From NCBI GenBank assembly GCA_964016885.1, contig OZ024746.1, forward strand, positions 44,144,001 through 44,208,000: DNA of 64,000 bases. The letters run 5' to 3'. Under the pieces are notes generated by a model. The model was given only the letters and a program-made list of their open reading frames with translations, had not been told where the DNA came from and did not search any database. Below are positions 1 through 64,000 of this stretch, in pieces (the stretch's first letter is position 1; every line of letters starts with the position of its first letter). Source of the stretch: Eledone cirrhosa (Eukaryota). A program made the translations under genes and the position numbers.

Positions 1-1535
1 TTTTTGTTTACATGGTTAAAGTTTGCAAGTGTTGTAAGATTATTTATGGTTAGTCGTGTGTAGTGACATTTATGGTTAGCCGTGTGTAGTGACATTTATG
101 GTGAAGAAAAGAAATTTATGTTATGTTTTGTGGCATTGATCTGTAATAGGCCACACCATTTTTGACATGAGAGGACTTAGTTTAGTAATAGAATGACAGA
201 GAGGTTAATAGTTTTGGTTGAAAATTAACAAAGATATGCATTGCAACACTTAAATTCCTTAAAGGAAGAGAAATGTTTTAAAACTAGAAAAATCAAAACT
301 AAATGTTCATAATTAATTGGTATAGAAATGTCAAATATCTGTTTTGAATTACTTAAAATTGAGATATAACCATATACATCATGTACATTTTAGATAAAAG
401 TTGGCTGTTGTGATTAGGCAGTGGCCAAAGATTAACAAAACTAATTTGAAGATAATATGAAATGGATGAGTTGTATTCACAATAATGAAGAAGTATTTCA
501 GGAGGTTTATGTAGAATTCCATAATAAAGTATAATTTCAGATAAATCTTTCTTTACAAAGGAATTTTCTACTTCAGATCTTGTACTTTTTGTTGTAGAAG
601 GGTGTGGGGTGAGATTTCTCAGGAAGACATTCATTTCCTTTTAGTCCCATTTACAATCCTAATGCATTTGGGAAATTTATAATCATACTGACTTCCTGTT
701 TCACTGCATAAACTGTCAGGCATATGAGAAAATCATTAGTTGGAAGGTTTTAGCAAGTGATTCTTTGATCACATCAATTATATTGGTAAATAGATCATTT
801 TCTTATTATACTGTCTTTCTTATACAGTAGATATAGTATTCTTATATTGAAATTCTGTATCCATAGCTGGTTTCTCTTTACTTTTATTTTCTTATTTTAG
901 ATATGTAATTAATCACCTCTATCTTCATGTCTCATAAAGGGGACTAATAATTTTAATCTTCTATTTCTTTTTTTTTTTTGTTTCTTTTTTTTCTAGAAAA
1001 TTTAATAAAACAGTAAGTGAACTAGACTAAAATCTTCTCTTCCTACAGCTTTCATCAAAACTTACATTAAAAGAAACCTTTGGAGATTGATAAAAAGTCA
1101 TGCTTGGATTGATTCTTCTCTTTCAAATAAGATTTACTAGGAAGATTTGAAAATTTATCCTCATCTTTCAGTCCTCCTACAATCACCAGTATTCAGTCAA
1201 TATAGCAATCAGATTAGTTTAATCACTTCTAGAGGTAAAAAAAAGCCACACCATCATTGGAAAATAATTTAAGAAAAACCACTCTGTCTGCTATTTATAG
1301 ACAGATAAATCTATGTAGCAAAAACAGCAACGAAGAACATTATATAAAAAAAAAGAAGAATATAATATGCTTTAATGCATCTGAAGGAAGAGCATATAAT
1401 CCAATCAATTTGTTAACTGCATGGAATTTTATTCTGGGAGTTACTTCAGATATATCCTGGATTTTCAGTCTTCTCTTTACATAAGTACTTAGATACATAT
1501 TTTGCTACACTTCTTTCTCCACCCTTCTCTCTCTC

Positions 1536-1588
<53 letters not shown>

Positions 1589-1969
1589 GACAATGATGAT
1601 GATGATATATAAATATATATATAGGTTGGCAGGACCTTCCAGTTATGTCAAGGACATGACACCCTCCCCAGTGCTGGTAATCTACATGATAAAAAACACC
1701 CAGTACATGCTGTAATGTCGTTGGTGATAGGAAGGGCATCCAACCATAGAAAGCCTGCCATACAAAAGGGTAGGAAGACCCTTTAGTCATGTCAAAGACA
1801 AAAATTTCTCTATTGCTGGAGCCATGATAAAATGCACTTGATTGAACATGGCACTATAGTTAATTGAGATGCGAACTTCCAGCCGGACAGGGAAGTCAGT
1901 GTCCCTGCGTCAGTACAGAGTCTGTGAAGACCTGTCCAATCCTTGTTAATAGAAAAAGTGAGTATTAAA

Positions 1970-2157
1970 TAATTGTTTCTACTTTTGGCACAAGGCCACC
2001 AATTACCCAGTGAATTACTGGTAATTTATTTTATCGACCCCGTAAGGATGAAAGGCAAAGTTAACCTTCGCGGGATTTGAACTCAGAATGGAAAGGGCCA
2101 TAACTATGCATTAAAGCATGGCGTCCGACCCTCTACCGATACTGTCAATCGACCGCC
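1970..2157 (-). mobile_element. tRNA-derived SINE, full length
   Basis: Reverse complement of the ~190-bp family seen at 19205. It has an A-box-like motif, a B-box (GAGTTCAAATCCC), the core GCCTTTCATCCTTACGGGGTCGATAAAATAAA and the 3' end GTAGAAACAATTAT. Confidence 0.9.
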
Positions 2158-4160
2158 ATTCCCATTAAATTATGATGATACACCACACACATAGAGAGAC
2201 AAGCACACAATGTGTCTCAAAACTGATTTCATATATATATACTTTAAAATTGAACATTACTTTTGAGAGAGACTGTCCACCTGATTCGCATGCATGTGTG
2301 TTATCTTTCTAATTTCTCATTCTTTCTTCTGATGAAGAACTAGCGTCCAAAACGTTCAAACCCTCTCCCTCCTATTTCAAGCACTAAACTAATATATTCC
2401 TTCCATATACTGTACTGTTTGTGTTGTTATTTTTGTTTACCTTTTACATATATATACTTATATGTGTATAGAGGGGTTTATTGTGTTAAAATGTTTTATG
2501 ATGAAACTTAATATCAAAATTTATAACAGAGAACTGAATATTACAGAAAATTTGAAAACTATCAACCTAAAGAGGATAAAGTATTTGTCTTATTAAAAAA
2601 AAAAGCACAAAATAACAGTGAATGCTTTAGTGAAAACTATGCCATCCATATGTTGAAATATGTTTAGAAAAATATTTATCTGCAAATATAACACATCTAA
2701 GTTCTCTGGGGTAGTGATAAGAATATCAATCATTAAGATTATCATTATTTTTCCATACTCAACTGATAGAAAAATTGAAGTTCTGAATATAAACTTACAT
2801 TAAAAGTATATGTTAATCTTATAGGGCACTAGCTTCTTCAGCAAACTGTCTAAGTATTAAGAGAAATTTAGAGTTACTATATTCAACAGTAATGACTTAC
2901 GCTGGATATGACAAATCAGACCCTAATAATAACAACCATTATCATTAGAACATGTGTTAACTAAAATTAGTTTGAGAGGATCATTTAGAAATAAACCACC
3001 TCCAAGAATACCATAAAGATGTTTTCAAACACCACACAATTTCACTTGTCTATACCAATTTCAATTTTCCTACTTGATCCTTCACAACCTTCTTAATTTA
3101 GTTGAATTCATGAATAAGAACATTTGCAACTATTTACTTCACCATTCAGTTTTACCTGAAACAACAAATTACATGCCTACAAAACATCCCTCCATAGATT
3201 TCCTTACCCAGATTTACTTTTCTTATCACCAATTTCAAATAGCTGATAGTGTGGTAACTTGGTATAACCTGATCAGTTAAAACAGTGGTCCAACATTTAA
3301 TTTTAAACAATGTATTCTCGTATCCTTACCAAAGTCTTTAATCGGTCTCTTCAAATATCTATCCTATTGTGAAAATGCATTAAGTGTCCATCACATGGAA
3401 GGGTAACTTCTCATCTGCAACTTACACTCTTACTTGCAGAATATTATAAATGGAAACATCATGAACAATCATCACTTTTAACACTTCTAATGTCTTGCAC
3501 TGATAGATGACTACATATACAATTTCTGTAGAGCAAGATACACAAAATACCTAAGTTCTTACAGCACACACAAATGTCTTATGTCACAACTGTCATGAGA
3601 ACCCTCTTATAAGAACTGTCATGAGAACCCACAAATAAACTCCACTTCTCCTTCTGGACTACTCCATACTTTTTTGTTATGATAGAACAATGTTTTTCAG
3701 GTATTAACTTTCATTCTTTATTTCTTCTTCTGCTGCTATAATGGGCTCTGCTGCTCCCCAATTTCTAATTGTGTACCACTCAATTGAAATCATGAGGATT
3801 CAACATTCTTCCCACATAAAACCTAGTCACATTCTCAGAATGGAATAAATAAAAGAAAACACTGTTCAATACATTTGTTATGAAATAAAAGTTTGAGATA
3901 TAAAACATGAATCAATTTAAGGGATCAGAAACTTCCATAGCTGGCATTATACTACATGTAATAGACATAATTTATATAGATAAGCAGCTTTTATAACTTT
4001 CTCCACAAAATTATTCTCTCCCTATTCATGTTTTTTCTTCAAACAGAGTACTAATTATATCAATCTCATCTGGTAATCTCTTTGGATATATATGGTTATA
4101 TTAGGTTGCTATGGTTATAGGTTCTGTTTTTTTTTTTTAGTCAAACTTACAAAAGTAATT

Positions 4161-4322
4161 CAGGTGGCAAATTGGCAAAGTCATTAGAACATCAGATAAA
4201 ATGCTTTGCAGTATTCATTTCGGCTCTCTGCTCTCTAGGTTCAAATCCCGCTGAGGTCAGCTTTGCCCTTCATAGATTCAAGGTTGGTAAAAAAAAGTAC
4301 CAGTCAAACACTGGGGTCAATT
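4161..4322 (+). mobile_element. diverged SINE copy
   Basis: B-box GGTTCAAATCCCGCTGAGGTCAGCTTTGCC followed by AAGTACCAG. Similar diverged copies lie near 4843-5020 and 19755-19912. Confidence 0.7.
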
Positions 4323-5894
4323 CTTCTTCTCTACTATTTAAACACACACATATCACTTCCATTCTCTCACTTTCTATTCTTCATTGGAGGAAATCTGTTG
4401 TACCCAGACCTGGAGAGGAGATGACTTCTGCCAGGTTTAAACAATGCCCTAGAAATGTATATCTATGTGGTGCCCCTACAACTCCTCCAGCAGTTATGCA
4501 ACCATCCATATATACATTCAAAAATGATTCAATGTATATTTTAGCAAAAAAATGACATGCCAGTCATGATGTCAATGAAAATGTTAAGAATTCCATAATA
4601 TATATACTGAGAAAGATTGTCTGGAATAAACTCCACTCGTGACCAAAATATATTAGGAAAGCCATCTACTTAGAGATAAAAATGTCAAATATATTTGTTT
4701 TATTTGTTCAAATATTGAATTATCTAGCATTGCTGAAGCATTTAATATAAAATAAACAGATTAATATATTTTGATATATCTGCTCAAATAAACTAATTTA
4801 TTGTTTATTACTTAATCAATTTAGTGTAGTAGATTTACAGATTTGGCAGAGTGTTGGACAAAATGCTTTGTTGTGTTTAGTTATGACTTTCTACATTCGA
4901 GTTCAAATCGTGCCTTACAGGGCCAATAAAATAAAGCAGCTGTAATGGACTGGGGTCAATTTTATTGACTTACCCCTCTCCCTGAAATTGTTGGCCTTGT
5001 GCCTAAAATGGAAACTATTATTAAATACATTTTTACAAAATAATATTTTATGAATAAATCGCAGAATAATGTACATTTATACTAAATATAATGCCATTTG
5101 CTGTTTTATTATGACTACACTAACTGGGAATCATCATGAATAACAGCATTTGATTAGTGCTACCATTCTGGACCTCAGAGTAATCTTGTTAAGCAGAAGA
5201 AGACTGCTTTTGGAGATGAACTCCTCTCAAAATTCAAGGATGTTAAGAAACTTTGGGGATCATTTTAAGGGATTGGAATTAGAAATTCATGGGCTTTTCA
5301 GATCTCTGAAAAACATATTTGTTGAAACCTACATTACGTAATATCATAAGAAAATTCATTTCATGGCTACAGTAGGACTGAAACACATTTCTGTCCTTTT
5401 ACATTCCATATATTTCCTCTTTCTATAGTCATTTCAATAAATTCGTTGTTTCTATAGCTACACTATCTCTTGCTGATATCATATATCTCTGAATTGTATA
5501 TTTTTCAAAATATTTCAGTTATATCACAGATAGGATTCTAAAAGTTTTGTTATCTTGAAAATCTCAAAAATATACAAGCCAGAAAAATATACAACATTGG
5601 AATATAAGAAATTAAAAGAAGTAAAATGTCTTCAAGAGAAATAATAAGAAATAACGTTTGCATGAAGGCTTTCTGGTTTTGGTTTATATATTTAGCAAAC
5701 ATATGTTCATGTGTATAAACAGCACCTGTTTATACATATGATTATTCTTATGCATTTTATGGTTTATAACTTCTTTATAAATTCCTTCATATAATAGCTC
5801 ACTAAAAGTAGAAGCTAACTTTGGCTACCAGGGCATTAGCAGGGGAGATGGATATACCAAACGTGCTGCAGCCTGAGTGAAAATAGGAAGGAAG

Positions 5895-6360
5895 AAGTTC
5901 AAGGAGATATTACCTATGCTGACAACAAAAGATTTGTCTCCAAGTGAGGGATAGATTAAGGACACCTGTGTTCAAACTATGCTGCATAGCAGCAATACAT
6001 ATATCCTGAGTGAAGAAAATCTGTGGCTGAAACGAAATGAAGCATACATTCTTCGTTGGACATGTGTCTGAATGACAGATTACAAGCAAACAGAAAAATC
6101 TTAACATGAGAAGAACTGAATGTAGGTTCAAAAGATATGCCACTGGTGGTCTTGTACTGTGTAAGGTGAGTGAAAGTTGTATAAAAAGTGCAGAGTGCTT
6201 CAAGTGGATGGGACCAATGGAAGAGGGAAACCAAGGAAGACATAGGACAAAGTTATGAAGAATGATTTCAAGAAATTTAACTTCATCAATGTGATGACAC
6301 ATGACAAAAATGACTAGCAATATGCCATAATACAAACGATCCATCCACCAGCACAAGTAC
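5895..6360 (+). mobile_element. decayed RTE-clade LINE 3' fragment
   Basis: Co-linear with the C-terminal part of the RTE ORF at 49636-50244 (LL.TKG..., L.RNEA..LRW.C), with many disablements. Confidence 0.7.
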
Positions 6361-8206
6361 TGCAACACTGAAAGTAAATTTGGTAGGAGACTGGAGGCTT
6401 TGATGATGAAACATAGTATAGGGTCTAAGAGGACTATTCTCTCAATGGACGTGTGTGACAACCTCTCTAGTGTTGTGGACATGATAAAACATACTGAGTA
6501 CATTCTGTAAATTGATTGTGGTTGAGATGTGAAAAAAATGCACCCAGTACATCCTGTAAAGTGGGTGATAAAAGGAAGTGCATTCAGCTATTGAGAACAT
6601 GTTAAATATTAAATGTAAGAGTAAGATGAGCTGGCTCCAACCAGTCTCATCTCAGAGCATGACAACCTCTCCAACAGAGGAAAATGCATAAAAGTGGACA
6701 TAAAATGTGCATTTTCTGAAAAATTAAACATGAAAAAACATCTTCAATCAGGATACTAAATTAACACCATAGAATGCCTGTTACCTATTTTCAAGTAGCT
6801 AATAAGCCAAGTATTTAGTTACATTAGAGAAAAGCACACTACAATTCACTGGAAACAAATTTACAATCAGCGTATAAAGCATTTATATTAACCTTTTTCA
6901 ATTAGACATTTCCCTTGCCCACAATTTATCAATTTTTTTCTAATAAAAGATGCCCATTTACATTCAAATCGGTTATATTTTTCTTTACTCTACCAATTAA
7001 TATCAATATACATTGTGTCAAATCACTCTTCAATAATATCAATGTGATCTTAACAGTCATGAATTATCTATCTGTATGTATCTGATGTACATATACATGA
7101 CCATAGATAATAAAAACAATTTGGGAGATATAATATCCGTGGCTATTCATGTCATTGAGCTGTATCATATAAATGGTAATTTATGCAAATACAGGGATAA
7201 AAGTTAAGATTTTTATCATAGAGCATAGAGTTAAATGAGCATACGTCTTGTGCAAAATTATTCTATAATGAAATATAGATTTGAAGATGACATTCAAATA
7301 GTCTATGGGGGTAAACTGATGTGTATTCTTTGTACTAATATATCAATAAATTTATATTTTCATTGAAAAACTGATTCAATTCTGTAAATTTCATCTAACT
7401 CTATTCTGAATATTTAAGCTGTAGGTTTTATTCTTTATCTTGTGAGATGGCAAAAAGCAAACTTATAGAAAAAATAAATATGGTTGGAAAGTTCTAAATG
7501 GTAATATTTTCACTTCACTCAAATTTATTTACTTTCAATATCTAGTCAGAATAAATCACTTTAATCTTCCATCACTGATTTTTCATTGATCTGGTAATGT
7601 CAGAAAGATAGTAAATTTAAATGTGATATTTAATAAAATTTTAAATTCTGTTTTTGCAAACATGCCTATTAATTTTTTTCCTGTTATCAAAACTGAAAAT
7701 TAAATAAAAGTTATTTCAATGAACACATCTCATTCACATACTGAAGTCATATTTTATTGCTAAATCTATAACCTCATAAGGAAAGCATGTTTGGTTTAAT
7801 TCCTTATAGGCATAAATTGTTTGCTTAGATATATGGATAGATGAACAAGTATTCTACATCATATAGACTATTCACTGAAGCTAATAAAGATAGAATGGAG
7901 GAAATGGTATATATAACAGAAAAAAATAATTTAACAATGGCGATATTCTCAATTGCCTTTTGATATCTTCTCGCCTCCTCCTTGGAGTAAAATTTCTTTT
8001 AAACTGTCATTGTGTCACAGCTGATAAAATCAACTAATAATGTGCAAACAAAAAAAATATTAATAAAACATCAAACACTATTTAAACATTTTCATATATA
8101 AAGCATTCAACATTAATTCAGTTTTCTGAAATATAGCCTTATTTAACTGTTCAAAAATCTCAATACAGACACATAAATATCATCATGCATGCATATACAT
8201 ATATTT

Positions 8207-8715
8207 ACTAATACCTAATTTTTGCTGGACCGGCAATTTCTCTGTATAATCAGCACCTGATTGCTACAGGAATTCTATAAGAATCCAGCTTCTATAATTA
8301 TCGGCAAAGGCAGCAGAGTGTGTCGTCTTGATAAACGCACACAAACGAGAAACAGACTGTCTGTCAATCACTCTCTGTTGTTATTTGCCGAGAATAAGTA
8401 AGTGACATAGTCACTACTTTAAAACTCATAGCGAAGGGTCTTCTAAATGTTTTTAATTAAACATACAGTATATTGTCAAATATACTATACATACATTCAT
8501 GTATATATCGCTATTTCAGAGTACCAAACTAATACCTAATTTTCACTGGACTGGCAATCGCTCTGTATAATCAGCGCCTGATTATTACTGGAATTCTATA
8601 AGAATCCAGCTTCTATAATTCTCGGCAAAGGCAGCGGAGTGTGTGATCTTGATAAATGCTCACAAGTGAGAAACAGACTGTCTGTCAGTCTATTGCTAAA
8701 TATACTATACATACA

Positions 8716-8720
<5 letters not shown>
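8207..8720. repeat. tandem duplication, ~320-bp spacing
   Basis: ACTAATACCTAATTTT...GAGAAACAGACTGTCTGTCA occurs at 8207 and 8528. The second copy lacks an internal ~100 bp. Confidence 0.85.
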
Positions 8721-8754
<34 letters not shown>

Positions 8755-9027
8755 AAAGTGCATCCAGCCATAGAAACCAAGCCAGAAAGAGTTCTGTATA
8801 AGCAAGACTGTCACCTGACCTGGTTTGCAGCAAACGAGACAACCCGTCTAACTCATTTTAATGTGGAAAATAGACATTCAACGGTGATGATGAGGATAAT
8901 ATATTGGAGATTAAACAGTTATGATGATGATATATATACATATATCATGATTTATCGTAGCGCTTTGGTGATTTGCAATTTTAAAGGGTGGAAATACAAA
9001 TGCAGAAAATAACAAACAGTCAATAAT

Positions 9028-9120
9028 AATTGTTTCTACTTTTGGCACAAGGCCAGCAATTATCTCAGTGCATTACTGGTGCTTTAATTTATCAACCCTG
9101 TAAGGATGAAAGGCAAAAGT
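9028..9120 (-). mobile_element. SINE 3' half
   Basis: AATTGTTTCTACTTTTGGCACAAGGCCAGC...GGATGAAAGGCAAA matches the SINE 3' region. Confidence 0.8.
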
Positions 9121-10189
9121 TATCTTGAAAGGCAAAAGTTATCTTGCTATGAATAATAATAGCTCTTGAAAATTGGGTAAAATACCATTAGTAAAGGAAA
9201 TAAGTTGCCCTCAGGTGGCTACTTTTTCTGCCTCTACGTTTATGTCACCTAATTTTTTAAAGCTATAAATTATAGTGATTGAATGCCATTTTGGTTATTT
9301 TCTGCATTCGGATCCCTGCATGTGTGTGTGTGTGGCCTAAGGTACTTAGCTCCTGACTGAAAGATTGTGAATTCAATTTTGCTGGTTGAGTCATTGACCA
9401 TGAGCAGGACATTTTATTTTACATAGCTCCAATCTACTCAGCTGACAAAAATGATTTGTATCTGCAATTCAAAGGGTCGGCCATGTCACATCTGTCCTAC
9501 TAAAGCTCCATGAAAACTACAATAAGGGTGCACATGCATATGGAATGCTCAGCCATTTACATGTTAAATTTACAAGCAGGTTATGCCAGAGGTTCAACAA
9601 AATATCCAGAATCAGCTTTCTTCTATGACATCCATTTTGTTCAGCCTCCTTCAAACCAATAAGCAACAAGCAGCTATCATTTTCCCTCTAACTCCCCTGC
9701 TATATTCTAACATTTTTCACTTTTACACTCATATTCATAGGCTCTCATTTAACTTCATTGGCCACCATTCCTTTCCAAATTATCTCTTGAGCTCTTAAAG
9801 AGAAAGATGATGTAGCTTCGCTAGGACTCATTTTGTCACACAAGTGCAAGGCAACCTCTCATGATAAAATGAACCCAGTAAATGCCAAAAGAGATAGATG
9901 AATGAAAAAAAACACCATATCAAAAGTTAAAATTAACTAGCAAGATGTCTTCCCCTCTAAGAAGAGATCATAAGAACCCATCCATTTCAAGTCAGTATGG
10001 TAAGCAGATTTAAAAAGGACGATGTTTGTATGTTTTAATACACATATATAGATACATATAGCTATACATTTTATGCCAATGTTTACTCTAGTTTTCATTG
10101 TGTATGTGTGTGTACATATATACATCCACAGACTGCTACCATCACTACCATAATGGCATATGCATGGACAATCTAAATAATGCAGTCGA

Positions 10190-11330
10190 AGGTGCAGAAC
10201 CCTAAGCACATTTGACTCACAGTTCCAGCAGACTGACTTGAGAAAGCATTACTCCAGAGGATACTGAGTGCAATATGTTGAAATAGCCATTCCAATTTGT
10301 GGGGCTCACCCCTGCTGATCACCAATTCCATCCTTATAGCAGTGCGTAGGGAAGGTGGTTCATGGGCCTCCAATGTCCACACCATAGGTTTCATGACAAA
10401 CTTGTTAGAAAGCAGCTGATACTTCAATTTTGCAGTTTTATGCTAGTTAGACAACAAAATCTGGGTCTGTCACTAAATTCACCAGGCTGCTGCTGGAGAA
10501 ATAATTGCTGCATGTCACATCCCAGATGAGAAGCTTACCATGGCAGAACAAGTAGCTTGGGATGTCATCTGGCCTGTTGCCACTCTTTTGATATAACCTC
10601 ACTGGCTTTAACTGCAACTAGAAACCAGCAGCATCAAAACTATGTTTATTGATGTCAGTGAGCGTGACATAGTATGAGAAGTGACCACAACACTGAGATG
10701 GCATGACTGAGGAGAAAAGCCAAAAACAACCACTGTAGATCTACAGTAGCATTTACGTTGCTTGCAGATCCGAAGGCCAAGCCTCAAAGAAATACCTACA
10801 CAGTCAGTTGCTGTACAGCTGAGGACTTGTTGACGGTGAGGGTACATCATTCAGCCAGGTAGCACAATGGAATTGGGAAACATAGTGGTCAAACAGAAGC
10901 ACACAGTTTTCTGAAGCTTTGTGAAACTGGATTGTGTCTCATTTGTGTTGGGGAGATTGGACGTCCACAGAAAAAGGCTGAATTAGCTCAAAGTCATGCA
11001 GATCACCTTTAGTTCCCTGCTATGATGTGTTGTGGAAAGGCTTGCCTCTAGGAGTCCAGCAGGAGGTAAGTGATGAAAGAAGTTCTCACAATGCCAATGA
11101 AACAAGAAACTGATAACCAAGGCCTGATAGATAATATAACTTGTTACCATCTTACAATCTAGTGTTGTTGAACTGTGTGTTGTATATATTCTCCCCAATT
11201 TGACAGATGCAGGCTCTGAGATCTGCGAGATGAAATATGTGACTGTAACAAGGCACCTCTGTGAAAGTATATGAAAGCTACGGCAAGGTAGGGCAGTTCC
11301 TCAGTAAAAAGAAAACCAGATCTACATTAT
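10190..11330 (-). mobile_element. decayed CRE-like non-LTR retrotransposon, restriction-like endonuclease end
   Basis: Minus-strand peptides GISLRLGLRIC..RKCYC (zinc knuckle), GNRPDD, WDVTC and GEPHKLEWLFQHIALSIL..NAFS match the RLE C-terminus of CRE-type elements. Confidence 0.7.
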
Positions 11331-11879
11331 TCAGGTGTGTCTGCTCATAAGAGCTGTGAACTGCTGAAGCTTGGACTTGAATGTTGATCAGATCAATCCA
11401 ATTTGTATACATGCTCATATTTTTTGTTTACTTCAAGCTTTCACATTAGATTTTCTTTATTTTTTCCATAGATCTTTAACCCTTAAAATATTAAATGGTT
11501 GCTTGGAGATTGATTTTCTTGACACACAATGCCTTGTATTGAAGAACTTCCAATGAAAAAACTGCTAAATATCTATCTACAAGGAACATTCTTACTTTAC
11601 TCTATTGTTGGTACAACTGTTCAAGTTTAATCTTTTTATAATATTACATTTTTATGTCTATGTTTAGTTTGCAACAATAATGTTTCTCAGCCCATAAACA
11701 TTTCAATGTCTTACTGACCTCATCTTTTAAATGAAGTGAAGACTGGTTCAGTTTTGCTATGTTTTGTTGTAGGCAACAAGTGATTGTGGGAATAATGTAA
11801 CTGATAAAATCATCATTGCTGGATTTAAAACTGCTTAACGGTTAACTCCATTACTTTTGCAGTTTATTTTACATATGCT

Positions 11880-12480
11880 GGATCTGAATATTGATCTTAG
11901 GTTTGGATTTTGCTATCAATAAAGCTTCTTTAGTTGATCTAGGCTTTTTATAGGAATTCTATATAAGATGGCAGCATTATGAGCTAATGCTTTTTCATCT
12001 AGTTTTATTAGATGCTCTGTATTATGTGATGCAATAGCTCTTTATTTGAAGTTCATGGTCAACCAACAAGAAAATATACATTGGTGTCCAATTTAATGAG
12101 TTATGATGTTTCCAATTGCTGTGCTTACATTTTTATATAACATTGTGACTTGCTAGATTATGGTTTCATGATGAGACGTTTGTTTCTGGTGTTTTTGTAA
12201 TATATCTTTATTAGTTTGTGTTTATGGGTGATACATTTGTTCTGCTTTAGGAGTTTAATTACCTATTTCTGTCTTCTGTAATTATGGTGCATTTCATTTA
12301 TGTAGTATACTATACATGTGATTTCTGTTTCTGTTAAGTGTTATATTTATTGTATCTATGAGGATGATTTGTTATCTATTTTCTACAGCTTGTGCTAATG
12401 TGTTTCAGAACTGTTGTAATGATTGTATCTAAAGCTTTTTTAAAGGCTCATTTTAACAGATTTGACTACAGACATTTTAT
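11880..12480 (-). mobile_element. decayed Penelope-like GIY-YIG endonuclease remnant
   Basis: Minus-strand fragments NVIYK, LTM...AI.SH..EH and KEALLIAKSKPKINIQ fit the PLE GIY-YIG C-terminal E..I....P.IN.Q motif. Confidence 0.55.
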
Positions 12481-13539
12481 ATCTATGGAAAAACTATCTC
12501 TGTGCATATTAATGTTCATATAAATACAGGCATTGTTATGCAGTTAAGAAATGTACTTTGCAATTACAGGGTGTGACATTAGTACATGATGTCTAAAGTA
12601 AATTGCAATGTGTATTGAACTAACAGAAACATTGCAAGTAAAATTGAGTAGTCAATGCAAAAGCTCACCAGACTATGCCTGCTCTTGTGTAATAATCCTA
12701 ATCCTTCATTTGGTTCAATACAACCACCTGCCTCTTGGGTGTTTTAAGCAGAATCCTCTCTAGTAAGCATGAAGACCAGGTCTCCAGTCTGAGGTTAAAT
12801 GTGCTGTTTCCACAGCAGTAACAAATGATATGTGAAATTTTCTCTTTTTTACTTCTCTGAAAAAACTGACAAAGATCATAGAAATTGTCCTTCCATTTCT
12901 GTCTAAGCCATAAAACAAGATAAACTGTTGCATATTCATTTGAATAATCTCTTAAATATTCTGTAGCATCAGGTTCTTTGTTCCATTTCTGCCTAGGTTA
13001 ATTTGAGAATGCATTTGCAACTCCTAATAGGCTTTCTAAAACAATTAAAAGTAATCTGACCTAACATAATTAAAGATAGAAAAGAAATTAAAACAAAGAA
13101 CATGTCCAACATAATGAGTATGATAGAAGAAGAACAATTCTAAATGCTATAAATGTAAGTGACAAGCTATTTATTAGCTTTCATTTAAGAATCAAGAATC
13201 CTGAGCTAGTCAAGCTTAAACTAACTATCCATCTCTCTTAGATGTGTGAAATAAATACTGCATATAATAAAAGAAGTGAATATATAAATTACATCTCACT
13301 GAAAAGGTTACAAAGGCTCCAGATTTGTTGAAAGCGTAGAAACTAACAACTGCTGCTGTTGAGAATAGCTTCCCCATTTCAAAAATACAATAAGTTTTGA
13401 TGCACAAAACTATTTGGCGGTATCTTATTTTATCTAAAACTACACAATTAAATTAAATTTTTAAAAGTGTTTTTATAGTATTAGGCATTAGATCTGACTA
13501 TCACTTGGTGACTAATATAATAAAGTAATATTATATGAT

Positions 13540-13728
13540 GGGGGATTGGCAGTATCGGTAGAAGGTTGGATGCCATGCTTTGACGCATAGAGTTACACCC
13601 CTTGATGGTCTGAGTTCAAATCCCGCCGAGGTTCACTTTGCCTTTCATCCTTACGGGGTCGATAAAATAAAGTACCAGTAATACACTGGGATAATTGCTG
13701 GGCTTGTGCCTAAAGTAGAAACAATTAT
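13540..13728 (+). mobile_element. tRNA-derived SINE
   Basis: Full-length family member with a short flanking duplication ATTATATG. Confidence 0.9.
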
Positions 13729-13889
13729 ATGTTAATCATATAATAACCACTGCATTCAAAAGGGTTAACTTTTTTGTCATTTTTAAGTGATAACTACTCT
13801 CATGTTCCTATATTATCTTAAATAATACATGTTCTTTTACATATTGTCTAAAAAAAATTAAAATAATATTACAACTCAGTCAGTTCATA

Positions 13890-14735
13890 TGTTACGGATG
13901 CATCAACGCCAATTAGCCACAAGCCACATGACGTTCTGATAAGAAGCCTGAAATGGTTCTGTATAATGCTTGTCCTTATGAAGCCTAGATGGGATTCACA
14001 ATTGTTCAGAACTGAAATATTATCTTCATTAAGCTTACTAGTTGTAATGCTATATATAGTAATTTGGAAGTTCTCGAACAGAGCTGGTGCATGAGTATAG
14101 AGAGCATGATCTTTCGTGCATCAGTTGAGGTGGTGCAGTCACATGGTCCGGATGTCTGATCGTATTCCAAAGCAACTTCTCTACGGTGAACTGTGCAAAG
14201 GAAGGCGACCACCACACAAACCAAAAATGCAGTACTGAGATTGTGTCATGGGCACCTTGGCTTGTGCTGGAATTGCATCTGATGAATGGCAGAAAATGGC
14301 TGATGAGCATGTGAAGTGGAGTCATTTGATCAAGTCAGGAAGTGAACACTAAACACTGAAAAGGAAGGTGAGGAAAAGGGACTGTTCTGAACTGCCTGCT
14401 GTTGAGCAACATCTGGTTTGCCAACACTGTGGTCGAGTATGCCTGAGTAAAGCTGGTTTGATTAGACATGAATAAAGTCACATCAGTAGACCTCATGTAG
14501 ATTATGAACAGCATGATCTGAAAAGGTGTAGGGAATGTGCAAACATGGGAGTGTCTTAGACTTATGAGAACACAGTCAGAACCAAGCAGTTGAAAGTCCC
14601 AGGGGAGTATAGTTGCCATGTGTGTGCCAGTGGGTGCAAGTCTTTGGCTAGTTTGAAGAGCCACATTCATGCCTCACATTTTTGAGCATTTTATCAGATG
14701 ATGGCAATGCTTGAAAACGAGTTTGCGGCCATCAT
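13890..14735 (+). mobile_element. decayed RTE-clade LINE 3' end with C2H2-like fingers
   Basis: VRMSDRIPKQLLYGELCKGRRPPHKPK, then CQHCGRVCLSKAGLIRH and CHVCASGCKSLASLKSH. Confidence 0.75.
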
Positions 14736-17700
14736 ATATATATATATACATACTCACACACACACAAGTTCATTTTGATAGATCAGAGATTGTAAGACCT
14801 AATATTTCCACCAACATTGATTTGAGTGTGTGATTTTTGTGACTGGTGAGGTGTAATGCAAGGTTGTATAGAAATATTTTTGTACCGGTCATGCCACTCT
14901 CAATTGCTACTGGTAACATCTAACTCAGTACAACTTGTTCCATGGTCGGGTCATAAACAATTAAACTGGCAACTCCACCAAGCTTGAAGAAACAGAAGAG
15001 ACAACCTCATCCAATGCAGATAGAGAGAGCATGTTAGCTTTGGTTGGCAGTATGTATGGGAAAAGGATCACTGATTTCAAAACTGGAGTAGATGAGACTC
15101 CTTAGCCAATGACAACCTTTCAAGTGGCCATGCATTAAGCTGTTTTACTTCACATGGGATGTATACTCCTACTTGAAGATTATAATTCAATACGTATCAG
15201 AAAATATGTGGATGCTATTAAAATTCAAATGCTTAGATAAACAGGAGTCATAAGGAACGAAAAGTAGCTGCAGAAGGAGAAATTCCACAGGATTTATAGG
15301 TTATTCAATATGTTAGTATGCCTTTACAATAAATGAAGTTCGAAAAACCAATAAAAGCAGTATCATAAAAAGAAACATTATTAATAGAATAAATGAAATT
15401 CTTGATCTCTCATTAAATTAGTGAAGTTTAGACTGAAGACTAAAGATACTATATATAGGAATAAATGTAGCAATTAATGAAGTTTATACCAAAAACTATA
15501 GATGCTATATATAGTAATAAACGTAGTAATTAAGATCTATTGTAATTTATTCTTCTTTGACTGACATCCTTCGGCAAACAAATGAATATATATTTAATCC
15601 ATAGACGATAAGGACGTGAATAGCAATTTAAAAATGAGAAAGAAACAAGTTTCTACAAAAGCTTATATTTTGAGATAACTATATTACCAATGCAGGTATC
15701 ATTGACATAGTCAATCAAATTTAGTAGGAAATCTAAATAGCCAATCAGATATATTTTCATATTCACGGAATATAATGTATTTAGTAAAAGTACGCAAAAC
15801 GTCTTGAAATAATGTAAGGCATATGTATTATTGTATTATCTTTTTCTAGAAGAGGAATTCAATTCTAATTTACATATGTTTATGAGAGTAATTGATAATT
15901 CATGTAAAAGTTTTGCTCAGTATCATTTTGAATATATAAAAAAATAACAATCAACATTTTTGAAAGGAAAAATATAATTAAATCAGCTATATTCAAAATA
16001 GTTATATCTCATGGTATGGCAAAATATTTGCCTTGAAAAACGTTCTATTTTTTTAATCAACATTATTATAACCAGAAAACAATTGCATATAATTGTTGTT
16101 TATGAAAATTCATGATTTTGATATCAAGTAGTTTTAGGATAATAAACTTGTATATATCCTTTTATGTGCATAATAAGCATTGATTCTCCTATGATGTTGA
16201 ATAAATGGAATGAAAAGGATAACATATATAGACATCATGATAACTTTTGAAAATAAAATTGAATATAATAGTGATGGATTTTCACAACGACAATAATAGT
16301 ATATATCATTTTAAAAAGATTTCTTGAATTTAAAGTTGACAAAATAGATATAAACCTGTGTGAAAATTTAACACACATGAACCAATCCTTGAAAATATGA
16401 AATAAATTATAAATTTGTTTATCTAGATGAAAAAATATTGTGTTAGCAAAGTTTTACAATAGAAAAAAATAATAGCTGAAAATAATGTAATTGAAATGGA
16501 ATATTTTCCTAGTTTAGTTCAGAGTAACAAGAAAAATATAATTCTGAAATATATAAAATTGCATCTAAAAAAAAATTAATTTAAAACTTAAAATCTTTAT
16601 ATAAATTTACTCTTACAAGGAAAATTTGCAAAATATGAAGTAAAATAATAAAATCAAAATTAGGTAACTAAGTTATATAGGAAATATTTAATAATATAAA
16701 ATGTCAAAGATGTTTTATCAGCATGATTTTATATTATTGTTTCTATTTAAGGATCTTTGATGTTAAAAAATATCTTTAAGTATTTGATATTATACTATCA
16801 AAGAAAATTGAAACGGAAACATCTTTTAAAATCTATATAGAGTAGGAAAATATATTTCATATTCAGAGGTGAGGAGTAGAGCTGGGAATTTTAATATTTA
16901 ATAGTGAAACTTAACGAAAGATAAACCTGTAAAACTAAAATATGAACTGATAGATTTTGTGCAAAAATATTTCCAAATTTCCCTAAATTTGTCTATAAAG
17001 GCAAGGGCAATAAATTCAAGGAAGAATAAGTATTTTCATCTGCAGAAATGTGAATATGTTTGAAGATGAAAAAAGGATAGTTATTTTTAAAATGAACTAA
17101 TTGATTTAATAGAGCATATGTTGGGATATTAAGCTAAGTTAGAAAGACGTATGTGAAGCATTTATCAATGTGGATTTATAAAATGTACATAGGAAAAAAC
17201 AGAAATACAAGTCAAGACATATTTATTTAGGATAAATAGATGAATAGAGCTGATAGTTTTGTAGTAATTGCATGAATTGGATTTAAATGCTAGAATATTT
17301 TGATCAGAGAAATTGCTTTCATAAAATATGATATATCAGCTAAAGACATGACAACCTCTCCTGTGCACTCAATAGAATGTATGACCCAACTTTAAGGGAG
17401 ATGCACTCCCCAGTCTTTCTGGGAGGACAGTAGCCCCACTTCATTACTGACTTGGTCTATGTAGACCCATCCAACCCTTGCTAGCAGGGAAACCAGAAGT
17501 TAAATGCGAATAACGATAATATATCCCAGTATTGTTTATTGGTATTAATATTGATTTTTGAAGGAAAAGTTAACAAATGAAAAATGTTATGATGAAGGGT
17601 GTTGGATAATGTGAATAAGTTTGTTTTTTGTTTGTTTATTTTTTATTTTTCCTATGTGTTTAGTAAAGGTAAATATTTTGACCATCACCAGAATATGAAA

Positions 17701-19204
17701 AATTTTATAAACAAAAGAGAAAAATGTATGCTATCTAAACTCGCTTATGCACACAAATCTGAAAACACATGCTTAAATCTTAACTACAATGAAACTGCTT
17801 TAGTATAATGCATTTTTAAAGCAACTAGAGAGGTTGTCTTATTGGACTTGAGAGACCTCTCAACCCTATATCAGATTTTATTCAGTGTCTATTCTCCTAG
17901 ATGGGTTGCTTTCACTACAGCTTAAGGAGTCCACATCTGCCCCGTGCAGTTTTTTTTTTAATGGATGGTGATAAACTAAACCATAGTAGATTATACACAG
18001 CTTTTAAGAATTCCTTTAAAATTGATATGGAGGATATTAATGAGTTTGACACTGCTAATAAAACTACATTTACCAACATAGATTTAATTACAAGGATATG
18101 CAATGGTGAGAAATCATTACATAGTGAACATTTACTAAAGAAGGTTCATTATACAGAGATGTTCCAGAATATATCCGAGAAAGTTATAATAAAACATTCT
18201 CTTTAGAACATGGCATATTTTCTATGGCCGGATGCCCTTTCTATCATCAACCACTTTACAGTGTGTACTGAGTGCATTTATTGTGTAGATGATCTACACT
18301 AAGAAGGTTGTCACGTTTACGATACAGAATATATTCATGAAGGTTGAACATTACAGGTTTTATAGATCTTTCTTGTCATATTTGTGGATAATTTCCTCAT
18401 GTAGAACATTTATTTCATTGATACTGTTTAACACCACAGTTGGAGTTTTTAGAATAGTTGTTTAAACACTTGGAGTTTGCAGCTAGATATTCATCTTGGT
18501 TGCTGAGAAAATTCCTGCGATGTTGTGCAATAGGGTTGATGAGTGTTGAGAGATTTTGATATTTATAGAGGTATTGTTGTGAGGTTGTTTGATTGCTCAA
18601 ACTTGACTGATACGCTATAATGTTAGAGTGGTATTTTCAAGATGTTGTTCTCAAATGATAGAGGATAAGAGAACAATTATGAAACTATTCCTGGTATTTT
18701 CATCCTATTTTCAGTAGCAGTTACTTCCTTAAAATTACCTTTTCAAAATTCTTCTAAGAGAAAATATTCATCCAATAACTAGACTTGACTTGTGGTTGTG
18801 TGCATGTTGAAGAAATCTCGTAAAAATGTCATGGTTTTTGATGGGTGTTTTCAAATTTCTGCATAATTTATAGATTTAAAAAATTTAACTTAGTAAAAAA
18901 AAAAAATGGTCACAAATAAATCTTTCAGTTTATTAATTTAAAAAGAATAGATGAAGATTTACAATGTAAAAGCATATACCTTTCATTTTCATTCACTCTC
19001 ATTGTATTTTCTGCTATTTCATAGACCTATAGTGAAACATCCTCAAAGGAATATTCTACATTGGCCACTAAATGAAATGATACTAACTGTAACGAAAGTG
19101 GACTGTTAAGGCTTGCTGAAAGGATGTAAAATAGCCGCTATTGAATCTCTTTATTTTAAGTATCCTCAGTATACTATACTGTTCTTCATTATTTCAGATT
19201 ATCT

Positions 19205-19394
19205 GGCGGTGGATTGGCAGTATCGGTAGAGGGTCGGACGCCATGCTTTCCAGCATAGTTACGTCCCTTTATGATCCGAGTTCAAATCCCACCAAGGTTA
19301 ACTTTGCCTTTCATCCTTACGGGGTCGATAAAATAAAGTACCAGTAATGCACTGGGACAATTGCTGGCCTTGTGCCTAAAGTAGAAACAATTAT
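19205..19394 (+). mobile_element. tRNA-derived SINE with 18-bp TSD
   Basis: ATTATTTCAGATTATCTG at 19188-19205 and 19390-19407. Confidence 0.93.
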
Positions 19395-21471
19395 TTCAGA
19401 TTATCTGATGACATTGGCAATAAATGATATTTTACTTCAGATACATCATCAATATTTAGTATTATTACATTTATAAATGTTGTTGTTGGTTAACTATAGG
19501 TTAGCCCAAATTAAATCAAATGACATTGATGAATTTGTAACATCATTGAAATAGATTTGGGCTAGACACGTCAACTGCTGGATGAGAACTCTAACAGATT
19601 GGATTCTTAGAGACCACAGAAAAAAAAGGAAGACCTCCAAAGATCAAGAATTGGATAGATTTGACAAAAATAAATGTAGACTGAAAATACAAAACTGAAA
19701 TTTATAGTGCGAAAGCAATAATTGATTTGACTGATTGTATTCTATAGGAAGAAGGTGGAAAATTGGCAGAGACGTTAAGACGTCGGATAGAATATTTTAC
19801 GGTATTCGTCCCCCCTCCTTGTGAGCTCTAGTTCAAAACCTGTAGAGGTCAACTTTGCCTTTCATCCTTTTGAGGTCGATAAAAAAAGTACCAATCCAGT
19901 ATTGGGGTCGATTATAGAAAAAAAAAATCGACCTTGTTCAGACCTGGAGGAGTTTGGTCTCTGCCAGCTTTTAAAAATGCCCTACACATGCTGTATGATG
20001 GTGCCTTTACAACTCCACAAGGAGTTATGGGATCTTTTATTCTATAAGATGAAGCTATGTAGCCAGTCCTAGTAAAATAGACTCCCAGGATATTTAGCCA
20101 GTGAGTGTCTGACACCATGAGTTGCGGCACAATTTGAAATCTTTTCCACCATCAATTGTTAAGAAACAAGTTAAAATCATCCTACATGATAATTATCGTT
20201 TGGTGTCAGTCCACTTTGTCTGAAAATATGTGTGTGTTTGCGTGTGAGTATGTGTGCATTTATGTAAATGTATATGTGTGTATTTGTATGAGTTTATCAG
20301 TGTTTGCGCGTTTATATTTACATACTCATACGTACATATAAATGCATACAAAGACAGCACAATATACGTACGTATATAATAATAACAATTTAAAAGAAAA
20401 AAAAACAAATTTATCAAGCAATTATCGTCTGTCGGCTAAAAAACTGCGCTGCATTCATATGCCTGTGGAATACTCAGCCATATATAAGTTAATTTCAGTC
20501 ATTTCGTTTGTTGAACACTACAAAGATTTTTGTTGAGAAAGACGAGACTTCCCAGGGATGAGGTACAAATAAGATGTACCTGCACTTTCTAACACCGGGC
20601 AACAACAAAGAGAATTTGAGACATATGTATATATAAATGTATAAACACACACACGCAAACATACTCACGCACACTTACAAATACACACACACACACACAC
20701 ACATAATTATCGTTTGCCAACACCATAATAATTTTAACGGAATTTTAGGTTTTCATTTTAATTTTACTTCGTTATTTATCATTATCAATGTTTTATTATA
20801 AAGTTGTGAATGTAATTATGTTGAATACATTGATGTTTCATTGTCGTGTTTTATTAATTTATTTATTTTGTTCGAGATATTTTTACTTGCTTAAGGGCCC
20901 AAGTTTCGACTTGGTGTCGTTATGTATACTAGCAGAAGAACCGTCTCGAGCTGTTTTCTGCTAGTATACATAGTGTGTATATATTGATATATGCAATATA
21001 TATGCACATAGATATAATACGTAAATTGACAATATGCACATAAACTGAACAAAGACTGTGTTATACCTACTTCTGTAATCAGTAAAATAATCCATGATAC
21101 ATTTTTTTTAAAACGCGATAAAGGAGATGGAAAAGCGATGAAACTGTTGACGGAAAATGTTCATGAATCTTCACTTGAGAATGTCGATGGGAAGCTTCAA
21201 GCAGTGAATTTGAAAATAGATGCTGCTGGTATGAATTTACGTATCGATCTATCTATCTACCTGCCAACCTACCTATCTATCTACCTCTCTCTCACACACA
21301 CACAAATATAACTATTCTAGAGAGTGTGTCCGTTAGATGTAAAATTGCATTTAAAGAATTACGAAGAATTTGCAAGTTACTTCATCCGGGAAGGATTAAT
21401 AATAGCTTCACTAACCTCTGAAGACGATTTGTGTGCGGTATGTGTGTGTGTATATATATATATTCGCGCAT

Positions 21472-21602
21472 GTCCAGTACGGACCAGACTCGCGCATGCG
21501 GACTTCAGACCAGACTTCGCGCATGAGCATTTCGGACCAGACTTCGCACATGAGCATTTCGGACCAGACTTCGCGCGTGTGCACTTCGGACCAGACTTCG
21601 CC
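21472..21602. repeat. 27-bp CpG-rich minisatellite (~5 units) between two ~120-bp direct repeats
   Basis: Unit TTCGGACCAGACTTCGCGCATGAGCAT. Flanks GTGTGTCCGTTAGATGTA...GAAGACGATTTGTGTG at ~21324 and ~21643. Confidence 0.85.
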
Positions 21603-22939
21603 TATATATATATGTCTATGCATGAATAGATATATTTGTGTGTGTGTGTCCGTTAGATGTATTATTGCATTTCATGAATTACGAAGAATTTGCAAGTTAC
21701 TTCACCCGGGGAGGATTAATAATAGCTTCACTAACTTCAGAAGACGATTTGTGTGTGGTGTCGTATGTATGTGTGTGTGTGTGTATGTCTGCATAAGACA
21801 TAATTTGTACGCTATTACATTTATATATATCTAATCAATGGGCGTACAACAGTGCTTAATCTAAACTATAATAAAGTAAGAAGCGTGGGACTGCGTACGG
21901 TTTATAATTTGTTATCCTATTAGTAAAATAAGTTGGATTACTTTGAATAAATAATGAATGAATATTACATAATTTGTCTACTAAATTTCGTGGCTGTTCA
22001 TTAAATATATTTTATTACTTATTTAAAGATTCACTTGTTTAAAATTTTCAAATGTCAACACTTCCAGTTAGCGATCGCTTAAATAAATATTCATATATTT
22101 CTGTCACTAATTTTCTCCTGATGCAGTTTATATTTAATATCGTCTTTTTTTAATGTATCATGGATTATGTTACTGATTAGAGAAGACAGTCTAACACAGT
22201 CTTCGTTCAATTTCTGTGTATATTGTCAATTACGATTTTATTTTATGTATCTTTAGTGAATTGGTCACAGGGTTATTTACTTTGGTAAACGCCACTGCAG
22301 GCCAACCACAAATTTAATTCGATACAGATATAATAAGGTTAACAAACTCGCTCGTGAGTGAACTGTCCGAGAGCCGGTCGCCAAATAAGCCAAGATGTCT
22401 CTTTTCTCCCTCCTTTATACTCCCTAGACCGGAAGTTCAATGAATCCTCTAGAATTCAACGGGAAGTAACTCCAATTAGTTTTTTCTCCCCGGGCAAGGT
22501 GGCGCTAGTCGCTACAAGGCTCCCCTCCAGACGATAGTTGATAATAACCATAAGGTCATTATAGCGAGGAGCCGTAGAATAAGGAGCAAGCAAAACAAAA
22601 GGTACATTAATTACAATGGTTTGTAACAGAAGCAAAGTACGAAAATAAGCATGCAGAAAGATGTAACTGGAGTTGCTTCCCGTTGAATTCTAGAGGATTC
22701 CTTGAACTTCCGGTCTAGGGATTATAAAGAAGGGAGAAAAGAGACATATTGGCTTATTTGGCGACCGGCTCTTGGACAGTTCACTCACGAGCGAGTTTGT
22801 TAACCTTATTATATTTGTATCGAATTAAATTAGTGGTTGGCCTGCAGTGGCGTTTACCAAAATAAATAACCCTGTGACCAATTCACTAAAGTGGTGACCC
22901 CGACGTGATATTATGCCAGAAGATTCGAGCCGTAATAAG

Positions 22940-23407
22940 CTACACCGTGGCAGCTATGCCAGGATGTGACAAGGAATGAAGTGCATCAAAAACGGTACGC
23001 TGATGATAATCCGGAACAAACGGTCTGGGTGATCCAGTAGAAATATCGCAAAGAATTTTTCCTTCAGCGGATGGAAGAGGTAAATAATCAAACTTACAGC
23101 AGGAAAGTTGGGTAAAAGAAATGTTCATCGAATCCAAAGTAGGTTGGTCAGTTGCAATGGCAACTGAATTGATATGTTCAGGAGACGCAAGAGAACACAC
23201 AGAAAGTCGAGATAGTGCGTCCGCAGGTATGTTGGCATTTCCAGCTATGTGACGAATGTCACTGGTATACTGTGAGATGAGATCCAGATGCCTATACGCT
23301 ATCGGAGAGTACTTGTCGGATTTGGTGTGAAGAGCGAATGTGAGAGGTTTATGGTCTGTGAATACCATGAATTCCCGACCTTCAAGAAGATGGTGGATGT
23401 GTCTCAC
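22940..23407 (-). pseudogene. pol: Gypsy RNase H end / integrase zinc-binding start
   Basis: FTDHKPL, HIAGNANIPADALSR and LHSLSHPG. Truncated before the integrase core. Confidence 0.88.
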
Positions 23408-23421
23408 AGCAAGATAAACTG

Positions 23422-24240
23422 CTAAAAGCTCTCTGTCAAAAGTACTGTAACGTTGCGTGAGAAAAACGCCAGTGGTTGAATCTGGTGATCGATTACATGT
23501 TGCAAAACTGTGCCAACAGCACGATCAGATGCATCAACAGATAAGGAACGTCTCGCATTTGCAACAGGATGGGCAAGGAAGGAAACTTTAGCTAGCTCAG
23601 ACTTGACGGATTCAAAAGACTGCAATGCATTGGCAGAAAGTGAAATTTTAGCATCTTTCTTTTTTGCAGCCCTTAAAAACTGTGTCAAGGGGAACAACTT
23701 GTCCGCACAGTTAGGAATAAAGCGACGATAAAAGTTAATTAATCCCAAGAAATGGCGTAATTGTCTCAAGGATGTTGGTGGTGCTAATTGCTGAATCGCC
23801 TTTACTTTAGATGGCAAAGGACGAATGCCTTCTGAATCTATAAGGTGTCCAAGAAATTCCAGTGAATCTGTACCAAACACACATTTAGCTGGGTTGATTC
23901 TGACTTGGTACGATTGGAGACGTTGAAATAACTGAGATAGATGTTGATGATGGTGATCATCCGAATCACTGGCTATCAGGAGATCATCAACGTAAGCAAA
24001 CACGAAATCCAATCCATGCGTGACTTCATCGATAAAACGCTGGAACGTACTAGAACCATTCCGCAAACCAAAAGGCATGGACAGGAATTCAAATGAACCA
24101 AAGGGGGTGGTCACAGCTGTTTTTGGTATATCCTCTGGATTCATGGGTATCTGGTGGTATGCACGTATTAGATCTATTTTGGAAAATATCTTACATCCAT
24201 GCAGAATGGATGAAAAATCCTGTAAATTTTGTAGGGTAAC
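23422..24240 (-). pseudogene. pol: Gypsy reverse transcriptase / RNase H fragment
   Basis: FSKIDLIRAYHQI, MPFGLRNG, AYVDDLLI, FLGH and VDASDRAVG motifs. The N-terminus is missing. Confidence 0.92.
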
Positions 24241-25321
24241 GGTCCGGCGTGGTGATGGCATTAAGTCGTCGATAATCTCCCACAGGCCTAAAATCCGCTT
24301 CACAATTAATTTTAGTGTGTTGCTAGATCCAGGGTTATTTACTCGAGTAAATGTCACCGAAATCTAACTACTAAATTTTATCAAGAAAAATTCTTTGCAA
24401 TATTTCTACTGGATCACCCAGACCGTTTTTTACGGATTATCATCAGCGTACCGTTTTTGATGCACTTAATTCCTTGTCACATCCTGGCATAGCTGCCACG
24501 GTGAAGCTTATTACAGTTTGATTCTTCTGGCCTAATATCACGTTGGGGTCACCACTTTAGTGAATTGGTCACAGGGTTATTTACTTTGGTAAACGCCACT
24601 GCAGGCCAACCACTAATTTAATTCGATACAGATATAATAAGGTTAACTAACTCGCTCGTGAGTGAACTGTCCGAGAGCCGGTCGCCAAATAAGCCAAGAT
24701 GTCTCTTTTCTCCCTCCTTTATAATCCCTAGACCGGAAGTTCAAGGAATCCTCTAGAATTCAACGGGAACTCCAATTAGTTTTTTCTCCCCGGGCAAGGT
24801 GGCGCTTGTCGCTACATATCATATCTACTTGCGTATAATATCAATATACTCACTACAAAAGCTAGCAGAAAACCACCCGAAGCGTGGTTTTTCTGCTAGT
24901 TATATTAAATGAGTTTAAATAAATAAACAGTTAATAAATAAATAAAACGTTATACTTGTTTTACCCTCCCATTTCCAATTAAACCGAATGCTATCATAAC
25001 TGTATGTGTGTGTTTGTGTAAATGTATGTGTGTGAATTATGTCCGTGAGTGTGTATTTTTATAAGTTTGTGTTTGCGCGATTATAGTTATATACTCATAC
25101 ATATAGATGTATGTATGTGCACACTCATACGCGTCAGTGTGTAGCAAATCGTAATCTCTCTATCTCTCTCATCACACACTCTCTCTATATGTATGGTAGT
25201 TGAAGTGGTGGCGACGATATACAGGAAGTTCAACTTTGAAAAGAAGTCAATTTTAGATTATTTATTTTTACAAAATTTAGCACTTAAATTATGTAATATT
25301 CATTCATTATTTATTCAAAGT

Positions 25322-25513
25322 GGATGGTGGATTGGCAGTATCGGTAGAATGTCGGACGCCATGCTTTGACGCATAGACTTACGTCCCTTGCCATTCTGAG
25401 TTCAAATCCCGCCGAGGTTAACTTTGCCTTTCATCCTCACGGGGTCGATGAAATAAAGTACCAGTAATGCACTGGTTAATTGCTGGCCTTGTGCCATAAG
25501 TAGAAACAATTAT
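25322..25513 (+). mobile_element. tRNA-derived SINE with 16-bp TSD
   Basis: ATTATTTATTCAAAGT on both sides. Inserted in an inverted copy of the Helitron-like body. Confidence 0.92.
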
Positions 25514-26344
25514 TTATTCAAAGTAATCCAACTTATTTTACTAACTGGATTAAAAGCAATAAACCGTGCGCAGAGTCGCAGCCCTTGCTTTATTATAGTT
25601 TAGATTGTTACCGAAAAGTCCTGTCACAGTCATCATACACTGTTTATAATAGAGACATTTGCTTCAAACTAGTCAATTTTTCATCTAAATAAATTCCATG
25701 AATATGTGCAGCTCACTTTTACATAACAACATTAACATTTTGTTAACTTACAAAACTGAGATTAAATTCATGTACTGTGTAAGATAGGCAATGTAAGATA
25801 TTAAACGTCTCCATTTCAAATAATTTAATAAAGCAAATATTTTACCAAACCATTTCAAAGTTTGCAATAGTGTATTAAAATTTAATTCAATCGTACACAG
25901 ATTTCAATAAAAGCATTTTAAGAGAAATTTTTCAGGCATTTTTGTAAAATGTTTATTTCGTTTTTCAATTTTACTGCTTTCACTCTAGGCTATTAGACAT
26001 GAATAAATTTGATATATATCATATTGTAGCAATACTTTTTGAGTAACTAACTACCCACGTTCAGCTACAAATATTATGGTAACTATGATATTGTAATTGT
26101 TCACCACAAATCCTGCTTTCAAAGCTAAGGTGAAGATGAGAAAAAAATATTTGATTCAAGTTATATTCAGGAGTGCAGTGCTACCTTTTTAAGTAGCAGA
26201 GCTAACAAAATGCTTGCCAGTTCTTATATTCTCTATCTGTATGTGTGTGTGATATGTAGATTCCTGAGTTGTGTCAGGGCCGGGGTAACCACAGTTAGAA
26301 ATAGGTGCTCAGTACATTGGTAGAGTATAGGCATCTTTATTATA

Positions 26345-27643
26345 CAGGGTGGGGCATAATTCCTGTTACAAAGTTTTAAATCAATTTAAAAATACATTAT
26401 GTTGCTAATATAACTAATATATTTGTATCAAATCCATGCACTATAACCATATTAACTATTTTTCAGAACATTACTCCATTAACAATTTGCAATGGCCATA
26501 GAATTGAAAAGAAAGTTCATAATAGAGAAGCATGAAAAAGGCCTGACTCCACCCGAGATATTTAAACTGGGGGAAATTCTTAAGATCAATAGAATGTTGA
26601 TCAAAAGGACAATCGATCGATTTAAGGAAACTTCCTCGATCAAAGACCTCGACCCAGACGCCCTCGCACCCCAAGAACACCAAAACTCGTTAAAGTGTGA
26701 GGGAAAGAATAAGGCGTAATCCAAGAAGGTCCATGAGAAAAATGGCAGAAGAAGCAGAAACATCGCCGAGAACTATGCGGAGGATATGTTGAGATGATCT
26801 GGGGATGTCACCCTATAAGTTCCAAAAGAGGCAGCTTCTTTCTGCAGCCACAATTGAAAAGAGGCTCTCCAGAAGTAAACTGTTATTGAACTGTATCAAG
26901 GATGGCACGCTGCAAAACATCATCTTTACAGATGAGAAGTTATTCACTGTGCAGCAGTCTCACAATCATCAAAATGATCGAGTACTTGCAAAAAGTCTCA
27001 AATCAATTCCTTCAAGTGTAGGAAAAGTGTTCAGAACACAGAAACCAGCATCAATGATGATTTGGGCAGCCATTTCTGAAAGAGGTAAGTCTCCTCTGAT
27101 TTTTGTGCCTCAAGGAGTTAAAATTAACAAAGAACTTTGCATAAAGGATATTTTGGAAGGAGCACTGATGCCATGGTGCATATCTGTTTATGGCGATGAC
27201 ATTTGGACTCTCCAACAAGATGGAGCGACGAGCCACACTGCTTGCATAACACAACAGTGGTGTAGAGACCATTGTCCTGCATGGATCAGTAAAGAAGAGT
27301 GGCCTCCCACATCACCAGATCTCAACTCTCTCGATTTTTATTTATGGTCAATTCTTGAGAGTGAAGCCTGCTCTACTCCTAGCCAAAATATTGAAACTCT
27401 AAAATCAAAACTGAATAAAGTATGGGAGAAAATACCCATGGAAACTGTTCATGCAATCATCGAAGACTTTCCTAGAAGACTTCCAGCGGTGGTGAGAGTT
27501 AGAGGAAAGCATTTCGAATAAATTTTTGTGCAGTTGTTTAATAGTATATTACTTACAATTTGTTGAAGTCAGATCTTGAAATAAATGTTTTTTTCAAGAA
27601 CTATTTGCATTTTATTTTGTAACAGTTTTTATGCCCCACCCTG
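26345..27643 (+). mobile_element. Tc1/mariner DNA transposon, DD37D (maT) family, full length but inactivated
   Basis: ~28-bp TIRs CAGGGTGGGGCATAA...TGTTACAAA, TA target duplication, ~1.3 kb. Confidence 0.93.
26492..27521 (+). pseudogene. DD37D transposase
   Basis: FTDEKLF, QQDGATSH and WPPTSPDLNSLD, with 37 residues between the 2nd and 3rd Asp. Frameshift near 26645 and an in-frame TGA near 26790. Confidence 0.9.
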
Positions 27644-27789
27644 TATATAGAAGTGACTTCTACAGGATTAAAACCGTTTCATTCATATGAAATCATCAAG
27701 AATGCTCTGATTTTATACATATAAAACAGTTCTAATCCTGTATAAGTCACTTCTATATATAACAAAGATGTGTATGCATACACACACAT

Positions 27790-29190
27790 TGACGAAAGAG
27801 ACATCATCTTGGCAGGTGACTTCAATAGACATATGGGACAGTACCAGGATGGATTCAGCTGAGTTCATGGCAGCTATGGTTATAGCAGCAAGGAATGAAG
27901 AGGGGCTGAGACTCCTGGAATTATGTGATGCAAATGAACTAACCATTTGCAACACAAGTTTCAGGAAACCAGACAACCATCTGATTTCATATAAATCAGG
28001 TGAACACACAAGCCAAATTGATTACTTACTTATTAGACAAGACAAACAGACTAATCTATACTAAGGCCTTCTCTATGGAAAAATGCACTGCCCAGAACAA
28101 GTTAGTTATTAGTGAAATCAAAATAAACAAGAGGCACAGGAAAATATGGAAACAGTGTGAGGAAGCTAAAGGACGTTTCGATTAAATATAGGCTTAGAAA
28201 GGATCTACAAGATACACTTGATGAGAGGGATGATGAGCTAGATACATTTAATGTTCACGACAACTGGAAATTCTTACGTGACAACCTTTTGTGAACTTCT
28301 GCCAAGACCTGCGGCTGGAGTAAAGCACCAGCCACACAGAGGGTGACTTGGTGGTGGAACAGCACAGTAGATACAGCCATTAAAACCAAGAGACAGGCAT
28401 GGAAAAATGAGAGTAGCAGAGACTGGTAACAGGTAGCTAAGAATGAAACTCATAGAGAGAGGCTGAAGAAAGTAAATTTGCCAATGTCTTGAAAAAATGT
28501 ACAGGAGAAATCGAGCGGAAGAGTGCCAATGATATAAACCTTTTCCAGTCGCAGGAAGGATCCATAGATGTGGTTGATAGCTTCTGCCATCTAGGTGACC
28601 TAATTAGCAGTGGAGGAGGATGAGCTGAAAGTATAATAGCTACAATAAGGATAGGATGGTAGAAGTTTAAAGAACTACACCCACTGCTGACAACAAAAGG
28701 TTTCTCCCTATGTACAAAAGGAAAGCTGTATGACACCTATGTGCAGTGTGTGATGCTGCATGATATTGAAACATGGACTGTAACTACATAGGATATACTT
28801 AGCCTGGAAAAAAATGAAGCAACCATGCTTCACTGGATGTGCAATGTAAACATGAGAGAAAGGCAAAGCTTGGATGAACTGAGGGAGAAGATGGCCTTAA
28901 GAGGAATCTGAGGTGATGTGCAGGAGAGAAGACTGTTGGTATGTACATTTAATGTACATGGACAATGATTGATGGGTGAATAAAGATCAGGAAATCCCAG
29001 TGGAAGGAAACCACAGTAGAGGATGACCAAGAAAGATTTGGGAAGAGGTTGTGAGACCCAACCTTAAATCTCTTAGGCTAGCAGAGGAGATGATGAAGGG
29101 ACGCAACAAGTGGAGAGATGCTGTACTGAGAAGAACCCATCCAACCCATGCAAGCATGGAAAAGCTGGCGAAAATATGATGACGATGATG
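27790..29190 (+). mobile_element. decayed RTE LINE with RT core deleted
   Basis: APE motifs ILAGDFN and NEEGLRLLELCDANEL...SQIDYLL, then a jump to the post-RT VDSFCHLGD...KGKLYD region. (GAT)n tail. Confidence 0.8.
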
Positions 29191-29216
29191 ATATAAATAT
29201 ATATATATATGATATA

Positions 29217-29275
<59 letters not shown>

Positions 29276-29559
29276 GATGATGATGATATTGCTGGTAGTT
29301 AAGAAATGAATAATGTTATTTCTATTCACTACATATAATATATAATCAAGCAAGCAAGTAAAGAAAAAGTCAGTAATCATGAAATTTACCAACTTAGCAG
29401 AAACTACTTAATATATGCTATTAATTTGAAGTGTTGTAACAGTTTGCATTCAGTGAGATCTGAAGCTCTCTTGTCTTGATATCATCTGCTGATCTCTGGA
29501 TATGTGGTAGTCATATGGTATATAGTTCTGGATTCCAATAAACTAGAGATGCACCATGA

Positions 29560-30960
29560 AATTTAACAAACCGAAGTGTTACGAGCATTCTTGAGTGCGT
29601 TGTTATGTTTATATGACTGGATTTCCTCCAATACCAATTGGAATACAGTGTATATAGCATAGTAATATGCACACATTTCATTTAGCAAATATTTCAGTAT
29701 ACTTCCACTTCAGAAATTGAGATCCTTTCAAGGATACTATTGTAAATAGTGTTGCAAATTGTTTATAAGACTATAGATGATTAATGAATATAATTTCTCA
29801 AGGTGAATTTTCTTCCTAACTGCCTCTTGAGCATTTAGAGTTTCAGACCATACAGTGATTTTATGATCTTCGGATCAATTTATTTGCATAAACAAGTTTA
29901 ATATTATTTACATATACACTGTCGGTACACCAAGTTCATTTAATGGGCCATACATTAAAGTTGAGTCAAATAAAAAATGTTCTGAAGCCTGTCTACAAGT
30001 TATTTCTGTCATCGCTAGATCTTGTTTCATCCTTTATTGCCATTTAAAAATGGAATCACAGGGCTTCCTAATTTTGTCACACAGCTGAAACGGAAATAAA
30101 CTAATCAATCACCTAGTATCCAGAACAGCCTAATTTGCAAATTTGTTTAAGTTGTGCGGACATTCAGACTTTTAATTTAAAGTTGATCTGCAGTCAACAG
30201 AATACAATTTATCTATAGCTGATGGAAAATCATTAACTCCATCAATTACCTTCACTAAATCACCTGCTGTAAATTCTAATCTGTGATTAAACAGTGCCAA
30301 ATTATCACATCAAGGTAATGTTCCTTGAAGATTGTTGCAGAACCAGATTTAACACCAAGTATTATGTTCATGCCGTCATTACAAATGTTACAAGATTCTA
30401 TTGAAATAAGCATTGTCAAACCCTTGTTTGATGTAAGAGTTCAATAGTCACTGTTATTTTTTAATCAACAATTCAACCAGTTCTAAAAACATCAAATGAG
30501 GTTATCCTTCCTTACACTTTTCACATTTTAAATAAACTATGAGGGAAGTCTGAATGTTCAGATTTGTTTATTCATTAATGAGAACAGAAATTTTGCTTGA
30601 TATACAGGTGAACTATTATGTTAATTACGAAAATGATTAATTATCCAAGAGACACTTGTGCAAGAGTGGAAATGCAGTCCTATTCCAATGCCATTTTCTT
30701 TTCTTTGAGTTGTATTAAACCAAAGCAATTAGAGTATGGTTTGTTATTTTGAGCTAAATATGATACAGGACAAAATACTGAACAACTTGCTCGTTAATGC
30801 AAAGCATTCATGGTGTCACGATTTTCTTAAAGCATTCTCATTAGCTCTGCTTTCAACACTAAAAGAAGCAGCGTTGGCACTTAATAATTTGTAATCAACG
30901 ATTTATTTTCTTGGAGACATCAAGGGCAGGATATATGATACACCTGCCATTCATTTGATA
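29560..30960 (-). mobile_element. decayed hAT transposase (KIAA1586/ZNF862-like)
   Basis: Minus strand 30040-30400 gives LGVKSGSATIFKEHY.DVIIWHC.NHRLE...DKLYS...VLDTR, the hAT CxxH region. Confidence 0.65.
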
Positions 30961-31094
30961 GCCTTAATCCTTTAGAAATGAAAAGTTCCAATTTGCATAT
31001 ACCTTACACCTAACTTTCTTCAGTATAAAAACCTGAACAGGGATACAAATCTGATTTGAAGGACATTATTTTCAGAACTGTATTTTTTACCCCG

Positions 31095-31978
31095 TTTGTA
31101 AAATAAGTTGGTTTACTTTGAATAAATAATTGTTTCTACTTTAGGCACAAGGCTCCCCAGTACATTACTGGTACTTTATTTTATCACCCCATAAGGATGA
31201 AAGGCAAAGTTAAGCTCGGCAGGTTTACTTTGAATAAATAATGAATGAATATTACATGATTTATGTACTAATTTCGTAACTCTTGATTAAATATAAATAA
31301 TTTTATATATAATGATTGTTATTTCGAGATTCACTTAAAATTTTCAAATGTAAATACTTCCGATTATGATATAATTGTTTCTACTTTAGGCACAAGGCCA
31401 GCAATTAACCAGTGCATTACTGGTACTTTATTTTATCGACCCCGTAAGGATGAAAGGCAAAGTCAACCTCGGCGGGATTTGAACTCAGATCGTAAAGGGA
31501 CGTAACTATGCTGGAAAGCATGGCGTCCGACCCTCTACTGATACTGCCAAATGATATAATGGACGCTATATCACATCGCTGATTTTCTCCATTTTCGTTT
31601 TTCATAAAATTTCACCGTAATGCAGTTTATATATAATTGTTTCTACTTTAGGCACACGGCCAGCAATTACCCAGTGCATTACTGGTACTTTTATTTTATC
31701 GACCCCGTAAGGATGAAAGGCAAAGTCAACCTCGGCGGGATTTGAACTCAGATCGTAAAGGGACATAAATATGCTGGAAAGCATGGCGTCCGACCCTCTA
31801 CCGATACTGCCAATCCACCATATATAATGTCTTTTTTTAATGTATCACCGATTACAGAAAACATTGTAATACAGTCTCTTCAATTTGTGTGCATTTTATT
31901 TAACATCATATCTGCATGCATCAATATACACACTACACATATTAGCAGAAAACCACACGATGGGTGGCTTTCTGCTAG
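31095..31978 (+). mobile_element. Helitron-like element carrying three antisense SINE insertions
   Basis: SINEs at ~31126-31221, 31372-31549 and 31634-31819, each with a TSD. Terminal hairpin followed by CTAG and T. Confidence 0.75.
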
Positions 31979-32319
31979 TATTTTTAATGTCTCCTTGGTG
32001 TAATAAGTCAGACTGAATTAGAATCTAAATGCAATCTAGGTTTAGAATACAATTTCAGTAATATATGTGATGGCAATAGATCAATTTTTTAAATGTTACA
32101 AAGCATCCAAGTAATTGTCCTACTATTGATTACATTCTGTATTTATTAAAACAACGTTAGAAGTCCAAATGAAGTCAATTGCTTTCGGTCAGCTGTTTCG
32201 TAGAGACGTCTATTGGACAGAATTTATATTTCATAGATATACCCACACAACAATCAGACAAAAACGACTTGAAGCACATTAATACCCAAAAACTGAATTA
32301 CATTTTAGTATATATATAT

Positions 32320-32660
32320 ACTAGCAGAATGGCCCGGCGTTGCTGGGGATTTGCTCTATGGTTCTTATATATTTGATATATATTTATCCTTATCGATCCT
32401 CGTGAAATAAATACGTTTGTTTATATTTTATTATTATGTATGCAAAAATATCTGTACACGAATATATAATTATATATATATATAACATTTCAGAGAAGTA
32501 CGGAATACCTCGGCCTCGGGATTGTGTCTACATTTTGTGGTTATAAAAAAAATTCGTCGTACATTACCAGGAGTTTTTTCCGTGCGAAGAAAATCAATAC
32601 TTTATCGCCGCGAAATAAATACTTTTGTTTATATTTTGTTATTGTGTATGCAAAAATGAT
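32320..32660 (-). mobile_element. Helitron 3' end
   Basis: Minus strand ends CCCAGCAACGCCGGGCCATTCTGCTAG followed by T. Same family as 36267. Confidence 0.7.
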
Positions 32661-32778
32661 ATATATATATATAAGTATTGAAGTTTCCGTTGAAAATTGA
32701 AAAAGTCATAGGAGTGAAGAGTGCTCTATGTAAGTTACAGAGCTAAATTTAATGTATAATAAAAAATACAATATAATT

Positions 32779-32839
32779 ACCTCATTACCAGAGGTATCCC
32801 GAATACAAGAAACGTCCTCATTCGTTCGGCAGACAAGGC
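32779..32839 (-). ncRNA. degenerate hammerhead ribozyme
   Basis: GCCUUGU-CUGCCGA-stem II-GAUA-CCUCUGG-UA-AUGAGGU. The core is mutated at two positions. Confidence 0.55.
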
Positions 32840-33439
32840 AATTTAAAACAGTGAAATATTTGAAAAATCTCAAGAAAGGCAAATGTTTAACGGGCAAAAA
32901 ATATATATAAATAAAATTAATACAAGAGATATATAAAAAATAAAATAAGGAAATATAGTAAGGGTATGTGTATAAATGTGTGTATATACAAATGTACATA
33001 TGTATGTATGTACAAATGCATGTGTATAGTGAAAAAATGTGTGCGTAAGTACATACATGAGGGCAAGCATATCAGTGTATGTGTGACCACAAATACGTAT
33101 ATAATATATGTTGAAATAAGAAATTGTAAGATAATAGAGTTAGCGTACATACAGACTCAGGGACTAAGGATTGAAATATATACACATAAAAGTATGAAAG
33201 CACGCGTATAAACACACACGCGCAACCACATAGATGCATGTGATATATACAGAGAAGGGAGTATATCAGTCAAAGCAGTGTCAGGCTGAAGGTCGATGCA
33301 TATATAAAAAATTATAAAATATGAAAATGAAAAAATGAAAAAATATATGAGAATAAAAAAATTAAATCAAAGAGACAGAGGGAGGGGTTATCAATTATAA
33401 AGTAACACTAGAAAAAATAGAAAACATACAGAGGTTCGT

Positions 33440-33502
<63 letters not shown>

Positions 33503-35561
33503 CAAAAGCACATACATGCGTACATACATACAAAAGCGCGCATACATACACACGAAGCACACACATATATATATATATACATGTACATCTAATCACACGC
33601 ACGCACGCGACCATATATATATACATATATATACACACACATATATATATATATACATATACATCACATATATATATAAGTATGTAAAAAAATATAGATT
33701 TAAAAACACACATACACGCGCACATAGGAATGCATTCGTATACATATACAAACACGTATACACACTTACACGCATACGTACAATATAAAAACCAGCCGTA
33801 TGAATAAATGAGTACAAATTATACGCAAGTAAACATACATAAAAGCGGCTGAGGGACAACAGAATATATCTGGAGTTGAAAACGCAAGTGACAGTGATAT
33901 CAGCTAGTGAAAGAAAAGGGGGAAGTAAAATATGTAAAATTGTGAAGATATAATGTAAATCAAAGAGCAGGAGGGGAGGGGGTCACTGGTACATGTGAAG
34001 TAAAAATAAAGTTAAAAATAAAAGTAAATCAGAAAGAGAAGTCTGTAAATAAGGTAAGTTAAGGAAAGTGAAGAACAAGAGTTTATGGAGGATAAGTATC
34101 TGAAAGTGAGTTAAGTTTATATGAGCTGGAAAGCAAGTGTGATTTCATGTGTGGGCAACTGGTGAAAATTTCTGTTTTTGCATTTAGGCAGGTTTTTTGG
34201 TGATTTAAGGTTCAGTAAAATCCAATATTTTTCACTTATGCAGATTGTGCATCTTCTTGTTCCTCTTGCATATTATTTAGATGGTTCAAAATTGACCAAT
34301 CTAATTTATATTGGATACCTTGGTCTTTCAAATCCCATATTCTGCTAGCCAGAGGTATACACACATAGACCAAGGTATCCAATATAAATTAGATTGGTCA
34401 ATTTTGAACCAATCTAAAGAATATGCAACAATACTTCTGCTCTTTGATTTACATTATATCTTCACAATTTTACATATTTTACTTCCCCCTTTTCTTTCAC
34501 TAGCTGATATCACTGTCACTTGCGTTTTCAACTCCAGATATATTCTGTTGTCCCTCAGCCGCTTTTATGTATGTTTACTTGCGTATAATTTGTACTCATT
34601 TATTCATACGGCTGGTTTTTATATTGTATGTATGCGTGTAAGTGTGCATATGTGTGTATACGTGTTTGTATATGTATACGAATGCATTCGTATGTGCGGC
34701 TGTATGTGTATATGTGTCTGTGTATGTGTGTTTTTATATCTATATTTTTTTACAAACTTATATATATATATATGTGTGTGTGTATATGTATATAAATATA
34801 TGTGTATATATATATGTATATATATATATATGGTCGCGTGCGTGCGTGTGATTAGATGTACATGTATGTGCTTCGTGTGTATGTATGCGCGCTTTTGTAT
34901 GTATGTACGCATGTATGTGCTTTTGTCTGTACGTATATATATATATATATGTGTGTCTACGAACCTCTGTATGTTTTCTATTTTTTCTAGTGTTACTTTC
35001 TCTTTGATTTAATTTTTTTATTCTCATATACTTTTTCATTTTTTCATTTTTTCATTTTCATGTTTTATATTTTTTTATATATGCATCGACCTTCAGCCTG
35101 ACACTGCTTTGACTGATACACTCCCTTCCCTGTATATATCACATGCATGTATATGGTTACGCGTGTGTGTGCGTGTGTTTATACGCGTGCTTTAATACTT
35201 GAGTGTGTATATATTTCAATCCTTAGTCCCTGAGTCTGTATGTACGCTAACTCTATTATCTTACAATTTCTTTTTTCAACATATATCATATACGTATTTG
35301 TGGTCACACATACACTGATATGCTTGCCCTCATGTATGTACTTACGCACACATTTTTTCACTATACACATGCATTTGTACATACACACATATGTACATTT
35401 GTAGGTGTATATACACACATTTATACACATACCCTTACTATATTTCCTTATTTTATTTTTTATATATCTCTTGCATTACTTTTATTTATATATATTTTTT
35501 TTGCCCGTTAAACCTTTGCCTTTCTTGAGGAGATTTTTCAAATATTTCACTGTTTTATATT

Positions 35562-35631
35562 GCCTTGTGTGACGAACGAATGAGGACGTTTCGTGTATTC
35601 GTCTTATTCGGGAAACCTCTGGTAATGAGGT
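35562..35631 (+). ncRNA. hammerhead ribozyme, C3G variant
   Basis: GCCUUGU-GUGACGA-stem II-GAAA-CCUCUGG-UA-AUGAGGU. Confidence 0.65.
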
Positions 35632-35656
35632 AATTATATTGTATTGTTTATGATAC

Positions 35657-35711
<55 letters not shown>

Positions 35712-35922
35712 CAGTACAGAGAAGTACGAAAGTACGAAATACCTCGGCCTCGAGATGGTGTCTACATTTTGTGGTTATATTACCAGGAGTTTTTTCCGTG
35801 CGAAGAAAATCAATACTTTATCGCGAAATAAATACTTTTGGAATCTCCTGGAGATTCCAACCAGAATGGTTGCATTTTTTAAGGGTATGTCAATATTTAT
35901 TTATAAAACTAACCTATATTAT

Positions 35923-35986
35923 ATTTTATCTGATGAAAGCGCACCATAGTTTGCTCTGGTGGCTCTTGAAATATGTATAATGAAAT
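35923..35986 (+). ncRNA. minimal type I hammerhead ribozyme
   Basis: AUUUUAU-CUGAUGA-AAGCGCACCA..UGGUGGCUCUU-GAAA-UAUGUA-UA-AUGAAAU. Stems I and II pair and stem III is vestigial. Confidence 0.8.
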
Positions 35987-36018
35987 AAATATGGTTTTAT
36001 AAATATAGTTTCCATTTG

Positions 36019-36063
<45 letters not shown>

Positions 36064-36147
36064 GGGACTATCCGGGAGCTTCCAACAGAAATGGTCGCAT
36101 TCTTTAAGGGTATGTCAATACTTATTTATAAAACTGATCTATATTAT

Positions 36148-36210
36148 ATTTTATCTAATGAAAGCGCACCATAATTTAACTTGGTGTCCTTGAAATATGT
36201 ATAATGAAAT
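36148..36210 (+). ncRNA. minimal hammerhead, G5A-mutated copy
   Basis: Same fold as 35923, but the core reads CUAAUGA. Confidence 0.65.
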
Positions 36211-36266
36211 AAATATGGTTTTATAAATATAGTTTCCATTTGTTAATATATCTTATATATATATAT

Positions 36267-37015
36267 ACTAGCAGAATGGCCCGGCGTTGCTCGGGATTTG
36301 CTATAGGGTTCTTATATATTTGATATATATTTATCCTTATCGAACCCCGTGAAATAAATACGTTTGTTTATATTTTGTTATTTTGTATGCAAAAATATCT
36401 GTCCATAAATATATAATTATATATATATATATATATTAAAATAACAGACTAAAGTTTAAGCAAAGAATCTCTGCTTTCACCCTTAACGGGATATTCTACC
36501 TAAAAGCAGTATGAAGTACATACACTAAGACTAATTGATGTAATCTTTGGCCTTGTTTGTTTATATTTTGTTTTTGTGTATGCAAAAATATCTGTACACG
36601 AATATCTATATTAAAATAACATATTAATGTTTAAGCAAAGAATCGCTGCTTTCAACCTTAACGGGATCTTCTTAAACTAAAAAAATCAATCTGGAAAACA
36701 GGAAGACGATACTTTAGTTCGTGAAGACGTTCCCTGGCATAAGAATATATATACACACACACACTGATCGCGTCATAATGACGTAATGCAGACGGTCAGG
36801 CATACAGACAGATATTATGAAGGCACGACGTCATATCTATGTATCTATCTAAAAAGAGAAAGACTAAGAGAGAGAGAAAGAGATCGCTAAATCGCCTCAT
36901 GTGGTCCCTAAGGCATTGAAAATTTGAAATTTTTGGTCAGAACACTCAATAAGACTATAGGTAATACATGTGTAAAGTTTGAAAACAATCGGTTAAGTGG
37001 TTCTCGAGTTAACGT
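36267..37015 (-). mobile_element. non-autonomous Helitron
   Basis: Minus-strand 3' end CCCGAGCAACGCCGGG...CTAG followed by T. 36770-37010 is an inverted homolog of 40905-41145. Confidence 0.7.
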
Positions 37016-38640
37016 TTGAAAACCTGCGGAATTGATTTTGTCAATAAATCTTCCACAAGGTTCAAATATAATAGAACGATCGCCCACATAAGTATAGAGA
37101 ACAATCATTGCATACTAATGCAGTTACTCGTATAAGCTTATTAAATGTTGATAATCTTGTTGATGAATATTGGAGGTGGGTTAGTATCTAAACTAGAGAG
37201 ACGGCCTTCAGTAAGAAATGCGTTGTGATATCATTTTTTGGATTTATAATATTATCAAGCATTTGGCCATTCTTGTAGATAGTAACTTCTATAAGGATCG
37301 TATGCTACTGTAATTATTCTTCAATTGAAGTATGGCCTGAACGGCGCAAGCTTCTCTTCCCAGGTCGGTAAGTTTTGACATAACAAAAGCTCAATAGCCT
37401 AACAAAGATAAATTGGTTGTGGGGGTAAAAGAACATTGTGAAAACGCCGACGAAAGGTAATATATTTGATTTGTGAACTAGGGGACGTTGAGAAGGTCCA
37501 GGAGGCGGTAGAGATGATATAATAGTATATTAAATATTATTTCATAGATTTTATTTATTATATATTATTTACAATTTGCGTGTAGGCAGGTATCTCTGGA
37601 AATATGGTTGGGGCGTTGAGGGTATTATTTGGGTGGGAGGGGGGGGGGGTCCCAAAAGTTTCACAACCTCTGGTCTACAATCTGATTGAAATTCATATAC
37701 TTCTTAATGAGAATGCGCCTTGCTATTTGCTAATTGTCATTACTCAAATATTTAATCATGTTGTGAGCTGTGCTTCGTAAGCAGCCTTTTAAATATATTA
37801 GTTTAGGTGTATTTGTATAATACCTCTATCTATAGCATCAGCAAATATTCGCACAAGTACCTAAAAGGTCAATTAATCTTTAACCCATTAAAGTTAAAGG
37901 AAACCAAATTAGAATTTCAGTCAAGATACGCCAACACTAAAACCTCACAGCTTTCGTAAATAGATACAATAATTTTATTAATATACTCTATACATGCTAC
38001 TTGTTCTTTAATAGCCGCAATCTGCTGAATAATTAGTCTGGATACTTTGTTTCATTAAGAGTATTAAGGAAACGAGTAATAAACCACAGGAAGTACACCC
38101 ATTCACTAAAAGCTTTAGTGATTTCATGGTGAAAATTTCGTTTGAGTCTGAATTCAACAATGCATTTATTTGTATGGTTTGAGTTGTGTACACGAAAAAA
38201 AAAAAATTAGAACTTTTAATCTAAAATTTAATTTGACACAGAATGTGAAAGCGAACAACTCTGAAAAAAATGTTTAGTAATTTTGAGAATATAAAGGTTA
38301 TATTACAAATGTATAAATTTACTGTAGAATAACATTGTAAATATGTTTTAAATATATACATAAATAACATTACCAATGCATTTTCCGTAGTCTATTCGTG
38401 AGAGGTAAAGTTAATCCAAACAACTGAATATGATGCAGAAATCCCAATAACCACCAATTAATAGCGATGGAAAGCAGTTGACGTTTCTGTTGACGTCATT
38501 CATATAGTTATCTTTTATTATTATTATTATTATTATAGTGAATACAAACTTTTTGAATAAATAAAAACAACAAAATAAAACATCTTAAGGTAATGATTTC
38601 GAATCTCACCTGCGGACAAAAATCTCACATTATTTAAGAT

Positions 38641-38995
38641 CCCACCGAGGTTAACTTTGGCTTTCATCCTTATGGGGTCGATAAAATAAAGTACCAGTAA
38701 TGTACAGGGTAATTGTTGGCTTTGTGCCAAAAGTAGAAACAATTATTTAAGTAGAACCCCGCCGAGGTTGACTTTGCCTTTCATCCTTACGGGGTCGATA
38801 ATAAAATAAAGTACCAGTAATTTACAGGGTTATTGCTGGCTTTGTGCCAAAAGTAGAAACAATTATTTAAGTAGAACTCCGCCGAGGTTGACTTTGCCTT
38901 TCATCCTTACGGGGTCGATAAAATAAAGTACCATTAATCCACTGGGTAATTGCTGGCCTTGTGCCTAAAGTAGAAACAATTATTTAAGTAGAACC
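38641..38995 (+). repeat. three tandem SINE 3' halves (~120-bp unit)
   Basis: CCGAGGTT.ACTTTG...GTAGAAACAATTATTTAAGTAGAAC repeated three times. Confidence 0.9.
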
Positions 38996-39280
38996 CACCA
39001 ATTATTTTGTGATTACATTAATAATTAACGTAATGCGAGGCTGTCTACTAACTGTCCAAGTATACTAAATGTTAACAGTAGAGCGATTTACAGAAGATAC
39101 ACTTTCTTTAATCCTTTAGCATTTAAACTGGCCGTATCTGGCCAGAATTCTCTAACCTCTTTCTGTTAGAGCCGACAGTAACTAGCTGCTCATACTGATA
39201 TTAAGTTATTGTTCTCAACATAAATAATATAAAAATCTCATAAATTCGATACTATGTGAGCCTTTACCATGAAAATATAA

Positions 39281-39953
39281 TCTCCTTATAATATATAACC
39301 AGCAATTTCTCTGTCTGTCTGTCCGACAGTGGAAACACGTGCGCGCGTGGTTGCTATCTCTCTCTCTCCAGCTATCCCTCTCTTTTAGTCTGTCTGTTTC
39401 TCTCACTCTCACTCTTTCTCTTTGTAACACACTAACATTCCTCCCCTCTATCGCTGTGACGAATGGGGAGATGGAGGAGGGGGAGGAGGAGGAGAGAGAG
39501 TCACTTCGTCACTTCACCTCTGCCTTTCTTTCTCTCCCCTCTTACTCCCTCATTACGTACAGACATTAGGGCGGTGGATTGGCAGAATCTGTAGAGAGTC
39601 GGACACCATGCTTCATAGCATGGAGTTACGTCCCTTTACGGTCTGAGTTCAAATACCGCCGAGGTTAACTTTGCCTTTCATCCTCACGGGGTCGATAAAA
39701 TAAAGTACCAGTAATGTACTGAGTAATTGCTGGCCTTGTGCCAAAAGTAGAAACAATTATTAGAAACATTGCTTCACTTTTACATATCTAAGCATTAGTA
39801 AAATAACTAATAATTTCAAAAGTAATTTTTCAATTCCAATTGTTATGAACAGCAAAACATTAATAATAATTTTGTTCTAAGAAATATATATACATTTCTG
39901 TGTGTGTAATATATATATATATACACACAGAAATATATATACATTTCTGTGTG

Positions 39954-39992
<39 letters not shown>

Positions 39993-40020
39993 GAAATATA
40001 TATACATTTCTGTGTGTGTA

Positions 40021-40057
<37 letters not shown>

Positions 40058-41755
40058 GAAATATATGGGCATTTCTCTGTTTGTATGTCTGTCTGTCCTT
40101 CCCTAAAACTCAAATGTAGGTGCTACGGAAATATTACCTTCCCCTTTCTTTCTCCACTTTGGTACTACCAAGAGAAACACTGTCGCTATAGAAACATTAC
40201 CTTCCCCTCTCCACTGACTTTGGTCACTGAGGCCGAGGGAATCGCTGGTTGCTATAGAGACACCTTGCACAAGCCAGAAGTAACCAGTTCGAGGCGGTTC
40301 TGACTTGACACCATGCCAAGTCTACTTATAATATATAATGGGCATTTCTCTGTTTGTTTGTCTGTCTGTCCGTCTGTAAAAAATGCCAAGGAAACAAATA
40401 GACGCGGTTTCAAATCTCTATGCTTTTCAAATTCATTACATTAATCTTTATTTATACGTTTCGCTTTACGAGTGTTTCGACTTACGAGTGTTTCGACTTA
40501 CGAGTGTTTCGGCTTACAAGTGTTTCGGCTTATCATTATATATAAACGTTTCTATTTCCATCGTTTTATCGTAAACGTTTATATATTTCCATCGTTATAT
40601 CATAACGTTTATGTATCATAACGTTTATATTTCCGTCACTAATCTCTTTTTCTCCTTTTTCGTTTTAACATATATTTATTTCAAAGATTTCACCGTATAG
40701 ATAACATATATATTTATACATGCATAAAAGATACACCGAGAGACGGTGAACATGTGGTGCCGAAAACATTTCTCATCCAAATCTCAACAATATCAGTATA
40801 TACACTAGATTTGCTAGCAGAAAACCGCCCACCGGGTGGTTTTCTGCTAGTCTATATATATAAAACTGAGGATGTCTGTCTGTGTGTGTGTGTGAGTTTG
40901 AATTCCTAAAACTTGAGAACCACCCAAACGACTCTTTTCAAACTTTACACATATAATACTTATGTTTCAGGGGGTGTTCTGAGCAAAAGAAATTTCAAAT
41001 TTTCAATGCCCTAGGGACCGCATTAGACGATTTAGCGATCTCTCTCTATAATTCTTAATCTTTCTCTTTTTAGATAGATACATACATATAACGTCGTGCT
41101 CTTATAATATCTGTCTGTATGTCTGGCTGTCTGCATTACGTCACTTCCCTGAGGATATCTGTGTGTGTGTCTGTGAGTTTGAATCCCTAAAACTCGAGAA
41201 GTACCCAACCGACTTTGTTCAAAGTTTACATGTGTATTACTTATGTTTCAGGGAGTGTTATGCACATAAAATTCAACCTTTTGATCCCCTAGGGCCCGCA
41301 TTAGTTGAAAAACTGCGTTTTTTCAAGTTTTTAAGGGATTTTTGAGTCGTTACGTCAGACTGATTTCCTTGAAATTGTAACTATGTAATCAGTCTCTTCT
41401 TCATACCGCGAGCAAAGAAAATCCAACTTTTTTATGGCATTAGGTGAAAAATATCATTTTTTCAGCTTTTTAGGGCTTTTTTGAGGCGTTACGTCTAGCC
41501 GATTTTCCAGAAATTTCAAGGCATATTATGCACATAAAAAAATTCATTTTCTTGATCCCCTAGGGCCCGCATTAGGTGAAAACCTGCATTTTTACTGCTT
41601 CACCGATGAAAATTTTAAAGATTATCCAGCCATCAGAGTATTCGGTTTATTTTCTTTACATATTGTCCACGCATGCAATTTTTCCACGATTAAGTCTATT
41701 GGCAGCCCACGTTCCAAAATACCTTATCCCGTGCAACGCCGGCTACCACTGCTAG
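39281..41755 (+). mobile_element. head-to-tail array of three non-autonomous Helitrons
   Basis: TC starts at 39281, 40321 and 40851, each followed by ATATATAA...(TCTG)n. Hairpin+CTAG ends at 40850 and 41755. Outer flanks are A and T. Confidence 0.75.
39569..39760 (+). mobile_element. tRNA-derived SINE
   Basis: Full-length family member nested in a Helitron. Confidence 0.9.
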
Positions 41756-42447
41756 TAGTTAATATAGAGAGTAATGTGAATGCTAAAGTGTTAAGTATGT
41801 GTTCTTCATCCCATTCGCCCTGTGTCAAGAGGGCTAATCAAAAGTAGTTGTCATTGTGAACAAATATTTTCCCATGTGCAAATCAACTTCTTATAATAAT
41901 ACGTATCTGAGATGTGTTTTGCAACTTCATGTTTTACTAGCATCAGCAGTTGTGAGTGACCTCCTAGTATCCACACAACACCATTAAATTGTCAAATTGG
42001 CTTTCAGCACTCAAAATAATCTCTTTATTGTATCATTAACAGAAAAACTGCAGAAAATAAGACAGTTTACTTAGTGAAGGAAATGCATCACAAACCACTA
42101 AAACACCTCTCAACAATGAAAACGTAAGACTCAAACTTTTGTCAGAACAGTTCAAATTCATCATGTTTTCTTTCTGACCTAATTCTTCAAGTTTGATACT
42201 TATTTTATAGATTTATTTTAGGCGAACCACTAAGATATGGAATACACAAACACAAGTCTGACGAGCAGATCGATACTGGAGTCGGGTTCATAACTTCTAT
42301 GGGTGACATTGGGCGAATCCTCTGCATAACGGCCAATACACAATAAAAACAAATACATGTAAACGAAACTTCGTTTGTTTGTTTGTTATATATAAGTAAG
42401 CTTCGTTAGTGAGGTTGGTAGCTACTGTTATCCTAAGTCCTAACTTA

Positions 42448-42519
<72 letters not shown>

Positions 42520-42521
<2 letters not shown>

Positions 42522-43560
42522 TAAGTTAGGACTTAGGATAACAGTCGCTCCCAACCTCACTAACGAAGATTACTTAGACATAAATTTAGATCTTCACACA
42601 CACCTTTATACCCTTCCATAAACTAAATGAAAAACTTTACATACACAAGGACTCATGCCACCCTCCTACAGTTTTAAAAAACTTCGTGAATAATATCGGT
42701 ACTAGAATCTCTAATCTCTCCTCTAATAATGCCATCTTTGACCGAGCGGCACCCTACTACAACATGGCGTTAGCTAACAGCGGCTTCTCGCAACCAATTA
42801 CTTACTCCCCTGATAACACTAACGGCAATAGAAAAAGAAATCGTGCTAATAGAAAAACAATTTAGTTCTCCCCCCCCCCCACACACGCCCCTTCTCACTC
42901 AACGTTAAAACTAATGTAGGAAAATTTATTTTAGCTCTCTTAGATAGACACTTCCCCATAGGTCACAAATACCGCCCCATCTTTAAGAGACACAGGGTGA
43001 AACTAGGATACTACTGTGCTAAGAATATGAAGGCCCACATCACCAACAGCCCTAAGAGCAGCCCCCAACCAGGTTGCTCTTGCCGAAAGCCTGAAGTTTG
43101 TCCCCTTCAACAACAATGCAACACACACTGTAATTTAAGAAGCTGTAGTCATTTCCAACCGACCTAATCAACAACAAGAAGTTAAATCCTATGTAGGTAT
43201 GGCGGAAGGAACGCTTCCTGAACCATCAGTCGACCTTTAGATACCCGGACAAACGATCGTTCACGAAACTCGCGAGCCACGTATGGTCCCTCAAAGACTC
43301 AGGCGTAAATTACTCCATCCAATGGAAAGCTATCATTAAGTCTAAGCCATACGCAACGGGGAATCCGTCTTGCGGGCTGTGCATTGAAGAAAGGATCAAT
43401 ATCCTGAGAGGATTACGTAATAGCGATTGCCTAAATTCAAGAAATGAACTTTTCTCACGTTGTCCACACGTCTGGAATCACCTATTACATAATTACAAAG
43501 CTCCAGATTCACTCGATACGTAGTTTCTACAAATTCTACCCACTAAATTCCATTCACAAG
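42520..43560 (+). mobile_element. Penelope-like (Naiad-type) element: RT thumb, linker and GIY-YIG pseudogene
   Basis: LGLRITV...YLDINLDL, HKDSCHPP...RISNLSSN, LNVKTNVGK, CSCRKPEVCPL, YVGM, CGLCIEE and LNSRNELFSRCPH. Stops and frameshifts present. Confidence 0.88.
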
Positions 43561-43588
43561 CATTGATCAACTCAAAGCTATCTATCTA

Positions 43589-43831
43589 TCTATATACTAC
43601 TAAAACTCTGTGATTGCTTGCTTGTCTGTATGTAATACAGTCAAAAGGGCGCCTAATGGGAAAATACTTTGAAAGGAAGTTGATCCAGAAATGGGGGTAT
43701 AAATGGAATAAAACTATTTCGCGTAAATCGAAGCAGGAGTTCCCGAGATATGGGTTTTTTCCGGGTACCTTCATAAACAGAGATAGAGAGAAAGAGATAG
43801 TAGTTGTGAGAAAGTAGATTGAAAGAGAGAC

Positions 43832-43866
<35 letters not shown>

Positions 43867-44985
43867 AGAGACACAGAAGGAGAATGGAAGATAGAAACAG
43901 AGAGCTGGTGGTGTTGTGTATATATATATGTGAGTGTGCGTGTATCTATGACCAGTGTATATAGATCACAGACACCCATATATATATATACACACACACA
44001 TACATAGATATACAGACACGTGTGTGTGTGTGTGTAAATATACACACATTAATATATTTACATACACACAAGTATATATATGGGCCTTCCAGTTTCATTT
44101 CACATTATATATACGACTGTCTATATTTTGATTATTTAAAAATTATTTTTTATGAAGGTACCCGGAAAACCCAATATCTCGGGAACACGTGCTCCGATTT
44201 ACACGAAACTTGTTTTATTTCATTTGTATTCCCATTTCAGGGTCAACTTCCTTTCAAAGTATTTTCCCATTATGCGCCCTTTTAGCTGTATTACATTACA
44301 GACAATCCAGCAAGCCAGCACAGGGTTTTAGTAATACACTAGACCACCCGTGACCCGTTGGGTCACGTTCATTTAAAAATATTTTTAAAGATAGAGAGAA
44401 AGAAATAGTGGTTGTGAAGGAGAATGGAAAAGATAAAGAGCTGGTGGTATTGTTGTGTATATATATGAGTGTGTATTCGATTTGTGCTATCTATGCAATT
44501 TTTTTGCATGATATACACATACTGAATTCATTTGCCAGAATCTGGGGGTTTTCCCCTTGTGAATTACCACATATGATTTTACAAAGTTCTACGTCATTCA
44601 CAAAGTTGGTGCAGAGCAAAATACCTGTTGATAACGTGATATTCCTTGTTCGATAATTATGCTAAAAGCTTATAGTTTTAAGCAGACAGTATTATTGATT
44701 TAGGTGTCATAGAAACCCTGCATTTGGATTTTACCATCAATTCCATTTGGGTCCAGGTCTGCTTTCATCATTTATTTTGTTTGACCTGTTTAGCTTGATT
44801 TGTTTTTTTTTTGGCTTAGGTGGTTAATGCCTTCTTGACCACTTTTTCAGTTTGTATGGCGTTTTAACATATTGTTTAGCTCTAGTTTTTTAAACTATTG
44901 GATCGCTTGCCAGCATATCTACGATTTTGCGTTTCGTTTCGTTTCGCTTTTTCTACCTGCCGAAATACGATTCTCGCTGAATTTA

Positions 44986-45062
<77 letters not shown>

Positions 45063-45226
45063 CTATGACCAGTGTATATAGATCACAGACACCCACATAT
45101 ATACACACACACATACATACATATATTTCCCATTATATACATGTCTATGTATATTTTAAATATTTTTAAGTGAACATAAAAAATATTTTGAAGTAAACGT
45201 GACCCAACGGGTCATGGGTGGTTTAG
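43589..45226 (+). mobile_element. tandem Helitron dimer with inversion across the junction
   Basis: The 5' part (43589-43777) recurs inverted at 44149-44337. The 3' hairpin CGTGACCCAACGGGTCA occurs inverted at ~44339-44370 and direct at ~45198-45226. Confidence 0.7.
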
Positions 45227-45399
45227 TACTAAATAAAATTGTCATAGTGGGAATTAAGCCCCAAATCAAGTGATTATGAAGACAACTCCTTAATCATATG
45301 GCCATGCCAGCGACTAGATTCATTTGTTTATTTTATTAGGTTGTTTACTTAGTAAATCATTAATTATATATTCTGCGACACGTTCTCCACCTCCAACGT

Positions 45400-45700
45400 A
45401 GTTGCTTTGGCCACAAATACCGATACCTCGGCCCGCAATGCAGAGGACAACTGGGGCTTGTTGGGCCGATTCCAGTTAGCACCGGTTGCCGTTGAGATCT
45501 CAGGCGCCCTCGGTCCCCGTACACCTGAGCTCCCCCGTAAAATCGGAACATCAGCTGTCCATCTGAGGAAGGAGCCCCAACGAGGTGGAGTGGTGGTTGC
45601 AGCGAATGTCGCTGGTCATCGTCCGTAGAAATGCCATTGCAGTTTAGTCCGCGGGGCGCAGCCGAAACATCATGGCATTTACAGTCCTTTTATTTACTTT
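45400..45700 (+). mobile_element. CRE-like retrotransposon 3' fragment
   Basis: PVAVEISGALGP...KIG...WWLQRMSLVIVRRNAIAV, homologous to the 10190-10430 peptide. Confidence 0.7.
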
Positions 45701-46009
45701 CCTATACAGCCGGATCTGCTCTTCTTTACCCTATTCCCCTTTTTGTCATTACTTAATTTTATTTTTATCCTTTATTAATATATTCCATCATTGTATAACT
45801 TTTGTTTGTGAAATATAATTAACATAAAAATCTTTGTTTAAATTATATAAAGTGTGTTTATAGATCCTTGATAGATATTCTCAAAATTACTGAACATTCT
45901 TTTCATATTTGTTCGCTTTCAAATTCTGTGTCTGTTTAAATTTTGGATTAAAAGTTCAAACAGAAAGTCTTGTGAAACGTTTTTGTGCTGTTGGTTATTT
46001 CCATACACA

Positions 46010-46325
46010 ACCAAAATCACGAACTCAGATACAAACGAAAAATTCACTATGAAATTACTAAAAGGTTTAGTGAACAGGCGTGCTTCCTGTAAGTGGTTCA
46101 TTACTTCTTTTCCCAATTCATTGAAGTTTATTGATCCAGTTACGCAAGAAACTACAAATCATGTAGAATAGCTGTGGAACTGTGCAAAATAAATGAATAA
46201 ATAAAACGCTTTTATTCACCACACACATTTAGAGTCTTATTTAATCGAGTTTGTGTGGCGTTATGCCTTTCTTAATGATGGGTTTGAATAATTATTTAAG
46301 GACATTAGATCTGTTTATCTTTTTT
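46010..46325 (+). mobile_element. Merlin (IS1595/ISXO2-like) transposase remnant
   Basis: SLKFIDPVTQETTNHVE*LWNCAK...LESYLIEFVWR, the typical C-terminal motif. Confidence 0.7.
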
Positions 46326-48869
46326 ATTAAAAAAATTAATTAAATTTTCACTTTTCACCCAGTAAAACACTAATTTTTTGCTAAAGAAAATCTTTTCACT
46401 TTTGGCAACATAAACATTTTTTTTTTCTTTTTTTTTTTATGAGACCTTCGAAACGGAAAAGCGCCAATATTTGTATTTTGAAAGTGATAGTGTTTATAGA
46501 CATGCAGGATTGGTGTTCCGTTATGCTCCAGTAGCAGTACATTTCTCATAATAGAGAAACTGTATAGTTACCTCTCCGTTGTATGTTACCAAAATCAATT
46601 TATACTTAAAAGTATAAAAGAAACATTAAAATAATATTATTATCCATAAATGTTAATAAATATCTATTATGGTAATACTAGAGACTGACATTTTTTTATA
46701 CTACCACAAACTTTCAGAAGTTAAATTGAATGTTTACGACTGTAAGATGTATGTGTATAACATCTATTTATCTTCTATTTATTTCTAGTATACAATAACC
46801 AGAAGTGAATTCAATTAGAAGTTTTCATTTGCAAGTGTTTCTAATTTAACTTTTTTTAAAAATTTCTTTAATACATACTCTCACGTATAAGCAAATGTAC
46901 TCTCGTTAGTTTAGTACATAGTTCATCAAGGTTGAACTGCAAAAATATATATTGTTGTGGTAATCCTAATTACTTTAGTTCAAATATACCTATTCTTTGG
47001 AGCAATACAGTCAGGTGACGACCGTGAGAGTGCTTGGTTGTTTCAGCATTTTAGCCTCACAATCACTTGCAGGGCTTGCTTCAGAGGGTAGCCATCTCTG
47101 CACTGATAATAGTGAAGAGGGATGTGGTGCAGAGACAAAAAATTGTTGGAATTCTCTACTACTACAGGCTCGACCACAAACCCATCGGAGAGCCACTGAT
47201 ATTTCGATAGTTTACCCTCATCATCCTGGCGAACACGGAAGCCTGAGTTAATCACCAAATGCTCCGTTTTGCCATTGAAATAGGTGTCACAGCATGTAGC
47301 ATCCCTGTTGACCTCCGAATAGGAAGAATGTTATATTATCTGGCCTTTTACCATACCCTTAGTCCAGCCCGCTGACTCGATGTGGGAAGTGAAGCCTGTG
47401 ACGTCAAAGCTATGCTGTATGATCTTGTTTACAGCAGCATGGCATAGGAGGCTTTGATCCTATATAGATTTTTTACAAATCATTTTTATACAGTCTATCA
47501 CTTCATTAACTAAATGTTATAATATGGTAGCTTACATTCATTTATTGATATTTTTATAAACATGAATTACTAAAAGAGAAAGTGAAGTACAGTGTTCTCA
47601 CCTGAAAACATTTTATGTGGTTCCATGATTGTCAACATCATACTTTCTATGCATGATTTATGTAACCATAACGATATTCTAAATCTTACCTCTATTTGTT
47701 TATTATATTATTTATTTATTTTCATCAATTTTCTTTTCTTTTTTAATTATTTCATATAATTTTGCCATTCTTTTTCTGTTATTGAATGATTTTGTCCAGT
47801 GAGATTCTTAATGACTTTCTGAATCTTTTGAAAATTTTTAGTCACTCAATAGAGTGATTAAAAACATTAAAATGTAATAGCCACTGTCCATATAAAGTGG
47901 CTGTGCTCTCCAGTTATCAGAAACCTGAAGATAGTGGTTGTTATTTGTGAAATTTCAGTTTCAAATAAACACACGCACAAGTCAGCTTTCTCCCCAATCG
48001 TCCAACTCCTTCCAGCATGGAATGACAGCCACCAACCCACACACACATTATCTCCCCTCTTACACTGACCTAACCCATTCAAATATATAAAGGCAAATGC
48101 TCCTATCATTCCATCCAGCCCATTCCTATATGGAAAGTTGGATATGATACCTTGTAACAATATAATACTTGGTTGGTGTTTAGGAGGACATTTGACTGTG
48201 GAGGTCATGTTAAAACAAGAACAGAATGTAGGAACCAGACATGGTCTCCTGTCCAGCCTAGACTCATAGCGTGACTGCCCATCTGGCCCAGGTGGACATC
48301 GACAATAGATATTTAACAATGATGATGATGTACTTTGATCCCTTTACTTTTCAATCCATGCATGGAAAGCCAAACATACTCTACACTTGTTCTCCCACAG
48401 TGCTGATGCCACAACAGAAAGCACAACCCTGTAGTTTGGTAGTGCTGTTACCACAACAAAAGAAAATCACTCAATCCATCCTGTAAGGTTGATGTGTTTG
48501 CACTACAGAAAAAGCATCCAGTTCAGACTGTAAGATAATTATACTGGTGCCATGACAAAAAGCACAAATCCATGCTTAAAATAAGTTGGTCATGGTGGTA
48601 TCACAACTGAAAGTACCCTGTCTACCCTGTATATTGTAGAGAGGGTACCAGAAAAAAGTCCAAGTACATGCTGAAATGTGGTTGGCATTAGGAAAGGTAT
48701 TTAGCTAAACAAAACCAAGCCAAAAACAGCTAGTATGAGCCAGATGTGGCAAAACTGACTTGGTTAGCCTCATAATGTGACAACTCATCTAATTTATGCA
48801 AGCATGGAAAATATACATTAAATAATAAAGGTGACAATATATATATATGTATGTATGCATGTATATCAT

Positions 48870-49198
48870 CATCATTGTTTCTACGTCCTTTTTTCCACAC
48901 TTGCATGAGTTAAACAGGTTCTTTTCAGCACAGAATCTCTCTATTTGCTGCGTTCCTTCATCATCTCTTCTGTGAGTCTCGGCCATTTGAGATTAGCTCT
49001 TACCACATCTGCCCAGGTATTCTTTGGTCCAGCTCTACTGTGTCTTCCTACCACTGGGATTTCCCAGCACACATCCGAGTGATCATCATCCATGCACATC
49101 ACATTTCCATACCAACGCAGTCTTCTCTCTTGCACACCACTTTGTATTCCTATTAAACCCAGTTTCTTCCTCATTTCATCCAAGCTCTGCCTTTCTCT

Positions 49199-49200
<2 letters not shown>
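48870..49200 (-). mobile_element. RTE LINE 3' fragment
   Basis: VQERRLRWYGNVMCM...GPKNTWADVV with a (GAT)n tail. Confidence 0.8.
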
Positions 49201-49250
<50 letters not shown>

Positions 49251-49599
49251 TCATCATCATCATCAACGTTTAACGTCCATACTCCACGCTCGCATGGGTT
49301 TGGACGGGAGTTTTCCCACTTGAGGCAAGAGTGGTTGTCTTGCTCGCATAGGACTGTCTGGCGGGTTTTCTACGGCGAGATGCCCTTCCTAACACCAACC
49401 ACATTTACAGTGTGGAACTGGGAGGTTTTTACCGTGTTACTTACACGGCCACATTACAGCGTGGACTGTGTGTTTTTTTTGTCGTGACACCTACACGACC
49501 TCATTTGTTTCCAACATAACTTTACGTTGAAAGGCGTGGTGTGGATGGGGTGGGGGTAGTGGGACGGGGGGGGGGGGGGGGGGGGGTGTATTTTGTTAG

Positions 49600-50926
49600 A
49601 GGTGCCTACTGACTGTAGTAGGTTTCACTTTGCACTTAGGTAAGGCAGGTCTTCTCTATTACTGAGTAGCACCAAAGATCTCGGTCCAGTGACATTGTCT
49701 TGGAGAGGTGTAAGTGTGTGAGGTCGGAATTTATCAAGTCGTCCCAGGTTTTTCTGGGTCTGCCTACTCCGTGGCTACCGTCTATTTTTATTGCCCTGCA
49801 CTTTTTTATACAGCTGTCGTCTTTCATGCGCATCACGTCACCATACCAATGAAGTCTTCTCTCGAGTAAACAACATCTGATCCCTCTTATTTCTAATTTC
49901 TCCCTTAGTTCGTTTATGCTTTGCCATTCACGTATATTACTATTACACATCCAGCGGAGCATGCAAGCTTCGTTTCTCTCCAGTCTGTGTATATCCTCTG
50001 CACACAATGCCCAGGTCTCACTGTCATGTAACATTGCTGTTCGTATGCAGGCATCATACAGCCTGCCTTTCATTTTAGGCGAGAACCCTTTAGCGGCCAA
50101 TAGTGGTATAAGCTCTCTGAACGTTTTCCATCCCGTTCTGAATCTAGCTACTGTACTTTCAGAGCACCCCCCCCCCCCCACTGCTGATTTTATCACCCAG
50201 GTTAACGGAAGCTGTCCACTATTTCTATAGAACCATCTGTGCAATGGAATGAGTTAGTATTCTGTGGGCACTTGCTGCTAATTATTACACCAGAGCACCG
50301 GCCACATGTAAAATCTATATTCTTAGTTAGCTTACCTGTGATCCCACTACATCTTTTCTGTACCCATACTTTGCATTTGGGACATAAAATGGAGTTTCTA
50401 CCTACTCCTTTCCTACACACTGAGCATGGCCATTTCCCAGATGGGACCGGTGCCCTATTTTCCTTCCTACAAACTAGAACTTTAGTCTTAGACAAGTTAA
50501 CTTTAAGGCCTTTTGATTCTAGGCCATGCTTCCGTGTTTGGAATTTCTTCTCTAGTTCAGCCATTGATTCAGCTATGAGCGTTAGATCATCTGCATATTG
50601 GAGTTCCCATGGGCAGCCGGTCTTGAACTCCTCTGTTATAGCCTGAAGGGTAATAATAAATAGTAGGGGGCTAAGGACGGAGCCCTGATGAACACCAACT
50701 CTTATGCTAAACTCTTCACTATATTCGTTGTTAATTCTAACCTTGCTGACTGTTTCTTTATACAAGGCTTGTATAGCTCTCACAAGCCATTCATCAACAC
50801 CTAGTTTTCTAAGGGCCTACCAGATAATCGAGCGGGGTACTCTGTCAAAAGCTTTCTCCAAGTCAACAAAAGATAAGTATAGGGGTTTACTTTTAGCTAG
50901 GTACTTCTCCTGTAGTTGTCGTACAA

Positions 50927-50927
<1 letters not shown>
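49600..50927 (-). mobile_element. RTE LINE RT domain and C-terminus (pseudogene)
   Basis: FVDLEKAFDRVP, GVHQGSVLSPLLF, YADDL, a Cys-rich insert and GRPRKTW. The 5' side is broken at the (TA)n that flanks the PLE palindrome. Confidence 0.92.
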
Positions 50928-50980
<53 letters not shown>

Positions 50981-51073
50981 GAAGTAATTCCGTCGGAAAA
51001 GTTCAGGAAAAAGGAGTGCTATATGTAGGTAACAGAGCTTAATAGTTATGTAATAAACAACATAAAACAATTA

Positions 51074-51134
51074 TTTCATTTACCAGCGGTTTCTTAAAAG
51101 CAAAAAAATGTTGCTTTCAATCATCAGAATGAAA
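51074..51134 (-). ncRNA. type I hammerhead ribozyme, intact core
   Basis: UUUCAUU-CUGAUGA-UUGAAAGCAA..UUGCUUUUAA-GAAA-CCGCUGG-UA-AAUGAAA. All three stems pair, with a GUA cleavage triplet. Confidence 0.9.
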
Positions 51135-51953
51135 AAATCCTGGTGTATTTATAGGTATTGGATTTTAAAAACAAAAATATAATCTATATGAAAATGAGGC
51201 TGGAAAAGGAAGAAGGAAAGGAAAAATAAACACACATGCAAACACACACACACACAATTATATACATACACATATATATATATACATACACACACACACG
51301 CATATACACACACACACATATATGTGTATATATATACATACACATACATATACACATACATACACACATAATTATCAACATATCCATACATACAAATACA
51401 TACAAATACACAAACGTGCATACACACACACACACACATATACATGCATATATACATATATATACATAAACATATATATACATACATACACACACATACA
51501 TATATATACACATATATATATATATACATACACATACATATACACACATACATACATACACACAATCATACATATATACACACGTACATACATACACATA
51601 CATACACACATATATACCCGTATACATATGCATGCACAAATATAGAAATATGTACACACACCTACATACTCACACACACAAATAAATATAAGAAAAAATA
51701 TAATAATAAAAATACCGTCACATAAGAATAAAAATGAATATAAAGTTTATTAAAGTGTTGACAGCGATACAGGCAACACATAAATAAACAAACACACGTG
51801 GTAAGCAATACACACAATTGTACGTACACATACATACGTAAAAATAAATACATACAGACACTCTCACACATACACATACATATACAAATACATATACATA
51901 CGCATACACATATACATACACACATATATATACACACATATATATACACACAC

Positions 51954-52000
<47 letters not shown>

Positions 52001-52244
52001 CATACACATCCATATATACATATACATACATATCACAAACACATACATACAAATACAAACACACACATATGTATGTGTGTAAAACTCATTCTAAGATACA
52101 TTCATATGAACCTTGTTTAACTCTAAAATATATATATATATATATATATATACATACACATATATACATATACATATATATACCTACACACACATATACA
52201 TACACATACGTATGCAAACATACATACACACAGACACACACATA

Positions 52245-52286
<42 letters not shown>

Positions 52287-52337
52287 AAGAAACATAAATA
52301 TTATATATATAAAAAAACCTAAATATTGTATATATAA

Positions 52338-52423
52338 AAATAAAAATAAAAATAAAAATAAAAATAAAAATAAAAATAAAAATAAAAATAAAAATAAAAA
52401 TAAAAATAAAAATAAAAATAAAA
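52338..52423. repeat. (AAAAAT)n microsatellite
   Basis: About 14 perfect units. Much shorter in the opposite arm (~59320-59347). Confidence 0.9.
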
Positions 52424-52966
52424 AGTCGGGAATACGACAAATAATAAATAAAAAAATAATTAGAGAAGCGTATAAATGTTTATAGCTGATATGGAGCACT
52501 CAACAAGTTCCTGGAGCAAATGATCAATGAATTTAAGCATTAAATCACTGTATGTAATTATGCATATACATACACACATACATATACATATATATACATA
52601 CACACACACACACACACACAAACACAACCACAGAAATACACACATACATATACGTATATATATATATATATATACACACACATAGGAAAAAGTCTGACCC
52701 CACGGCAGAGCTCAAGCCGTTTCTGAGGCTATTATATATATACACACGAAACCATTATATAAAAATACATATACACGCACAAACATACACACACCCACAC
52801 ACTCACACATTAAATCTATATATACACACATACATACACACATATATATACATATATATATATATACACACACATATATATCTATATACACACATATACA
52901 TATATATATATATACACACACATATATATATATATATACACATTATATATATATATATATACACAC

Positions 52967-53020
<54 letters not shown>

Positions 53021-53121
53021 AAGTTTTATTTAAATTGTTGGGTTAACAACGAGTAAATATTTATAACTGATATAAAAGCACTCAACAAGTATTTGCTAGA
53101 GCAGGATATAATGATAAAATT

Positions 53122-53925
53122 ATGTACATAGATAATAATAGACAAACTAACCAAAATAACAACAATTTTAATTACGGCAACAACTTTAACAACAATAATA
53201 GAAAACATTACAATAATTCCAAAAGCCAAAAAAGAAATAGAACTAGGAATATAATATGGTTTGCCCCCCCTTTCTCACTAAACATTAAAACCCACATCGC
53301 TAAACTATTTTTTAATGCTCTTGATAATCGCTTCCCTAGAACACATAGGTATCACTCAATTTTCAATAGACATACTATAAAATTAACCTACTCATCCACC
53401 AAAAATTTAGCACAAAATATTAATAGAATAAATAATAGGAATTTAAAACCTAGCCAAAATACCGATAATAGCATAAATAATATCCAAGTTAACAAATGTA
53501 ACTGTAGAGATAGATCTAAATGTCCGTTAAATAACAATTGCTTAGTTAAACATATAATATACAACTGTAATGTTAAAACGGACTTAAATTCTTTTAACTT
53601 TGTTGGTTCCACCTCGGCAGAATTTAAACTTCGCTATAATAACCACAAGAATTCTTTCACAGATCCAAGCAAAAAATCCTCAACATCACTATCAGGCCTA
53701 CTCTGGCAACTTAGGCATGATAACGTTGGATATTCAACGGCTTGGAATATAGTCTCAAGAGGGATTCCTTTTAATTCATCCTCTGAGACATGTGACCTCT
53801 GCGCGGAGGAGATATTCTTTATACTAAAATCTAAAAATTCCCTTAATTTACGGACAAATTTATTCAGTTGCTGCAGACATAGATTGAACTCAACTTTTAA
53901 ATATAAATATAAATTTAAAATGTAG
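53122..53925 (+). CDS. PLE (Naiad-type) linker plus GIY-YIG endonuclease, 267 aa uninterrupted
   Basis: RNIIWFAPPFSLNIKT, CNCRDRSKCPL, IIY...FVG, FKLRYNNH, CDLCAEE and LN.R...SCCRH. Asn-rich N-terminus and no RT. Confidence 0.75.
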   Translation: MYIDNNRQTNQNNNNFNYGNNFNNNNRKHYNNSKSQKRNRTRNIIWFAPPFSLNIKTHIAKLFFNALDNRFPRTHRYHSIFNRHTIKLTYSSTKNLAQNINRINNRNLKPSQNTDNSINNIQVNKCNCRDRSKCPLNNNCLVKHIIYNCNVKTDLNSFNFVGSTSAEFKLRYNNHKNSFTDPSKKSSTSLSGLLWQLRHDNVGYSTAWNIVSRGIPFNSSSETCDLCAEEIFFILKSKNSLNLRTNLFSCCRHRLNSTFKYKYKFKM

Positions 53926-55290
53926 TATATTTAATTTGATTTATAATTATTTATGAAACTCGCCGATAAATCTTTCGATTCCTTTTTATTTTAAACATTC
54001 TTCATGAATAATTAAACTACCCTAAAAGCTGATGCTCCAATTATATCGAATAAATTTTACACTAGATAAACTTCTATATTAAATATAAGACCATCTGTAG
54101 ATCAAATGGGTATCCTAAACTTTTGGAATGTTTTCTGCTAGACAGGATTTGGTAAATAATTTTTGGTTTTGTTTGCTTTTGATTCTGATGCTTATAACGA
54201 ACTTGGCAATATATTGTCAATTAACTTCGAAGGGTTGATCTCTGTGGTTGATTTGCGGGGCATACTATGTTTTATTTTAATTTTAATATTTTTAATATTT
54301 TTAATATTTTTATTTTTTATATTTTTTTGATTTTTTGTTTTTTATTTACTTTTTGTTTTTTGTTTTTTGTTTCTGATATTTTTATTGATATATTGATATC
54401 TGTTCTCTATTTATGCTTGAACGATAATCATGTAGAGTAAAGACATGAATAGTATTGTTAAAATTAATGTAGACTCTATATATATTTATGTGTATGTACA
54501 CATATATGTATACTTAAATTTTTATAGCACAATGAGAATGTTTTCGTGTGAAATAGGAATTTGCAGAGCTGATCACGTAAATTCACATGGATGTGTATAG
54601 TATAAAATCTGGGATAACCTTCTATTTTATCTCAACTCTAATATAAACCTAGGAATTTTAGACTAGACATATGATCATTATTCTTCACACATTATTGATA
54701 CGTGTCTCATTCATGAATACTGATATTTACATTATAATGCCTGGTTTATACGAATTGATATTTTTTACATTGATGAAACATAGTGTTTTAAATCTGCCTC
54801 GTTTTTGTCTGGATATTTTTCTTTTCTCTCTATGTAACGGCTGTTTTCTCTCTTAACCACATATATCTCTCTCTACATTAATACTAGAGCTAAATAAATA
54901 AATAAATAAATAAATATATCATTGATACATCATTCAACTGGTGCCCAACTACCTAGTTTCTTTCTCTCTATCTCTATCTATATCTATCTCTCTATATTTT
55001 CTCTCTCTCTTTCTCTCCTCTCTTCTCTCTCTCTCTCTCTATCCCTCTGTGTTTTTTCCTCTCTCTATATATCTCTCTCTGTTTCTTTACATGGATTTCT
55101 TCTCTCTATCTATCTCTCTATATCTATCTCTCTCTATTTAGTTGCATGCATTTCTTCTTTTTCTTCGTTTTTCTTTCTTTCTTTTTATAACTGTCCCTAA
55201 TATTTTTTCACTACCAAATCAACTTTTCAAATAGAAGTCGAAGTTGAAAGGTATGTCGAATCTATCTATTTATAAGACTGTTTATATTGT

Positions 55291-55354
55291 ATTTTGTCTG
55301 AAGAAGGCATAACATATTTTTAATATGATATCCCTGAAATATATATAATGAAAT
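55291..55354 (+). ncRNA. minimal type I hammerhead ribozyme
   Basis: AUUUUGU-CUGAAGA-stem II (AGG...CCU)-GAAA-UAUAUA-UA-AUGAAAU, with a self-complementary stem III loop. Confidence 0.75.
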
Positions 55355-55395
55355 AAATATCGTTTTATAAATATAGTTTCCATTTATTTAATATC

Positions 55396-55440
<45 letters not shown>

Positions 55441-55685
55441 CATACACATATACACACATATACGCAACACACACACACACATACACAAATAAATATCTAA
55501 AAATAAAATATTGGGTATGTGAAGGGTAAGGCAGAAAGTAGGGAGGGGGGGGGATAAGGAAAACAAATGACATAGGAAAAGGTTTAAATATAAGTGGAGA
55601 TAAGGGAGAAAGAGAATACGAGAGTACAGAACGTGGATTCAGCAGGTAAAAAAACCGTAGTGGAAGTAAATAGCAGGAAAGGAGT

Positions 55686-56101
55686 TCAAGGTGGTTGAGT
55701 TATCGTAGGTATGTCAATCCAGTTACAGATCAGATGTGATTTCAGGTGGGGATAACATCTGAAGATCTCGGTCTTTGAGTTCAGGCAATCAAAAGTGGCT
55801 TTCAAGTTTTGTAAAATCCTATATTTTTCCGTGGTACACAAAGAACAATTCTTTGTGCCTCTTTGGTACTCCCTCGACTGGTCTAAAATAGACCAATCGA
55901 TAGAGTACGGGATGTTTTTATCCTTGAATTCCCACACCTTACTTGCGAGGGCCGTTGCTGTTCTTTTATCGGAGTGCTTAAAAGAAGCGACATATGCATA
56001 AAACCAGGTTTTAAACCTGTCCTGGGTCATGCCAACATATCGCTCACTCCTGGCTGGCTGGTTGTTGATTAAAGGTGTCACTTTGGCCTCATAAACAACG
56101 G
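55686..56101 (-). pseudogene. PLE GIY-YIG endonuclease C-terminal half, inverted copy
   Basis: VVYEAK...YVGMTQDRFKT...CSLCTTEKY...LNSKTEIF. Confidence 0.85.
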
Positions 56102-56783
56102 AAAAGGAAAATTATTTGGTTTACACCCCCCTTCTCTCTAACTGTCAAAACTAATGTAGGAAGGAAATTCCTTGACCTCTTAGATAAACATTTTCCTCCT
56201 AATCATAGATATTATAAGATATTTAATAGAAATCTAGTTAAGTTCAGTTACTCTTGTTGCCCATCAATGAAATCTAAGATCACTAATTCTAATCGTACGA
56301 GAACAAATCCAGAATGAAGTTGCAGGAAGCCGGATGAATGCCTATTACAGGGCAAATGTAACACCAAATCCGTTGTTTATGAGGCCAAAATGACACCTTT
56401 AATCAACAACCAACCAGCCAGGAGTGAGCGATATGTTTGCATGACCCAGGACAGGTTTAAAACCAGGTTTTATGCACATGTCGCTTCTTTAAGCACTCCG
56501 ATAAAAGAACAGCAACGGCCCTCGCAAGTAAGGTGTGGGAATTCAAGGATAAAAACATCCCGTACTCTATCGATTGGTCTATTTTAGACCATTTGAGGGA
56601 GTACCAAAGGGGCACAAAGAATTGTTCTTTTGTACCACGGAAAAATATAGGATTTTACAAAACTTGAAAGCCACTTCTGATTGCCTGAACTCAAAGACCG
56701 AGATCTTCAGATGTTGTCCCCACCTGAAATCACATCTGATCTGTAACTGGATTGACATTCCTACGATAACTCAACAACTCTGA
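56094..56783 (+). pseudogene. PLE linker plus GIY-YIG with in-frame TGA at a conserved Cys
   Basis: RKRKIIWFTPPF...NPE*SCRKPDECLLQGKC...VVYEAK...YVCM. Frameshifts occur downstream of ~56490. Confidence 0.85.
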
Positions 56784-57069
56784 ACTCCTTTCCTGCTATT
56801 TACTTCCACTACGGTTTTTTTACCTGCTGAATCCACGTTCTGTACTCTCGTATTCTCTTTCTCCCTTATCTCCCCTTATATTTAAACCTTTTCCTATGTC
56901 ATTTATTTTCCTTATTCCCCCCCCCCCCCCTACTTTCTGCCTTACTCTTCACATACCCAATTTTTTATTTTTAGATATTTATTTTTGTGTGTGCATGTGT
57001 GTTGTATATATGTGTGTATATTTGTGCGTGTATATGTATTTTTATATAATGGTTTTGTGTGTATATATA

Positions 57070-57166
57070 TAATTGTTTCTACTTTAGGCACAAGGCCAGC
57101 AATTACCCAGTGCATTACTGGTACTTTATTTTATCGACCCCGTAAGGATGAAAGGCAAAGTGAACC
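57070..57166 (-). mobile_element. 5'-truncated SINE in the right arm only
   Basis: SINE 3' half that is absent from the matching left-arm position (~52725-52735). Confidence 0.85.
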
Positions 57167-57282
57167 TAAACGGCTTGAGCTCTGCCGTGGGGTCAGGCTT
57201 TTTCCTATGTGTGTGTATATATATACGTATATGTATGTGTGTGTGTATTTCTGTGGTTGTGTTTGTGTGTGTATGTATATAT

Positions 57283-57334
<52 letters not shown>

Positions 57335-57336
<2 letters not shown>

Positions 57337-57931
57337 AAAGTTATATTTAAAATTGTTGGGTTACAACTAGTAAATATTTATAACTGATATAAAAGCACTC
57401 GACAAATATTTGGAGTATATTTTCAATATTAAATAAGGAGGAGATATTCTTTATACTAAAATCTAAAAATTCCCTTAACCTACGGACAAATTTATTCAGT
57501 TGTTGCAAACATAGATTAAACTCAACGTTTAAATATAAATTTAAATTTAAAATGTAGTATATTTAGTTTGATTTATATTTATATGGGAAACTAGCCGATA
57601 AATGTTTGATTCCTAAATCTTTGATTCCTTCTTTTTACTCTCTTTTTTTATTGTTTATTTTTATTTTATTTTTATCTAAACATTCCTCATGAAAAATTAA
57701 GCTACCCTAAAAGCTGATGCTCCAATTTTTTTAATAAACCTTACACTAGATAAACTTCTATATTAAATATAAGAACATATATAGACCTAATTGGACATCA
57801 TAATCTTTTTGAAATGATCTTTGCTAGATGTGATTTGATAGATAATTTTTGGCTTTGTCTTGTAAAGAACTTGGCAATATATTGTCAATTAATTTTGAAG
57901 GGTTGATCTTTGTGGTGTATTTTTATTTTTA

Positions 57932-57962
<31 letters not shown>

Positions 57963-59145
57963 TTTATTTTTATTATTCTAGTATTCTATAATATTTTTTA
58001 TTTTTATTGTATTTTTAATATCTTTAATATGTAAATTTTTAATACGTAATATTTTTTAATACGTAGTATGTTTAATATATAATATTTTTATTATGTAATA
58101 TTCTTTCGTAATATTTTTTAATTCTTTAATTTTTTTAGTTTTCTATTCTATTTTTTACTTATTATTCTTATTGTTATCTTTTTATTTTTAGTTTTATTTT
58201 TAGTTTTGTTTATGATATATACTTTTATTAGTATATTGAAATCTGCTCTCTACTTCTGCTTGATAGATAATCTTGTAGAGTAACGACAGGAATAATAATA
58301 CACATATTTGTATGCTCAAATTTTTATACCACATTGAGAATGTTTTCCGTGAACTTAGAGTTTGCAGAGTGAATCAGTTGGATTCGCATGGATGTTTGTA
58401 GCTGTCACATAAACATATGAATTTTTTTTAAAACTAAACATAAGATAATTAATTTTCACACATTATAGATACTTGTCTCATTCAGGAATACTGATATTTA
58501 CAATATAGTGTAAGTTTTATAAATACTAATACATTAAAACATAGGGTTTTTACGCCTCGAATATATCTGGCTATTTTTAAATTTTTTTCTCTCGCTATTT
58601 TTTTTCCTCTCTCTATATTTTTTTTTTCTCTCTCTATATATCTCCCTTACATTAATACTTGAGCTAAATAAATAAATAAATAAATAAACGTATCATTGAT
58701 ACATTTACTCAAAATGACCTCCCACTACCTAATTTTCTATATATATATATGTATCTATCTCTATTTCCTCTCTCTCTATATATATATATATATCTCTTTC
58801 TGTGTCTTTACATGAAGTTCTTCGTTTTATCTATCTTTCCATCTCTCTATTTTGTTCCATGCATTTCCTCTTTCTCTTCATTTTCTTCCTTTTCTTCGTT
58901 TTCTGTCTTTCTTTCTGTTTTCTCTCTTTCTTTCTCTCTGTGTAAAATTTTTTCACAGCCAGCGTAAACCTCTTCAAATGAAGTCGGTGTTATAACGGTA
59001 TGTCGAATCTATTTATCTATAAAACTGTTTATATTGTATTTTGTCTGATGAAGGCATAGCATATTGTTAATATCATATCCCCGAAATATATATAATGAAA
59101 TAAATATGGTTTTATAAATATAGTTTTCCATTTATTTAATATTGC
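57335..59145 (+). mobile_element. second copy of the RT-less PLE family, ~700 bp of ORF deleted
   Basis: Same 5' start as 53018. Resumes at GGAGGAGATATTCTTT (equivalent to ~53805) and has the same 3' end. Confidence 0.82.
59038..59101 (+). ncRNA. minimal type I hammerhead ribozyme
   Basis: AUUUUGU-CUGAUGA-stem II-GAAA-UAUAUA-UA-AUGAAAU. Confidence 0.72.
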
Positions 59146-59652
59146 ATATATATATATATGTATGTATGTGTGTATGTATATGTATAATTACATAGTGATT
59201 TAATGCTTATTTTCATTGATCATTTGCTCCAGGAACTTGTTGAGTGCTCTATATCAGCTATAAACATTTATACCCTCGTCTAATTATTTTTTTATTTATT
59301 ATTTGTCGTATTCCCAACTTTTTATTTTTATTATTATTTTTATTTTTATATATACAATATTTATTTTTTTTATATATATAATATTTATGTTTCTTCTTAT
59401 ATATATATATATAATTATATGTGTGTGTGTGTATGTATGTTTGCATATGTATGTGTATGTATATGTGTGTGTAGGTATATATATGTATATATATGTATAT
59501 GTATATATGTGTATGTATATATATATATTTTAGAGTTAAACAAGGTTCATATGAATATATTTAAGAATGAGTTTTACATACATATGTGTGTGTTTGTATT
59601 TGTATGTATGTGTTTGTGATATGTATGTATATGTATGTGTATGTATGTATGG

Positions 59653-59720
<68 letters not shown>

Positions 59721-60507
59721 ATGTATGTGTGTGTATATATTTATATGTGTGTGTGTGTGTATGTATATGTGTATGCGTATGTATGTGTATATGTATTTGT
59801 ATATGTATGTGTATGTGTGAGAGTGTGTGTACGTGCAATTGTGTGTATTGCTTATCACGTGTGTTTGTTCATTTATGTGTTGCCTGTATCGCTGTCAAAA
59901 CTATAATAATCTTTATATTCATTTTTATTCTTATGTGACGGTATTTTTATTATTATATTTTTTCTTATATTTATTTGTGTGTGTGAGTATGTAGGTATGT
60001 GTACATATTTCTATATTTGTGCATGCGTATGTATGCGTGTATATATGTGTGTATGTATGTGTATGTATGTACGTGTATATATGTATGATTGTGTGTATGT
60101 ATGTATGTGTATGTGTATGTACATGTGTATATATTTGTATGTGTGTGTATATATGTTTATGTATATATATGTATATATGCATGTATATGTGTGTGTGTGT
60201 GTATGCACGTTTGTGTATTTGTATGTATGTGTATGTATGGATATGTTGATAATTATGTGTGTATGTATGAATGTGTATATGTATATGTATGTATATATAT
60301 ACACATATATATGTGTGTGTGTGTATATATGTGTGTGTATGTATGTGTGTATGTATATATATATATGTGTATGTATATAATTGTGTGTGTGTGTGTGTGT
60401 TTGCATGTGTGTTTCTTTTTCCTTTCCTTCTTCCTTTTCCAGCCTCACTTTCATATAGATTATATTTTTGTTTTTAAAATCCAATACCAATAAATACACC
60501 CGGATTT

Positions 60508-60568
60508 TTTCATTCTGATGATTGAAAGTGAAATTTGTTTGCTTTTAAGAAACCACTGGTAAATGAAA
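60508..60568 (+). ncRNA. type I hammerhead ribozyme, intact core
   Basis: UUUCAUU-CUGAUGA-UUGAAAG..CUUUUAA-GAAA-CCACUGG-UA-AAUGAAA. Predicted cleavage after 60561. Confidence 0.9.
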
Positions 60569-60589
60569 TAATTGCCTTATGTTGTTTAT

Positions 60590-60649
<60 letters not shown>

Positions 60650-60653
<4 letters not shown>

Positions 60654-61622
60654 AAGGAAAAGCGAAGTAGTTTAATAATAATGTCCTTAATGCTGTGATA
60701 TATATTTCAGTGACGACACTGGCCACACTGTTCTGTATGCGTGTGTCGTGTCATCATCAGACAGCTTGTTACATAATAAGGTTATGTTTCCGAGGCAATC
60801 CAAATTGATGATGACACGACACTCGCACACAGAACAGTGTGGCCAGTGTCGTCACTGAAATATATATCACAGCATTATTATTAAAGGACTTGAACATCTG
60901 AAACTACTTCGCTTTTCCTTATTCGATATTTACTCCGTCACTCCTATGTGGAAAAAGTACGTTGAGTGCTTGAATTGAATTGCATCAATATTTACCCTAA
61001 TAATTTAGCTCCAATAGTTGAGCGCTTTACGATGTAACCGATATGGTGGAGAAGAGAGGAACCAACCATAAGCTACCCCTGAAATTCCCTCTACCATGGG
61101 GATGAAACCCCTTACACTGGACGGACATAATAGTAACTTTCGGCAGGATAAATACGCGGAAACAAATAATAGGATAAACCCCTATTTTCTTGCACCAAAT
61201 CGCACTTGAACAGAGGCCCCCTCAATTCAATCTATACATGGACAGATCGACAATCATATGGATCATATATGTACTCTGTGTTTTTGCATTTATTCACTGT
61301 TGGTTCTGTTCTTTTCTTTTGTGTACTTTATGTCTGTTTTTCTTTGATTTTGTTCCATATGAGGGAAATTAGGACTGTGTACCAGATTCACTAATGCCTG
61401 GAGCCCTGTAGTTATAATGTACGACACTGTCGTTCAATATGTGGATAGAGTGGCCAGTGACAGTGTGGCCAGTGTCGTCACTGAAATATATATCACAGCA
61501 TTATTATTAAAGGACTTGAACATCCGAAACTACTTCGCTTTTCCTTATTCGATATTTACTCCGTCACTCCTATGTGGAACAAGTACGTTGAGTGCTTGAA
61601 TTGAATTGCCTCAATGTTTAGC

Positions 61623-61628
<6 letters not shown>
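60650..61628 (+). mobile_element. small non-coding Penelope-derived element with direct and inverted pLTRs
   Basis: Direct repeats at ~60835-61000 and ~61461-61628. 60650-60759 is an inverted copy of 60806-60924. (TA)n on both flanks. Confidence 0.75.
60692..60765 (-). ncRNA. minimal type I hammerhead ribozyme
   Basis: GCUGU-CUGAUGA-(ACGACAC..GUGUCGU stem II)-GAAA-UAUAUA-UC-ACAGC, with an AUC triplet. Confidence 0.78.
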
Positions 61629-61713
<85 letters not shown>

Positions 61714-64000
61714 TTATAGATAATATATTACTAGTTAAATGATAAGATCATTATTCATCTTGGCAGTCAATACTTTAATGAATATAGAGTGTAGATATTA
61801 CATATTACATGTTATCCCAACAGGCAAGCTTACATTTTGATAAATGAATGGATATATGATTCATCAGTATAGATTTAATTTGTTCCCTTCATCTACTTGA
61901 GGAGGAGGAGTCGTTGTAATTTAATTGACAGAGAAAGAGATACATTGTAAATGTATAAGGATGGGAATGAAGTTGAGTGAGGAGAGAATCAAACTAAGAG
62001 ATGGAGTAGTTGTTTTAGTTTTTTTGTTTTGTTTGGGTGCCAGATTGCTGTTTTATGTGCTATAGTGAGTGTGTGTGTGGTAGGGTGTTTTGTGAAGTGA
62101 TTACATTCAAGTACTGTTATTTTCAATACATATGTGTGTGTGTAACTAATATACAGCATCTCACTTCCCATGTTGGCAAGCATTTATCCTTCACCCAGAG
62201 AAAGCATCCCTTCATTACCAACAAAGGTAATAGCTCCCTGAACTTTCCACTCTGTTCTTATTCTGACTGCTTTACTTCCAGGGCATTCACCTCCACTGCT
62301 AATTAGATCACTTAGGTAGCAGAATAAAAGCTGATACACTGCAGAAAGGTCACTTAAGCCATGAAAAACAATTTCCCTTGTGCAGATGGAACAATAAAAT
62401 GCATGTTAAGGTTACTCCTGTTAGTATGTAGTTCAGTTGAAAATATAGCTGGTATACTCATCATGAAAACCATTATAGGATCCATTTACTAGAACATAAA
62501 ATCTATACATAAATCATACAAAGACTTCCTACAGTACCTCACCAAAGAAGTCTTGGACAGTAAAACTATTGTGAGAACACTTTACTGCTATATTTTTATA
62601 AGAATATTGCAATATTTTCATCATCATCATCATCGTTTAACATCCACTTTCCATTTTTCAAAATGCTATACTTATGTTTCAACATAGGCACTATTTATAT
62701 CATGTAGGTGATATATATTTATTTTGACATGTTTTATATGTTTTTTTTTTCATTTTTATTGAAAACAGTGGATTGGAAGAGTTGCTAGAGCACCCAACAA
62801 AATGTCTTGCATATTTCTAAGTTCAAGACCAGCTAAAGACAACATTGTCCGTCATTCCTCCACACTTCTAGAGTTGGTAAAATAAGTGGCTAACAACTAC
62901 CAACTATACCATCTCCAATTGCATGCAACATTGTTCCAATACTATAATTCAATACTGTTTTCGTGACATTTAAATTTGTTTATTGTTTGTGCAATAGCCT
63001 TTTGCTTTATATCTTAATAGAAACTATATCAATGATAGGCAATTTATAATCAAGACAGCCAGGTTTTTTCCACTTCACTTTAGTAAAATTTTATTTTCAA
63101 TGAACAATAAAAGTTGCTAAAAATATAGTTTGTCCACATGTGATTAATGTAGTAATGTACAAACACAATGCAAAGTCTAATGGGTTAATTGAACATCTGT
63201 ACATAAATACACACAAAAACACACACAGGTTAGGCAAAACATTTTATATAAAATCCACTTTATAATTATTCACTAAAAACTTTGAGCATCAGGATACCAC
63301 CAAGCTTCTCTTTTGTCATTAGTTTAAATAACACCATAAAAACATACCAATGAAAATAAAAGCTTTCTGATCGAAATCATTTCATGTATTCCTTTCTCTC
63401 TTTTTTGAGAATTTAAATGTTTTCTTTTTTCCAGTACTTGAAAAAAGTTTCTCTAATTGTTACTTTCTGAAATTGTATATCTTAACTCATGCCATTTCTA
63501 TGGTTTAACAGAGATTATCAAATTTGTTTTGTAATGGACCTCTTGCGATTGCAGATATTCAACAACAGTTTCTGGAAACCTTTTATTGTAGCTTCAATCC
63601 TAACAAGTATGGATGGGATATTTTTTATGTGTATTATTGGTGAATTGGAAGAACGATTTGACTCAATTATTTACCAAATGGTTAATGAATGAATTGATGA
63701 GATGTGTTGCTTAAATGATGCAATACATTAATAACAGCTTGATGATGTTTAATCATAGTTAATTGTATGTATTTTATGATTAAAATTGTAGTTAATTTAA
63801 TAAGGGAGTATTATAATTTTTATTAAAAATGAAATACCAAAGAAATATTTGTAAATTTTACATTTATAATAGTTTCTAATAATCTCAGTTAAAAACCATC
63901 CATTTATCATTAAACAGTTTGCAAATTAAGTTAGAAAAGTGAGGAATAAATTTCATAAAAATTCAATCTTGAATCAAGATCTGACATTTTCAATATAGTG

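What the first reader, a model, noticed from the sequence alone, without database searches (positions are those of the whole stretch)
50978..60594. 9.6-kb nested palindrome: a fold-back Penelope element capped by two intact ribozymes
Seen: removing two insertions (53018-55396 and 57335-59145) and a SINE leaves one element (GIY-YIG end, ~2 kb of microsatellite-rich 3' region, HHR) present twice back-to-back, diverging from a junction near 56095-56101. The arms have diverged, including in microsatellite lengths, so this is not a simple read artefact. Known: PLEs have inverted pLTRs and HHRs, usually far shorter. Inference: either strand's transcript would be a multi-kb hairpin trimmed by a ribozyme at its 3' end, making it both a replication intermediate and a dsRNA/ADAR substrate.
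Basis: partly seen in the sequence, partly recalled or inferred. Interest (0 to 1): 0.75.

Follow-up and report, generated by a model that had tools for sequence, protein, structure and literature searches.

The report
Two-armed Penelope retrotransposon insertion
This 9.6-kb mirror-image stretch is real but ordinary: it is one decayed copy of an abundant Penelope-type jumping gene that often sits as two back-to-back arms, likely because both ends of a cut in the host DNA copied the same kind of RNA, and two later insertions inflated its size.

Summary
Observation confirmed. Without two nested insertions and a 96-bp repeat, two arms of about 2.7 and 2.6 kb diverge from a 3-nt microhomology (56100-56102), differ at 46 of 1213 non-microsatellite columns, are sister sequences (98% bootstrap) and end in (TA)n. 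The element is a 5'-truncated Hydra-type Penelope-like element (PLE) with an inverted 5'-truncated copy at its 5' end, a form already described, with ribozymes on both strands, for Penelope-13_HM. The family has over 2,300 ribozyme sites here; 22 of 39 sampled copies have an inverted neighbour, and two span more than this one. One arm carries a 64-nt tail and the other lacks it in 24 of 27 pairs, which points to two-ended priming at two fixed start sites. The hairpin as replication intermediate is not supported: the junction is unique, the arms run past the ribozyme cut sites, and the ribozyme would be buried in duplex. Intact cores are the family norm (38 of 41). dsRNA/ADAR activity is untested (no RNA run). 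The scan noted this two-armed pattern before on other DNA of this genome.

The parts
50927..50977 (.). (TA)n target tract, left
   Evidence: sequence
50978..51041 (-). 64-nt PLE tail, on the left arm only; ends at the family's 'long' end site
   Evidence: the same 64 nt continue into the ORF in full-length copies
51075..51133 (-). type I hammerhead motif of the left arm; predicted cut after 51081; 3-bp stem III, near-palindromic
50978..53017 (-). left arm, outer part (microsatellite-rich 3' region, ribozyme, tail)
53018..55396 (+). nested insertion 1: 5'-truncated copy of a second Hydra-type PLE family (linker + endonuclease frame 53071-53925, 3' region, ribozyme core at 55298), with its own tail inverted at its 5' end (53018-53095)
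55397..56102 (-). left arm, inner part: endonuclease C-terminal part (open frame 55689-56102) and start of 3' region
56100..56102 (.). inversion junction, 3-nt microhomology shared by both arms; unique in the genome
56103..56368 (+). unpaired 266-nt spacer: RT-endonuclease linker, part of the right arm only
56100..57071 (+). right arm, inner part: linker, endonuclease (broken by a stop and frameshifts), start of 3' region
57072..57167 (.). 96-bp piece of an abundant short repeat, in the right arm only; about 10 nt of the arm are missing at the site
57168..57334 (+). right arm, middle part
57335..59145 (+). nested insertion 2: same second PLE family (68-74% to insertion 1 in the body), ribozyme core at 59045, own tail inverted at its 5' end (57335-57437)
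59146..60594 (+). right arm, outer part; ends at the family's 'short' end site (a few nt short of it)
60509..60567 (+). type I hammerhead motif of the right arm; predicted cut after 60561
60595..60649 (.). (TA)n target tract, right
   Evidence: sequence

Best explanation
It is a dead, 5'-truncated insertion of a Hydra-type Penelope-like retrotransposon in a (TA)n tract, whose two back-to-back arms come from one source and were likely written in one event, each cut end of the target likely priming reverse transcription at one of two fixed start sites on the element's RNA. Shown: family identity by motifs, sister relation of the arms, a unique junction with 3-nt microhomology, ends at two fixed sites 39 and 103 nt past the ribozyme cut, one site per arm in most pairs, and later nested insertions. 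Inferred: (1) the element's protein cut both strands of (TA)n; (2) one 3' end primed at the near ('short') site and the other at the far ('long') site, on uncut or religated RNA, since both cDNAs cross the ribozyme cut; (3) both cDNAs stopped near the linker/endonuclease region, 2.6-2.7 kb in, and were joined through the microhomology; (4) repair filled the second strands; (5) about 2% substitution per arm, microsatellite drift, two PLE insertions and a short repeat followed. The palindrome is a product of insertion, not a template, and the two ribozyme motifs are passengers of the duplicated 3' end.
For: Arms: endonuclease part 16 of 547 different, below all 88 arm-to-other comparisons (minimum 0.031, median 0.050), and five states shared by both arms but at 0-3% in other copies; sisters at 98% bootstrap among 44 arms. 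Family: 2,301 exact matches to a 20-nt ribozyme word, control 0; among the first 100 listed, 17 back-to-back pairs within 12 kb against 1 face-to-face pair (counted by eye); inverted neighbour in 22 of 39 copies chosen by endonuclease likeness. Ends: long/short in 24 of 27 classified pairs (p = 2.5e-5 against 50:50); in a second sample of 29 long-tailed copies, 16 had a detectable opposite end: 15 short, 1 unclear, 0 long. In the nested family the inverted arm is often the tail alone and starts at or near the short site (positions 1-16 of the tail query in 10 of 17 loci). Junctions differ between loci, mostly with 0-6 nt overlap or short inserts. Literature: inverted 5'-truncated copy and one-sided tail in PLEs (PMC8557442); Penelope-13_HM has this form with ribozymes on both strands; PAc protein cuts and extends both strands and starts at two adjacent internal sites bounding the tail, on uncut RNA (PMC11167929).
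Against: No reads bridge this locus. Not all large pairs fit: arms are sisters in 4 of 6 large palindromes, unresolved in L084 and not sisters in L048; 3 of 27 pairs are long/long or short/short. By raw distance over 1031 columns three partial copies lie closer to one arm than the arms to each other (0.032-0.035 against 0.041), and in the ribozyme segment the arms are no closer than typical copies (11 of 188). Gene conversion between arms could also give shared states. PAc is a Poseidon element; two-strand priming is not shown for Hydra elements, and that study saw no difference in start site between strands. One RNA versus two RNAs cannot be told for kb-long arms. Pfam and PDB gave no relevant hit for the RT or endonuclease, so the protein identity rests on motifs.
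Confidence: 0.78

Rival explanations
1. Self-priming fold-back: one cDNA snapped back at the 3-nt microhomology and copied itself, and the hairpin was joined to the second target end.
For: Explains sister arms, a loop that belongs to one arm, and a short microhomology with a single priming event.
Against: The loop lies on the right arm, so the right arm would be the template, yet the 64-nt tail is on the left arm only and cannot be copied from it. The longer arm lacks the tail in 5 of 13 kb-scale long/short pairs. Fold-back predicts equal ends or a tail on the longer arm only.
Confidence: 0.07
2. One reading: the palindrome is transcribed as a multi-kb hairpin, trimmed by a ribozyme at its 3' end, and serves as replication intermediate and ADAR substrate.
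For: Both cores are complete; outer 1.5 kb and inner 0.7 kb of the arms could pair if transcribed through.
Against: Junction unique; start sites lie beyond the cuts; ribozyme out-competed by duplex; intact cores in 38 of 41 copies not chosen for their ribozyme; no excess of sense-strand A>G among rare changes in copies (47 A>G against 104 T>C); single PLE ribozymes with short stem III cut poorly as monomers (PMC4209133 passages); no RNA ends at the PAc cut site in RNA-seq (PMC11167929); no host exon recognised among the window's 49 long frames (by eye).
Confidence: 0.05
3. Two independent insertions of the same family, the second landing at the 5' end of the first, with later gene conversion between the arms.
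For: The family is very abundant and nests in (TA)n; L048 (long/long, arms not sisters) may be such a case.
Against: No (TA)n at the junction; shared rare states along the arm; back-to-back pairs 17 to 1 over face-to-face, where under one pair is expected by chance at this density; tail rule.
Confidence: 0.06
4. Assembly artefact or later DNA-level inverted duplication.
For: No independent reads span it.
Against: 3.9% arm divergence, different insertions in each arm, different ends, flanks not duplicated.
Confidence: 0.04

Closest known systems
Hydra-clade PLEs (Craig et al. 2021, PMC8557442), above all Penelope-13_HM; also Hydra-1_Obim
   Same: C-terminal endonuclease, RWK, DKT, CxCX5C linker, CxxC and CxH, (TA)n target, type I hammerhead near the 3' end. 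[quoted passage not shown]
   Different: The unit here is 4.4-4.8 kb from ribozyme to ribozyme against 1.1-3.0 kb for the listed families, owing to a 3' region of over 2 kb rich in microsatellites; hence arms of 2.7 kb or more and spans up to 11 kb. The 64-nt tail is longer than the 30-40 bp described.
Poseidon element PAc of Anolis (Frangieh et al. 2024, PMC11167929)
   Same: Two adjacent start sites downstream of the ribozyme that bound the tail; AT-rich target; both strands cut and extended; ribozyme cut not needed.
   Different: Other clade; in vitro data; no inverted products analysed and no pairing of one site with each arm reported in the parts read.
L1 twin priming (recalled, no call)
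   Same: Two primers from the two target strands make an inverted 5' segment joined at a microhomology.
   Different: In L1 the second primer anneals inside the RNA, giving inversion without duplication; here both arms hold the whole 3' end.
Non-LTR retrozymes (bioRxiv 10.64898/2026.07.22.740005, part 1 of 5 read)
   Same: Type I hammerhead, link to PLE pLTRs.
   Different: Those are short non-coding tandem units; this is a truncated coding element.

Membership tests
Hydra-clade PLE | single ORF, RT followed by C-terminal GIY-YIG endonuclease | tested here: met
   frames in 10 longer copies cover about 2.1 kb from near the ribozyme to the endonuclease end, each copy broken somewhere; RT and endonuclease named from recalled motifs, no Pfam or PDB hit
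Hydra-clade PLE | RWK motif and DKG changed to DKT | tested here: met
   both in longer family copies; this part is missing from the window copy
Hydra-clade PLE | CxCX5C linker; CxxC before E and CxH after N; no CCHH | tested here: met
   family copies and nested insertion 1; in the window's right arm the first Cys position is a stop; absence of CCHH judged by eye
Hydra-clade PLE | canonical hammerhead motif near the 3' end | tested here: met
   core and three stems; no Rfam hit at gathering score; cleavage not tested
Hydra-clade PLE | insertion into (TA)n | tested here: met
   both ends here and nearly all ends printed
Hydra-clade PLE | generally short, under 3 kb | tested here: not met
   unit 4.4-4.8 kb in L037, L039, L049, L056; the paper gives this as a tendency, the ORF length fits
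Hydra-clade PLE | placement in the Hydra clade on an RT tree | not tested
   reference proteins were not in hand
PLE inverted-copy insertion | 5'-truncated inverted copy directly at the 5' end | tested here: met
PLE inverted-copy insertion | tail at one end only | tested here: met
Hairpin RNA replication intermediate | daughter copies that share the junction | tested here: not met
   1 match genome-wide at up to 1 mismatch
ADAR / small-RNA substrate | read-through transcript with editing or small RNAs | not testable with these tools
   no RNA run was listed

The most novel reading that the evidence does not exclude
Every two-armed insertion of this family records a fixed division of labour: a PLE dimer primes one target strand at the near site and the other at the far site of one RNA that is uncut or closed to a circle, the far-site enzyme often stutters a (CA)n repeat first in a telomerase-like way, and the long 3' region turns these events into dozens of 6-11 kb palindromes and hundreds of small ones, a genome-wide source of dsRNA.
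Probability: 0.3. Interest if true: 0.55.

Novelty: new member of a known kind. Interest (0 to 1): 0.25.

Why it matters
The locus itself is one of many. Its use is as evidence: how PLEs make tandem and inverted forms and a one-sided tail is named as open in PMC8557442 (section 15), and the counts here (one start site per arm, sister arms, tail on either the longer or the shorter arm) favour two-ended priming over fold-back and can be tested in the existing PAc assay. Whether such palindromes feed RNA editing or small RNAs remains open and needs RNA data.

Tried and rejected
Rfam: no hit. Pfam on window frames and on one longer copy, and PDB by sequence: nothing relevant; the Atlas gave no answer for the RT. 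Public runs: no RNA holder listed, which says nothing on expression. Laying seven runs on the junction and on the left end showed only other family copies; the 'opposite strand' joints at 56099/56102-56368 are what ordinary copies give on this stretch; no listed piece bridged the junction with 31 letters on both sides, which proves nothing either way. Editing footprint in DNA copies: no sense A>G excess; T>C was higher than A>G (p = 0.008), unexplained. Selection on the ribozymes: not needed, 38 of 41 cores intact. Target-site duplication cannot be read in (TA)n. Tail-only inverted arms, common in the nested family, were rare in the main family (about 1 of 29). Paper searches listed no paper that counts tail states of paired arms; subscription journals, including the older PLE papers cited in PMC8557442, are not in the library, so this is no proof of absence. 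Earlier-findings look-ups by words, sequence and near place returned nothing.
Full report
Observation. The palindrome is in the sequence as described. Leaving out 53018-55396, 57072-57167 and 57335-59145, the left arm (minus strand, 56102 down to 50978, about 2.7 kb) aligns with the right arm (plus strand, 56369 to 60594) through the endonuclease end, about 1.8 kb of microsatellite-rich 3' sequence and the hammerhead motif; 46 of 1213 non-microsatellite columns differ. The right arm starts earlier, at 56100, so 266 nt of linker form an unpaired spacer, and the arms overlap by 3 nt. Both outer ends lie in (TA)n. The left arm runs 64 nt beyond the family's short end site. Divergence, different insertions and different ends exclude a read fold-back. 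Seven public runs gave no piece that bridges this locus; they show only that the family is abundant in them.

What it is. The window lies at G000:C6:44,144,001-44,208,000 in a 3.0-Gb genome; the linker-endonuclease stretch has 2,549 first-look candidates, of which 40 were scored; the best places other than the window are 91-96% alike. A 20-nt ribozyme word occurs 2,301 times, its reversed control never. Ten longer copies, read frame by frame, show RWK, DKT, an RT core, the CxCX5C linker, CxxC before E and CxH after N, the marks given for the Hydra clade (PMC8557442 section 11). Pfam and PDB gave no relevant hit, so the domain names rest on motifs, partly recalled. The host looks like an octopus to me from recalled repeats; this was not tested. 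Both nested insertions are a second Hydra-type family; each has a ribozyme motif at its 3' end and its own tail inverted at its 5' end; that this head is the tail is shown by loci where it follows the ribozyme directly.

How common. Of the first 100 ribozyme words listed (first 174 Mb of C1), 34 form 17 back-to-back pairs within 12 kb (14 under 200 bp apart; 3 at 6.6, 7.8 and 9.2 kb) and 2 form one face-to-face pair (counted by eye). Scaled to 2,301 words this suggests some 70 kb-scale pairs, a rough figure from 3 events. Of 39 copies chosen by likeness to the endonuclease part, 22 have an inverted piece of the same family next to their 5' end. L043 and L048 span 11.2 and 10.5 kb between ribozymes, against 9.5 kb here. 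The form is in print: an inverted 5'-truncated copy next to the 5' end and a tail often at one end only (PMC8557442 passages), and Penelope-13_HM with such a copy and ribozymes on both strands (its File S1/S2).

One origin. In the endonuclease part the arms differ at 16 of 547 sites, below all 88 comparisons with other copies; they share five states found in 0-3% of the others. On a tree of 44 arms (loci L043, L049, L059, L068, L069, L081, L087, L088 and arms under 500 columns left out) they are sisters at 98%; so are the arms of L062, L085 and L086, while L084 is unresolved and L048 is not. Against this, three partial copies are closer to one arm by raw distance, and the ribozyme segment alone does not single out the pair.

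Mechanism. Copies end at two fixed sites, 39 and 103 nt past the predicted cut. Of 28 back-to-back pairs (L059 dropped as the same locus as L086; L072 and L077 had one end missed by the anchor), 24 are long/short, 2 long/long, 1 short/short, 1 unclear (24 of 27, p = 2.5e-5). In a second sample of 29 long-tailed copies, 16 had a detectable opposite end: 15 short, 1 unclear, none long. PAc protein cuts and extends both target strands and starts at two adjacent internal sites that bound the tail, and ribozyme cutting is not needed (PMC11167929, parts 1-2 of 4 and passages). The simplest reading is that the two target ends primed at the two sites and that the two cDNAs were joined at a microhomology (inferred). 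A single cDNA folding back cannot give this locus, because the spacer is on the right arm and the tail on the left; the longer arm lacks the tail in 5 of 13 kb-scale long/short pairs. In the nested family the far-site arm often stops at about the near site (10 of 17 loci), as expected if both primers sit on one RNA; in the main family this is rare, so one RNA or two stays open for long arms.

The junction occurs once and junctions differ among loci, so palindromic RNAs are not being copied. An RNA trimmed at the ribozyme would lack both start sites unless religated. In a read-through RNA the ribozyme meets its complement: -83.8 kcal/mol over 67 nt against -5.7 and -7.8 for the ribozyme folds, which are not even the minimum-energy fold for the right arm. 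Stem III has 3 bp and is near-palindromic, the type reported to need a dimer (PMC4209133 passages); the partner here is on the other strand. A plus-strand RNA would carry two further motifs in its loops. Intact cores are usual, 38 of 41 (detection needed the downstream anchor, and 3 truncated cases were left out). Rare changes in copies show no sense A>G excess. Whether the locus is transcribed, edited or diced could not be tested.

Comparison and novelty. It works like, and by all tested motifs is, a Hydra-type PLE insertion with an inverted copy; tree placement was not done and the unit is longer than described families. The paper searches listed no count of tail states in paired arms, but older subscription papers are not held, and supplementary figures of PMC11167929 were not seen and may bear on this. 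From bioRxiv 10.64898/2026.07.22.740005 I read part 1 of 5; other papers were seen only as listings. The scan's own notes report two-armed PLE-type insertions with two fixed start points elsewhere in this genome; they are unchecked notes, and my counts were made before and after on separate loci.

Verdict. Real, well explained, a new member of a known kind; interest 0.25, carried by the family-wide tail rule rather than by this locus.

Noticed in passing
long-tail ends of family copies, L031-L088: A C follows within 4 nt of the aligned end in 28 of 36 long ends against 4 of 43 short ends; about 4 of the 28 are alignment shifts, most others are (CA)1-7 between tail and (TA)n. Could be repeat stuttering by the RT at the far start site. 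The window's own long end has none.
   Followed up: partly
window 59206-59270 and 52473-52528: The main element's 3' region holds a relic that resembles the tail of the nested family (37 nt at 86-89%; score 52 against a maximum of 41 in 500 shuffles). The long 3' region may have grown by capture of other PLE ends in its own (TA)n tracts.
   Followed up: partly
window 57168-57215; L034 551-949; L051 278-500 (oriented): Another piece of the 3' region also occurs on its own as small back-to-back pairs, perhaps the end of a further small element.
   Followed up: no
G000:C1, pairs in L070-L083: Most back-to-back pairs are tiny (ribozyme words 35-160 nt apart), and many arms stop at a short AT-rich palindromic spot about 30 nt upstream of the ribozyme.
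   Followed up: partly
L081 (G000:C1:157065417-157068562): Three minus-strand ribozyme ends about 1 kb apart next to one plus-strand end: a tandem plus inverted insertion or a local duplication.
   Followed up: no
L048 (G000:C4:370046191-370060190): 10.5-kb back-to-back pair with RT sequence in both arms, both ends long, arms not sisters: a candidate for two templates.
   Followed up: partly
window 22251-24769: Gypsy-like RT/RNase H/integrase frames (22940-24363, minus) within inverted repeats 22677-23061/24385-24769 at 96%; named from recalled motifs.
   Followed up: no
window 32719-35403: Another nested palindrome (32987-33224/35166-35403 at 96%; 33668-33973/34434-34739) with a tail-like end related to the main family at 32719-32798.
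   Followed up: no
window 35878-36267: Two tandem copies of a ribozyme-bearing end related to the nested family.
   Followed up: no
window 26793-27521 and 49636-50816: A Tc1/mariner-like transposase frame and RTE-like LINE frames (recalled motifs); the LINE piece stops at the (TA)n that holds the palindrome's left end.
   Followed up: no
window 60642-60932: A 290-bp self-inverted element right next to the right (TA)n, with partial copies at 61460-61628.
   Followed up: no
family copies: Rare sense-strand T>C changes (6.3 per 1000) exceed A>G (4.0 per 1000), p = 0.008; unexplained, possibly alignment noise in T runs or RT error bias.
   Followed up: no
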